Shown: positions 1 through 43,941 of the stretch, piece after piece | Layout: every line of letters starts with the position of its first letter | Position numbering within the stretch: the stretch's first letter is position 1 | NCBI GenBank assembly: GCA_038045885.1 | Contig: JBBSXG010000030.1 | Coordinates: 1-43,941 of the forward strand | Direction of reading: 5' to 3' | DNA: 43,941 nucleotides | DNA from: Nanobdellota archaeon | GTDB lineage: Archaea > Nanobdellota > Nanobdellia > SCGC-AAA011-G17 > GW2011-AR20 | Translations under genes and position numbers: made by a program | Notes under the pieces: model-generated | What the model saw: the letters and a program-made list of their open reading frames with translations, nothing else | What the model was told of the DNA's origin: nothing | The model's database searches: none

Positions 1-82
1 GTAAAGAAAATTAAAAAGTTCAATTCAAATAAGAATATTTAAATATTCATTAAATCTTATCATTAACATAAAAAGAGAGACT

Positions 83-394
83 ATGAAAAAAATAAACATT
101 ATTTATTTAATGATATTAATAACTACAGTAATATTAATATTGCTCCCGCAGAGTTCTGCCGGAATTCTTGAATGGATAAATAAAACCCTAACAGGAAAAG
201 TAACCAGTTCTGTTGATGTAAATATAACTGTCGGAGCTGGAGGAGGAAACGCCCCCAACATAACTTTAGTATTCAATGCAACCCAGATTGGAGGAACACT
301 TAATGAAGGACCTATAAATACTAGTTTCATAATTAACTTTAGCAATTGCTTTATCATTTACAACCTTGAAAGCATCTCTTCTAGAAGTATGTAA
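83..394 (+). CDS. Secreted/surface protein N-terminal fragment (signal peptide, N-x-S/T sequon-rich), probably 3'-truncated
   Basis: ATG at 83. Hydrophobic core IIYLMILITTVILILLP followed by SSAG. Several N-x-S/T sequons (NKT, NIT, NAT, NTS, NFS). From about nt 344 the ORF is only the antisense of gatD. Confidence 0.3.
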   Translation: MKKINIIYLMILITTVILILLPQSSAGILEWINKTLTGKVTSSVDVNITVGAGGGNAPNITLVFNATQIGGTLNEGPINTSFIINFSNCFIIYNLESISSRSM

Positions 395-1120
395 CTTTCT
401 GGTTTTGCACGCAGGCAAAATTACACAAGTTTTATCTTCCATTGATTCATGCATGCAAATAGCAACTCCAGAAAAGTCTGTTTGTGCTATAAAAGTGCTC
501 GCGCATATTAGATTCATGGCAGCATCGCTTGATCCCCTGTCTGAACTTCTTTGAGATCCAACTAAAATAACTGGAATAGGACAATTTTCCAAAACAAAAC
601 TTAAAGCAGAACTTGCTACTGCCAAATTATCTGTCCCCATCCCTATAATAACTCCTTTAACTCCTTCTTTAATTTCTTTTTCAATTTCCTTAGCAAGTAT
701 ACCAAAATGCTTAAATCTTAAATCATCACTCCACATTTTTCTGACTAACTTGCTTCTAAAGTTTGCTATATTCTTAATTTCCGGGAACATTGCTAATAAT
801 TCTTCTGGAGTAAACGCTGAAGTAGTTGCTCCTGTCTTGTAATCTACCCTTGAAACTATTGTCCCGCCAGTATGCAAAATCGAAATTGTAGGCAAATTTT
901 TCTTTTGCACAATTTTTCCTATATTCTCTTTTTTTGCAGAAAATTTTTTTAGTGTAATAATTTTTTTTATTTTATTTTTATTTATTCCAATGTTGTACCC
1001 TGAATCAAGTTTTAAAACATAAATATCCTTATTTGTCGACGGAATTAAGCATCCTTTAAAATTTTCATCTTGAGTAGAAATCTCAACGTAATCTCCAACT
1101 TCACAAATATTTTTTTTCAT
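266..1120 (-). CDS. gatD: Glu-tRNA(Gln) amidotransferase subunit D (GatD), apparently 3'-truncated (possible pseudogene or assembly junction)
   Basis: AD1-like N-terminus, then asparaginase-type motifs HTGGTI, GMGTDN and KLHTSRRDAF..IAKV. Similarity ends near aa 262 (nt ~335). The ORF stops at 284 aa, whereas GatD proteins I know are about 400-440 aa. Confidence 0.75.
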   Translation of the reverse strand: MKKNICEVGDYVEISTQDENFKGCLIPSTNKDIYVLKLDSGYNIGINKNKIKKIITLKKFSAKKENIGKIVQKKNLPTISILHTGGTIVSRVDYKTGATTSAFTPEELLAMFPEIKNIANFRSKLVRKMWSDDLRFKHFGILAKEIEKEIKEGVKGVIIGMGTDNLAVASSALSFVLENCPIPVILVGSQRSSDRGSSDAAMNLICASTFIAQTDFSGVAICMHESMEDKTCVILPACKTRKLHTSRRDAFKVVNDKAIAKVNYETSIYRSFIKCSSNLGCIEY

Positions 1121-1460
1121 TAATCATAGTAAAAATGAGTAAATTAAATAAGATTTATATTCTAGAAAGTATATATTGAATTTTAATAACATTTAAATAT
1201 AAGTGTAGACAATAAAAGAACTAATTAAGTTTAAAGATTTCATCATAACTTGATTTTGTTTGGCGACAAAACCAATGTGTTTGACGATTGATGAAAACTT
1301 TTTCTCGAAAGTTTCGTGTTAGTCGAAAGAATATTTATTGGCGTAAAAATTCCTTCTAAAGATAGGTATATGTTGAACTAATATATAAATATTATTGTTC
1401 AAGAACATATATCTCATAATCAAAAACAAAGGAGAAAAAAACAAAACGGGGGAATAAAAA

Positions 1461-2543
1461 ATGGACTTTATAATACAAAGCGCGCTAGAAGGTTCAAAGC
1501 AACCTAAATATGAAAATGTTAAAGTAGGACAAGCCAACATCAAGGTTATTGGTACTGGTGGTGGTGGTAGTAATATGGTTTCTTGGTTATACAGAAAAGG
1601 TATACAAGGAGCTGAGATTATAGCATGTAATACTGATAAACAACATCTAGATATTACAGAAGCTGATCACAAGATTTTACTTGGGGTGGAATTAAATAGA
1701 GGACTAGGATGTGGGGGATTCCCACAAAAAGGACAAGAATCTGCAAAAGAAAGCTTACATGAAATCAAAGAAGCTTTGAAAGATTCTGATATGATTTTCA
1801 TTTGTGCTGGTATGGGTGGTGGAACAGGAACAGGTGCTGCCCCAGTTATAGCAAGAGTTGCAAAAGAGATGGGTGCTATTGTCATAGGCACAGTAACAAT
1901 GCCTTTAGATATTGAAAAGGCAAGAGTAGACAAAGCTGAATTTGGATTGCAACAATTAAGACAAGCTTCTGACACAGTTATTGTTATTGATAATAACAGG
2001 TTAGTTCAAATTGCAGGAAACTTGCCATTGAAGCAAGCTTTCGCAGTAGCTAACGAGTTAGTAAGCACAATGATTAAAGGAATAGTTGAGACAATTGCTG
2101 TTCCAAGTTTGGTTAACTTGGATTATGCAGATGTCAAAGCTATTATGACCTCGGGTGGAGTAAGCGTCATTGGGATAGGAGAGAGTGATACAGAACATAG
2201 AGTAGAGGAGGCTGTTAAGCGTGCTTTAAGCAATCCTTTACTAGACGTAACATATTCAGGCGCAACAGGTGCCTTGATTCACATTACAGGAGGAGAAGAC
2301 TTAACTCTAGATGAAGTAAACAAAGTTGGAGAGATTGTAACTCAAGCTCTAGATCCAGACTCACAAGTTATCTGGGGAGCAAGAATCTCTGAAGACATGA
2401 ACAACAGATTAAGAGTAATGACAATAATCACAGGAGTTAACTCGCCATTTGTAATTGGAAAAGTTGACCATAACAAACCTAGCTCAGAAATGAGAAGGAT
2501 GTCAGATGAACTAGGAATTGAAATGGTACACAGAGGAAGATAA
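1461..2543 (+). CDS. ftsZ: Cell division GTPase FtsZ
   Basis: GTGGGGSN and tubulin signature GMGGGTGTGAAPVIA. Full-length FtsZ-like layout with a variable C-terminal tail. Confidence 0.95.
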   Translation: MDFIIQSALEGSKQPKYENVKVGQANIKVIGTGGGGSNMVSWLYRKGIQGAEIIACNTDKQHLDITEADHKILLGVELNRGLGCGGFPQKGQESAKESLHEIKEALKDSDMIFICAGMGGGTGTGAAPVIARVAKEMGAIVIGTVTMPLDIEKARVDKAEFGLQQLRQASDTVIVIDNNRLVQIAGNLPLKQAFAVANELVSTMIKGIVETIAVPSLVNLDYADVKAIMTSGGVSVIGIGESDTEHRVEEAVKRALSNPLLDVTYSGATGALIHITGGEDLTLDEVNKVGEIVTQALDPDSQVIWGARISEDMNNRLRVMTIITGVNSPFVIGKVDHNKPSSEMRRMSDELGIEMVHRGR

Positions 2544-2568
2544 TTCCTCTATCCATTTTTTTACACTT

Positions 2569-2648
2569 AAGGGCAGAGTAGACTTCTTTAACCCCCTTGA
2601 AATGCCCTTTCACGGCTGGCTCCAAAAACCAGCCTTTTTTCTTTTTTT
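2569..2648 (+). terminator. Two tandem hairpins followed by a T6-C-T7 run downstream of ftsZ (terminator-like or structured 3' element)
   Basis: AAGGGCA (2569-2575) pairs with TGCCCTT (2603-2609). GGCTGG (2614-2619) pairs with CCAGCC (2629-2634). This is followed by ttttttcttttttt. Confidence 0.45.
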
Positions 2649-3111
2649 AATTTATCGAAAACAAAACATCCTGCTCACAATCAACTTCTTTGAATTTAAA
2701 ATATTTCTTTAACAATTTTCTAAATTCATCAATTTTTGAAGATTTTTTTAAGAAAGTTATTGCAATGTTATTATTTGTTGAAACCCTTTTAATTTCTAAT
2801 AATGCTTTCTCCATGTTCTTAAAGTTATGAAAGGCTGTAACGCTTATTACTGTATTAAAAGATTTATCTGGAAAAGGCAATTTTTCGGCTTTTCCATGAA
2901 TTAAATTTCCTTCCTTGCTTTGTTTAATCATCTCCTTAGAATTATCTATTCCAATGCTAACAACATTAAAATAATTTGTACTTATTCCTGTGCCACATCC
3001 AATATCTAATAATAGGGGGACAATTTTTATATTTTTTTTTATGATTTCAAGTTTTTTAACCTGTTCTTCTTTATGAAGTTCATTATAAGATTTAGCTATT
3101 TTATTGTACAT
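2647..3111 (-). CDS. Small class I SAM-dependent methyltransferase (Methyltransf_11/UbiE-like)
   Basis: Motif I LLDIGCGTGIST and a post-I acidic residue (GIDNS). I prefer the ATG at 3109-3111 (MYNKIAKSYNELH...) over the ORF-track start at 3159, because the duplicated remnant at 3588-3640 begins with the same MYNK start. Confidence 0.75.
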   Translation of the reverse strand: MYNKIAKSYNELHKEEQVKKLEIIKKNIKIVPLLLDIGCGTGISTNYFNVVSIGIDNSKEMIKQSKEGNLIHGKAEKLPFPDKSFNTVISVTAFHNFKNMEKALLEIKRVSTNNNIAITFLKKSSKIDEFRKLLKKYFKFKEVDCEQDVLFSIN

Positions 3112-3117
3112 CTTAGT
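3065..3117. repeat. Direct repeat copy A (53 bp), covering the 5' end of the methyltransferase gene plus 6 nt upstream
   Basis: 48 of 53 nt are identical to 3588-3640 in the same orientation (aligned by hand). Confidence 0.9.
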
Positions 3118-3121
3118 TATA

Positions 3122-3129
3122 TTTATATA
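3122..3129 (+). promoter_or_regulatory. TATA box (TTTATATA) for the RelE-like gene
   Basis: Its centre lies 26.5 nt upstream of the ATG at 3152. The same spacing is seen at other genes in this window. Confidence 0.4.
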
Positions 3130-3151
3130 CAAATTATGTTTATAAAAGCTT

Positions 3152-3388
3152 ATGTTCAAGATTTTTAAAACGAAAGAATTTGATGATAATTATAATAAGT
3201 TGGATAATTCTGAAAAGAAAAGGGCAGATAAAATAAGAGATCAATTATCAAAAAATGGGAATACTACAGGCAAACCTCTATCGGGCTTAAAATTTTTCAG
3301 GGAGAAAAAGTTTGACGGGAAAAGAATTTATTATTTAGTTTATAAAAATGATATAGCTAATTTAATAAAAGATCAAAACCATGCTTAG
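3152..3388 (+). CDS. RelE/ParE-superfamily toxin-like protein (short C-terminus)
   Basis: 78 aa. The pattern F..EFD..Y.KLD..EKKR..KIRDQL....TGKPLSG..FFREKKFDGKRIYYLVY resembles archaeal RelE-type mRNA interferases. Confidence 0.5.
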   Translation: MFKIFKTKEFDDNYNKLDNSEKKRADKIRDQLSKNGNTTGKPLSGLKFFREKKFDGKRIYYLVYKNDIANLIKDQNHA

Positions 3389-3389
3389 A

Positions 3390-3551
3390 TTACTTCCATT
3401 CAGTAACTCGGCCATGTTTTATATCTTCAAGACTTCTCTTTACTTGGTTAACCAAATCAGAATCAATTTTAGAATTCTTTTTTAGCATTTCATACTCTGC
3501 TAGGCTAATAGTTATTTTTTTCAGCATTTTTGTTCTTGATTTCATTTCCAT
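3390..3551 (-). CDS. 53-aa antitoxin-like small protein (not in the ORF track)
   Basis: Hand translation: MEMKSRTKMLKKITISLAEYEMLKKNSKIDSDLVNQVKRSLEDIKHGRVTEWK. The layout (I.ISL.EYE.L, then ...SLEDIK.GRV) is typical of small archaeal antitoxins. It has its own TATA 26.5 nt upstream. Confidence 0.4.
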   Translation of the reverse strand: MEMKSRTKMLKKITISLAEYEMLKKNSKIDSDLVNQVKRSLEDIKHGRVTEWK

Positions 3552-3573
3552 ATTATTTGATAATTATGACTAA

Positions 3574-3581
3574 TATATAAA
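3574..3581 (-). promoter_or_regulatory. TATA box (TTTATATA on the minus strand) for the 53-aa gene
   Basis: Its centre lies 26.5 nt upstream of the minus-strand ATG at 3551. Confidence 0.4.
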
Positions 3582-3587
3582 TATTAC

Positions 3588-3640
3588 TCTTCTTTATGAA
3601 GTTCGTTATAGGATTTAGTTATTTTATTATACATTTTAGT
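3588..3640. repeat. Direct repeat copy B, a remnant of a methyltransferase 5' end (encodes MYNKITKSYNELHKEE then a stop on the minus strand)
   Basis: 48 of 53 nt are identical to 3065-3117. Three of the four differences inside the coding part are synonymous. Confidence 0.9.
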
Positions 3641-3648
3641 AAAACTTT

Positions 3649-4581
3649 TTATTTTCCGTTTTTCTTCAAAATTTCAACAATTTTGCAGGTTTGGCAAATT
3701 TCCTGCGAGCTTGGCTCTCCGCATATCTTACAAGAATTAATAGTAACAAAACCTTTAAAATTTTCTTTTAAAATAGGAAGCAACTCTAAAAAACTTGTAA
3801 TGATACTATGCTTAGTTCCAGGATATTTTGCCTCAATATTGTTTATCATATCTCTTATATCTCCTCTATAAGAATCTGAACTATGGGGGCATTCTAAGAA
3901 TTCTGTAGTCAATCCTTTTAAGAAAGCGTAAGTTGCAGTTTCTTTTTCAGTCATTAAATACAATGGCTTAATCCTCTTAATAAATCTTTTATCTTTTGTA
4001 ATACCTGTAATTGGCCCTAATCTAGCAGAGGTTTCTAAATTTCTCCTAAAATAATTCATTATAATTGTCTGTGATTCATCATCTAGATTATGGCCCGTAG
4101 CTAGTTTTGTAAATCCTAACTCTTTTGCTTTTTTATTTAATAAGTATCTTCTGAAAGGACCGCACATTGAACATGCTTTCATATCACTTTTCTTAAGAAA
4201 ATTATCCAAAGTATTTCCAAATTCTTCCTTATATGAAAAAATATGTAATTTAATATTATTGTCTTTGCAGAATTTTTTTGCTCTTTCTAAAGTCTTATCC
4301 CTGTAACCTTTAATTCCTTCATCAATTGCAATAGCCTCTAATTCAAATATTCTAATTTTATCTTTTAATTGTTTAATTATGCTTAATAACGATAATGAGT
4401 CTTTTCCGCCAGAAACAGCAACTCCAACTTTATCATTTCTTTCAATTAATTTATAGTCTTTAATTGTTTTTAGAACTTTTCTTTCAAAATATCTTGCAAA
4501 ATGCTGCCTGCATAATTTAATGTTATTGTTAGTTAAGTTAATTACAGGTTTTTCTAGACAATTTTTGCATGGCATGATCAA
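3649..4581 (-). CDS. PP-loop tRNA 2-thiolation enzyme, NcsA/Ncs6/TtuA/TtcA family
   Basis: PP-loop VAVSGGKDS, AIDEGIKGYRD, CSMCGPFRR and TGHNLDD. N-terminal CKNC...C..H and C-terminal CKIC...CQTC zinc-finger-like pairs. Confidence 0.85.
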   Translation of the reverse strand: MIMPCKNCLEKPVINLTNNNIKLCRQHFARYFERKVLKTIKDYKLIERNDKVGVAVSGGKDSLSLLSIIKQLKDKIRIFELEAIAIDEGIKGYRDKTLERAKKFCKDNNIKLHIFSYKEEFGNTLDNFLKKSDMKACSMCGPFRRYLLNKKAKELGFTKLATGHNLDDESQTIIMNYFRRNLETSARLGPITGITKDKRFIKRIKPLYLMTEKETATYAFLKGLTTEFLECPHSSDSYRGDIRDMINNIEAKYPGTKHSIITSFLELLPILKENFKGFVTINSCKICGEPSSQEICQTCKIVEILKKNGK

Positions 4582-4772
4582 CCGCCAGAGATAACACTTA
4601 ATAATTTTAACTCATCATTATTCTTTAAATTAGTCTCTAATAAAATTAGTTCATTGTTTCTTGCTAATAAAACAGTTTCAGGATTAATATTTAATTTAGT
4701 TAAAATTTCTCTAGCATTACTAGCTTCAACGTTTACAAATTTATTTTCTTTTTCAATAAAAACTTTTATCAT
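4578..4772 (-). CDS. Ubiquitin-like beta-grasp sulfur carrier (ThiS/MoaD/SAMP/TtuB-like) with a C-terminal Gly-Gly
   Basis: 64 aa ending in ...LLSVISGG. A 4-nt overlap links it to the downstream thiolase gene. Confidence 0.7.
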   Translation of the reverse strand: MIKVFIEKENKFVNVEASNAREILTKLNINPETVLLARNNELILLETNLKNNDELKLLSVISGG

Positions 4773-4794
4773 AAACTTTAATTAAAAATCAGAT

Positions 4795-5172
4795 TTATAA
4801 AATTAAGCTTTTTAAGTAAGTCCGACTTTCATACTCCAAAATAGCGTGCATGATTTGATACCTTATCTCTTTATTTACTTCAGGAAATCCAGTAAAACCT
4901 CCAATTTCAGAAAAAAATTCAGATTTACCAGCATATTTTATGTCCATATAATATTTTTTACCATATATAACATGTTCTTCCTTGCCTGGAGAAGCTATCC
5001 ATGAATCTGGAGATTGAAAATTTTCAACATGATCAAGAATTTCAACTTCGCCAGCATAAACTCTATTTTTAAGATCAGCTTCTGCGATATTTACACTAAT
5101 AACTTCACAGCCGAATGAGATTTTTTGATGAAAATCTAAATGCAAAAGTAATTTTTCTAAATTTTTTTCCAT
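4795..5172 (-). CDS. Hypothetical protein (orphan, 125 aa from the ATG) embedded in the sulfur-relay operon
   Basis: Open frame with no motif I recognise. The ORF-track start at 5190 is TTG. The first ATG is at 5170-5172 (MEKNLEKL...). Confidence 0.5.
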   Translation of the reverse strand: MEKNLEKLLLHLDFHQKISFGCEVISVNIAEADLKNRVYAGEVEILDHVENFQSPDSWIASPGKEEHVIYGKKYYMDIKYAGKSEFFSEIGGFTGFPEVNKEIRYQIMHAILEYESRTYLKSLIL

Positions 5173-5195
5173 TTTATACTTAAACTGCAAAAGAT

Positions 5196-5807
5196 TTATA
5201 AAACTTTTCTTAAATTTTTTAGTGAGTTTTCAAATAATTTATTAATATCAGCCTTACGCTCTTCTTTTTCTACAAAACTTACTTCACTTCTTGTAGCAGG
5301 ATGTTTTGGACCAAGAATGTTACACATTTCAGGTCCTTTAGATAATTCAAAAGTATCAAATTTCTTTGCTAGTTTAATTATTTGATCTTTGTCATAAGAT
5401 AATAAGGGATGTAAAATAGGAATGTTAACAACTTGTGTTATTGTGGTTAGATTAGATAAAGTTTGACTAGATACTTGCCCTAGATTGCAACCATCTAAGA
5501 TAAAATCACATTTTAATTTTTTAGCTAATTCTTCGGCTATTTTATACATCAATCTTCTTGAAATTATATAATAATATCTTGGATCACATCTCTTAACTAT
5601 TAATGAATGTTCTTCAGAATGATTAATCACATAAAATTCTTTAATATTTAGTTTTTTAACAAGTTCCAAGGATTTTTTCTCAGGCGTATCATCTGTAAAT
5701 GGTTCTAAGGAAAAGTGTAATGCAACTATTTCAAGTTTATCCTGCATCAATTTTATTGCAACAGCAGAATCAAAACCTCCAGAAAGCAATGCTAAGGCTC
5801 TTTTCAT
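5196..5807 (-). CDS. thiI: ThiI-like PP-loop ATPase domain only (tRNA 4-thiouridine synthase-like, no THUMP/NFLD domain)
   Basis: ALALLSGGFDSAVA, LGQVSSQTLSNL, HPLLSYDKDQII and PEMCNILGPKHPAT match the C-terminal catalytic half of ThiI. At 203 aa it is far shorter than the roughly 380-480 aa of full ThiI. Confidence 0.7.
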   Translation of the reverse strand: MKRALALLSGGFDSAVAIKLMQDKLEIVALHFSLEPFTDDTPEKKSLELVKKLNIKEFYVINHSEEHSLIVKRCDPRYYYIISRRLMYKIAEELAKKLKCDFILDGCNLGQVSSQTLSNLTTITQVVNIPILHPLLSYDKDQIIKLAKKFDTFELSKGPEMCNILGPKHPATRSEVSFVEKEERKADINKLFENSLKNLRKVL

Positions 5808-6163
5808 TTTACCTCAAAAAAATTTAACTTGCCTTTTAGAGGAATAGTGTTAATCCTTTTGGCATTTTTTAATATAAACCCATATTTAACAAATCCTTTA
5901 GCAAAATGTTTATCATAATCTTTACCAAAATCTTCTTGGTTTTTATATTCTTTAACATCAACTAGTTCAGCCTTTCCAATTAACTTTCCAAATTCCAAGT
6001 CTTTTAGTCCAAGTTCACCTGCATAATTCAAAGAAGTTTTATTATTTGAAGAATGCACAAAAAACTGTCCTCTAAACTTAGTTCTCCATTTTCTTGTCTC
6101 AATTACCTTCTTCCCATTAACAATTAATTCTGCCCAAGGTTGTTTTAAAGATAAAGCTTTCAT
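5804..6163 (-). CDS. ASCH domain protein (PUA-like fold, predicted RNA-binding)
   Basis: The N-terminus ALSLKQPWAELIVNGKKVIETRKW.T.FRG.FFVHSS is the typical ASCH signature. Confidence 0.7.
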   Translation of the reverse strand: MKALSLKQPWAELIVNGKKVIETRKWRTKFRGQFFVHSSNNKTSLNYAGELGLKDLEFGKLIGKAELVDVKEYKNQEDFGKDYDKHFAKGFVKYGFILKNAKRINTIPLKGKLNFFEVK

Positions 6164-6726
6164 ATTAATTTAAAACTCTTAAGTCCTTTAATTAACTGAA
6201 AATAATTTCTAAACAAGATAGAATTTATTTTTAATTTTCTTGCTGTTTTTATATTATCTTTTCTATCATCAATAAATAAACATTCTTCTGGTCTTAAGTT
6301 CAATTTTCTTAAAGTTAATTTATATATTGCGATGTAAGGTTTTCTCATTCTAAGCTTATAAGAATTAATTCCAAATAAAAATCCTTTGTATACTCCCTGT
6401 CTTTTTCTGACTATATAATGTTCTTTAAAAGTATTTGATAAATAGATTACTTTATATTTTTTATTTAATTTAAAAACCAGATTTTTAACTTTCTTATTAA
6501 TCATACTTTTTTTTGCGGCTTCAATATAAATTTTTCTTAAGTTTAAATTAGCATATTTCTTGTATATTTCTTCAAGTTGCGCCAATGTAATATTTCCGGA
6601 ATCAAGCATTTTATTATATTTCGCATAATACTTAATAAAAAATTTATTATTAACCTCTTTTCTAATTTCCTTGCCTAAGTTGTTTACGACAACCCCTCCA
6701 ATATCAAATATTATTGCTTTTATCAT
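6160..6726 (-). CDS. HAD-superfamily hydrolase (subfamily IA-like)
   Basis: Motif I IIFDIGGVV (D-x-G variant), and a later LSNT and FIDDRKDNI (motif IV). Confidence 0.65.
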   Translation of the reverse strand: MIKAIIFDIGGVVVNNLGKEIRKEVNNKFFIKYYAKYNKMLDSGNITLAQLEEIYKKYANLNLRKIYIEAAKKSMINKKVKNLVFKLNKKYKVIYLSNTFKEHYIVRKRQGVYKGFLFGINSYKLRMRKPYIAIYKLTLRKLNLRPEECLFIDDRKDNIKTARKLKINSILFRNYFQLIKGLKSFKLI

Positions 6727-7670
6727 TTTCCAGCATCGTAAATCTCGGTAGCTATTCTCATAACCTTATTATCCTCTCTTAAATGCTTAAAGATTATTTC
6801 TCCATTATTATTAACTATGACTTGTTCACCTTCTATTTCTAATAATAAAGTATTCCCCGCATCCCTTAATTCTCCAAAATTATCTTTTATCTTTTTCATA
6901 TTCAATTTTGTATTTGTTTTTACCATTAAAGTTGCTTTAGTTTTGCATAATTCAAGTTTAAATTTTTTATTTAATATTCCGCCATTACAAACTTCACATT
7001 CAGGATTTTTGTTTACCTTTATTCTCTCAAAAGAATTATTTTCTAGATTAACCCGGATTAAACTGTCTTCATAATTTTTATTCAATAATATCTTTAAACT
7101 TTCATTAACTTGTAAACTTGAGATTAAAGTTGTTATTGTATTTAAAACTCCTAAATCTTCACATCTGTCCATTGAATTAATATTCTCGTAAATGCAATTA
7201 AAGCATGCTTTTCCAGGAATTACATTAAAAAGATTTCCTTGATTTTCAATAGCAGCAGCGTGTATCCATGGAATCTTATGTTTAGAGCAGTAATCATTTA
7301 TCAAAAATCTTGTTTCTAGATTATCTGTGCAGTCTAAAACTAAGTCTGCATTAATTAAATTAATATTTTCATTCTTTAATTCAACATCATAAGCTAAAAT
7401 TTTTATTTGAGAATTAACCTTTTCAAGGTAATCTTTTGCAGCCAATGCCTTATTATTATTAATATCTTTCTCAGAGAAAATATTTTGCCTTTGTAGATTA
7501 GTCAAGTCAACTTTGTCATTATCGATTAACACTAAATTAACCCCTGCCCTTGCTAACAAGTTGCTTGAGTTAGTTCCTAAAGCTCCTAATCCAACTATAG
7601 CAACAATTTTTTGATTAAGTAATTCTTGACCCTTGCTTCCGATTAATGTTTCCTGCCTTGAATATCTCAT
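6723..7670 (-). CDS. E1-like adenylyltransferase of the ThiF/MoeB/UbaA/TtuC family with a C-terminal extension
   Basis: RYSRQ, IVGLGALGT, VLIDNDKVDLTNLQRQ, CFNC and CEVC pairs, and DRCEDLGVLN. Confidence 0.85.
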   Translation of the reverse strand: MRYSRQETLIGSKGQELLNQKIVAIVGLGALGTNSSNLLARAGVNLVLIDNDKVDLTNLQRQNIFSEKDINNNKALAAKDYLEKVNSQIKILAYDVELKNENINLINADLVLDCTDNLETRFLINDYCSKHKIPWIHAAAIENQGNLFNVIPGKACFNCIYENINSMDRCEDLGVLNTITTLISSLQVNESLKILLNKNYEDSLIRVNLENNSFERIKVNKNPECEVCNGGILNKKFKLELCKTKATLMVKTNTKLNMKKIKDNFGELRDAGNTLLLEIEGEQVIVNNNGEIIFKHLREDNKVMRIATEIYDAGK

Positions 7671-7692
7671 AAAAATTAATTGTAAAACAAGG

Positions 7693-7700
7693 TTTTTAAA
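7693..7700. promoter_or_regulatory. Shared quasi-palindromic BRE/TATA element (AAGG-TTTTTAAA-CCTT) for divergent leaderless genes
   Basis: Its centre is 28.5 nt from the ATG at 7725 (+) and 26.5 nt from the ATG at 7670 (-). It is the only TATA-like element in the 54-bp spacer. Confidence 0.4.
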
Positions 7701-7724
7701 CCTTTATTAATTGAAGTTCTTATT

Positions 7725-9602
7725 ATGCTACAGAGTTTATTAGATAAAGTAAAAAACTATAATGAAAATGCTAATTTTAGTTTAATTATAAGAGCGTATA
7801 ACTTTGCCGAAAAAGCACATTTTAATCAATTACGAGAGTCGGGAGAAGAACACCTGCAACATCTTCTCAATGCAAGCATGATTATAGCTGGGTTAAAGTT
7901 AGATGAAATTAGCATAGCCGCCACTTTATTACACGATGTTTTAGAAGATACAGATACAAACAAGGAAAAATTGGTAAGCGAATTTGGCGAAGAAGTTGCT
8001 AATCTAGTTGATGGTGTAACAAAAATAAGCAAGATAACAATTCCAGATTACAAGTCAAGACAGGTTGAAAATCTAAGAAAGATGTTGATAGCGAGTACTA
8101 AGGATATTCGAGTTATATTAATCAAACTAGCAGACAGATTGGATAATATGTCCTCATTAAAATATCTTAGAGAAGACAAGCAAAAAAGGATAGCACAAGA
8201 AACTATAGAAGTCTATGCTCCAATAGCCTATAGATTAGGATTAGCAAACATAAAATGGCAGTTAGAAGATCTAGCTTTTCGTTATCTAGAGCCAAAAATA
8301 TATCAGGAATTAAAAGAAAAAGTTAGTAAAAAGAGAGAAGAGAGAGAGTTACTGATTAATAAAGTAAAATCCTTGATAGAAAAAGAATTTAGAAAAAGAA
8401 ATTTGGATTTTGAAATATTTGGAAGAGTAAAACATTTCTATAGCATATATAAAAAAATAGTTTACAGGAATTATGAACTAGATAAGATGTATGATTTGAT
8501 TGCTTTAAGAATAATTACCAATGACATAAAAGAATGTTATGAAGTTCTTGGAATCATACACAATATGTTCAAGCCTGTAATGGATAGATTTAGGGATTAT
8601 ATTGCAAATCCAAAATCAAATATGTATCAAAGTTTACACACAATAGTTTTAGTAGATGATTATCCAATCGAGATTCAAATTAGAAGTAAGGAGATGCATA
8701 GAATATCTGAAGAAGGTATTGCGGCACACTGGCAGTATAAAAAATTAAAAAGCAATGAAGATTTCCAGAAAAAACTTGGGTTGGTCCAACAAATATTGAG
8801 CATTAAAGATTTATCAAGCCAGGATTTTCTAGAAGCATTAAAGGTTGATTTATTTGGAGATAATATATTTGTATTTACTCCAAAAAGCGATATAATCGAA
8901 GTTCCAAAAGATGCAACTGTCTTAGATTTTGCCTATGCTGTACATACTGCGTTGGGGAATAGCTGTGTTGGTGCAAGAGTAAATGGAAAATTTGTCAATA
9001 TTAAATACAACTTAAATAACGGTGACGTTGTTGATGTATTAACTGCAAAAAATCAAAAGCCTAGCAGAGACTGGTTAAAAATAGTAAAGTCTCAAAGGTC
9101 TAGGACAAAGATAATGCAAACTTTAAGATTACATGAAATAATCCCAGTTTCAAAATTAAAAAAATTTGAAGCTGTTAAAGATAATATTGTTGTAAGTGAT
9201 TTAAAAACAAATTTCATAAAATTAGCTAAATGTTGCGAGCCATTGCCAAACGATGAAATAGTTGGGCTGAGCACAAGAAATAACAAGATTACGGTTCATA
9301 AAAAAGACTGTGAACAAGCTAAAGACAATAAGATAAAGAAGATAAAAGTTGAATGGAATAATGAACGAGGATTAGTAGTTAATGTCAAAGTTTTAGCTCA
9401 TGACAGAATAGGATTGTTTGCAGACATCCTAAGCAATGTAGCCTCTTTGCATATTAATATAGAAAAAGCTGATTCTCATATAATTAATAAGGATTTAGCG
9501 GAATGTAATATTAAAATTAAGATGAATTCATTGCAAGATATTATTGATGTAATTGATAGAGTTAAAAAATTATCAGACGTAAGAAAAGTTAGCTTGAATT
9601 GA
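7725..9602 (+). CDS. rel: Long RelA/SpoT homologue (bifunctional-type (p)ppGpp synthetase/hydrolase: HD, synthetase, TGS and ACT domains)
   Basis: HD domain: H..QLRESGE, LLHDVLEDT, KLADRLDNM. Synthetase: GRVKHFYSIYKK, DLIALRIIT, DYIANPKSNMYQSLHT, EIQIRSKEMH..SEEGIAAHWQYK. TGS: IFVFTPKSDIIEVPKDATVLDFAYAVH. ACT-like C-terminus. Confidence 0.9.
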   Translation: MLQSLLDKVKNYNENANFSLIIRAYNFAEKAHFNQLRESGEEHLQHLLNASMIIAGLKLDEISIAATLLHDVLEDTDTNKEKLVSEFGEEVANLVDGVTKISKITIPDYKSRQVENLRKMLIASTKDIRVILIKLADRLDNMSSLKYLREDKQKRIAQETIEVYAPIAYRLGLANIKWQLEDLAFRYLEPKIYQELKEKVSKKREERELLINKVKSLIEKEFRKRNLDFEIFGRVKHFYSIYKKIVYRNYELDKMYDLIALRIITNDIKECYEVLGIIHNMFKPVMDRFRDYIANPKSNMYQSLHTIVLVDDYPIEIQIRSKEMHRISEEGIAAHWQYKKLKSNEDFQKKLGLVQQILSIKDLSSQDFLEALKVDLFGDNIFVFTPKSDIIEVPKDATVLDFAYAVHTALGNSCVGARVNGKFVNIKYNLNNGDVVDVLTAKNQKPSRDWLKIVKSQRSRTKIMQTLRLHEIIPVSKLKKFEAVKDNIVVSDLKTNFIKLAKCCEPLPNDEIVGLSTRNNKITVHKKDCEQAKDNKIKKIKVEWNNERGLVVNVKVLAHDRIGLFADILSNVASLHINIEKADSHIINKDLAECNIKIKMNSLQDIIDVIDRVKKLSDVRKVSLN

Positions 9603-10112
9603 TTTTCTTAAGATTTTCTTAAGGATTTTTTTAACAGAGTCATTAACAGTTGTATGTTCTGTGTTTATTACTATATTGTATAATTTCTTGTTTTGATAAT
9701 TTATCCCGTAATGTTTTGTATAATGATTTAATTCCTGTCTTTCTCTTGATAAAGTTTCTTTTAAAGCTCTCTTGTAAGATTCATTATCTCTATTAGATAT
9801 TCTTTTTACGCGAACTTTTAATGGTGCATGCAAATAAATCCTGTATTTAGCTTTTTTTCTAAATAAATAAGCACCCATTCTAGAATCAATTATTACATTT
9901 TTATATTTTTTTGCAATTTTTAGCTGATATTTATCAATGTAATCTATTAAATCGCCATGCTTAGTTAATTCTAATATAGAAATCTTTTCTTTTTTTGCTA
10001 TTTTTCTGAAATAATTTCCTAACGGAAGATATTTGATATGGAGATGCTTTGAAAGTCCTTTTGCAACAGAAGTTTTTCCAGATCCTGGCAATCCAGTTAA
10101 TGTGATTATCAT
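9573..10112 (-). CDS. cmk: Archaeal-type cytidylate (CMP) kinase
   Basis: P-loop ITLTGLPGSGKTS. The overall layout matches archaeal Cmk (IYLHAPLKVRVKRISNRD ... YNIVINTE). Confidence 0.75.
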   Translation of the reverse strand: MIITLTGLPGSGKTSVAKGLSKHLHIKYLPLGNYFRKIAKKEKISILELTKHGDLIDYIDKYQLKIAKKYKNVIIDSRMGAYLFRKKAKYRIYLHAPLKVRVKRISNRDNESYKRALKETLSRERQELNHYTKHYGINYQNKKLYNIVINTEHTTVNDSVKKILKKILRKSIQANFSYV

Positions 10113-10144
10113 TAAAATTAAGAATTAAAATTAGTATAAAAATG

Positions 10145-11134
10145 TTATGCCGCAACTTTAAACTTAATTCCACCATGACATTCATAATTTAAAAGCTTAA
10201 AATCTTCGAATACTAAATCATCAATAGATTTTTTATTTATTTCCAATGTTGAGGGATTTTTAGGCTCTCTAGAAGATTGCAATAACAAACCAGGAACATG
10301 ATCAAAACCTTTTTCTTCTTCACTTTCTTCAGGGGCATTATCTTCAATCCATTTTTTAACCTCAAGATAATCTTCTTTATTTTTCACGTTTCTAATTTTT
10401 TCTTTGAGTTCATTTAAATTTTTTTGGTAAAACTCCCCGCGTTCTCCCCTGCCACAATAAATATGTGAGTCTATAATTGTGTGCCCAAATTCTCCAAGTC
10501 TAAAATTAGTTTCTTGTGCAATAGTTTGGCATAAGATGGTATACGCAGCAATATTAAATGGAATTCCTAAAGCAACGTCTCCAGATCTTTGAGTCATGTG
10601 AACATTTAATTTATCCCCCTGAACATTAAAAACAAATGAATAATGACAAGGAGGAAGTTTGCTACTAGCTGCATTCCCAGGTTCCCATGCTTGAACAACC
10701 ATTCTACGGGAGTTTGGATCAGTTTTTAGTAGTTTAATTACATGAGCAATCTGATCAATTTCAGTTACTTCATATTTTCCCGTATCCTTATTTATCTGAG
10801 CACTGGGAAATTTTCTCCAATATCTGCCGTAAGCTGTATCTAGGTTGCCCTGTTCATCAGCCCAAGAATCCCAAATTTTTGTTTTTTCTCTTAAGTTTCT
10901 TATATGATCTTCCCCAGATAAATACCATAGAAATTCATGAATCAATGAATTCCACCTGTATCCATCTATTTTTTTAGTAGTCAATAAAGTGAATCCTAAT
11001 GACAAGTCTAATCTGTAATCTGTTATAAAGGTTGAAATTGTATCTATTCCAGTTCTATTTTTTTTATAATTACCATTTTCCAAAGAATTCTTTATAATGT
11101 AGGAATATGCTAAATCTGCATTTTTAAATTTCAT
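10145..11134 (-). CDS. thyA: Thymidylate synthase ThyA with a ~48-aa charged insertion near the C-terminus
   Basis: RTGIDT, LLTTKK, IHEFLWYLSG, IWDSWA, DQI, PNSRRM, LPPCH, QRSGDVALGIPFNIAAY, DSHIY and SREP. Confidence 0.9.
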   Translation of the reverse strand: MKFKNADLAYSYIIKNSLENGNYKKNRTGIDTISTFITDYRLDLSLGFTLLTTKKIDGYRWNSLIHEFLWYLSGEDHIRNLREKTKIWDSWADEQGNLDTAYGRYWRKFPSAQINKDTGKYEVTEIDQIAHVIKLLKTDPNSRRMVVQAWEPGNAASSKLPPCHYSFVFNVQGDKLNVHMTQRSGDVALGIPFNIAAYTILCQTIAQETNFRLGEFGHTIIDSHIYCGRGERGEFYQKNLNELKEKIRNVKNKEDYLEVKKWIEDNAPEESEEEKGFDHVPGLLLQSSREPKNPSTLEINKKSIDDLVFEDFKLLNYECHGGIKFKVAA

Positions 11135-11757
11135 TTTAATATTTTAGTTAATTGTTCTTTAAATTCTGCTTTTCCCCCATAAGCAGGATGTCTTACCTTT
11201 AATGATTTATATCCTAAATTATTTAAGGTAAATTTTGCTATATTTCCAACAGCGATTACAGTTTTAATGTCAAAAAGATTTATTAAGCTTTTCAAAAAAA
11301 TTTCTCCCTGCAATAACTCCTCTTTTCTTGGAAGTCGATTAGAATTTTCATTGTTTTCTTTAAATGGATGAAAAGGAAAAGCATTCCATAATAAAGGAAT
11401 TTTATTTATTTCAGATAAAGTTTCCCATACCATTGTAGCTGATTTTTCTTTTTGAATTATTTCTTGTTCATCAGTTTTTTTATAGCCTTTATCTTCTCCA
11501 AAAATATTTAATTTATCTATCCCATTTAAGATTATTAATTCACTTGTAAAAGGAATTCCTGATAATCTGCATCCTTGATAACCTGCTGCTTCTCCAACTA
11601 ATAAATATCTAGGATTTATTTTTTTAATTTCTTCTAAATATAATTTTAGATTATTTTGTCTTATTTTATTTTCATATTGATTATGAACGTTTTCATTAAC
11701 TTTGAAATTAGAAAGTTTCTTGATAAATTCATCAATCTTGTTCATTTTTTGTATCAA
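11131..11757 (-). CDS. Uracil-DNA glycosylase superfamily protein
   Basis: LLVGEAAGYQGCRLSGIPFTSE (motif A-like) and VRHPAYGG (motif B-like). A 4-nt overlap links it to thyA. Confidence 0.55.
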   Translation of the reverse strand: MIQKMNKIDEFIKKLSNFKVNENVHNQYENKIRQNNLKLYLEEIKKINPRYLLVGEAAGYQGCRLSGIPFTSELIILNGIDKLNIFGEDKGYKKTDEQEIIQKEKSATMVWETLSEINKIPLLWNAFPFHPFKENNENSNRLPRKEELLQGEIFLKSLINLFDIKTVIAVGNIAKFTLNNLGYKSLKVRHPAYGGKAEFKEQLTKILK

Positions 11758-11845
11758 AATTCAAAAATATTTAAACCTATGTGTATTCTTAATCACCCTG
11801 ATATAATAGTAAATCTTATAAAGCATAAAATTTACTGAAATTAAA

Positions 11846-12193
11846 ATGGTGATAGAAAAATTGGTGATGGAGTCAGTTTACATGAATAAATTAGCCAAGG
11901 TCAAAGCTGTATCTCAAGTTGATAAGATAACTAGAGAGAAGTTAGCTAAATATTTTGCCATAACAAGAGAGGCTATAGAAAAAGCCATTAAGGCAAGATC
12001 AAAATTCAATGTAGAAATTAGAGAAGATTTTCTTGATATGATTCAAAGATATTATTCAGATGCTGTTTATTTTGAAGGAAAAAGCGATATGGTCAATGCA
12101 TTCGCAGCTTTGAACTATGCTCACGGATGGTTAGATGCTGGAGCAAGAATAGGAGTTTTTGTTGTTAAAGACTCAAGATTATTTGCTGCTTAA
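11846..12193 (+). CDS. DUF357-like archaeal protein
   Basis: RYYSDAVYF......AFAALNYAHGWLDAGARIGV resembles the DUF357 core. The start codon is uncertain (several in-frame Met). Confidence 0.45.
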   Translation: MVIEKLVMESVYMNKLAKVKAVSQVDKITREKLAKYFAITREAIEKAIKARSKFNVEIREDFLDMIQRYYSDAVYFEGKSDMVNAFAALNYAHGWLDAGARIGVFVVKDSRLFAA

Positions 12194-12768
12194 TCTCCAT
12201 CATAACTATTTTTAGTTCTCCTCTCATTTGGATTATAAATTTCTAGATTAACATTCTCATAAGAGCTCTTATAATTAGGAATATCCCCCCTGCCGATTCC
12301 AAGTACTTCTATCCTCATCATTCCTAAAGCAAATTCTCTTAAAAATTCTGTATAAGTTATATTATTAATTTCTGAATGCCTGGATAACTGTCCTGCTAAA
12401 ACATTTCTTATAGACTCCCTTAAATTAACTTCTATTAATTCCAAATTTAATTTCTCTCTTTTAGAAGAATAATATTTCCCATCCAAGTAAAACCAGTCAA
12501 TAAAAATTCTACTACCCTCTAAATCTCTGGCATAAGTATCTATCTTATCAATATAAAACCATTCAAACGCCGGTTTAAAATCAAAATTCATTACCTCTTT
12601 TAGATCATTAAACACCTCATCGCAGATTTGTTTATCATTGTGTTTTGAGAATTTGTAATAACTAGCAAACTCTTTAAACAATTCATCAAAACATAATCCT
12701 CTATTTTCATTTTTAGTAAATATATAATCTAGGACATTAACACGCGAATTTCTAGAAGAATCATTCAA
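12190..12768 (-). CDS. Hypothetical protein (192 aa), co-oriented 11 nt downstream of trm56
   Basis: Long ORF with no recognisable motif. Confidence 0.45.
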   Translation of the reverse strand: MNDSSRNSRVNVLDYIFTKNENRGLCFDELFKEFASYYKFSKHNDKQICDEVFNDLKEVMNFDFKPAFEWFYIDKIDTYARDLEGSRIFIDWFYLDGKYYSSKREKLNLELIEVNLRESIRNVLAGQLSRHSEINNITYTEFLREFALGMMRIEVLGIGRGDIPNYKSSYENVNLEIYNPNERRTKNSYDGD

Positions 12769-12779
12769 TCCTCTTTTCT

Positions 12780-13298
12780 TTAATTCTTTAATACCTTTTT
12801 TCCTCGTTTTAATCCAATAATTTTTAATCTAGAATTCTTAAAGTCATTATCAAGTTCTTTTCCATTATTCAATAAATGCAAAAATATTGCCAATGCTGAA
12901 ACTTCTGAAATAGGTTGTGAAGTTATGCTGACATTATAGTCTGATAATTTATAGTAAATAGGCTCAACTTTTTCTCCCCCAACTATAATTATCAAGTTCT
13001 TACTTTTTTTTATTTTATTTATTTCATTTTTAACGCTTAATCCGTAAACGGTTAAGTGTATTATTGTAAATTTATCTTTATTCTGCTGAAGAAATTTTAT
13101 CGGGTTTTCTAGATATTCTATAGAAAACTTGCTTCCAAATTTCTCATTTATCTTATTTACACTTAATTCTAAACTAGAATCTTTTTGTCCAGAATAATAA
13201 AGTTTATCTGCTAAAAATGCCCTAGAAGTCAAGGCAACATGTGTACTTAACCTAGGATCACGAGCAATCCTGTGATTTAACCTTAAGACAATTATCAT
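12780..13298 (-). CDS. trm56: tRNA (cytidine56-2'-O)-methyltransferase aTrm56 (SPOUT)
   Basis: MIIVLRLNHRIARDPRLSTHVALTSRAF ... HLTVYG ... IIVGGEKV ... DYNVSITSQPISEVSALAIFL is collinear with Pyrococcus aTrm56 as I remember it. Confidence 0.88.
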   Translation of the reverse strand: MIIVLRLNHRIARDPRLSTHVALTSRAFLADKLYYSGQKDSSLELSVNKINEKFGSKFSIEYLENPIKFLQQNKDKFTIIHLTVYGLSVKNEINKIKKSKNLIIIVGGEKVEPIYYKLSDYNVSITSQPISEVSALAIFLHLLNNGKELDNDFKNSRLKIIGLKRGKKVLKN

Positions 13299-13329
13299 AA
13301 AATTTACTTATTATGACATTATAAAAAGG

Positions 13330-13337
13330 TTTTTAAA
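13330..13337 (+). promoter_or_regulatory. TATA box (AAAGG-TTTTTAAA) for secF-secD
   Basis: Its centre is 26.5 nt upstream of the ATG at 13360. The same AAGGTTTTTAAA motif occurs at 7690 and 22216. Confidence 0.4.
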
Positions 13338-13359
13338 TCATAGTTATTCAAAATTAACA

Positions 13360-14241
13360 ATGGGGAAATTTGAGGATTTTTATGAAAAGAATTACAAGAA
13401 ACTAATAATATTCTCATATTTAATATTGTTAATAAGTATTGTATTATTAGGAGTTAATTATAGCAAGACTGGAGAATTCTTTAATAGAGATATTTCATTG
13501 AAAGGAGGAATTTCAGTGACAATATACAATGAGAACATAAACATAGAAGATGTCAAAGCATTATTAAAAGAAAATTTTAAAGACTATAATGTACTTGAGT
13601 TGACTGATTTTAATACAAATAAGAAAATAGGGTTAATAATCGAAGTAGCCGATATTAATGAATTGCAATTAAGAGAAGTTCTAAAGACAAAATATGATAT
13701 TAACTTTGATGACAAAAACGAGTATGATCCTGGATTAACAAATTCAAGCTTTGGAGAAAGTTTCTATAGGGGGTTATTGATAGCATTGCTATTTTCATTT
13801 ATTTTAATGTCTATATTCATATTTTTCTCATTCAAGACATTTGCTCCCAGCTTAGCAATAATCTCTGCTACTTTTATAGATATATTAGCAACTTTAGCTA
13901 TATTAAATATCTTTGGAGTAAAAATATCGGCAGCAGGGATAGCAGCATTTCTTTTAATCATAGGATATTCCATTGATAATAATATTTTACTTACAACTGC
14001 TCTATTAAAGAGGCGTGAAGGAGCATTATTAGAAAGACTAAAGTCAAGCATGAAGACAGGAATGACAATAACGATAGCGGGAATCGCCGTTTCATTAATA
14101 GGATACTTTCTATCCGTGCCAGAAGAATTAAAACAAATATTCTTGATAATTACAATAGCCTCATTATTAGATATTATAACAACATACGCAGGAAATGCTG
14201 GAATATTAATTAGATACTGTAAAAAGAAGAATATAACATGA
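13360..14241 (+). CDS. secF: Protein-export membrane protein SecF
   Basis: N-terminal TM segment, a periplasmic-type domain, then a 5-TM RND-like block (FGVKISAAGIAAFLLIIGYSIDNNIL). Confidence 0.8.
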   Translation: MGKFEDFYEKNYKKLIIFSYLILLISIVLLGVNYSKTGEFFNRDISLKGGISVTIYNENINIEDVKALLKENFKDYNVLELTDFNTNKKIGLIIEVADINELQLREVLKTKYDINFDDKNEYDPGLTNSSFGESFYRGLLIALLFSFILMSIFIFFSFKTFAPSLAIISATFIDILATLAILNIFGVKISAAGIAAFLLIIGYSIDNNILLTTALLKRREGALLERLKSSMKTGMTITIAGIAVSLIGYFLSVPEELKQIFLIITIASLLDIITTYAGNAGILIRYCKKKNIT

Positions 14242-15806
14242 AGATAAAAAAGTTTTTAAAGATGCGCGTAATAATCTTGTTATTCTTTATTCTAATAAGT
14301 ATAATAGCAATTAATCCAAAATTCAATGCTGAGGGTGTTGCAATTAAGGGAGTAGAAAAAAATAGCACAGCGGCATTGGCAGGGATTACTTATAGTTCAG
14401 ATACTACCCCCACTAATTTAGAAAGAATAATTGCGATAAATAGCCAAGATATAAAAAACATTGAAGACTACAATAATATTTTGGGTAAAATAAATAATTC
14501 TGAAGTAATTAGAGTTAAAACAGATAAAAACGATTACGCAATGATTAAAACAGAGCATTTAGGAATTAGTATAAGCGAAGTTCAGAAAAATAATCTAAAA
14601 AAAGGATTGGATTTACAAGGGGGAACTAGAGTTGTATTAGAACCTGATGAAAAATTAACCGATCAAGAATTTGATGATTTGGTGGGAATAATGGGGAATA
14701 GATTAAATGTTTATGGATTAATCGATATAAAAATAAGACAAAGTAAAGATTTATTTGGAGATAATTTTATAATAGCTGAAGTTGCAGGAGCTTCAAAACA
14801 AGAGGTAGAGGAATTAATTTCTAGCCAGGGTAAATTTGAAGCTAAAATAGGAAATGAAACTGTTTTCATTGGTGGAGAGAAAGATATAACATCTGTTTGT
14901 AGAGCTGATGGAACATGTTCCGGAATAAGACAATGTCTTGAAATTGAAGGCGGATTCCAATGTCAGTTTGAGTTTTCAATAAAATTAAGTGAAGAAGCTG
15001 CAAAGAGACATGCGCAAATTACAGATAAATTAGATGTTAATATAAGTGCAGCTGGAAATAATTATTTAAGCTTGCCTTTAGATTTATATTTAGATAATAA
15101 TTTAGTTGATAGTTTACAAATTTCTGAGGACTTAAAAGGACGAGAAACATTAGACATTGCAATTTCTGGCCCGGGAATAGGAAGTACAGAAGACGATGCT
15201 AAAAAAGAAGCTATTTCTAATATGAATAAATTACAAACTGTATTAATAACAGGATCTTTGCCAGTTAAATTAAATATTGTAAAGATAGATACTATCTCAC
15301 CAACACTAGGAAAAGCATTCTTCAATAACGCAATTACAATATTTGTTGTGGCAATCATAGCAGTTCTATTAATAGTATTCATTAGATATAGAGATTTAAA
15401 AATTTCTTTGCCAATAATTTTAATATCTTTAAGTGAGATCTTTATTACACTAGGAGTGTTAGTACTACTAGGAACATTAGGATTAGATTATAACCTAGAC
15501 TTGGCAGGAGTAGCAGGAATTATCGCCGCAGTCGGAACAGGAGTGACTGATCAGATAATAATAGCAGATGAGATTTCAAAGGGGAAAAAAGAACATGTTA
15601 CAAATTTTAAGGATAAAATTAAAAGAGCATTCTTTGTTATTTTAGTTTCCTGGGGGGCCGGCGTAGTCTCAATGCTTCCATTACTCTTCACAGGTGCAGG
15701 ACTATTAAAAGGATTTGCATTAACAACAATAATAGGAGTTTCTGTAGGAGTATTCATTACAAGACCAGCATTTGCATCTATTGTAGAAAATTTAGAAGAA
15801 GATTAA
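14238..15806 (+). CDS. secD: Protein-export membrane protein SecD with an N-terminal PDZ-like insert
   Basis: KKGLDLQGGTRVVLE and a C-terminal 5-TM block (AGIIAAVGTGVTDQIII). Residues ~33-105 look PDZ-like. A 4-nt overlap links it to secF. Confidence 0.8.
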   Translation: MKIKKFLKMRVIILLFFILISIIAINPKFNAEGVAIKGVEKNSTAALAGITYSSDTTPTNLERIIAINSQDIKNIEDYNNILGKINNSEVIRVKTDKNDYAMIKTEHLGISISEVQKNNLKKGLDLQGGTRVVLEPDEKLTDQEFDDLVGIMGNRLNVYGLIDIKIRQSKDLFGDNFIIAEVAGASKQEVEELISSQGKFEAKIGNETVFIGGEKDITSVCRADGTCSGIRQCLEIEGGFQCQFEFSIKLSEEAAKRHAQITDKLDVNISAAGNNYLSLPLDLYLDNNLVDSLQISEDLKGRETLDIAISGPGIGSTEDDAKKEAISNMNKLQTVLITGSLPVKLNIVKIDTISPTLGKAFFNNAITIFVVAIIAVLLIVFIRYRDLKISLPIILISLSEIFITLGVLVLLGTLGLDYNLDLAGVAGIIAAVGTGVTDQIIIADEISKGKKEHVTNFKDKIKRAFFVILVSWGAGVVSMLPLLFTGAGLLKGFALTTIIGVSVGVFITRPAFASIVENLEED

Positions 15807-16522
15807 AATTCTTTTCTTGCTCTTTCTAAATCTTCATAGCTTCCAATGTCAAACCATTTTCCAGAAAATCTATAACCGTAAATGTCCTGACTATTTTCAA
15901 CTAAATGTTTTATTAATTCGCCTGCATTCTCCTTAAAGATCTTTTTTTCTAAATGGTGTAAATCATATTTTGAGAGGATATAGCATAAAGTGCTAACTAA
16001 ACTTGTTTTAGGATGATGAGGTTTTTCCTCAAAATTTGTAATTTTATTGTTTTTATCTAATTCAACAACACCAAATTTGCTTACTTTGCTTTTATCACCG
16101 AAATCATAAACTGCAATAGCTGTTTTCCTAGTTTTATGATAAAAATTTATGAAGTCATCTACATCAAAGTCAAATAAATTATCTCCAGCAACCACAAACA
16201 AATCGTCGTAAATATTTTTATGCTTAACAACATATGCTATTGCACCTATTGAACCGGGCATTTCATCAATTATCCTGTTTTTGTCGCTTATTATCTCAAC
16301 CTTTTTGTTATATCTAAAATAAGTCTCAAATGCTCTAAACTGATTTTCAAACTGATGTGGATAAATAATAGAAATTTCATCAAGATTTTTAGAAATATCT
16401 AAACTATCTACAATATGTGCTAAAACAGGTTTTCCTTTTACATCAAGCAAAGGTTTTGGAGTTATTCTAGTTAGAGGATATAACCTACTTCCTAATCCTG
16501 CAGTTAATATTAATGATTTCAT
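15803..16522 (-). CDS. Sugar-phosphate nucleotidyltransferase (NTP_transferase family)
   Basis: ILTAGLGSRLYPLT..TPKPLL.V.GKP; VVAGDNLF. Confidence 0.8.
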   Translation of the reverse strand: MKSLILTAGLGSRLYPLTRITPKPLLDVKGKPVLAHIVDSLDISKNLDEISIIYPHQFENQFRAFETYFRYNKKVEIISDKNRIIDEMPGSIGAIAYVVKHKNIYDDLFVVAGDNLFDFDVDDFINFYHKTRKTAIAVYDFGDKSKVSKFGVVELDKNNKITNFEEKPHHPKTSLVSTLCYILSKYDLHHLEKKIFKENAGELIKHLVENSQDIYGYRFSGKWFDIGSYEDLERARKEF

Positions 16523-16556
16523 AAACTTAAGTCAAAATAGCTCTTTATAAGTTTAA

Positions 16557-16653
16557 CGCCAGAGCGAGGATTTGAACCTCGAAGTCCTTTCAGACGGCAG
16601 TTTTCTTTTACAAATTCGAGACTGCTACCCTAACCGGATTAGGTGACTCTGGC
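16557..16653 (-). tRNA. tRNA-Ser (anticodon CGA) with a ~12-nt anticodon-loop intron and no encoded CCA
   Basis: Hand-folded cloverleaf: acceptor GCCAGAG/CTCTGGC, D arm ACCT-AATCCGGTTA-GGGT, anticodon stem GCAGT/ACTGC, loop CTCGAA[tttgtaaaagaa]A, long variable arm CGTCTGAAAGGACTT, T arm CGAGG-TTCAAAT-CCTCG, discriminator G. Confidence 0.85.
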
Positions 16654-16688
16654 ATAAGTTTTATAAATTTTCTTCATTAAAAAAGCTT

Positions 16689-17105
16689 ATGTATTTGAGA
16701 TATCATTTATTATCATGTGTAATCTTGGCAATAGTCCTATTTCCATTTTTTAATTATTATTCATTATTAGTTTTTATATTGGGATTTTTTATTGACCTTG
16801 ATCATTATTTATATGATGTTATAACAACAAGAAAATTAAGTTTATCTACATCATATAAAATACATATGAATAAAGAACATGAAATTAAAGACCAATTACA
16901 TATTTTTCATACTATTGAATTTATTGCAGCATTTTTAATTTTAACAATAATTTCAAATAACGTATATCTAATAATTGTAAGCACAGGATTACTTTTACAT
17001 CTAATTTTAGATTACATTTATGAAATTTACTTAATTATGATAAAAAAAGAAAAATTAAAACAAACAAGAGCAAGCTCTTTGATATTGTGGATGCTAAGGC
17101 ATTAA
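16689..17105 (+). CDS. Polytopic membrane protein (possibly a DUF457/YdjM-like membrane hydrolase)
   Basis: Four or five hydrophobic segments and an FIDLDHYLYD motif. The palindromic TATA TTTATAAA (16660-16667) is centred 25.5 nt upstream. Confidence 0.4.
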   Translation: MYLRYHLLSCVILAIVLFPFFNYYSLLVFILGFFIDLDHYLYDVITTRKLSLSTSYKIHMNKEHEIKDQLHIFHTIEFIAAFLILTIISNNVYLIIVSTGLLLHLILDYIYEIYLIMIKKEKLKQTRASSLILWMLRH

Positions 17106-18040
17106 TGCTTGTCAACAAAGTGTTTTAACAGGGTAATGAAGATAACCAAGATTAATGGTCCAAAGAATACTCCAATAAATCCTAATAAAGCTATTCCTCC
17201 AAATACCCCCAGAACAATTATCCCGGGATGTAATTGTGATTTTTGACTTATTAATTTTGGTTTAAAAAACAGTTCAACTCCACTTATGAAAATAGCACCA
17301 TAAATAAATAATCCAACGGCATTAAAATAATCTCCCTGCAAAAATTTGACCAAAGCAGCAGGTATCCAAATAACAGCGTTTCCTAATCCAGGAAGCATAC
17401 TTACAATTATTAAAATAAATCCCCATAAAATTGGATTTGGAACATTAAATATATAAAATCCTATTGTCCCTAAAACTCCGACAATTAATCCTATTAAAAT
17501 TAATCCATAAACAACAGCTGAAGAAACTCGTTCAAACTCATTAAAAACAATTTCCTTATGCTTTTTTTCTAATGGAATGATTTTTTTAACGTTATTAACA
17601 ATCCTGTCACCTTCCCTAAGAAAATAATAAAACAAGAATAATGTGACAAAAGAATTCATTAAAAATCTTGGAACTGATGTTATTAAAGACTGTGCTTCAT
17701 TTGTAACAAAAACAGAAACCTTGTCAAATATATTTTGTAATACAGGAGTTAATTGATAACCTTGTACAACATAGTAAAAGTCTAGAGATTGTTTGAATAA
17801 AGATTCCACAACAAATATAGTTGGCAGGACAAATAACAAGATTACAATTACTAAAATTATTAATGCAGCTAATGTCTTGTTTATCTTTGAGCTTAATTTT
17901 TTATAAAAAGGATGGAATAAATATGCTAAAACAATACTAGCTAAGATTGCCGTTATGAAAGGTCTTATTACCAAAAAAGCTAATAATGCGATTAAGATAA
18001 ACATTGCAACAAAAATATATTTTGGATGTATTTTTTCCAT
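17102..18040 (-). CDS. AI-2E (PerM/UPF0118) family transporter
   Basis: 312 aa, about 7-8 TM segments, and the characteristic layout with a central soluble loop (REGDRIVNNVKKIIPLEKK...). Confidence 0.7.
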   Translation of the reverse strand: MEKIHPKYIFVAMFILIALLAFLVIRPFITAILASIVLAYLFHPFYKKLSSKINKTLAALIILVIVILLFVLPTIFVVESLFKQSLDFYYVVQGYQLTPVLQNIFDKVSVFVTNEAQSLITSVPRFLMNSFVTLFLFYYFLREGDRIVNNVKKIIPLEKKHKEIVFNEFERVSSAVVYGLILIGLIVGVLGTIGFYIFNVPNPILWGFILIIVSMLPGLGNAVIWIPAALVKFLQGDYFNAVGLFIYGAIFISGVELFFKPKLISQKSQLHPGIIVLGVFGGIALLGFIGVFFGPLILVIFITLLKHFVDKH

Positions 18041-18074
18041 ATTGTATTTAATTTAATTCGGTTTATAAATTTTC

Positions 18075-18284
18075 TTAAATCGAACTCTTAGGCTGAAATT
18101 CATTTAATAAAGTGTATATTGACATAAAGATTACTATAATAATTATGAATTTTAATAGAAAATTAATTTCTGCAAACCAGGTTATTACAGATTTAATTAT
18201 TGGATATGTAAATGCTAAGATTAAGATGAAAAAAGCAAATACAATTATTAATCCGACAGGACCATTTATCCCTCTTTTATCCAT
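18075..18284 (-). CDS. Small membrane protein (69 aa, two TM segments)
   Basis: ORF with two clear hydrophobic helices. There is no homology evidence. Confidence 0.35.
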   Translation of the reverse strand: MDKRGINGPVGLIIVFAFFILILAFTYPIIKSVITWFAEINFLLKFIIIIVIFMSIYTLLNEFQPKSSI

Positions 18285-18342
18285 TTTATTATTAATTTTT
18301 ATTCATTTATAAAATTATTGCAAAGCCACCCACGCCGTAACC

Positions 18343-18350
18343 TTTATAAA
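18343..18350 (+). promoter_or_regulatory. TATA box (TTTATAAA, preceded by the GC-rich segment GCCACCCACGCCGTAACC) for the L1-P0-P1 operon
   Basis: Located 56-63 nt upstream of the ATG at 18406. The leader contains the SD-like GGAGGA (18395-18400). Confidence 0.4.
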
Positions 18351-18405
18351 TACATTAAATAAGAAAATTTTATCCGATAGGACTACTTAACGTAGGAGGA
18401 TGTAA

Positions 18406-19059
18406 ATGGACAAAGCATTATTACTAGAAAACATAAAGAAAGTAAGGGAAAGTTCTAAAAAGAATTTTGTACAAAAAATTGATTTAATTGTTAATTTAAA
18501 AAATATTAATTTAAAAAAACAAGAAGAAAACATTGATGTTTTTGTTACATTGCCTCATTCTCCAGGAAAAAATATCAAGATATGCGCCTTAGTTGGAAGA
18601 GAAATGCAGGATCAAGCTGCCGTATTTGACAAAGTTATTGCAAAAGATGAATTTACAAAATATCTGGATAAAAAACTTGTAAAGAATTTGGCAAACGAGT
18701 TTAACGTTTTTGTTGCGCAGGCAAATTTAATGACAGATGTAGCAAGAGTATTTGGAAAAACTCTTGGCCCTAAAAATAAAATGCCGAATCCAAAGTCAGG
18801 TGCGGTTATAGGTCCTGGAATGAATTTAACTGAATTAAAATCAAAATTAGCTAAGACTGTAAGATTAAAGACAAAGAATGAAGCGATAATAAAAACTTAT
18901 GTTGGGAATCAAAGCATGCCAGATGAACAAATATTAGAGAATGCAATGGCATGTTATAATGCATTAATAAGAAACTTGCCTCAGGAAGAAGCAAATGTAA
19001 GGAATGTCATATTAAAATTGACAATGGGGCCTGCATTTAGGATAGAAAAGAAAAAATGA
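18406..19059 (+). CDS. rpl1: 50S ribosomal protein uL1
   Basis: Typical uL1 length and motifs (VFVAQANLM..V.RVFGK.LGP..KMPNPK). Confidence 0.92.
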   Translation: MDKALLLENIKKVRESSKKNFVQKIDLIVNLKNINLKKQEENIDVFVTLPHSPGKNIKICALVGREMQDQAAVFDKVIAKDEFTKYLDKKLVKNLANEFNVFVAQANLMTDVARVFGKTLGPKNKMPNPKSGAVIGPGMNLTELKSKLAKTVRLKTKNEAIIKTYVGNQSMPDEQILENAMACYNALIRNLPQEEANVRNVILKLTMGPAFRIEKKK

Positions 19060-20030
19060 CACGCGCAAAAGAACTAAAAGCTAGAGAATTAGAACAAGTT
19101 AAAGAATTGATTAATAAGTATGAAACAGTTTCTATAGCTGATTTAAGATCGCTTCCAAGTTCAACGTTGCAAAGATTAAGAAATAAATTAAGAGATAAAA
19201 TTTATGTTAAAGTAACTAAAAAATCCATAATTTCATTAGCAATAGATCAAATAAAAAACAAGGATTTAACAAGTTTAAAACAAGCTTTAGATATCTCGAT
19301 TCCAGTTTTAATATTAAGCAATGAAGATCCATTCAAATTATTCAAGGAAATCAAAGCCAACAAATCAAAGGCTTTTGCAAAACCAGGACAGGTATCTCCA
19401 ATGGATATCATAGTTCCTGCAGGTCCTACAAATTTCACTCCAGGTCCAATCATAGGAGAATTAGGGGCAGTAGGATTACAAACAAGCGTAGAACAAGGGA
19501 AAATAGCAATAAAGAAAGAAAAATTATTAGTAAGAGAAAATGAAATTATAAAGCCTGAAATCGCTTCAATATTATCAAAGTTAAATATTACACCAATAGA
19601 AATCGGATTAAACATAGTTTCTATTTACAAAGATAAGATTGTTTACCAAAGAGAAATATTAGATATAGACGAAAAACAATATATTAACAACTTAATATTA
19701 GCAAATTCACAGGCATTTGCATTAGCTGAGAAAATTGGTTACATAGATAAAGAAAATGTTAAAATGCTATTAAGCAAAGTATACATTACAACTTTGAATG
19801 TTGGTAAAAAATTGAATCTCGAATTAAACACAGAAATTAAAAAATTAGAAAAGCATGATAATGTAGAGAAACAAGAAGTAGTAGAACATAAACATCATGA
19901 GCAAGATAAAAGAAACGTAGTAGGTTATACAGAAGATTCAGTTAAAAAAGCTCAAGATATCTTGAGAGATTTACAGGATAAAAAAATCCATGAGCAAGAA
20001 AAACCAAAATTTAAAAGTGCGTGGGATTAA
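19056..20030 (+). CDS. rplP0: Ribosomal stalk protein uL10 (P0) with a non-canonical C-terminus
   Basis: N-terminal uL10 domain (K..EL..VKELI.KY..V.IADL..LPS..LQ.LR..LR). Archaeal-size protein (324 aa). A 4-nt overlap links it to rpl1. Confidence 0.88.
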   Translation: MTRAKELKARELEQVKELINKYETVSIADLRSLPSSTLQRLRNKLRDKIYVKVTKKSIISLAIDQIKNKDLTSLKQALDISIPVLILSNEDPFKLFKEIKANKSKAFAKPGQVSPMDIIVPAGPTNFTPGPIIGELGAVGLQTSVEQGKIAIKKEKLLVRENEIIKPEIASILSKLNITPIEIGLNIVSIYKDKIVYQREILDIDEKQYINNLILANSQAFALAEKIGYIDKENVKMLLSKVYITTLNVGKKLNLELNTEIKKLEKHDNVEKQEVVEHKHHEQDKRNVVGYTEDSVKKAQDILRDLQDKKIHEQEKPKFKSAWD

Positions 20031-20051
20031 TGATTATAGGAGGAAAACAAA

Positions 20052-20342
20052 ATGGAGTTAATTCACACTGCTTTACTGCTTAACAAAGCTGGTAAGGAAG
20101 TAAATGAAAGCAACGTCAAAAAAGTGTTGGACGCGGTTGGCATAAAAGAAGATGAAGGAAAAATAAAAGCCTTAGTTACTGCTTTGGAAAATGTAAACAT
20201 AGAAGAAGTAGTAAAAGAAGCTTCAGCAATGCCTGTAGCAGTTCAAGCTGCACCACAAGAAGCTAGAAAGGAAGAAAAGAAAGAAGAAAAGAAACCAGCA
20301 GATGACACAGCAGCAGTTGGATTAGGGTCCCTATTCGGATAA
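20052..20342 (+). CDS. rpl12: Ribosomal stalk protein P1 (archaeal L12)
   Basis: [24 protein letters not shown], a charged linker KEEKKEEKK, and the conserved tail [10 protein letters not shown]. Confidence 0.9.
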
Positions 20343-20387
20343 GACCCTTTTCTTTCACAAAATGTATTGCAGTAATCTAGACACAAA

Positions 20388-21251
20388 ATGGAAAAGAACG
20401 ATTTACTTAGAGAGATTAATGGAGTGAGGATAGAAGTCAATAAACTGAAGCAAGAATTAGACGAGTTAAATAAGGAAAAAGAGTTCTGGTTCAGCAAAAA
20501 AGAGTCGTTAAAAAAAGATCTTAATTCTTATATTGTTGAAATTAAAAAACTAAAATCAAGCTCCGATATATTTAATCAAGAAATAGTAAATTTAAGAAAC
20601 ACTAGAGATGAATATAATAAAAAAAATAATGATTTGATTGATGAGATTAAAAAATTAAATTCTGAAAAAAGAAATTTATTAAAAGACAAAAGGTTAAGCA
20701 ATCCTCAAATGATTAAAAAAGAAATTGAAAGACTAGAATATAAAATAGAAACCGAAGCGTTGAGTTTTGAAAAAGAAAAAAAAATGATGAAGGAGATTAA
20801 TGAGCTAAGGAAAAAATACCAGGAAAATTCCCAGATTTCTAATTTATTCGATAAAATTAATGATGTAGATAAAAAAATTAAGGAAAACAGGAAAAAAGCA
20901 GATGATTCCCATAGAAAATTAAAAGAAATATTTGACAATGACAAAGAGGATATTAATAAATTTAAAATTTTAAGCAAAAAAATTTATGAAACAAGAAAAG
21001 AGCAGCAAGATGCTTTTGACAAATTTATAAATTTCAAGAATAAATTTTTAGAAGCTAATAACAAATTAAAAGAAAAACTAACAAGATCAAATGAGTTAAA
21101 CAATCAATTAGATGATATTAAACGAAACGTTAGAAAAGAAAAAGAAATAATAAAGCAGAAGAAGATGGAAGAACGGGATAAAGAAATTGAAGATAAGTTA
21201 TTAAAGAAGAAAAAATTAACAAGAGACGATTTAATAATGCTGCAAAGATAG
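20388..21251 (+). CDS. Archaeal coiled-coil protein (COG1340-like)
   Basis: 287 aa, almost entirely heptad-like K/E/L/N-rich sequence. Confidence 0.5.
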   Translation: MEKNDLLREINGVRIEVNKLKQELDELNKEKEFWFSKKESLKKDLNSYIVEIKKLKSSSDIFNQEIVNLRNTRDEYNKKNNDLIDEIKKLNSEKRNLLKDKRLSNPQMIKKEIERLEYKIETEALSFEKEKKMMKEINELRKKYQENSQISNLFDKINDVDKKIKENRKKADDSHRKLKEIFDNDKEDINKFKILSKKIYETRKEQQDAFDKFINFKNKFLEANNKLKEKLTRSNELNNQLDDIKRNVRKEKEIIKQKKMEERDKEIEDKLLKKKKLTRDDLIMLQR

Positions 21252-21258
21252 TTACAAC

Positions 21259-21567
21259 TTATTGTCTATAGCAGTTATTATTTATAGCAACATCAAGTGT
21301 CAAATTTATTTTACGAGATTTATCTTTTAATGATTTTATAACTGCGATTTCTAAATTGTTCATAGAACTTTCGCTTAGTGGAAATGCTCTTTCTTTATAT
21401 TCATCCTTAATCCGATTAAGAAACAATTTATATTGATTCGGTTTACCATCTTCAAGGAAATCAATCATATACAAACTACCCTTATAAGAGACAGCTCTAA
21501 TGATGTTTTGATGAAGTCCAGGACCAGAATCGACTTCATAAATTTGATATTGTTTCAAAGGTTTCAT
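21259..21567 (-). CDS. Hypothetical protein (102 aa)
   Basis: ORF only. Confidence 0.35.
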   Translation of the reverse strand: MKPLKQYQIYEVDSGPGLHQNIIRAVSYKGSLYMIDFLEDGKPNQYKLFLNRIKDEYKERAFPLSESSMNNLEIAVIKSLKDKSRKINLTLDVAINNNCYRQ

Positions 21568-21644
21568 GGCATTATAAACTTAGAAAATAATTTAAAGCTA
21601 TTGTTTTAGCAAGATATTTAAGTTCTATTAGTCATGACAGATAC

Positions 21645-22205
21645 ATGAAAAAATTATACCTTTACTCAATTTTAGTTTTAGCAGTAGTAATTTCATTTAT
21701 TTTTGATAAAAATATTTCAATATTTTTCACAAGCTATAGAATAAGCATATTAAGTTCACTGGCTATTTTTATTGATTTTGTTGCATGGTATGTATTATTT
21801 AGTATAATCTTAATGGTTATTATATTAAGTAAGAATTATAAAAAAATCTTGCCATTAATATTATCATTATTCCTATATTTAATATTAACAAATGGATTAA
21901 AAATTATAATTTCAAGAGAACGTCCTTTTGTTGAATTGCAAAATGAGTTAGTCCAAACTTTAAATCCCGATAGAAGTTTTCCAAGCGGTCATGCAACAGC
22001 AATGTTTACAGTATTAAATTTCATGGATAAAATGAAGTATTTGTGGATCTTCTTTGGGATTATAGTAATACTATCAAGAGTTTATCTAGGGGTACATTAT
22101 TTAAGCGATGTCATATTTGGAATGTTACTAGGATTATTAATAGGTGATTTAACTAATTACATAGTAAAGAACTACAAACTCCTCAATAAATTCAAGCTTT
22201 CTTGA
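21645..22205 (+). CDS. PAP2-family membrane phosphatase
   Basis: All three PAP2 motifs are present: KIIISRERPF, PSGHA and SRVYLGVHYLSDV. Confidence 0.85.
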   Translation: MKKLYLYSILVLAVVISFIFDKNISIFFTSYRISILSSLAIFIDFVAWYVLFSIILMVIILSKNYKKILPLILSLFLYLILTNGLKIIISRERPFVELQNELVQTLNPDRSFPSGHATAMFTVLNFMDKMKYLWIFFGIIVILSRVYLGVHYLSDVIFGMLLGLLIGDLTNYIVKNYKLLNKFKLS

Positions 22206-22218
22206 AGCCACCGAAAGG

Positions 22219-22226
22219 TTTTTAAA
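22219..22226 (+). promoter_or_regulatory. TATA box (CGAAAGG-TTTTTAAA) for the surface-protein gene
   Basis: Upstream of the ATG at 22279, with the SD-like GGGGGT at 22265-22270. Confidence 0.4.
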
Positions 22227-22278
22227 GGTTTAGTAACTATAGGATAACAACATAATATTAACACGGGGGTTAATCAAA

Positions 22279-24285
22279 ATGAAAAAATTATTTTCAATTA
22301 GTATCATAGTATTATTTTTATTTAGTTTAGTTAGTTTTAACGCAAGTGCTGCATCATGGGTAACACAAATACCAAACGCTACACTTGTTCAGAATTCGGG
22401 AACAGTTTTATATGACTCAGATTTATCTGCTCCTGGTACAGGTACAAACGCAGGTGACGCTGATGCTGACCAAGGCGGTACTCTACAAGCATTTAGTATT
22501 GCTAAACAAGGAACAGGAGTAACTTGTTCTTTAAGTGGAACAAATAATGAGATTTTGTCTTTAACACCAAATGCTAGTTTTACAGGTTCAACTTCATGTA
22601 TAGTTCAAGCAGTAGATCAATTTAGTGCAGATTGGAGTGAATTCACTATAACTGTAACTTCTAGTATAAGTACATTAGAGGTAACAGGAGATACTTTATC
22701 AAATAATCTCTTAGTTATTCCAACTCCAAAAGACTATGATGATAATATATTTCTTACATTCAAAAATACAGGAACAAGTACTTTAACATTCCCTGCAAAC
22801 GCAGTTACAACTTTTGGAACATTTGCAGATGAAGATGGAGATCCAATACAAATCACATTTTCAAATGTACCTTCAACATTAGCTCCTAGCGCTACACAAG
22901 TAGTTACTTTAAGTTTCACTGTTGATAAAGATGTCGGCGTTGATAGTTATCCAACAAATGGGGATGGTAAATTAAAAATAGCAACAACACAATTCACAAA
23001 AGAAATCAACTTAAGAGTAGACGTTACTCCAGAAGATGTTTGTGAAGATGGTAGAAGATTTGATGGAGACCGTATACCAAGTTCAAGTGAGGGTTTAAGG
23101 GTAAAAGATTTCAATGCTGACCCAGATAACAATTTCGGCCCTGGAGAAATAATTGAAATAACAAATGTCGAAATTTCAAACGAGGGTAATGTTGATGTAA
23201 GTGATGTTATAGTAGAAGCAATATTATACAATCTAGATCAAGATGAAATAATTGTAAGGGCAGAAAGCGATCCTGAAGACGTTGATGAAGATGATAGTGT
23301 AGACTTTAACGACTTTGAATTAGAAGTACCTGTAGATGATAACAATCTTGATGAAAATGATATATATATTCTATATATCATTGCGAAAGAAGACGGTAAT
23401 GAGGATGAAAACTGTAATTATGATGATTCTACAGATGATATGGAGTTTAAAAGAGAGAATAATGACGTAAGAATAATAAAGGCAACAGTCACTCCAGCTT
23501 CATTGGCATGTAATGCAAACGCAAACTTTGTTATCGATGTAAGAAATGTTGGTGACGACAATGATGATAGAGTTTCAGTTAAACTAAGAGACGCTGAATT
23601 AGAATTAGATTGGGAAAGCGAATTATTCAGTCTAGACCAATTTGACGACAATGATGATTCTGCAACTATAACTTATACATATAGAATTCCAAGCAATACA
23701 GTTTCAGGAAGCTATAATGTTGAAGCAATAGTCGTATTTGACGGTGGAAGAAACACTGATTCAGAATTTGTAACATTACAAGTTCAATGTGGTGGTTCTC
23801 AAACTGGTGAAGGTAATGTAAGAGTTTCATTAGTCCAAAGCACAGTAACAGCTAGTGCAGGTAAATTATTCGGATTACCATTTAAATTAGCTAACTTAGA
23901 AGATTCAGTACAAACCTATACAGTTAGTTTAAACATAAATGGAAATTGGGCAACTGCACCTCAAGATGAACAAGTAACATTACAACCAAGACAAGAAACA
24001 ACATTGTATTTTTATTTAACACCTAATTCAAACTTGAATGCGGGAAGTTATACAGCAGACATTAGCGTTGAACAAAATGGTAATGTTGTAGCAACACAAA
24101 CGGCAACAGTCCAGATAAGTGGGGATGGTGGAAGCGTAACAGGTGGATCAACATTTGAACCAACAGTAAGTTTCGATTCAGTATGGAGAAACCTAGCAGG
24201 CAGTTCAACATTCTGGATTGTATTAGTAATAGTGTTGTTTGTTATAGTTGTTTATGTATTAACTATCTTGTTAAGACCAAGATAA
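22279..24285 (+). CDS. Large acidic cell-surface protein with a signal peptide and a C-terminal TM anchor (S-layer/CARDB-like)
   Basis: Signal peptide ending in ...FNASAA. Thr/Ser/Asp-rich beta-type repeats. D/E-rich block around aa 320-390. C-terminal FWIVLVIVLFVIVVYVLTILL followed by RPR. Confidence 0.7.
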   Translation: MKKLFSISIIVLFLFSLVSFNASAASWVTQIPNATLVQNSGTVLYDSDLSAPGTGTNAGDADADQGGTLQAFSIAKQGTGVTCSLSGTNNEILSLTPNASFTGSTSCIVQAVDQFSADWSEFTITVTSSISTLEVTGDTLSNNLLVIPTPKDYDDNIFLTFKNTGTSTLTFPANAVTTFGTFADEDGDPIQITFSNVPSTLAPSATQVVTLSFTVDKDVGVDSYPTNGDGKLKIATTQFTKEINLRVDVTPEDVCEDGRRFDGDRIPSSSEGLRVKDFNADPDNNFGPGEIIEITNVEISNEGNVDVSDVIVEAILYNLDQDEIIVRAESDPEDVDEDDSVDFNDFELEVPVDDNNLDENDIYILYIIAKEDGNEDENCNYDDSTDDMEFKRENNDVRIIKATVTPASLACNANANFVIDVRNVGDDNDDRVSVKLRDAELELDWESELFSLDQFDDNDDSATITYTYRIPSNTVSGSYNVEAIVVFDGGRNTDSEFVTLQVQCGGSQTGEGNVRVSLVQSTVTASAGKLFGLPFKLANLEDSVQTYTVSLNINGNWATAPQDEQVTLQPRQETTLYFYLTPNSNLNAGSYTADISVEQNGNVVATQTATVQISGDGGSVTGGSTFEPTVSFDSVWRNLAGSSTFWIVLVIVLFVIVVYVLTILLRPR

Positions 24286-24331
24286 GTTAACCTTTTTTTA
24301 AATTAAAATAACACAATTTTATCATTACATA

Positions 24332-24595
24332 TTGGCTGCATCTGGAAAAGGAATAGTTGCTGATAAAAAGTTTCTTGAATACCAGAGATATTTAAGAGAA
24401 GAAGCAAAATTCTTAAACATTAATAAAATAGAGTCAACACCATCTCATTTAAATGAAGAGGGCATAGGAGAAATTCTATATAGGGCAACAGTGCCAAATC
24501 ATGAAATTTCGAGTAGAGAAATAAAAACACTCAAAGAAATATCTAATACTATGGGATTTTTTCTAAAAGTTTTCAAGCTAGAAGAAATAGTTTAA
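24332..24595 (+). CDS. Hypothetical protein (87 aa) with a doubtful TTG start
   Basis: ORF only, with no in-frame ATG near the 5' end. Confidence 0.25.
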   Translation: MAASGKGIVADKKFLEYQRYLREEAKFLNINKIESTPSHLNEEGIGEILYRATVPNHEISSREIKTLKEISNTMGFFLKVFKLEEIV

Positions 24596-24624
24596 TTTAA
24601 ATATAATAATAAATTCTTAAAATT

Positions 24625-25380
24625 GTGAAAAAATTTAACAGGGAAAAGTTAAAGGAAAAAATTAAGGATCACAAATTATACAAGAAGACAATAGAGAACA
24701 AGTATTCGCTAACATTTCTTTTAATCTTAGTAGGATTAATAACTTATAGTTATTTTACACAAGGTTTTGTATATAACGTCGCAAACCAAGATTTGCAAGA
24801 AACTCAAGAATTTATGAGTTCTTTTGGGAGTTTAGCCTGGTTAATTTATTTTGTGGCGATATTGATAGAGGTAATAATTCCTCCCATTCCATCTTTAGTT
24901 ATAACAGTGGCTGGAAGCATTACATTTGGGCCTTTAAAGGGGGCTCTATTGGCTATTGGCGCAACAGCTGTAGGAAACATAATTATTTATTATATCTCAA
25001 AGAATTACGGTTATAGTTACATTGAAAAGTTAATAAGCAAGGAAAAACATGAGTTATTTCACAGATATTCTGAAAAATATGGACCATTTGTTTTATTCAT
25101 ACTAAGACTAAATCCTATAACTTCTAATGATTTATTCAGTTATTTAGCAGGTTTAATCGGAATGCCATTCTGGAAGTTCTTTATTAGTACAATGCTGGGA
25201 TTAATTCCAATGATATTCCTATTATCATATTTCGGAGAAGCTTTTGTTAATAACGTTTCTGTATTTAGGATCTTATTCATTATAATAACAACTGCTTACA
25301 TTGGAATGTTTGTCTATTTTGCATTTATAATTGGAAAAAACAAGGTCAAAGAAAAAATAAATAATTTTAGAAACAAATGA
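24625..25380 (+). CDS. TVP38/TMEM64 (DedA/SNARE-associated) family membrane protein with a GTG start
   Basis: VITVAGSITFGPLKGALLAIGATAVGNIIIYYISKNYG is the family core. The first TM segment lies upstream of any in-frame ATG. A TATA-like ATTTAAATATA lies about 26 nt upstream of the GTG. Confidence 0.7.
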   Translation: MKKFNREKLKEKIKDHKLYKKTIENKYSLTFLLILVGLITYSYFTQGFVYNVANQDLQETQEFMSSFGSLAWLIYFVAILIEVIIPPIPSLVITVAGSITFGPLKGALLAIGATAVGNIIIYYISKNYGYSYIEKLISKEKHELFHRYSEKYGPFVLFILRLNPITSNDLFSYLAGLIGMPFWKFFISTMLGLIPMIFLLSYFGEAFVNNVSVFRILFIIITTAYIGMFVYFAFIIGKNKVKEKINNFRNK

Positions 25381-26217
25381 TTACTTTAGTTTTAATGATC
25401 TCCAGTAAATATATCCTAAAATTACTGTTAAAATTGTTGCAAATATCAATGCAAAAACTAATCCGAGAGTATGTTGTTTAAAATAAGCGTCGGATAATGC
25501 TGGAATTCCAAAGATAGCTCCGATTGTACCGGGAACACTTACAACTATTCCTATAATGCTCAAGAAAGTCATTATTACAGTTAATCTCTTCATTGTAACG
25601 TTTAATTCACGATTAGATAGCATTTCAGATTTAGTTCTTAATGAAGCTACCCTGTAAATATGACTCCTGCATCTTTCTAGCCAATATCTTGCTTCTGCAT
25701 TTAACATGTCATAGTCAAATGTTATTAAGGAAGTATCAAACTCCTTGACCTCAGTTTCCTTTAGTGTTATTATTAAATTTACTAGTTCTTCAATCCTGTC
25801 TGTTAGATGCCTTAATGATCTTCCAGATTCCTCAATTTTATCAAGGAAAGGATTTAAGTCAAGAGCATTCATCTGTGATCTTATCTTCAAGAATTCCTGA
25901 GAATAATTTTTCAGTATAACTTTGAACAACAATAATATCATTACTGTGCTTTCACCAAATTTCTTGCTTAAGATTTTTTTAAAGCGTTTTTGAAAATTGT
26001 TGAAATTCTTTATAGTATAGATATAACAGTTGTTTTTATGTATTAATAATATATTTTCAGATTCAACATCGTAATCAGGAATGCTGATTAACGTGTATTT
26101 GTCATGCCTCTCAAAAAAAGCAAAATCAAGATTAAAAACAGCGTCGATATTTAACTCTAGATTTAGTTGGGATATTTGTTTTTTGAAAGTTTCTAAATCA
26201 TTAAAGAATTTTATCAT
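25381..26217 (-). CDS. CorA-superfamily membrane protein with GIP in place of the GMN motif
   Basis: The C-terminal N..MKRLTVIMTFLSI....VPGTIGAIFGIPA plus a second TM segment mirrors CorA (N..MK.LT......P...I.G.YGMNF). Confidence 0.6.
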   Translation of the reverse strand: MIKFFNDLETFKKQISQLNLELNIDAVFNLDFAFFERHDKYTLISIPDYDVESENILLIHKNNCYIYTIKNFNNFQKRFKKILSKKFGESTVMILLLFKVILKNYSQEFLKIRSQMNALDLNPFLDKIEESGRSLRHLTDRIEELVNLIITLKETEVKEFDTSLITFDYDMLNAEARYWLERCRSHIYRVASLRTKSEMLSNRELNVTMKRLTVIMTFLSIIGIVVSVPGTIGAIFGIPALSDAYFKQHTLGLVFALIFATILTVILGYIYWRSLKLK

Positions 26218-26261
26218 TCAAATTTTAAAGGGAATTTGTATATAAACTTTATTAAAAATAA

Positions 26262-26334
26262 AGCGTACGCCAGGACTCGAACCTGGGAATGGCTGCTCTG
26301 CAGGCAGCTTCGTTAGCCGCTTCGACACGTACGC
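26262..26334 (-). tRNA. tRNA-Cys (anticodon GCA)
   Basis: Hand-folded: acceptor GCGTACG/CGTACGC, anticodon stem GCTGC/GCAGC, loop CTGCAGA, T arm CCAGG-TTCGAGT-CCTGG, discriminator U. Confidence 0.9.
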
Positions 26335-26337
26335 AAA

Positions 26338-26424
26338 CGAGCCTGATGGGATTTGAACCCACGACCTCTTGCTTTCTCCAAATTTTAGAAGGCAAGCGTT
26401 CTATCCAGGCTGAACTACAGGCTC
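26338..26424 (-). tRNA. tRNA-Arg (anticodon TCT) with a 12-nt intron (26374-26385)
   Basis: Acceptor GAGCCTG/CAGGCTC, D arm GTTC-AGCCTGGATA-GAAC, anticodon stem CTTGC/GCAAG, loop CTTCTA[aaatttggagaa]A, T arm GTGGG-TTCAAAT-CCCAT. Intron AGAA can pair with loop TTCT (BHB-like). Confidence 0.88.
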
Positions 26425-26448
26425 ATTATTATTTTCCTTCCATGAAGA

Positions 26449-26458
26449 TATTTAAATC
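26449..26458 (-). promoter_or_regulatory. TATA-like element (ATATTTAAAT) upstream of the tRNA-Arg/tRNA-Cys pair
   Basis: Centred about 29 nt upstream of the tRNA-Arg 5' end. Confidence 0.35.
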
Positions 26459-26496
26459 TTTTCAAAAGCTTTTTATAACAAGATTTTATTATAATT

Positions 26497-27150
26497 TTGA
26501 TGAAAACAATAGTAATAAAAAATAATGACAATGAAAGAGCAGCTATAAGACAGACTACAGAAATATTGGAAGAAAACCTAAAAAAAGGAGATGTTATCCT
26601 AATAAAACCAAGATTAAGGAATATCAGATTAAAAATAAGAAATTTTCCTTCATTTATCATAGGAGCATTCACAAGAGGGATCACACATTCTTGTTTGTAT
26701 CTAGGAAAAGGAAAAGTTTTAGAGATAGGAACTAAATTTTATGACAAAGGAATAAAAAAAATATCATTAGAAAAATTATTAAGAATTAAATACGCAAGTT
26801 TTAGAGGATTAACGATTTATATTGTCCAGCCAAAATATTATAAAACAAAACATAGAAATTTAGTTTTTAAGATAGCAATAAACAATTTTCTAAAAAAAAG
26901 TAAGGAATTAACATTTTCCTACATTAAGATATTCAAGGAAGTAATTAAAGCTGCTTTTCATAATAGCAAAATTAGCAGAAGAAAAGAAAAACTTACTTTT
27001 AAAAAAGTATGGAATTGCTCAGATTTAGTAGCATATGTTCTAAAGAAATCAGGAGCCAAGATTGGAAAAAGGAGAACAAAATTTTTTGCACCAAGCACAT
27101 TCTTATTTAGCAAGCATTTTAAGACAAAGAAAAAAGTTGTTTTGAAATAA
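26497..27150 (+). CDS. Permuted papain-like (NlpC/P60 superfamily, YiiX/YaeF-like) hydrolase, very basic
   Basis: His precedes Cys: ITHSCLYLGKGKVLEIG ... then WNCSDLVAYVLKKSGAKIG. This order is typical of the permuted family. Confidence 0.4.
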   Translation: MMKTIVIKNNDNERAAIRQTTEILEENLKKGDVILIKPRLRNIRLKIRNFPSFIIGAFTRGITHSCLYLGKGKVLEIGTKFYDKGIKKISLEKLLRIKYASFRGLTIYIVQPKYYKTKHRNLVFKIAINNFLKKSKELTFSYIKIFKEVIKAAFHNSKISRRKEKLTFKKVWNCSDLVAYVLKKSGAKIGKRRTKFFAPSTFLFSKHFKTKKKVVLK

Positions 27151-27179
27151 TAAACTTTAAATAATCCATCTTAAGATTA

Positions 27180-29642
27180 ATGTTTATGTATAACTTCAAA
27201 GACATAGAAGAAAAATGGCAAGATAAATGGAGTAAAAATAAAACATTCTCTGTAAAAAGATCAGGCAAAAAAAAGTTCTTTAATCTAGAAATGTTCCCGT
27301 ATCCCTCAGGAACACTTCACATGGGCCATACAAGGAATTATTCCATTGGAGATGCTTATTCAAGATTTAAAAGGATGCAAGGATTTAATGTTCTATATCC
27401 AATGGGTTACGACGCTTTTGGGTTACCTGCAGAAAATGCTGCTATTAAAAATAAAGTTAATCCAAAAGACTGGACTTTTGACAATATTAAATTAATGAAA
27501 GAACAGCAATCAAGATTAGGATTAAGTTATGATTGGGAAAGGGAGATAGCAACATGTCTTCCAGAGTATTATAAATGGAACCAGTGGATATTCTTGCAAT
27601 TTTATAAAAAAAATCTTGCTTATAGAAAAGAATCTTTAGTTAATTATTGTAATTCATGTAAAACTGTTTTGGCAAATGAACAAGTTATTGATGGAAGATG
27701 CTGGAGATGCCATAATCAAGTTGAATTAAAAAGTTTAGAGCAATGGTTTTTCAAGATAACAAATTACGCAGAAGAATTACTAAGAGATTTAGAAAAACTA
27801 GAATGGCCTGAAAGAGTAAAAACAATGCAGAAAAACTGGATTGGAAAATCTGAAGGAACATTAGTTAAATTTTCCTTAGAAGATTCAAAAGAATTTTTAG
27901 AAGTATTTACAACAAGAGCAGATACATTACATGGAGTTACATTTTTAGTAATGGCTCCAGAGTACAATAAAGTTTTAGACTTAGTAAAAAATACAAAGTA
28001 TGAAGAAAAGATAAAAAAATTCGTTAGAAAAGTTGTAATTGAGGATAAATTTTCAAGAACTAATGAAGATAAGGAAAAAGAAGGGGTATTTACAGGAAAA
28101 TATGCTATTCATCCTTTAACAAATGAAAAAATTCCAGTTTATATTGCAAATTTTGTTTTATTAGATTACGGAACTGGAGTAATAATGGGGGTTCCTGCAC
28201 ATGATAAAAGAGATTTTGATTTCGCAAAAAAATACAAATTACCTATAAAGGTTGTAATAAATCCAAAAGATAAAAAATTAAGCAAACTAAAAGAAGCCTA
28301 TGTTGAAGATGGGATTTTGGTTAATTCTGGTAAATTTAATAATTTAGATAATAAAAAAGCAATTGAAGAAATAACAAAACATTTGTCTAGTTTAAAATTA
28401 GGAAAGAAAACAACACAATACAAATTACGTGATTGGTTAATTTCAAGACAAAGATACTGGGGGACACCAATTCCTATAGTATATTGTCAATATTGTGGAA
28501 TGCAACCAGTTGATGAAAAAGATCTTCCAATTAAATTACCAGTAGACGTTCAATTTACCGGAGAAGGAAATCCATTATCAAAAAGCAAGTCTTTCTTGAA
28601 TGTAAGATGTCCTAAATGTGGCAAGATGGGAAAGAGGGAAACAGATACAATGGATACATTTGTTGATTCTTCATGGTATTTCTTAAGATATTGTGATCCT
28701 GATAATGATAAAAAGATATTTGATAAAGAAAAGATAAATTATTTCATGCCAGTTAATCAATATATTGGGGGGATAGAACATGCTATTTTACATTTATTAT
28801 ATTCAAGATTTTTCACAAAAGCATTAAGGGATTTAAAATTATTAAATATTGACGAGCCATTTAATAAATTATTAACCCAAGGAATGGTGTTAAAAAATGG
28901 CGATGTAATGAGCAAGAGCAAAGGCAATGTTGTTGATCCTTTAGAAATAATTGATAAATATGGTGCTGATACATTAAGAACTTATATCCTATTCATAGCT
29001 AGTCCAGAAAAAGAATTTGAATGGAGTGATACAAGCATAGAAGGAATTTACAAATTTTTAAATAAAATTTATTTTATAACAGAAAATTTAAGCAAGAAGA
29101 ATGATTTAATTGTTGAGAGTAAACTAAATATGCTAATTAAAAAAGTAACACAGGATATTGAAGACTTTAAATTTAATAATGCTATAATTTCTTTAATTGA
29201 ATTTACAGATTATTTAAAAAGACACGATTACGATAAAAAAACTTTAGAGAAATTAATTTTGTTAATAGCTCCTTTTGCACCTCATTTAGCAGAAGAAGTT
29301 TATTCCAATCTAGGAAATAAAAACTTTATTTCATTAGCTGAATGGCCAAAATCGGATGAGAAAAAGATAAATAATGAATTAGAAAAACAAGAAGAAAGCA
29401 TAGAGAAAACAGTTGATGATGTTAATAACATTAAAAAATTAAGCAACATTAATAATCCTAAGATATATTTATATGTTATTCCGAAAGAACTAGAATTATT
29501 CAAAAACAATTCAGAGTTGTTAAAGAATTCTTGCAATGCAAAAGACGTTAAGGTATTTGCAGTGAATGATAAAAATAAATATGATCCAAAGGGAAAAGCT
29601 TCAAAGGCAAAACCAAGCAGACCATCTATTTATTTAGAATAA
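27180..29642 (+). CDS. leuS: Leucyl-tRNA synthetase, bacterial type
   Basis: [47 protein letters not shown] and VMSKSKGN. It is collinear with E. coli LeuS as I remember it. The TATA spacing favours the ATG at 27186. Confidence 0.95.
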
Positions 29643-29700
29643 CTTTAACCAGAGTTGAAGTTAAAATAACCTTTATAAATTAAAAAATTCTTATTTTATC

Positions 29701-30273
29701 ATGACTAATGAAGAAAAATACATTCTAGTAAGCTTGGAAGAAGATAAAGCAAAAGATTTAGCTAATGTATTAAGTAATGCTACTTCTAGAAGAATTTTAG
29801 AATATTTAAGCACAAAAGATGAGGCAAGTGAAACTGAAGTTGCAAAAGAATTAAAATCGCCTTTATCCACAGTTCATTATAACTTACAACTATTAAGAAA
29901 AAATGGTTTAGTTGAAACAAAAAAGTTTAGTTATAGTGAGAAAGGAAAAAGAATAGAATTTTATCGCGTAGTAAAGAAATTTATTGTTATAGCTCCAAAA
30001 TATACAAGAAGAAATTTAATTAATTCTGTATTACCTTTGTTTTTAATTTCAGCAGGAATAGCTTTTATTATACAATGGTTAAGTAATCTAACTACAAGAG
30101 TAAGTACAAGTAATACTTTAATGGCTCAAGATTCGTTTCAAAAAGCTACTGCAGAATCAGCTCCAATGTTAGTTCAGGCAACAACTACAAATTATTATGG
30201 ATATTGGTTCTTAGCAGGAGCATGGATGATACTATTAATTTATATACTAATGACTCTTATTAAAAAAAGATGA
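29701..30273 (+). CDS. Membrane-anchored ArsR-type winged-HTH regulator
   Basis: LANVLSNATSRRILEYLS...SETEVAKELKSPLSTVHYNLQLLRKNGLVE, followed by two C-terminal TM segments. Confidence 0.6.
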   Translation: MTNEEKYILVSLEEDKAKDLANVLSNATSRRILEYLSTKDEASETEVAKELKSPLSTVHYNLQLLRKNGLVETKKFSYSEKGKRIEFYRVVKKFIVIAPKYTRRNLINSVLPLFLISAGIAFIIQWLSNLTTRVSTSNTLMAQDSFQKATAESAPMLVQATTTNYYGYWFLAGAWMILLIYILMTLIKKR

Positions 30274-30527
30274 ATTTCAAAGAATTTTTTAAATTAACTT
30301 TAACGAAAATATTAGTTACCTTAGCGATATTTTTATTAATTTTATTTGCTCCAATTGTTAAACTAGCAATATACTGTGTTGGGCCAGACTGTGGTAGAAT
30401 TTCTTACCAATCGTTGTTTATTACCTTAAGATCCACAATTCCAGATTCAACATTAACAATTATATCTTTATTAATTTCGTATTTAATATCATGCTTAATA
30501 CTTAGTTTAATTAAAAAAAGAGCTTAA
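30270..30527 (+). CDS. Small membrane protein (85 aa) with a 4-nt overlap to the upstream regulator gene
   Basis: Two hydrophobic helices and ATGA coupling. Confidence 0.4.
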   Translation: MNFKEFFKLTLTKILVTLAIFLLILFAPIVKLAIYCVGPDCGRISYQSLFITLRSTIPDSTLTIISLLISYLISCLILSLIKKRA

Positions 30528-31727
30528 TTTTTTCTGTGTCAAACTTCTTAATAATTTACTTTCTTTTAGAATATTATCCAAATCATAATTAAAAATCAAT
30601 TTTATTAATTCCTTAGTCTTGTTAATTAGTTCTTCTTTCGTATTAAAAGTCAGATAATTATTATTCATTGTCTTTCTTGCTGCATTTCTTACAACAAAAA
30701 CACCAAGAGGCATATTATATTCAGGAGTTTCAAATCTAATAACTAAACATGAAGCTTGTTTTTTTATTTTATCCAAATGTTCTAAAACTCCTAATCTAGA
30801 AGAATAATAACCCCCTACAGTATTATGAGCATAAGTCTTTCTTCCAAATAAAGTTTCAGAATCTGTTGCGAATTTAATATCCTTAGAATAGTTCCAAGCT
30901 GATCCGGGCAAGTATCCCTCAAATAATTCATACTGCCATATCTCGGGAAACATCAAAATATAATAATAATTCCCTAAGTAACTTCCTGTATACAACCTAT
31001 ACTCATTAATCATTTGATAATCCTGCAAATTATTTATTAAATTCTTTCCTAAAGTATCATCTGTTGCAGTTATACTCCATTTTGTTGGAACTAATTTTCT
31101 ATTTTTCTTTAATCCTAGAACTCCAATGCTTAATAATTTAGTCAATGTATTTTCATCAAATCCAGCTTCGTACAAATAATTCAATGCTTCATTAGCTTTT
31201 AAGTCTGTATCAGAAACAACTTTTTCAACTTTATTCTCAACTTTAATATTATCTACTATCTTAACATTTTTCAAGTTTCCCTTAGGACCAGAAGGTGTTG
31301 TGACATTATCAAAATCCATCTTAATGTAAGGAGCTCTAGTTAATTTAACTTCAATATCAACTGGTTTAGAAGCAATTCCAATTTCCTTTGCAGCATCTAA
31401 GAATTTTTCTTGTTTCCTAACATCCTTAATATTAACTTGAAATCTTGAGTTTATTAGATTAGCTCGCAATAATGCTATTTGCCTTATAGAGTAATTTTCC
31501 TTGCTCCAGTAATTAGGAGAATCATACACCCAAGCTTCTTCTGTCTCAGATGGAGGACTTAATATCCCAACATTAGCCTCGGGGTATAGCTTACTTCCAA
31601 CAAAGACAGAAGGTGGAGAAGTTCCAAAAAAATCCTCTTTTTTAAATTCCTTGATTATCTGAAACATTGCCCCGGATTGTGCAATTAATTTAGAAAAATC
31701 TCTTTTTTGGATGAATTCCATTATCAT
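30507..31727 (-). CDS. nreA: NreA-like archaeal DNA repair protein (DUF650/DUF651)
   Basis: FFGTSPPSVFVGSKLYPEANVGILSPP is the DUF650 hallmark as I recall it. The length is about 400 aa. The TATA spacing favours the third codon (ATG at 31721). Confidence 0.5.
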   Translation of the reverse strand: MIMEFIQKRDFSKLIAQSGAMFQIIKEFKKEDFFGTSPPSVFVGSKLYPEANVGILSPPSETEEAWVYDSPNYWSKENYSIRQIALLRANLINSRFQVNIKDVRKQEKFLDAAKEIGIASKPVDIEVKLTRAPYIKMDFDNVTTPSGPKGNLKNVKIVDNIKVENKVEKVVSDTDLKANEALNYLYEAGFDENTLTKLLSIGVLGLKKNRKLVPTKWSITATDDTLGKNLINNLQDYQMINEYRLYTGSYLGNYYYILMFPEIWQYELFEGYLPGSAWNYSKDIKFATDSETLFGRKTYAHNTVGGYYSSRLGVLEHLDKIKKQASCLVIRFETPEYNMPLGVFVVRNAARKTMNNNYLTFNTKEELINKTKELIKLIFNYDLDNILKESKLLRSLTQKKLSSFFN

Positions 31728-31753
31728 ACTAAGATATTAAAATATATAAAGAT

Positions 31754-31769
31754 TTAGTTAATTTTTAAC
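31754..31769. repeat. Direct repeat, left copy (TTAGTTAATTTTTAAC), preceded by TATATAAA at 31743-31750
   Basis: Matches 32497-32514 (TTAGTTAATTTTTTAAAC). The TATATAAA octamer recurs at 32474-32481. Confidence 0.5.
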
Positions 31770-31897
31770 TGCTTATTCTCATAATCCTTTATTAAAAAAC
31801 TTATAGCTTCATTTTTATTCTTCAGATTATATTTTAATTTAACAAAGTTTATAATATTATTTTCGTGTTTGGTTATCTTCATCAATGATTTACTCAT
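31754..31897 (-). CDS. 47-aa DUF2683-like small protein (antitoxin/RHH-like; not in the ORF track)
   Basis: Hand translation: MSKSLMKITKHENNIINFVKLKYNLKNKNEAISFLIKDYENKQLKIN. The core I.N.VK.KY.LK.K.EAI.F.I..Y is typical of DUF2683. It starts 1 nt after the upstream stop codon. Confidence 0.4.
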   Translation of the reverse strand: MSKSLMKITKHENNIINFVKLKYNLKNKNEAISFLIKDYENKQLKIN

Positions 31898-31898
31898 T

Positions 31899-32237
31899 TT
31901 AATCTTCCAATTTAATTAAAATATGCTTTTTATCAGGCACAGAAACATAAACTTCTTTTCCAGGTTTTAGATTAACACTTCTTGCAACATCTTGATTAAA
32001 GTACATCCCAATTCTCCCTTGGGATAATTTAATGACTCTTTGTTTTATTCTTAATGGAGATTGTTCTTTTAATTTAATTTCATTAATTGCTTTGTTAATA
32101 GAGAAGTCCTCAAAATCAAAATAGCCACATTTACCACATTGATAACTTGTAACCAAACTATCTGCATTTTGTATTTTAACTTTAATTTCTTTCATAAGGT
32201 TACTACAATTTGGGCATTTTAGTATTTTTTCTTTCAT
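31899..32237 (-). CDS. Zinc-ribbon (YgiT/MqsA-like) plus AbrB/SpoVT-like DNA-binding protein (antitoxin-like)
   Basis: CPNC...CGKCG, followed by a C-terminal swapped-hairpin-like segment VIKLSQGRIGMYFNQDVARSVNLKPGKEVYVSV. Confidence 0.5.
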   Translation of the reverse strand: MKEKILKCPNCSNLMKEIKVKIQNADSLVTSYQCGKCGYFDFEDFSINKAINEIKLKEQSPLRIKQRVIKLSQGRIGMYFNQDVARSVNLKPGKEVYVSVPDKKHILIKLED

Positions 32238-32440
32238 TTTCTTTTAACATTTATGACATATAATATTTTATCTTTTAATTCACACAGCATATAAATTTTA
32301 TCATCCTCAATCTCAACTTTATCTCCCTTTTTTCTTTTATTTTTTATTTTATAAATCAGCCTAACCACATCACTCCAAGCCAAAGTTCCTTTATGATGAA
32401 GATTAAAATGTTCATGTTGTCTTACTTCTTTCCAATACAT
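32234..32440 (-). CDS. Small toxin-like protein (DUF4258/BrnT-like), 68 aa
   Basis: H..HHKGTLAWSDVVRLI ... KILYVINVKRK. A 4-nt overlap links it to the downstream Zn-ribbon/AbrB gene. Confidence 0.35.
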   Translation of the reverse strand: MYWKEVRQHEHFNLHHKGTLAWSDVVRLIYKIKNKRKKGDKVEIEDDKIYMLCELKDKILYVINVKRK

Positions 32441-32496
32441 ATTTAAACACTACAAATTTATAGTATTTAAGACTATATAAATCTTCCCATTCTAAC

Positions 32497-32514
32497 TTAG
32501 TTAATTTTTTAAAC
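32497..32514. repeat. Direct repeat, right copy (TTAGTTAATTTTTTAAAC), overlapping the alaS TATA box
   Basis: See the left copy. TTTTTAAA (32506-32513) is centred 25.5 nt upstream of the alaS ATG. Confidence 0.5.
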
Positions 32515-32534
32515 TTTAATTAAAACATGTATTT

Positions 32535-34280
32535 ATGCAAAGTAATGAATTAAAGACAAAATACTTAGAATTTTTCAAAAGTAAAAAGCATGCCATTATT
32601 CCTTCTAGTTCATTAATGCCAGAGCACGATCCTACAGTATTATTTACGACAGCAGGAATGCATCCTTTGGTTCCTTATTTACTAGGACAAAGGCATCCTT
32701 CTGGAAAAAGATTAGTTAACTATCAAAAATGTCTAAGAACAGATGATATAGAAGAAGTAGGAGATAGTACACATTTAACTTTTTTCGAGATGCTTGGAAA
32801 CTGGAGTCTAGGAGATTATTTTAAAGAAGATGCAATAAATTTTAGTTATGAATTTTTAACCAAGAATTTGAAATTAGACTCAAAAAGAATTCATGTTAGT
32901 TGCTTCAAAGGGGATAAAGACGCTCCAAAGGATGAAGAATCAGCTAGAGTATGGCTGAAATTAGGGATGCCAAAAGAAAGAATTTATTTCTTTGGTAAAA
33001 AAGAAAACTGGTGGGGTCCTGCAGGTCAAACAGGTCCATGTGGTCCAGATACAGAAATGTATTATGATACTCTAAAAGAAAAGTGCTCTAAAGACTGCAT
33101 GCCTGGATGTTCTTGTGGAAAATATGTTGAAATATGGAATGATGTTTTCATGCAGTATAATAAAACAGAGAAAGGTTATGAAAAATTAAAACAGCAAAAT
33201 GTTGATACAGGAATGGGTTTAGAGAGAACAACAATGGTTTTGCAGAATAAATCAAGTGTTTTTGATACAGATTTATTTCAAGATATAATAAAAAAAATAA
33301 GTTCTTTAAGCAATAAAGACGATTTAAGAGCTAAAAGAATTATTGCAGATCATTTACGTGCAAGTGTGTTTATTTTAGCTGAAAAAATTCCTCCAAGCAA
33401 TGTTGAACATGGTTATATTCTAAGAAGATTAATTAGAAGAGCTATAAGATATGGGCATATTCTCGGCATAAATAATAAATTTACAAAGGAAATTGCAGAA
33501 GTTATTATTAAAAGATATAAAAATGATTACAAAGAATTAGGGCAAAATAAAAATTTTATTTTAAAAGAATTTGAAGCTGAAGAAGACAAGTTTGAAAAAA
33601 CATTAGTTCAAGGATTAAGGATATTAGAAAAAGAAATTCCAAATTTAAAGAATAAAGCAATTTCAAAAGAACTTGCATTTAATTTATTCACAACTTATGG
33701 GTTTCCTTTAGAGATGATAAATGAAGTCGCTAAGGAGAATAATCTAAAAGTTGATGAGCATGGATTTAATGATTTATTTGCTAAACACCAAGAAATTTCA
33801 AGACAAGGAGCAGAGCAGAAGTTCAGAGGAGGATTAGCCGATCACAGTAAAGAAGTTGTAAGAATGCATACAGCTACTCATTTGTTACATAAAGCATTAA
33901 GAGACGTTCTTGGGGATCATGTAAGACAAATGGGAAGCAACATAACAAAAGAGAGATTAAGATTTGATTTTGTCAATCCAAAAGCAATGACAAAAGAGGA
34001 AATTAAAAAAGTTGAAGATATAGTAAATAAAAAAATAAAAGAAGGATTGAAAGTTGAAAGGTTAGAAATGAGATATCAAGATGCTATAAAAAAAGGAGCT
34101 CTAGCTTTTTTCAAAGAAAAATATCCTGGAACTGTTTCTGTTTACAAGATTGGAGAATATAGTACGGAATTATGCGGCGGTCCTCATATTAAAAATACTA
34201 AAGAAATTAAAAGTTTTAGAATAATAAAAGAAGAGGCTGTTTCTGCTGGTGTAAGAAGAATTAAAGCTGTTGTTGGTTAA
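32535..34280 (+). CDS. alaS: Alanyl-tRNA synthetase, bacterial type, short form (catalytic plus editing domains, no C-Ala domain)
   Basis: DPTVLFTTAGMHPL, QKCLRTDDIEEVGD..HLTFFEMLGNWSLGDYFK. Editing-domain motifs HTATHLLH and CGGPH. The protein is only 581 aa. Confidence 0.9.
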   Translation: MQSNELKTKYLEFFKSKKHAIIPSSSLMPEHDPTVLFTTAGMHPLVPYLLGQRHPSGKRLVNYQKCLRTDDIEEVGDSTHLTFFEMLGNWSLGDYFKEDAINFSYEFLTKNLKLDSKRIHVSCFKGDKDAPKDEESARVWLKLGMPKERIYFFGKKENWWGPAGQTGPCGPDTEMYYDTLKEKCSKDCMPGCSCGKYVEIWNDVFMQYNKTEKGYEKLKQQNVDTGMGLERTTMVLQNKSSVFDTDLFQDIIKKISSLSNKDDLRAKRIIADHLRASVFILAEKIPPSNVEHGYILRRLIRRAIRYGHILGINNKFTKEIAEVIIKRYKNDYKELGQNKNFILKEFEAEEDKFEKTLVQGLRILEKEIPNLKNKAISKELAFNLFTTYGFPLEMINEVAKENNLKVDEHGFNDLFAKHQEISRQGAEQKFRGGLADHSKEVVRMHTATHLLHKALRDVLGDHVRQMGSNITKERLRFDFVNPKAMTKEEIKKVEDIVNKKIKEGLKVERLEMRYQDAIKKGALAFFKEKYPGTVSVYKIGEYSTELCGGPHIKNTKEIKSFRIIKEEAVSAGVRRIKAVVG

Positions 34281-34648
34281 AAGTTTAATCTAGATAATTT
34301 ATCTTGTAAAATTCTTAATTCCCTTTGCAAGTCATTTCCTTTTCTTAATTTTGGCTCTTTTCTACCTGTAGTTAATTCTTCTTTATGCTCAATTCTAGAA
34401 ACTTGCTTTTCAATTTTCTCTTCAGTCACTTGAGGTAATTTATTTACTAAAGAATCTATTTCCTGGTTAACAATTTTAAACTTATCAGCTAAATCTAAAA
34501 ATTTCTTCTTTTTTAGGTTCTTTAACTTCTTAAATTTTTCATAATTTTCGAGAACCTTAATGGCATCTACTCCTCCTAATAACAAATGTCTTCTTATATC
34601 CCTTGGATTTGTCACTAAAACATGTAAAGGATTATCTTTTTTAGCCAT
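34277..34648 (-). CDS. Hypothetical coiled-coil protein (123 aa from the ATG at 34648)
   Basis: MAKKDNPLHVL... It starts 1 nt after the stop of the upstream ORF. The ORF-track start at 34675 would overlap that ORF by 26 nt. Confidence 0.45.
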   Translation of the reverse strand: MAKKDNPLHVLVTNPRDIRRHLLLGGVDAIKVLENYEKFKKLKNLKKKKFLDLADKFKIVNQEIDSLVNKLPQVTEEKIEKQVSRIEHKEELTTGRKEPKLRKGNDLQRELRILQDKLSRLNF

Positions 34649-34649
34649 T

Positions 34650-35066
34650 TTATTCGAATAACATACCATCGACATTCATTAGTTTTTCCTTAACAGAACG
34701 AATATGCTCACTCCATTCGTCTAACTGCATATCCTCATCTCTTCTAATCTGCCTTAATTCGCTTATTATATTGTTAGCTTCTTCTAGTTTATCACGTATA
34801 GAATTCAGTGTTGCAATGGCATTTTCATACTTATCTATCTTAATAAATAAAGGTCTTCTGTCATAATTCCCCATTTCTTGATGTTCTTCTTTAGGGAACT
34901 CTGGAATAGGCATAGGCATCTTAGACTTCATGCCAATTTTATCAGCATCAAAATTCATTGCCGGGGTATATCTTGGAAAATCATCATCTGTATATTCTGA
35001 AGAATCAGAGAATTTGTCTGGTGGACTTGGTAAATCTGGTAAATCTTTTTTTTTGAAAAAAACCAT
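34650..35066 (-). CDS. Hypothetical protein with an acidic/proline-rich N-terminus and a C-terminal coiled coil
   Basis: 138-aa ORF. The segment RPLFIKIDKYENAI..L..IR.KLEEA looks conserved, but I do not recognise the family. Confidence 0.45.
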   Translation of the reverse strand: MVFFKKKDLPDLPSPPDKFSDSSEYTDDDFPRYTPAMNFDADKIGMKSKMPMPIPEFPKEEHQEMGNYDRRPLFIKIDKYENAIATLNSIRDKLEEANNIISELRQIRRDEDMQLDEWSEHIRSVKEKLMNVDGMLFE

Positions 35067-35187
35067 TATAACAACCTCCCTTTTATTATAAATATTACTA
35101 AAATATAGTCCTTATTAAATGTTTCTAATTATTAAAATGTGATAATTTTCAAATATAAAAAGATTTTTAAATACATCATTCAATTCA

Positions 35188-35883
35188 ATGTTAATGGAAT
35201 TTTTAAATATCGTCGAAGAGTTCGTTCAGGAAATAGCGGGGAAAGACGCTATCAAGCTTCTAAACTTACTAAAAGAGAAGGAGAATATTTCTGAATTTGA
35301 CATTGCTGAAGATTTAAAGATGAGCATTAATCAGATAAGAAATCTATTATATAAATTAAATTCCTACAATCTAGTCTATTCTAACAGAAAAAAAGACAGA
35401 GAAAAGGGATGGTATATTTATTACTGGACATTTAATTTCAAGCATGCGAGGGATTTATTAATTAGCAGAAAGCAAGCTGAGATTTTAAGACTAAAAGACG
35501 AATTAGAAAAAGAAAGACAGCATAGATATTTTGTTTGTGCTAATGACAACATAAGATATGAGTTAGAAGAAGCATTAGAATTAGAATATAAATGCAGTGA
35601 ATGTGGCAGCATATTAAAGCAAGAAGATAGCACTAAGAGGATTAATGAAATTGAATCAAGAATAAATAAATTACAATATGATCTATCAGAATTGAACAAA
35701 CCAATAATGATTACTCCTAAGGCTGCAGAGGAAGAGGTTGAGAAAAAGAAACAGAGAAGATCAAAGAGAATAAAGAAAGTAAAGCATAAATTTAAATCTA
35801 AGATAAAGAAGAAAAAGACTAAATCAAAACCTTCTAAAAAACATATTAAAAGGAAAATAAAAGGAAAAAAGAAAAGACGTTAA
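35188..35883 (+). CDS. tfe: Transcription factor E alpha (TFE/TFIIE-alpha homologue) with a ~45-aa Lys/Arg-rich C-terminal tail
   Basis: Winged helix (ISEFDIAEDLKMSINQIRNLLYKLNSYNLV...GWYIYYW). Zn-ribbon remnant C.......CSECG. The TATA spacing favours the ATG at 35194. Confidence 0.75.
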   Translation: MLMEFLNIVEEFVQEIAGKDAIKLLNLLKEKENISEFDIAEDLKMSINQIRNLLYKLNSYNLVYSNRKKDREKGWYIYYWTFNFKHARDLLISRKQAEILRLKDELEKERQHRYFVCANDNIRYELEEALELEYKCSECGSILKQEDSTKRINEIESRINKLQYDLSELNKPIMITPKAAEEEVEKKKQRRSKRIKKVKHKFKSKIKKKKTKSKPSKKHIKRKIKGKKKRR

Positions 35884-35973
35884 GAAGCAACATAAATTTC
35901 TTCTTCTTGTTCTTCATTTAATTCATCAGCAAACATAGCTTCAAGTTCCTGTAAATCGAGTTTTTGTTTTTTA

Positions 35974-36165
35974 CTAAGCATTCTTTAGATCACTAAATCC
36001 GATCAGTAATAATACAACCCCGATTAAGACAACTAAAAGAACTATGCCGCCTTTGATTAAACTTAATGCTGCTATCCCCCAACTGTTGCCATAACTTAGA
36101 TATACTGCGACAATTACAAGGATAATTCCAAACACTATTTTGAATAAATTTGCGACCATATCCAT
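35974..36165 (-). CDS. Small membrane protein (63 aa, two TM segments)
   Basis: ORF with two hydrophobic helices. Confidence 0.35.
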   Translation of the reverse strand: MDMVANLFKIVFGIILVIVAVYLSYGNSWGIAALSLIKGGIVLLVVLIGVVLLLIGFSDLKNA

Positions 36166-36208
36166 TTAAGCAAGTAAAACAATAAAATTTATATAACTTC
36201 CGAAAACT

Positions 36209-36826
36209 ATGGGTTTTAAGGAAATTAAAAAGTTTTTTAAACCGAGATTTTTGAGTAAGATTATGGGTTACAAGAAATATCTAAGCAAGTTATGGAATGA
36301 TCACGATAAGATTAATGCATTAATCAGGCCAAGAATGGTTGAGTGGAGAAAGAGCAATGCTGTTGTACGTGTTGATCACCCAACAAGGCCAGATAAGGCG
36401 CATGCTTTAGGATTTAGGGCAAAACAAGGTTATGTTGTTGCCCGCGTAAGATTATTAAGAGGAGGGCATGAACGTCCAAGGTTTAATTCTGGAAGAAAAT
36501 CTAAGAATACAAGAAGAAAGTTAGTTCTAGGAATGAATTACCAATGGATCGCAGAACAAAGAGCAAATAAGCATTACCCAAATTGTGAAGTCGTTAACTC
36601 ATACTATTTAGCAAGAGATGGAAGAAATTATTTTTACGAAGTTATTATGATTGATAGGGAGATTGCAAAGAAGTATCCTGAAATTAAAAATTTAGCAAGA
36701 CAAAGAGGAAGAGTATATAGAGGAATAACAAGTGCAGCAAGAAAATCTCGTGGTTTACAAGGAAAAGGTAAAGGATATGAGAAGATGCGCCCTAGTAAAC
36801 GATCAAATAGAATAATAAGGCATTAA
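36209..36826 (+). CDS. rpl15e: 50S ribosomal protein eL15 (L15e)
   Basis: YLSKLW....RPRMVEWRK...V.RVDHPTRPDKAHALGFRAKQGYVVARVRLLRGG. The real start may be the second Met at 36263 (MGYKKYLSKLW). Confidence 0.9.
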   Translation: MGFKEIKKFFKPRFLSKIMGYKKYLSKLWNDHDKINALIRPRMVEWRKSNAVVRVDHPTRPDKAHALGFRAKQGYVVARVRLLRGGHERPRFNSGRKSKNTRRKLVLGMNYQWIAEQRANKHYPNCEVVNSYYLARDGRNYFYEVIMIDREIAKKYPEIKNLARQRGRVYRGITSAARKSRGLQGKGKGYEKMRPSKRSNRIIRH

Positions 36827-36978
36827 TAAATATATAATTAACTAGCATATAAGATTATAGTATCTTTCCTACTATAAAAAATATCTTATCAAGGATAATA
36901 AAGCCTAAATAATCTATAGCCCATTATATACTATTCTATAATAATAAGATTTATAAACTACTTAGTTGTGTATATTTT

Positions 36979-38244
36979 ATGAAATTATTTAGTACATTAA
37001 CTTTTGTGGCATTATATTCTACTTTAAACTTATTTAAGCCTAATTTTGCAGAAGCTCAATCACAATTAAATTTATACCATATCTCTGGGGCACAGTTTAT
37101 GGAGACGGGAAGAGATACAACTGCAGATGGAAAAAAATTTGTAGGTTTAGTGCAGATAGGAAGCCAAAACGTAGTATGGAATGCAGAAAGAACAAGAGAC
37201 AAATCCACGACAGCTGCAAGCTTTTATAACGTCGTCTTTGGAAAAGATAGAAGCAAAGACAGAATTATAAAAGAGGCAATGGCTTTAACATCACGAGAAA
37301 GTCCCGAAGATATAACAATTCTAAGAGAGGATAATGGAGATATAATAGAAATATATGGAAAAAAGGGGACTGTAAGACATACCAAAAAGAATGGAACATT
37401 TTATCCCCATAGTCTGTTGAAAAGAGGAGAGATGTTTTGGGCGCCTGCAGATGTATTAAAAATATATTATGCTTTAACACCCGAAAATGTAAATAGACTT
37501 GAGGAACAAGTAGCATCTTTAAATGACGAAAAGATAAATTTGATGAGAGAGAATGATAGAGAAGTAATCTTTCAAAGACAGAAAGTTGTGGACTTGGAGA
37601 TACTTAGCAAAAAACTTGAAGGCAAGCTTTGGGGATACGAAGAACAAGAAAGAAAAGATGAAGGGGAAATTTTTCCTATTGGACTTGGATTTTTCATTGA
37701 AACACAAGGAAATAGCTATAATTTCAGAGTTTCAAGTGAGTATGGTGAGCACTCAGTAAAAGCAAATAATTTTTCTGGTGGAGGAGGATTTAGATTATTT
37801 CTTAATAAAGATTCACAATTTAGTCCAGAAGTTAGTGCTGCTTTTAAAATAGGAACAGAGTTTACATCAGAAAAGTACAATCAAAATGACCCTCAAGGAA
37901 ATCCAACAGAAGCTGTAAGATTTATAAGACCTTACTCATCTGTTGAACTTCTTGGAGGGATAGCGGTAAAATATAAAAATATAAGAATAAAGTTTTCTGG
38001 AGGGGCAATAAAAAATACTCCTTGGGAAAAAGATGTAAAAGAAGGAGATCATAGCCAGGAGATCGGAGGAACATTAGACACAAAATTACAAGACTGGATA
38101 CCTACTGCATCTGCCGCGATAGAAATCCCATCTTCAAGAGGAGCAATAAACTTTTTTATTGGAACAGACTTCGGTAGCTCTCCTATGAAAAGAAGCGGAT
38201 ACATTGGAATCCAAGCAGAGATACACACCAGAATTAAAGAATGA
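36979..38244 (+). CDS. Secreted protein: signal peptide, globular/coiled-coil N-terminal half, beta-barrel-like C-terminal half
   Basis: Signal peptide ...NFAEA|Q. Residues ~232-421 contain about 9-10 alternating amphipathic strands separated by Gly/Asn/Asp turns. Confidence 0.55.
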   Translation: MKLFSTLTFVALYSTLNLFKPNFAEAQSQLNLYHISGAQFMETGRDTTADGKKFVGLVQIGSQNVVWNAERTRDKSTTAASFYNVVFGKDRSKDRIIKEAMALTSRESPEDITILREDNGDIIEIYGKKGTVRHTKKNGTFYPHSLLKRGEMFWAPADVLKIYYALTPENVNRLEEQVASLNDEKINLMRENDREVIFQRQKVVDLEILSKKLEGKLWGYEEQERKDEGEIFPIGLGFFIETQGNSYNFRVSSEYGEHSVKANNFSGGGGFRLFLNKDSQFSPEVSAAFKIGTEFTSEKYNQNDPQGNPTEAVRFIRPYSSVELLGGIAVKYKNIRIKFSGGAIKNTPWEKDVKEGDHSQEIGGTLDTKLQDWIPTASAAIEIPSSRGAINFFIGTDFGSSPMKRSGYIGIQAEIHTRIKE

Positions 38245-38352
38245 TTAATAATTCTTACAGGAATATATTTAAAACTTTCATAAAAACTTGGTTTAACTTA
38301 ACAATGCATCTCCACGCCAAAATTTATAAATAAGAAGTTATAGATTTATTGA

Positions 38353-39378
38353 ATGATATCGATAAATAAAATCAAGGAGTATTTGGATGATTCAGTTAAT
38401 CCATTAATTTTATTTGATGATGATACAGATGGATTAGCTTCTTTTTTGCTAATTAGAAAATATCTTGATAAAGGCAAAGGAATTCCTGTAAAACATAACA
38501 TCGTTGATGAATCTTATCTTAAAGCTGTAAATTATTATTCTCCTGATCTAGTTTTAGTTCTGGATAAGCATGGAATAAGCCAGGAATTTGTTGATAAGAT
38601 TAATGTGCCAATAATCTGGATTGATCACCATCCTATAAAAGATATAAAAGGTGTAAAACACTTTAACCCATTATATTTTGATAAAAATGATTCAAGACCA
38701 ACATCATACTGGTGTTATCAGATTACAAAAGAGAATTTATGGATAGCCGCAACCGGGATAATTGGAGATTGGTGTTTAGATTATTATCATGAATTTTGCG
38801 AGAGGTACAAAGATTTAGGTGATCCGGAACTAAAAGAACCACCGGATGTCTTGTTTAAAACTAGGGTGGGGGAATTAGCAAAATTGTTTACGTTTATATT
38901 ACACGGAAAAACTCAAGAAGTAAAACAGTCTATTAATATTTTAACAAGAATCAATGATCCCCATGAAATATTAGACAGAACAACCCCAAGAGGAAAATTT
39001 ATTTACAAGAGATTTGAAAAGTCAAACAATGAGTATAAGAGGATATTGCATGATGCGATAAAAAATAGTATAATATATAAAAAAATATTTCTTTACACTT
39101 ATACTCTTAAAGACAGCAGTTATACAACAATACTAGCTAACGAATTAATCTACAAAAATCCTGATAAAGTCGTTGTAATAGCGAGAGAAAAGGATGGAAG
39201 AATGAAAATGAGTTTAAGATCTTATTACAAAGGAGATGTAATTCTTCCAAGATTGATAGATAAGGTAATTGTTGGATTAAATGGAAAATCTGGGGGTCAC
39301 GACCATTCATGTGGTGGAGAAATAGACAAAGAAGATTTCAAAACATTTATAGATAGGTTAGAACACCTGCTAAAGTAA
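38353..39378 (+). CDS. DHH/DHHA1-family phosphoesterase (RecJ/NrnA-like)
   Basis: FDDDTDG, DLVLVLD, WIDHHP (DHH motif) and GGHDHSCGG (DHHA1 GGGH-type motif). Confidence 0.8.
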   Translation: MISINKIKEYLDDSVNPLILFDDDTDGLASFLLIRKYLDKGKGIPVKHNIVDESYLKAVNYYSPDLVLVLDKHGISQEFVDKINVPIIWIDHHPIKDIKGVKHFNPLYFDKNDSRPTSYWCYQITKENLWIAATGIIGDWCLDYYHEFCERYKDLGDPELKEPPDVLFKTRVGELAKLFTFILHGKTQEVKQSINILTRINDPHEILDRTTPRGKFIYKRFEKSNNEYKRILHDAIKNSIIYKKIFLYTYTLKDSSYTTILANELIYKNPDKVVVIAREKDGRMKMSLRSYYKGDVILPRLIDKVIVGLNGKSGGHDHSCGGEIDKEDFKTFIDRLEHLLK

Positions 39379-41348
39379 TGAGATTTTTAATTATATTATT
39401 TTTATTAATCATTGTAAGCGTAAATGCAGAAGATTTTAATGCCTACAAAGAACTCGACCTTAGAACAGAATTATCTTCTTCATTAAGCATAGAAAATCAA
39501 GGCGGGAGCGTAAGATATGTCTATGCCAATTTAACTTTTTTCCCTTTAGAAAGTGATTTTCAGGAATTTAACTACAAAATCTTTTCGTCTCCAAAAGCAT
39601 CACAAATTATTTCTAAAGATAATATTTATTTCAAATGGGATTACCCTAATGAAGATAGATTAGAATTTAATGTCGATGCGGAAGGGACAACAAAAGTTAA
39701 TTTTCAGCATCTTAAAAATAAGATAGATTTTCCAATAAAGGATAATTTAGTTTACTTAAATAAATACTTGGTTGCTACTGAAACAGTTAATTCAAACGAC
39801 CCCAATATAATTGCAAAAGCAAATGAATTAGCACAGGGAGAAGACGATTTATTTGAATTAGTGCATAAGATAGGAACGTGGAACAAACAAAATATAAATT
39901 ATAGCCTAGAAACTCTAACAGCAGAAGTTTCTCAAAACGCATCTTGGGTTTTAGAAAATAGGATAGGGGTTTGTGATGAATTAACATCATTGTTTGTCTC
40001 GATGTTACGTTCTTTGAATATCCCTGCAAGATTTGTAACAGGACAAAGCTATACTAATTTGCTAAATGATTTTGGTAATCATGCATGGGCAGAAGTATAT
40101 TTTCCTGGATATGGCTGGATTCCGTTCGATCCTACTTACGGACAATTTGGATATGTTGATGCAACACATATAAGAATGAAAGTTGGAGCAGATATAAAAG
40201 AATCTGATATAAACTATGGATGGTTATCAAGCAACGCAAATGTTGTGTCATTGGGTTTAGATATAAAAAGTATGGTATTAAACACAGGAGAGTTTTACAA
40301 AGAAGATGTCGAGTTAGGAGTAGATATTCTAAAAAATGATGTTGGCCCTGGTTCACATGTCCCGATTAAAGTTACTGCTAAAAACTTGAATAGCTATTAT
40401 CTTCCATTAACAGTTTATTTGTATAAAGCCCCGATAAAAGTGCAGGATAATATTCACGAGTTATTATTAAAGCCGAATAAAGGAGAATCAACCTTTTTCA
40501 TTGTAAAAATCCCCGATGAACTAAAAAAAGGATTTATTTATAGCTCTGAAGTGGCATTTAAAGATACTTTCCTAAATGAGGTTGCGGAAACATTAAGATT
40601 TAACTATGATGAAGAAACGTTTTCTTTTGAAGAAGCTCAAGAATTAATAAGTCAATTAACAAATGAGGAAGAAAAAATTTACTCTCAAAACATAAATTTA
40701 AATTGTGATTTAGATAAAGATTTTTATTATGATTATGAGTCTGGAAAGATAACATGTTCTATTATGAATAAAGGAAATTTTGATTTAAATGATTTAGAGA
40801 TATGTTATAACCCACAATGCAAGTTTATTGACTTAAGAATAATAGAGACAAAACTAGTTGATTTCAGGTTTACCCCTGAAGATGATCAATTTTTAGTAAC
40901 ATTAAACAATAATGAGGTAAGTAAATTTTTCATAGTTAATCCTCAAATATATGACTCTCCTAATTTAGAACTGGAAATTCTTGGACATGATAGTATAACA
41001 AGCTATTTTGAAGATACAGATATAAGGATAAAGTTAAGTGTTAATTCCCCAGTTAATAATGTAGAGATAAAATTAAATAACAGAAAAATATACGAATTAA
41101 AATCATTTGATGGTGAGAAAATATTTGATATAACCTTAAGAGGATATAATTTAGATAGCAAAAATATACTAAGCATTTCTTATGAAGATAAGAATAACAA
41201 TAGTTACGTAAGCGAGGAAGAATTTAATATGACAATAAGAAAACCATTCTATATTAGAGATTTCTGGATAATTTTAATAATATTAATCTTAATAGTTAGT
41301 ACGATTTCGAGAAGAAAGCAACACCTTTTGCCTTACTCCCGCAATTAA
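39378..41348 (+). CDS. Membrane-anchored extracellular transglutaminase-like cysteine protease-fold protein
   Basis: Signal peptide. Catalytic-triad context GVCDELTSLFVSMLRSLNIPARFVTG ... GNHAWAEVYFPGYGWIPFDPT. C-terminal TM segment FWIILIILILIV. Confidence 0.8.
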   Translation: MRFLIILFLLIIVSVNAEDFNAYKELDLRTELSSSLSIENQGGSVRYVYANLTFFPLESDFQEFNYKIFSSPKASQIISKDNIYFKWDYPNEDRLEFNVDAEGTTKVNFQHLKNKIDFPIKDNLVYLNKYLVATETVNSNDPNIIAKANELAQGEDDLFELVHKIGTWNKQNINYSLETLTAEVSQNASWVLENRIGVCDELTSLFVSMLRSLNIPARFVTGQSYTNLLNDFGNHAWAEVYFPGYGWIPFDPTYGQFGYVDATHIRMKVGADIKESDINYGWLSSNANVVSLGLDIKSMVLNTGEFYKEDVELGVDILKNDVGPGSHVPIKVTAKNLNSYYLPLTVYLYKAPIKVQDNIHELLLKPNKGESTFFIVKIPDELKKGFIYSSEVAFKDTFLNEVAETLRFNYDEETFSFEEAQELISQLTNEEEKIYSQNINLNCDLDKDFYYDYESGKITCSIMNKGNFDLNDLEICYNPQCKFIDLRIIETKLVDFRFTPEDDQFLVTLNNNEVSKFFIVNPQIYDSPNLELEILGHDSITSYFEDTDIRIKLSVNSPVNNVEIKLNNRKIYELKSFDGEKIFDITLRGYNLDSKNILSISYEDKNNNSYVSEEEFNMTIRKPFYIRDFWIILIILILIVSTISRRKQHLLPYSRN

Positions 41349-41386
41349 AAGAAAACATTTAAATATTTTTAGATTGTAGCATTTCT

Positions 41387-42472
41387 ATGGAGAATTTAAA
41401 CATCCAACAAAAACTATTAAAAACATTTAGAAAAGGTCATCAAATTAAAGATATTAAAAATTACTATAAGGTTGTTAAACTAAATAAAAAGGGTTTAAGT
41501 AGAAAAGAAATTAAAAGCAGAGTTAATGTAAGTTTAGATAAGATATATAGGTGGCGACTTACTAAATCAAAGCCTCTTTTCGCACAAATAATAGATGATT
41601 TTGATAACAGATACAACAAACGTTATAACAACAAAGAGCTTAATGATATCGCATATTTAATAGGATATAATCTTGGTGATGGAAATATATCTAAGAATTT
41701 TTGTAACACTTGGTTTTATGGTGTTTATGAAGATTTATTCAAAATAAGAAAAACCTTGTTAAAATTTAAAGTATGTCCGGTAGTTTATAGATATAAAGTA
41801 AATAATGGTAAGATGGCCGTACATGATAGGATATTTTCAAGATTTTTATATGTTTTTGGTGCAGTTCGGGGTGACAAGACAAAAAATAAGGTAATAATCC
41901 CAAGATGGATTCTAAATTCAAACATGGAGGTAAAAAGAAGATTCTTACAGGGTTTATTTGATAGTGAATTAAATAAATTAACATTAGTTAAAAGACGCAA
42001 TTCATATCAAAATTTGAAGTTTGATAACTCTAAGACTATAGATAAGACAAAAGAGGGGGTATTCTTTCTTAAGCAAATCAAAGATTTATTAAATAATTTT
42101 GGTATAAAAACAAGTAAAGTTTATTTAGGAAGAAAGTATAAAAGAACCAGGGATAATTCAAATATGCAACAATTATATTTTGTTATCTATCCAAATTATA
42201 TCAACCTATACAATTTTATCACAAAAATTGATTTTTTATATAATTCAAAGAGAAAAGATTCTTCTAAGATGGCGCTGAAAAAATTAAAGTTATTATCGAT
42301 GAAAGAAAAAAAGAAAATTAAAGACTATAAAAAAGTTATAAAACTAAGAACAAGCGGTTTGTCACCTTATAAAATAGCGAAAAAACTGAACTTAAAAGAC
42401 CATACTGTAAAACAATGGACATATTATAAAAATAAACCTAGATTATATAAACAGTATTCTAATAACTTTTAG
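41387..42472 (+). mobile_element. Free-standing double-motif LAGLIDADG homing-endonuclease-like protein flanked by N- and C-terminal HTH modules
   Basis: Motif 1 AYLIGYNLGDGNIS (aa 89-102). Motif 2 RRFLQGLFDSELN (aa 184-196). HTH-like KKGLSRKEIKSRVNVSLDKIYRW and RTSGLSPYKIAKKLNLKDHTVKQW. Confidence 0.7.
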
Positions 42473-43922
42473 CAACGTAAACAATATTTTTAGCTGTTTT
42501 TCCACATATAATACATTTCATGTCTTTGCTAACTTTATCTTCTTTAGGATATAATGTTCCAGAAACATTTGCAGTAGTTTCTTTTTTTAACTTATCAGCA
42601 CATTTTTCACCATCCAAATCCATCGAACAGAATGGAACTTGTATAAAACCACGATGATTTTCAAGCATCTTTTTTAATTCGGAATAAGAATCAGTCTTTT
42701 TTGTATTTTGCCTAAAGTAGGAAACAGCTCTTCTTTCAATTTCCTTATCAAGTAACTTAGAATTTTCTTCAATTTTTTTGATTAAATCTTTTAAACCAAG
42801 TGAGATTTTATTTTTTGGATTTGTTCTTAAAGACAAAGTAACCTTATTTTCCTTAACTTCTCTTGGCCCTATTTCAATTCTAATGGGAACTCCTCTCAAC
42901 TCCCAATAATTATACTTGTATCCAGGAGAATATTCACGATCATCAAATTTAACCCTATAGTTCTTTAATTTAACTTCAACCTCCTTGCATTTTTTAATGA
43001 TATCTTTATCATTTTTATCTGAAAAAAATACAGGAACGATTACGATTTGTACTTGCGAGATATCCCAAGGTAAAATTAATCCATTATCATCCCCATGAAT
43101 CCCTATTATTGCAGCGGTTATTCTATGTATCCCTGGTCCAAAACAAGTCTGCCAAACATAATCTTGTTTTTCATCTTTATTCGAAACTTTTATATCAAAT
43201 GCTTTTGAAAAGTTTTGCCCTAAATCATGAGTAGATCCTAATTGCGTTTTCTTACCATCAGGCATTAAGGTTTCCGGAGCAAAAGTATCATCAGCGCCTT
43301 TAAACTTATCCCATTGAGGACGTTTGAAAAATAAAAACGGGATTTTACATTTATCATGAATTACTTTGCTGCATGTTTCTAAATCTTTCTCAACTTGATT
43401 TAATGACTCTTGATGAGTATTAAACACATCATGAGATTCGAAAAAAGCGAACTCTCTACCTCTTAAAAAAGGTCTTGTTGTCATCTCATTTCTGTAAACA
43501 GAAATTCTAGATTGATATCCCTTAAAGGGCAAATCTTTATAACTGCTAAACCATAAATGATATAAAGGGTATATTTGAGCTTCACCTGTTGGTCTTAAAG
43601 CAAATCTTTCTTCAATTTTTTTATCTCCAGCTTCGCTTATCCAAAACACCTCTGGAGTAAATCCAGCGTGTTCTTTCTCTTTTTTGAGATTTTCTTCCTT
43701 AACCACACTTGGGAATAAAAATGCTAGGTGCCCATCATCTTCTAATTCTTTTTCTAAGTATTCATAAATTTTTCTTACTATAAAAAATCCTAAAGGTCTG
43801 TGGACTATAAACCCCTGTACGCCAAATCTAATATCTGCTAATTCTGCCTTTTGTATGACTTGAGAATACCATTCAGAGAAATCTTTATCTTTCTTTACAG
43901 TTATTCCTTCCTGCGATTTCAT
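42459..43922 (-). CDS. proS: Prolyl-tRNA synthetase, archaeal/eukaryotic type
   Basis: F.EWY..V...AEL.D, class II motifs (FRNE-like YRNEMTTRPFLRGREF), and a C-terminal Zn-binding domain ending ...CIICGKTAKNIVYVAKSY. Confidence 0.92.
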   Translation of the reverse strand: MKSQEGITVKKDKDFSEWYSQVIQKAELADIRFGVQGFIVHRPLGFFIVRKIYEYLEKELEDDGHLAFLFPSVVKEENLKKEKEHAGFTPEVFWISEAGDKKIEERFALRPTGEAQIYPLYHLWFSSYKDLPFKGYQSRISVYRNEMTTRPFLRGREFAFFESHDVFNTHQESLNQVEKDLETCSKVIHDKCKIPFLFFKRPQWDKFKGADDTFAPETLMPDGKKTQLGSTHDLGQNFSKAFDIKVSNKDEKQDYVWQTCFGPGIHRITAAIIGIHGDDNGLILPWDISQVQIVIVPVFFSDKNDKDIIKKCKEVEVKLKNYRVKFDDREYSPGYKYNYWELRGVPIRIEIGPREVKENKVTLSLRTNPKNKISLGLKDLIKKIEENSKLLDKEIERRAVSYFRQNTKKTDSYSELKKMLENHRGFIQVPFCSMDLDGEKCADKLKKETTANVSGTLYPKEDKVSKDMKCIICGKTAKNIVYVAKSY

Positions 43923-43941
43923 GAATAATCTAAAAGTTAAT

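Follow-up and report, generated by a model that had tools for sequence, protein, structure and literature searches.

A row of seven genes in a groundwater archaeon could be a new seven-part machine or one more form of a known system for tRNA sulfur modification. It is the latter, since only a ubiquitin-like protein (Ubl), an E1-like enzyme, two thiolation enzymes and a methyltransferase are constant among related loci, whereas the HAD, ASCH and orphan genes vary.

The gene row and its junctions

The window (the whole 43,941-nt stretch of DNA that was analyzed) carries seven tightly packed minus-strand ORFs at 3649–7670 (ORF list). Pfam and NCBIfam searches showed the domain identities named in an earlier note on this DNA to be correct.

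7693–7700, minus: TATA-like box TTTAAAAA, 23–30 nt 5' of the E1 ATG; putative promoter element
6723–7670, minus: E1-like adenylyltransferase of the MoeB/ThiF/UbaA type, 315 aa (Pfam ThiF, 1e-59)
6723–6980, minus: C-terminal domain of the E1, residues 231–315, ~85 aa; invariant Cys242, FGxLRDA and GEIIFK
6160–6726, minus: HAD-IA phosphatase-like protein, 188 aa (Pfam Hydrolase, 5e-12; TIGR01509 over cut-off)
5804–6163, minus: ASCH (PUA-like) protein, 119 aa (Pfam ASCH, 6e-9); K19-x-x-E22-x-R24 motif
5196–5807, minus: PP-loop-only ThiI paralogue (ThiIs), 203 aa (Pfam ThiI, 5e-48)
4795–5172, minus: orphan protein, 125 aa from ATG, 131 aa from a TTG at 5190
4578–4772, minus: ThiS/SAMP2/TtuB-type ubiquitin-like sulfur carrier (Ubl), 64 aa (Pfam ThiS, 4e-8)
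3649–4581, minus: NcsA/TtuA-type [4Fe-4S] PP-loop 2-thiolase, 310 aa from TTG; likely start ATG 4575

The four 4-nt overlaps and the two gaps of 22 and 23 nt are as previously described. The overlap at 4578–4581 requires a TTG start for the thiolase ORF; the ATG at 4575 (MPCKNC), 2 nt past the Ubl stop, is the gene callers' choice, and relatives start at the same position with MPCKNC or MVCKNC. Elsewhere in the window, 3 of the 20 remaining same-strand junctions and 4 of the 20 between opposite strands show a 4-nt overlap as well. The 4 of 6 seen in the cluster is a modest enrichment over the other same-strand junctions (Fisher p = 0.03), and such overlaps are a compaction habit of the genome. 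The TTTAAAAA box falls in a 54-nt divergent spacer between the E1 and a RelA/SpoT gene, a position compatible with a leaderless archaeal transcript. In this strain, all seven genes could plausibly be co-transcribed from this putative E1 promoter.

A conserved backbone with variable cargo

The survey covered one clade, about 15 related Woesearchaeota loci with 57–95% protein identity. The conserved backbone order is E1, THUMP-less ThiI, Ubl, NcsA/TtuA, methyltransferase, counted in every relative with a ThiIs of at least 70% identity and up to the contig ends (L004, L005, L016–L023, L025, L027 and L037/L038); the complete AR20 genome retains Ubl, NcsA and methyltransferase. The proposed linkage of a Ubl/E1/2-thiolase trio to a ThiI-type PP-loop enzyme is borne out in every related locus recovered, and the HAD, ASCH and orphan genes lie outside the conserved part. 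The further claim that no such linkage had been described stands only in part. Archaeal neighborhoods joining ThiS to a PP-loop protein (arCOG00042) and E1 to ThiI have been known since 2010, when they were interpreted in terms of tRNA thiolation (Makarova and Koonin, 2010; PMC2948915).

ThiIs directly follows E1, with neither HAD nor ASCH, in L005, L021, L022 and L025. The variable slots of the relatives hold genes for acyl-ACP desaturase, KAS III-like, phosphatase-like, Lrp, MBL, NUDIX, dCTP deaminase-like, Fic-like, HD and membrane proteins, and a PIN toxin with its antitoxin, often on the opposite strand. Opposite-strand genes occur in the ThiI/Ubl, Ubl/NcsA and NcsA/methyltransferase intervals, so the row in these relatives cannot be a single transcript, and a single expression unit is no conserved trait of the locus. 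We favor the reading, drawn from sequence comparison, that this lineage carries its own version of a tRNA-thiolation locus conserved in Woesearchaeota (DPANN). Unrelated small genes would probably use the locus as a landing site, with HAD, ASCH and the orphan likely passengers outside the sulfur relay.

The proposed core pathway

The pathway is modeled on the characterized SAMP2/UbaA/NcsA, TtuB/TtuC/TtuA and Urm1/Uba4/Ncs6 systems; s2U34 formation requires SAMP2, UbaA and NcsA (PMC5372739). By this analogy, the E1 would act on the 64-aa Ubl by adenylating its C-terminal Gly-Gly, and addition of sulfur would yield a Ubl thiocarboxylate. In an anoxic groundwater organism, the sulfur would probably come from sulfide or from a persulfide carrier whose gene lies elsewhere. 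From the thiocarboxylate, sulfur would reach the [4Fe-4S] cluster of NcsA/TtuA, and this enzyme would adenylate and thiolate C2 of a tRNA uridine, most likely U34 of tRNA-Lys/Glu/Gln in a mesophile. The thiolase-adjacent methyltransferase would most likely modify the same tRNA or nucleoside, and ThiIs would probably carry out a second ATP-dependent thiolation with the same activated sulfur.

The adenylyltransferase part of the E1 (residues 1–230) precedes the conserved C-terminal domain. In an end-to-end alignment with E. coli MoeB (1JW9), the protein shares GLGALG, the two CxxC pairs and the Cys that precedes GV. The Ubl, 56–95% identical to its relatives by tblastn, ends in ISGG before the stop, as do all fully read relatives, AR20 included. 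The thiolase scored 243 bits (5e-72) against the NCBIfam NcsA model and 227 bits (2e-67) against Pyrococcus-type TtuA, both under the equivalog cut-offs. Its PDB matches were P. horikoshii TtuA (206 bits), M. maripaludis NcsA (171) and T. thermophilus TtuA (164), and its SGGKDS, CSMCG and ECP motifs align with their P. horikoshii TtuA counterparts. The slightly higher score for P. horikoshii TtuA (U54) than for M. maripaludis NcsA (U34) counts against a firm U34 assignment.

Full-length E1 is present in L004, L005, L016, L017 and L021, with partial full-type matches on the cut contigs L019, L022 and L025. In L020 and L037/L038 the adenylation domain is deleted and an 84-aa stand-alone ORF corresponds to the C-terminal domain, which has no sequence match in Pfam or the PDB. 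The dN/dS of this ORF is 0.07 between L020 and L037 (dS ~1.1), and its persistence under selection after loss of the adenylation domain is of interest in its own right. The lack of the adenylation domain in L020 and L037 counts against the proposed core pathway; as the remainder is kept, either another E1 serves the Ubl or the pathway there is E1-free.

A ThiI paralogue reduced to its PP-loop domain

ThiIs matches the short ThiI subfamily (NCBIfam PRK08349, 3e-41) and covers only positions 174–367 of the 373-position TIGR00342 model, so it has no THUMP part. It aligns with residues 190–392 of B. anthracis ThiI and 176–377 of T. maritima ThiI, retaining SGGFDS and Cys161, which aligns with Cys-Cys of these two enzymes. 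Pfam, NCBIfam and the alignments revealed no NFLD/THUMP, rhodanese domain or CXXC. Where the full-length CXXC-type ThiI of L006–L008 reads C-x-x-C-K-[RF]-LMYKIAEE, the window ThiIs reads YIISRRLMYKIAEE. The place of ThiIs between E1 and Ubl is retained, and wherever cargo is absent its translation is coupled to that of E1, with a 4-nt overlap at the cargo-free junction of L005. A ThiI paralogue without these features, yet coupled to an E1 and a Ubl, is itself of interest.

This raises the alternative that ThiIs is not a tRNA s4U8 synthetase and instead has another substrate or a role inside the sulfur relay; for example, ThiIs and the E1 C-terminal domain, with its invariant Cys, could load or pass sulfur to the Ubl. 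Every known RNA-docking or sulfur-accepting element is absent, whereas all characterized ThiI/TtuI enzymes have NFLD-THUMP (PMC9825150). Three additional cysteines (Cys74, Cys100 and Cys106) are conserved across all close relatives. The C-terminal domain of the E1, constrained as a stand-alone ORF, stays beside ASCH-ThiIs after the adenylation domain is lost. A domain scan of nearly all window ORFs of at least 90 aa recovered no JAMM, cysteine desulfurase, rhodanese, THUMP or Elp3 domain, which agrees with the earlier note for the first three. In Thermococcus kodakarensis, s4U levels are independent of any Ubl (PMC11323500), which argues against a general route of sulfur from Ubl to ThiI. We nevertheless regard this alternative as unlikely: ThiIs retains an intact PP-loop and the counterpart of the catalytic Cys of bacterial ThiI, it aligns from end to end with the tRNA-bound ThiI of T. 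maritima, and a second short ThiI (L024, 48% identity), which lacks Cys106, adjoins CysRS where E1 and Ubl are both absent.

HAD, ASCH and orphan genes

The earlier note had all seven proteins hard-wired into one dedicated machine. In such a machine ASCH, an RNA-binding PUA-like protein, would substitute for the missing THUMP of ThiI, HAD would clear a phosphorylated or adenylated by-product, and the orphan would be a new subunit or sulfur carrier. The 4-nt overlaps at E1/HAD, HAD/ASCH and ASCH/ThiIs point in this direction. So do the ASCH/ThiIs overlap retained in L004 and L037 and the adjacency of the two genes in L019 and L020. In addition, tRNA is both bound and modified by ASCH domains: there are ASCH proteins that remove the acetyl group of tRNA ac4C, and the K19/E22/R24 motif was compared with the catalytic Lys/Glu/Arg of these ac4C amidohydrolases/tRNA deacetylases (bioRxiv 10.64898/2026.02.27.708502). 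Between lineages, the dN/dS of HAD (0.09 versus L016) and ASCH (0.15) compares with 0.06–0.12 for core genes. Purifying selection on a par with that on the core and divergence in step with the locus indicate that both are functional long-term residents, and they may make a lineage-specific contribution to the thiolation pathway.

The distribution of these genes makes a seven-part machine quite improbable. HAD, a YihX-like phosphatase, is confined to the window, L016 and L017, and is an accessory gene acquired in one subclade, in part of which (L016 and L017) it occurs without ASCH. ASCH is found in L004, L018, L019, L020, L037 and AR20 but is absent from L005, L016, L017, L021, L022 and L025, a scatter over both clades of the ThiIs tree that implies at least three losses; AR20 has ASCH upstream of Ubl-NcsA-methyltransferase without any ThiI. 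The protein matches TRIP4 ASCH domain structures (1e-7) and has 352 homologues in DPANN (53–99% identity among the matches listed). Homologues of 57–70% identity in other DPANN adjoin unrelated TFIIS/YfbR-like or pyrimidine-salvage genes. ASCH is a housekeeping DPANN protein that has long been part of the locus yet is dispensable there.

The orphan has no Pfam or NCBIfam match, and its AlphaFold model (pLDDT 91) gave no Foldseek match. A library of 1.84 billion representatives yielded 17 matches (E <= 0.001), including two halves of its own truncated allele and a probably spurious 1673-aa repeat protein. Its homologues neighbor GrpE/HTH, rhomboid or Obg genes, never sulfur-relay genes. At this locus it is confined to this population, and codon 53 has changed from CAA to TAA (Q53*) in sibling assemblies L001 and L003. 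It is a recent, decaying insertion and lineage-specific cargo. Between the window and siblings L001–L003, the core genes differ by 22 synonymous and 1 non-synonymous changes, whereas HAD, ASCH and orphan together differ by 0 and 7, Q53* included (Fisher p = 0.008 even with the NcsA recombination patch left out).

Use of the E1 and Ubl for thiamine-thiazole or molybdopterin synthesis, or for SAMPylation, with the PP-loop enzymes mere neighbors, is highly improbable: the top NCBIfam scores of the E1 are to ThiF and MoeB, the Ubl matches the ThiS family and archaeal SAMPs serve in conjugation as well as in sulfur transfer as carriers (PMC2948915; PMC11323500), but those scores all fall under the equivalog cut-offs, no thiamine or molybdopterin gene (ThiG/ThiH/ThiE/ThiC, MoaE/MoaA) or JAMM gene lies in the window or the relatives' flanks, every locus has its Ubl gene in the same place, flanked by two PP-loop thiolase genes, and archaeal ThiS genes occur without association to thiamine genes (PMC2948915).

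The methyltransferase and its displaced junction

The backbone of the proposed thiolation locus ends in a methyltransferase gene, which in the window is separated from the thiolase gene by an insertion.

3588–3652, minus: duplicated methyltransferase 5' end at the old junction, encoding MYNKITKSYNELHKEE and a stop; local alignment to 3065–3128
3152–3551, both strands: inserted cargo between the repeat copies, two small ORFs
3390–3551, minus: 53-aa ORF in the insert (ORF list)
3152–3388, plus: 78-aa toxin-like ORF in the insert (ORF list; 109 aa in L001)
2647–3111, minus: small class I SAM methyltransferase (Methyltransf_11), 154 aa (Pfam, 3e-18)

Aligned over 65 columns, the two repeat copies show 8 mismatches and a single 1-nt gap, and the ATG of the remnant lies 14 nt beyond the thiolase stop. 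In L016, L018, L020, AR20 and L037 the methyltransferase gene directly follows NcsA with a gap of 5–17 nt or overlaps it. Both observations bear out the earlier suggestion: it originally lay directly after the thiolase gene. A Trm9-like role found no support, as the solved-structure matches, profile search included, contained no Trm9 chain. The insert ORFs have no Pfam or NCBIfam family match; their size and arrangement suggest a toxin-antitoxin pair. The methyltransferase is 76–90% identical in each locus whose contig reaches the gene, and its invariant pairing with NcsA across loci is of interest.

Gene Content and Junctions of the Locus

An earlier note on this DNA had listed seven minus-strand ORFs between 3649 and 7670 and assigned domains to them. 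The ORF list reproduced all seven exactly, and every domain call was confirmed by Pfam and NCBIfam; the orphan has no family. The genes are as follows.

6723–7670, minus strand, E1-like adenylyltransferase (E1)
6160–6726, minus strand, HAD-IA hydrolase
5804–6163, minus strand, ASCH protein
5196–5807, minus strand, short ThiI (a PP-loop-only, THUMP-less ThiI paralogue)
4795–5172, minus strand, orphan
4578–4772, minus strand, Ubl (a ThiS-type ubiquitin-like sulfur carrier)
3649–4581, minus strand, NcsA/TtuA-type thiolase
2647–3111, downstream of the thiolase, methyltransferase

The window is AT-rich (27–33% G+C) and contains the archaeal markers Trm56, GatD, Nre, TFIIE-alpha, L15e, and L10P. Identical or near-identical contigs come from Hainich groundwater (well H51, 0.1-µm fraction; MAG GCA_964366965.1), and the nearest genome records carry the label Candidatus Woesearchaeota. 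Contig L001, a sibling assembly from the same population, is near-identical to the window except at nucleotides 1–330, which fail to align with it, and its GatD ORF encodes 431 aa as against 284 aa in the window (266–1120, minus strand); the difference reflects either structural variation between strains or an assembly join.

Four of the six junctions had been described as 4-nt overlaps and the other two as gaps of 22–23 nt. This geometry holds, except that the Ubl/thiolase overlap requires a TTG start. The gene callers' start is an ATG 6 nt downstream of the TTG (protein sequence MPCKNC), and relatives start with MPCKNC or MVCKNC there. Overlaps of 4 nt are a general feature of this compact genome: they are found at 3 of the 20 same-strand junctions outside the cluster and at 4 of the 20 opposite-strand ones, which allow no translational coupling. 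TATA-like words occur everywhere at 27% G+C.

A Conserved Backbone with Interchangeable Inserts

Genome and metagenome collections were surveyed with the short ThiI and the ASCH protein as anchors, and roughly 15 independent related loci were recovered, their proteins sharing 57–95% identity with those of the window. The order E1, short ThiI, Ubl, NcsA/TtuA thiolase, methyltransferase was found in every locus, to the extent of its contig. In relatives, the neighbors of this backbone are constant as well: a divergent RelA/SpoT gene on one side, FtsZ/GatD on the other. E1 and ThiI overlap by 4 nt in the related Woesearchaeota locus L005, which has nothing inserted there, and ThiI and Ubl lie 26–27 nt apart when no insert separates them. 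The spaces between backbone genes hold varied inserts, many of them on the opposite strand (see table). Four further loci (L006–L008 and L026) were considered as distant relatives and rejected: they are ordinary full-length THUMP-ThiI genes, matched through the common LMYKIAEE motif. They gave no synteny information and served to place the CXXC position.

Table. Inserts between backbone genes in the window and in related Woesearchaeota loci
ThiI–Ubl: orphan (window); unrelated 111-aa ORF (L004); membrane-like protein of 200–250 aa, opposite strand (L020, L021, L027, L037). Loci with opposite-strand genes: L020, L021, L027, L037
Ubl–thiolase: acyl-ACP desaturase (L004); KAS III-like enzyme (L016); PIN toxin and antitoxin (L018); phosphatase-like protein (L005, L022). 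Loci with opposite-strand genes: L004, L005, L016, L018, L022
Thiolase–methyltransferase: small-ORF insert (window); Lrp and MBL (L004); NUDIX, dCTP-deaminase-like, and Fic-like proteins (L005); HD protein (L027); 108-aa ORF (L023). Loci with opposite-strand genes: L004, L005

The cluster had been read as one seven-gene expression unit. Its uninterrupted same-strand arrangement is not kept in relatives, which have opposite-strand inserts at three junctions. Because inserts, many on the opposite strand, split the backbone, its genes must be separately transcribable in these organisms, and transcription of all seven genes as one unit would be specific to the window strain at most. The proposal that HAD, ASCH, and the orphan are hard-wired into the relay is refuted by their patchy occurrence among relatives.

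The same patchiness could be explained by an ancestral seven-gene state followed by loss. We rejected this for the HAD gene, which is restricted to a single subclade of the ThiI tree (the window, L016, and L017), and for the orphan, which among related loci is confined to the window's population. For ASCH, ancestral presence followed by loss is likely. The gene is present in L004, L018, L019, L020, L037/L038, and AR20 (the complete Woesearchaeota genome CP010426) and absent from L005, L016, L017, L021, L022, and L025; mapped onto the ThiI tree, this distribution requires that ASCH was present early and was lost three times or more. In AR20, ASCH lies upstream of Ubl–NcsA–methyltransferase, without ThiI or E1. 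There (3648–5725), a reverse-transcriptase gene (RVT_1, 346 aa) that overlaps ASCH by 4 nt occupies the E1 position, and an unannotated 217-aa protein holds that of ThiI.

HAD and ASCH are real genes that have diverged in step with the locus, with dN/dS between lineages of 0.09 and 0.15, respectively (0.06–0.12 for core genes). Within the population, comparison of the window with sibling assemblies L001–L003 gave 22 synonymous and 1 non-synonymous differences in core genes, and 0 synonymous and 7 non-synonymous or nonsense differences in HAD, ASCH, and orphan combined. The split (Fisher p = 0.008 with the NcsA recombination patch removed; the counts are small) fits a weaker present-day constraint on the accessory genes, small as the numbers are. 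The passenger status of these three genes guards against over-reading a tidy "operon," and the locus illustrates that in very compact DPANN genomes conserved modules and interchangeable cargo stand side by side in the gene order. The remaining interest lies in the coupling of a minimal ThiI to E1 and Ubl, in the C-terminal domain of E1 as a separable unit, and in the invariant thiolase–methyltransferase pair.

The long RelA/SpoT homologue of the window (7725–9602, plus strand; HD, synthetase, TGS, and ACT domains) is divergent from E1, with a spacer of 54 nt between the two genes. Synteny holds in all relatives; in L037/L038 the gene is split into two ORFs. RSH genes are reported in ~42% of Woesearchaeota (PMC8407392).

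The Accessory Proteins

The translated HAD gene shows all four HAD motifs (FDIGGV, LSN, RKP, and FIDDR), and the protein scored 55 bits against TIGR01509 (cut-off 29.4 bits). The Asp+2 position is occupied by Gly, as it is in the YihX family.

The ASCH protein matched Pfam ASCH above the cut-off (5.9e-9) and TRIP4 ASCH structures at 1e-7. Its motif, G17-K-K19-V-I-E22-T-R24, has the K-x-x-E-x-R spacing of the catalytic Lys23/Glu26/Arg28 in the T. thermophilus ASCH protein; the Lys and Glu of this motif are catalytic in ASCH proteins that deacetylate tRNA ac4C (bioRxiv 10.64898/2026.02.27.708502). The family is strongly conserved in DPANN, where it has 352 matches, with 53–99% identity among the 120 listed. 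Homologues at 57–70% identity adjoin TFIIS-like/YfbR-like or pyrimidine-salvage genes, not ThiI or Ubl. At one such locus (L035, 5328–7251), a 70%-identical ASCH gene lies between genes for a nucleoside phosphorylase and an amidohydrolase and one for OMP decarboxylase, a pyrimidine-salvage setting that fits a role related to ac4C or cytidine. The ASCH amidohydrolases E. coli YqfB, T. thermophilus TTHA0113, and human TRIP4/EOLA1 belong to the same Pfam family, and the TRIP4 and TTHA0113 structures match. The DPANN subfamily differs in being a stand-alone 119-aa protein whose place in a thiolation locus is not conserved, and amidohydrolase function is a candidate activity for it.

A word-indexed search gave no match for the orphan. 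An exhaustive HMMER search of 1.84 billion representatives gave 17 matches at E ≤ 0.001, two of which are the halves of its own truncated allele (in this allele, seen in two sibling assemblies of the population, codon 53 is TAA in place of CAA) and one a large repeat protein (1673 aa), probably a spurious hit. Family members are ~110–140 aa long; their neighborhoods, retrieved by profile search and contig look-ups, contain unrelated genes: GrpE/HTH, rhomboid, and Obg. The orphan represents a genuine but rare protein family. Its AlphaFold model is confident (pLDDT 91) and has a five-stranded sheet and a long C-terminal helix, and Foldseek searches of the PDB and BFVD returned only insignificant matches (best E values 0.39 and 0.085, TM <0.45). 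Helix-grip and levivirus-coat-like assignments were discarded as superficial matches with insignificant scores; the modeled structure may be a new fold.

Ubl, Thiolase, and the Proposed Relay

The 64-aa Ubl matched Pfam ThiS (3.7e-8; 34 bits against a cut-off of 22.5 bits) and ends ...LLSVISGG, with Gly-Gly directly before the stop codon in the window, L004, L005, and AR20. The thiolase gave full-length alignments with both P. horikoshii TtuA and M. maripaludis NcsA. Its PP-loop motif VAVSGGKDS is the same in P. horikoshii TtuA, and its CSMCG and ECP motifs align with CSYCG and ECP of that protein (PH0300). We take this CxxC + C set to be the [4Fe-4S] ligands, as in published TtuA structures. 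Zinc-finger cysteines are present at the N terminus (CKNC...C..H) and C terminus (CKICG...CQTC), with a weak match to Pfam zn-ribbon_14. The NCBIfam scores for NcsA (243 bits, cut-off 500) and TtuA (227 bits, cut-off 450) are close, and in the PDB the best match, PH0300 (206 bits), is followed by M. maripaludis NcsA (171 bits); these scores do not separate NcsA from TtuA. In a mesophile, U34 is a more likely target than U54. Among the expected s2U34 substrates is tRNA-Glu(UUC). In the window its gene adjoins that of tRNA-Cys(GCA) (26262–26425, minus strand), and its length of 89 nt suggests an intron.

A stretch of 184 nt in the thiolase gene (4153–4336) has 19 synonymous and 1 non-synonymous differences from L001 and L003, the rest of the locus being nearly identical. 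The patch looks like recombination from a diverged strain.

By analogy with SAMP2/UbaA/NcsA, TtuB/TtuC/TtuA, and Urm1/Uba4/Ncs6 (PMC5372739, PMC11323500), E1 would adenylate the C terminus of Ubl, the adenylated Ubl would be converted to a thiocarboxylate, and this would feed the iron-sulfur thiolase. Domain scans of the window ORFs found no JAMM, desulfurase, or rhodanese genes. Sulfide has a precedent as direct sulfur donor in methanogens, and the locus bears on how sulfur enters tRNA thiolation in archaea that have neither cysteine desulfurases nor rhodanese domains (PMC5372739).

A Separable C-Terminal Domain of E1

Residues 3–227 of E1 matched Pfam ThiF (1e-59), and the protein aligned end to end with E. 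coli MoeB. GLGALG corresponds to GLGGLG of MoeB (GxGxxG), the two CxxC pairs of the structural zinc site (CFNC and CEVC) to CYRC and CEVC, and Cys169 (RCEDLGV) to the Cys of TCVEAGV. Both CxxC pairs and Cys169 are kept in six relatives. No rhodanese domain was found by Pfam, and residues 231–315 have neither a Pfam nor a PDB sequence match.

The last 85 residues (window 6723–6980) form a C-terminal domain that is very strongly conserved, with an invariant Cys242 and the motifs FGxLRDA and GEIIFK. Pfam gave no match to this domain and a PDB profile search only noise; a single-sequence model reached a pLDDT of 59. L020 and L037/L038 have lost the adenylation domain by deletion but keep the C-terminal domain as an 84-aa ORF with its own ATG (L020, 3852–4106; L037, 5750–6004), which overlaps ASCH and is followed by ThiI. 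The dN/dS of 0.07 (dS ~1.1) between the L020 and L037 lineages indicates that the domain is kept for its own sake. The most interesting possibility is that it is a partner of the THUMP-less ThiI, or a sulfur-relay element that replaces a rhodanese domain.

A ThiI Reduced to Its Catalytic Domain

The short ThiI matched Pfam ThiI (4.7e-48) and contains the PP-loop motif LLSGGFDS. Its alignment with tRNA-bound T. maritima ThiI spans the entire catalytic domain. Cys161 (GPEMCNILGPKHPATR), conserved in all relatives, falls in the column that holds the second Cys of the B. anthracis ThiI motif DCCTVF and the Cys of the T. maritima ThiI motif DSCVFF; this column corresponds to the catalytic Cys344 of E. 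coli ThiI. The protein begins 7 residues ahead of SGGFDS and covers only positions 174–367 of TIGR00342 and residues 190–392 of 2C5S. The N-terminal ferredoxin-like and THUMP (NFLD-THUMP) tRNA-binding domains were not found in it, and domain scans detected no THUMP domain anywhere in the window. It has no rhodanese domain and no CXXC + C cluster site: Tyr80 and Ser83 occupy the C-x-x-C position of full-length archaeal ThiI (L006–L008). Conserved cysteines specific to the clade are Cys74, Cys100, and Cys106.

NFLD-THUMP is present in all characterized ThiI/TtuI enzymes, which fall into classes by sulfur element: a rhodanese domain (E. coli), a CXXC + C [4Fe-4S] site (M. maripaludis and P. furiosus), or neither (T. 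maritima and B. anthracis) (PMC9825150). Homology between the short ThiI and the PP-loop domain of these U8 sulfurases extends through the entire domain and includes SGGxDS and the catalytic Cys, and in having neither sulfur element the protein resembles the T. maritima/B. anthracis class. It differs from the characterized enzymes in lacking the ferredoxin-like and THUMP domains (203 aa in all, PRK08349-type), in its genomic coupling to E1 and Ubl, and in the three added cysteines. PRK08349, the NCBIfam model for such short forms, is titled "hypothetical protein," and our literature search, in a limited collection of papers, found no description of a THUMP-less ThiI. The locus bears on how ThiI works without a rhodanese domain or CXXC site (PMC9825150).

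Because the short ThiI has a fixed place between E1 and Ubl, it may draw on the same activated sulfur. Formation of s4U in T. kodakarensis is independent of all Ubls (PMC11323500), which counts against Ubl-to-ThiI sulfur transfer as a general rule. A fuller reading makes the minimal ThiI a Ubl-thiocarboxylate-dependent thiolase that shares the E1/Ubl relay with NcsA/TtuA and has the 85-aa C-terminal domain of E1 as its new partner module, either a sulfur-relay or a substrate-docking element. We consider this unlikely as it stands. If true, it would be the first Ubl-dependent ThiI-type pathway and would give a new answer to how sulfur is supplied to ThiI enzymes that have neither rhodanese domain nor CXXC.

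Another lineage (L024, 6893–8997) has a THUMP-less ThiI that is 48% identical and overlaps a cysteinyl-tRNA synthetase gene by 4 nt, with no E1 or Ubl nearby. On the low-coverage contig of L025 (700–1283), the short ThiI is broken into two frames at about residues 90–97, by either a frameshift or a sequencing error.

Comparison with Known Systems

The locus shares with SAMP2/UbaA/NcsA of Haloferax volcanii and with eukaryotic Urm1/Uba4/Ncs6–Ncs2 a ThiS-type Ubl with Gly-Gly, a MoeB-like E1 (GxGxxG, two CxxC pairs, and a conserved Cys), and a PP-loop 2-thiolase with CxxC + C and zinc fingers. The haloarchaeal genes are scattered (PMC2948915), whereas those of the window are clustered; a ThiI-type PP-loop gene and a small methyltransferase are further fixed members of the cluster, which has no JAMM protease nearby. 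Uba4 has a rhodanese domain; the window E1 has none and carries an unrelated 85-aa C-terminal domain. The logic of Thermus thermophilus TtuA/TtuB/TtuC and of Pyrococcus TtuA (m5s2U54) is the same, from Ubl thiocarboxylate to [4Fe-4S] enzyme, but the window host is a mesophilic groundwater DPANN archaeon, in which thermostabilization by s2U54 is not expected.

The earlier note knew of no prior description of such a cluster. Two of its pairwise associations are on record: Makarova and Koonin (2010) described archaeal ThiS–PP-loop (arCOG00042, the NcsA group) and E1–ThiI neighborhoods and read them as tRNA thiolation (PMC2948915). What is new is that the two pairs stand together in a single row, to which a THUMP-less ThiI and a methyltransferase are added, in DPANN genomes of a later-sequenced phylum that were unavailable in 2010. 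The clade offers a compact, testable system in which one E1, one Ubl, a 2-thiolase, a stripped-down ThiI, and a methyltransferase have stayed together over substantial divergence.

The Methyltransferase and Its Remnant

The methyltransferase, a generic Methyltransf_11 protein, is the thiolase's most constant partner, directly downstream of it or overlapping it, AR20 included. A reasonable inference is that it would act on the same tRNA nucleoside as the thiolase, and the pair could account for a methylation of thiolated tRNA uridines that is unassigned in archaea. The Trm9-like role on which the earlier note had speculated found no backing, as no Trm9 chain was among the PDB matches (single sequence, E ≤ 1e-5; 8-sequence profile, E ≤ 1e-3); the best matches were generic Methyltransf_11 proteins and Bud23. 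An MnmM-like identity was likewise unsupported by the PDB searches.

A remnant of the methyltransferase gene had been proposed at its old junction with the thiolase and was indeed found there: a 65-nt copy of the 5′ end, with 8 mismatches and one 1-nt gap, lies 14 nt past the thiolase stop codon. The two 5′-end copies bracket two small ORFs, one toxin-like and the adjacent one of 53 aa, neither of which matched a family. The toxin-like ORF (3152–3388, plus strand) encodes 78 aa, compared with 109 aa in L001 (12420–12749), owing to an in-frame deletion of 93 nt.

Follow-up and report, generated by a model that had tools for sequence, protein, structure and literature searches.

The window analysed here, a stretch of 43,941 nucleotides from a Nanobdellota archaeon, carries an open reading frame that reads as a long RSH (RelA/SpoT homolog), and this raises the question of whether an archaeon encodes a working enzyme of this family, how it came by the gene and how the enzyme is controlled. 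The original prediction described a complete long RSH with all motifs intact, a description that holds for the ATG-to-stop frame: the 625-aa protein scores 654.7 bits against TIGR00691 (spoT_relA, NCBIfam; cut-off 499.2), and every quoted motif was located in its translation, namely LLHDVLEDT (residues 68-76), KLADRLDNM (134-142), GRVKHFYSIYKK (233-244) and YQSLHT (301-306), as well as DLIALRII and EIQIRS...AAHWQYK. Because the protein stays below the equivalog cut-offs for both SpoT (497 vs 947) and RelA (401 vs 728), we assign it as a generic Rel-type member. Its nearest solved relative is Bacillus subtilis Rel (6YXA, phmmer E 7e-145), and its AF2 model has a mean pLDDT of 80.4. We consider it highly probable that the gene encodes a bifunctional Rel-type long RSH that belongs to a monophyletic, once-acquired and C-terminally trimmed archaeal clade. 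The features of the locus are collected in Table 1.

Table 1. Features of the RSH locus, with positions in the window and the evidence for each
Feature	Positions	Strand	Evidence
ThiF/MoeB-type E1 adenylyltransferase, divergent neighbour	6723..7670	-	Pfam ThiF 1e-59
Divergent intergenic region, 54 nt	7671..7724	.	TTTTTAAA core at 7693-7700
Long RSH (Rel-type) gene, 625 aa	7725..9602	+	ATG-to-stop ORF; TIGR00691
HD (p)ppGpp hydrolase domain, residues 24-173	7794..8243	+	Pfam HD_4 3e-45
SYNTH (RelA_SpoT) domain, residues 233-340	8421..8744	+	Pfam RelA_SpoT 2e-38
TGS domain, residues 381-440	8865..9044	+	Pfam TGS 6e-20
Helical (AH) domain remnant, residues 450-470	9072..9134	+	AF2 helices H450-453, H457-470
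Low-confidence linker replacing the rest of the helical domain, residues 473-488	9141..9188	+	AF2 pLDDT, alignment
ZFD / RIS (conserved-cysteine) domain, residues 489-546	9189..9362	+	Precomputed PF28438 = RelA_RIS
ACT / RRM domain, residues 551-622	9375..9590	+	Pfam ACT_4 5e-9
Archaeal-type (d)CMP kinase (cmk), convergent neighbour	9573..10112	-	TIGR02173 cyt_kin_arch 134.4 bits vs cut-off 102.1

Catalytic residues of the hydrolase and synthetase domains

Residues were mapped onto B. subtilis Rel (6YXA) with phmmer, in an ungapped alignment with an offset of +7, and this allowed us to check the possibility that key catalytic positions are substituted. Every hydrolase and synthetase residue that was checked is intact. 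In the HD domain, H46, H70, D71, E74, D75, D137 and N141 correspond to H53, H77, D78, E81, D82, D144 and N148 in RelSeq/B. subtilis Rel numbering, and in the SYNTH domain R234, K236, K244, D257, R262, Y301, H305 and E316 correspond to R241, K243, K251, D264, R269, Y308, H312 and E324, with Q318 conserved as well. The nine SYNTH residues are invariant in all 48 rows of the archaeal clade, and the seven HD residues are intact in the window protein and in 39 of these rows, which comprise 38 archaeal loci and 10 unlabelled short representatives whose archaeal status is assumed solely from their position in the tree. The N-terminal half of the AF2 model superposes on Staphylococcus aureus Rel (7OIW) with a target-normalised TM-score (TMt) of 0.95 and an rmsd of 1.7 Å.

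Judging from these residues, the protein would both make and break down (p)ppGpp in the cell: the SYNTH domain would move pyrophosphate from ATP onto GDP or GTP, and the Mn-dependent HD domain would degrade the product. The RXKD/EXDD charge motif of the SYNTH domain tunes substrate preference. It reads R288-F-R-D291 (basic RFRD) in the window protein and is unusually variable across the archaeal clade, being RFKD in 17 rows, EFDD in 11 and KIQD in the congener; the hydrolase residues are also kept in the archaeal EFDD-motif proteins.

Some toxic small alarmone synthetases make (p)ppApp or pyrophosphorylated tRNA, and the variability of the charge motif would suit a different product of this kind, or a catalytically silent protein with a structural role. 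We regard either as very improbable, because the protein is a full long RSH above the TIGR00691 cut-off, its synthetase residues are identical to those of Rel enzymes of known (p)ppGpp activity, Rel structures determined in complex with pppGpp match its N-terminal half (at the TMt given above), and an intact (p)ppGpp hydrolase domain is paired with the synthetase in the same chain.

Genomic neighbourhood, distribution and descent

The gene sits between two neighbours that the original prediction had named, and both arrangements are real: the E1 gene, which is the first gene of a tRNA-thiolation cluster, lies divergently 54 nt upstream, and cmk is convergent and overlaps the 3′ end of the RSH gene by 30 nt. 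The TTTTTAAA core in the divergent intergenic region lies approximately 27-28 nt from the start codons of both E1 and RSH and is kept in three family relatives despite diverged flanks; it is likely a shared archaeal TATA box.

The best bacterial relatives of the protein are Firmicutes Rel proteins, with approximately 53% identity over the N-terminal 75%, so a Firmicutes-like rel could in principle have been stitched into an archaeal contig during assembly or binning, or newly inserted into it. This reading is already contradicted by the evidence gathered, and we consider it extremely unlikely. Archaeal markers (aTrm56, L10P with an insertion, L15e, TFIIE-alpha, Nre and Cmk) lie on both sides of the gene on the same 44-kb contig. 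The gene order recurs: E1-RSH adjacency is conserved in three other genomes of the family (G001, G015 and G006) and RSH-Cmk adjacency in the same three and in a fourth (G010), with E1-RSH-Cmk...Trm56-SecF-SecD synteny in three related genomes, one of which is a single 829-kb contig. The composition of the gene is native, with a GC content of 0.300 against a window mean of 0.289 and a GC3 of 0.240 against 0.212, and its codon-usage distance ranks in the middle among the long genes of the window. The earlier argument against a chimeric contig is thus borne out by the markers, the recurrent gene order and the composition, and the proposed comparison of codon usage showed that RSH matches its neighbours. 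The conserved TATA-like core in the shared intergenic region and the distribution and phylogeny described below likewise speak against an artefact or a very recent transfer.

The expectation that long RSH enzymes are rare in archaea failed for this lineage. A strong family match is present in 172 of 401 sampled genomes of the phylum (43%) and in 131 of 281 genera, and full-length matches were found in approximately 22 of 60 relatives. Archaeal and bacterial rows are split on a single branch, with an SH-aLRT of 99 (LG+G4, 120 rows) and of 98 (PMSF C20, 75 rows), in trees with limited bacterial sampling and no labelled CPR (candidate phyla radiation) bacteria. The archaeal sequences form one clade with no copy inside any bacterial group, and the genome-family codes cluster on the RSH tree. 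Because the archaeal clade hangs on a single branch, the long RSHs of these archaea (GTDB Nanoarchaeota, DPANN) fit one old acquisition from Bacteria, which would have been followed by vertical inheritance and repeated loss. Firmicutes were considered as the donor on account of their best raw scores, but the tree places the archaeal clade outside Firmicutes and joins it to the sampled bacterial sequences at their unresolved base. In an RSH-less relative (G013), the slot beside E1 is occupied by a nucleotidyltransferase/HEPN-like pair and other genes; no RSH remnant was found at this slot, which fits loss or gain alike.

The presence of RSH genes in DPANN archaea is already known. Li et al. (2021, mSystems, PMC8407392) reported RelA/SpoT in 41.7% of Woesearchaeota, 21.3% of Pacearchaeota, 19% of Nanoarchaeota and 69% of Diapherotrites and predicted the archaeal genes to be bacterial LGT. 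Their genes and the window RSH appear to be one gene family in the same lineages, and their frequencies of 19-42% agree with the 43% found here. That paper devotes one sentence to the occurrence, and we found in it no domain anatomy, catalytic-site analysis or monophyly test and no mention of a trimmed helical domain (PMC8407392). The caveat that such a clade might prove widespread and well described in archaea therefore came true by half: the clade is widespread and reported, and we found no biochemical or structural description of it, nor of its trimmed architecture, in the literature. The value of the present finding is limited accordingly, because the occurrence has been in print since 2021 and the genes are already annotated by NCBI.

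A trimmed helical domain between TGS and ZFD

The window protein shares the domain order HD-SYNTH-TGS-...-ZFD-RRM/ACT with bacterial Rel (B. subtilis 6YXA and 6HTQ; S. aureus 7OIW; RelSeq 1VJ7; Mycobacterium smegmatis 8FR8, on the ribosome), along with the hydrolase and synthetase residues, the CCA-stacking histidine and the zinc ligands, but it is approximately 100 residues shorter. Its phmmer match to B. subtilis Rel covers residues 3-467, with 44% identity in the structural alignment. The original prediction held that part of the C-terminal region may be missing, and this is correct for approximately 75-80 residues of the helical (AH) domain, whereas ZFD/RIS and ACT/RRM are both present.

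The helical domain of B. subtilis Rel spans residues 470-583, compared with approximately 20 ordered residues and a disordered linker in the window protein. The remnant consists of one short helix and one 14-residue helix and aligns to B. subtilis Rel residues ~464-481. Residues 473-484 in the following linker have a pLDDT below 50 and are disordered in the AF2 model, and the linker as a whole (473-488) is poorly conserved within the archaeal clade (15% mean pairwise identity). In the alignment to M. smegmatis Rel, the bacterial protein skips from 546 to 660 while the query moves only from 466 to 497. Query positions 445 and 500 are only 55 residues apart, which is short of a full-size AH domain (~110-135 residues); no match to Pfam PF19296 (RelA_AH_RIS) was obtained for the window protein or the other 620-647-aa homologs, and scanning the C-terminal third against Pfam at E values up to 10 yielded no helical-domain match. 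The trimming, to one helix and a disordered, flexible linker, is common to the entire archaeal clade: the stretch from TGS to ZFD measures 54-65 residues in all archaeal loci vs 112-153 in bacteria.

The domains on either side are well preserved. TGS is the best-conserved domain in the archaeal clade (55% mean pairwise identity), and its H407, the equivalent of B. subtilis H420 in the alignment, is invariant in the 48 archaeal-clade and 140 bacterial rows. The ZFD residues C503, C504, H525 and C529 (CCxPxP...H...C) are invariant in all 48 archaeal-clade rows, and the beta strands of this domain are modelled with a pLDDT of 80-90. The ACT/RRM domain has a beta-alpha-beta-beta-alpha-beta fold with a pLDDT of 85-91. 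In the archaeal clade, the helical domain is cut from ~114-135 residues to one helix and a flexible linker, with TGS, ZFD/RIS and ACT/RRM retained.

Proteins of intermediate length, with 70-89 residues in the helical region, were considered as stepping stones, but they are scattered among bacterial groups on the tree. One of them (P0169) is bacterial, because its gene adjoins those for DnaE, a sigma-70 ECF factor and SpoIIE. These proteins look like independent partial deletions rather than ancestors.

Regulation with or without the ribosome

In bacteria, Rel is activated by a ribosome and translation factors that differ from those of archaea. Our favoured guess, which we hold tentatively, is that the TGS histidine, the zinc finger and the RRM still enable the enzyme to detect deacylated tRNA on the archaeal ribosome and that the flexible linker takes the place of the helical spacer. 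In B. subtilis Rel, H420 stacks on the CCA end of the tRNA, and stable tRNA binding was observed for TGS together with the helical domain and not for TGS alone (PMC7797070). An enzyme that has lost the helical domain could therefore have lost tRNA sensing as well.

The enzyme might instead be ribosome-independent and SpoT-like, with C-terminal domains that act as an internal allosteric module or as an ACT/RRM ligand sensor and set the balance between hydrolase and synthetase and with no reading of tRNA on the ribosome, a reading that we also take to be a real possibility. The reduction of the helical domain to one helix, the failure of an isolated TGS to bind tRNA and the absence of a bacterial-type ribosome from the organism all favour it. 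In Acinetobacter baumannii SpoT (7QPR), a ribosome-independent long RSH in which the C-terminal domains regulate the catalytic half in the same chain, the surfaces of ZFD and RRM that contact rRNA in Rel/RelA are instead packed against the Core domain, and shorter flexible regions correlate with a compact hydrolase-active state (PMC9974481). By analogy, this protein could serve as a model for an archaeal enzyme working without the ribosome, but it is a weaker match than B. subtilis Rel (phmmer E 7.8e-63; 22-23% identity in the structural alignment) and combines a dead synthetase with a complete helical domain, whereas the window protein keeps every synthetase residue. No residues are more strictly conserved than those of the synthetase (48/48 rows), which argues against a hydrolase-only role; the invariance of H407 and the conservation of TGS also speak against SpoT-like control, and the remaining linker may still be flexible enough to bridge the distance from TGS to ZFD. 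The conserved His, Cys and RRM residues do not separate sensing on the ribosome from SpoT-like control, because they are equally conserved in all bacterial rows and because the same ZFD/RRM surfaces pack on the Core domain in the ribosome-independent state of SpoT (PMC9974481).

Escherichia coli RelA (5IQR, 5KPV), a monofunctional synthetase of the same overall architecture, is the top whole-chain structural match. Its hydrolase is dead and its helical domain complete, in contrast to the intact hydrolase and basic RFRD motif of the window protein; the acidic EXDD-type motif typical of RelA occurs in many members of the archaeal clade.

Because an intact long Rel clade has been kept for a long time in more than 40% of the sampled genomes of the phylum, our results suggest that small-genome DPANN archaea use the alarmone. 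It is doubtful, on present evidence, that DPANN archaea of the Woese-, Pace- and Nanoarchaeota groups have a genuine (p)ppGpp stringent response, in which a minimal Rel lacking the helical domain would use ZFD and RRM to dock on the archaeal ribosome and the TGS histidine to read the uncharged CCA end. If real, such a response would be the first in Archaea to couple an alarmone system to the ribosome, and the helical domain would be dispensable for starvation sensing. The clade-wide loss of the helical domain amounts to a natural deletion experiment on the coupling of Rel to tRNA and the ribosome. Because the protein is small and has no membrane parts, its expression should be easy, and both the making of the alarmone by an archaeon and the switch that controls it are directly testable.

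Domains and catalytic residues of the window RSH

Because the window RSH (RelA/SpoT homologue) passes the NCBIfam RelA/SpoT family model TIGR00691 (654.7 bits; curated cut-off 499.2) and falls below the cut-offs of both the SpoT and the RelA equivalog models, we class it as a generic Rel-type long RSH. Among solved structures, B. subtilis Rel comes closest (6yxa, E 7e-145), and the catalytic half aligns to it without gaps at an offset of +7. The hydrolase residues H46, H70-D71, E74-D75, D137 and N141 correspond to B. subtilis H53, H77-D78, E81-D82, D144 and N148, and the synthetase residues R234, K236, K244, D257, R262, Y301, H305 and E316 to R241, K243, K251, D264, R269, Y308, H312 and E324; Q318 is likewise conserved. 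Each catalytic motif quoted in the original prediction was found in the translation. In an AlphaFold2 model (mean pLDDT 80.4; input alignment of 70 sequences), the N-terminal half superimposes on S. aureus Rel with pppGpp (7oiw) with a target-normalised TM-score of 0.95 and an rmsd of 1.7 A. Together, these comparisons support its reading as a bifunctional Rel-type (p)ppGpp synthetase/hydrolase.

Positions of the RSH gene, its domains and other features of the window
Feature	Window (nt)	RSH residues	Strand	Remark
RSH ORF	7725..9602		+	ATG to stop, 625 aa
HD_4 domain		24-173		Pfam
RelA_SpoT domain		233-340		Pfam
Charge motif	8586-8597	288-291		compared with homologues L006-L126
TGS domain		381-440		Pfam
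ACT_4 domain		551-622		Pfam
E1-RSH divergent intergenic region	7671-7724			54 nt
TTTTTAAA core	7693-7700			within intergenic region
tRNA-Cys(GCA), tRNA-Glu(TTC)	26262-26425		-	2 nt apart
LeuRS	27180-29642			820 aa
AlaRS	32535-34280			581 aa

Conservation was assessed across 48 rows of the archaeal clade (38 loci and 10 unlabelled representatives). The nine synthetase residues, four zinc-finger Cys/His residues and TGS residue H407 are invariant; the B. subtilis counterpart of the latter, H420, stacks on the tRNA CCA end. Mean pairwise identity is highest in the TGS domain (55%) and lowest in the linker (15%). The window RSH and 39 of the 48 rows retain all seven hydrolase residues. A sub-branch comprising L051, P0128, P0132, P0138, P0155, P0158 and P0185 combines an intact synthetase with a degenerate hydrolase, with patterns including HHG--NN and HHDNKHS, and its members may be archaeal RelA-like synthetase-only enzymes. 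The charge motif, in which RXKD marks Rel and EXDD marks RelA, is unusually variable and changes back and forth within the clade: 17 rows have RFKD and 11 have EFDD, the window RSH carries RFRD and its congener KIQD. Unlike E. coli RelA, the archaeal EFDD rows keep intact hydrolase residues.

Archaeal residency, distribution and descent

The window is the entire contig C30 of an 805-kb genome in 125 contigs (completeness estimate 83%). Archaeal markers flank the RSH gene on both sides of this 44-kb contig, which carries aTrm56, L10P with the archaeal/eukaryotic insertion, L15e, TFIIE-alpha, Nre and an archaeal-type cytidylate kinase (Cmk). The gene has native composition, with a GC content of 0.300 against 0.289 +/- 0.034 for the window genes and a GC3 of 0.240 against 0.212 +/- 0.037, and by codon-usage distance it ranks in the middle of the long genes. 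The order E1(ThiF) <- -> RSH, Cmk <- ... Trm56, SecF, SecD recurs in three family relatives (G001, G015 and G006, the last a single 829-kb contig), and the RSH-Cmk pair is retained in a further genome, G010. Because this synteny is shared across genomes, a chimeric join at the RSH gene is very unlikely. The markers, synteny and composition, including the codon-usage comparison with neighbours, thus bear out the archaeal context claimed originally, and the gene is confirmed as real, intact and native.

Within the 54-nt intergenic region shared by E1 and RSH, each start codon lies about 27-28 nt from a TTTTTAAA core. This core is retained in the intergenic regions of three family relatives (L127, L128 and L129), whose flanks have diverged; it probably acts in both directions, as one archaeal TATA box for two leaderless mRNAs. 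In a family relative that has no RSH, the place next to E1 (G013:C27, L142, 6998-7906) is taken by a nucleotidyltransferase-like ORF and another small ORF, which, judged by their translations, look like an MNT/HEPN toxin-antitoxin pair, and no RSH remnant was found there.

A full-length RSH homologue occurs in about 22 of 60 close relatives. Across an even sample of the phylum, TIGR00691 matches (E <= 1e-50) were found in 172 of 401 genomes and 131 of 281 genera, 162 of them exceeding the family cut-off; none of the open frames listed has an internal stop, and most are ~620-700 aa long. The gene is therefore not rare in this phylum, and the original interpretation holds only in part; its presence in these archaea was already published. 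Long RSHs were not found in archaea by Atkinson et al. 2011 (PMC3153485); Li et al. 2021 give RelA/SpoT frequencies of 69.0% for Diapherotrites, 41.7% for Woesearchaeota, 21.3% for Pacearchaeota and 19.0% for Nanoarchaeota, and predict a bacterial origin (PMC8407392). NCBI annotates clade members as 'bifunctional (p)ppGpp synthetase/...hydrolase', and one named clade record (L051; also P0031) is labelled 'Nanoarchaeota archaeon'.

We aligned 122 RSH proteins extracted from the loci with cluster representatives of a 1.8-billion-protein library, and built trees after removing the helical region. A single branch parts all 38 archaeal loci and 10 unlabelled short representatives from 72 bacterial rows, with SH-aLRT support of 99 (LG+G4) and 98 (site-heterogeneous PMSF C20, 75-row subsample), and archaeal sequences cluster by genome family. 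The pattern is consistent with a single old transfer from Bacteria to an ancestor of this archaeal class, after which the gene would have been inherited vertically and lost many times. The top raw scores came from Firmicutes Rel proteins (~53% identity over the N-terminal 75%), but on the tree the archaeal clade is not nested inside Firmicutes Rel.

The trimmed C-terminus and possible regulation

In the locus-extracted set, archaeal RSHs measure 620-673 aa against 694-790 aa in bacteria. Positions 445-500 of the window RSH, from TGS end to zinc-finger domain (ZFD) start, correspond to 54-65 residues in all archaeal loci and 112-153 in bacteria, with a few intermediates, scattered among bacteria. 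B. subtilis Rel comprises NTD 1-373, TGS 374-469, Helical 470-583, ZFD 584-645 and RRM 646-734 (PMC7797070). The alignment with B. subtilis Rel stops at its residue 481, and that with M. smegmatis Rel resumes at residue 660, skipping ~83 residues of that chain. AlphaFold2 places two short helices (450-453 and 457-470) before a disordered stretch (473-484, pLDDT below 50); beyond it, the ZFD strands are well predicted and an ACT/RRM fold is seen. In precomputed Pfam annotation, archaeal-length homologues keep PF28438 (RelA_RIS) and lack PF19296 (RelA_AH_RIS). Because lengths, alignments, model and Pfam agree, we conclude that little is left of the helical (AH) domain and that ZFD/RIS and RRM/ACT are intact. 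The original prediction of a partly missing C-terminus was thus right in kind, and the missing part can be narrowed to the helical domain. Our literature search found no paper describing the trimmed domain, the clade's monophyly or its biochemistry.

H407, the zinc finger and the RRM are strictly conserved, which speaks for retained ribosome and tRNA sensing, and the flexible linker that remains might yet span the distance from TGS to ZFD on a ribosome; we give retained sensing a nearly even chance. A SpoT-like switch, internal or ligand-driven, is only slightly less likely. Against retained sensing, the TGS of B. subtilis Rel binds tRNA together with the helical domain but not by itself (PMC7797070). 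In its ribosome-independent state, A. baumannii SpoT has the corresponding ZFD/RRM surfaces packed against the Core domain, and shorter flexible segments accompany the compact hydrolase-active state (PMC9974481). Because the residues conserved in the archaeal clade are equally conserved in 140 of 140 bacterial rows, their conservation does not discriminate between retained sensing and such a switch. The window RSH offers a ready-made protein for testing (p)ppGpp production by an archaeon and the need for the helical domain in starvation sensing.

Other features of the window and its relatives

Two relatives that also have a long RSH gave weak extra matches, one to the HD part alone (G046:C11:9498-9938, 191-aa frame) and one to the synthetase part alone (G029:C42:2165-2515, 253-aa frame); small alarmone hydrolases or synthetases may be encoded there. 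The window LeuRS matches Pfam PF13603 (tRNA-synt_1_2, editing domain) at 2.3e-70, an arrangement of the bacterial type, so it may be another bacterial-derived gene in this archaeon. AlaRS ends directly after tRNA_SAD and appears to be without the usual C-terminal part. The tRNA-Glu(TTC) gene is 89 nt long, and the extra length suggests an intron.
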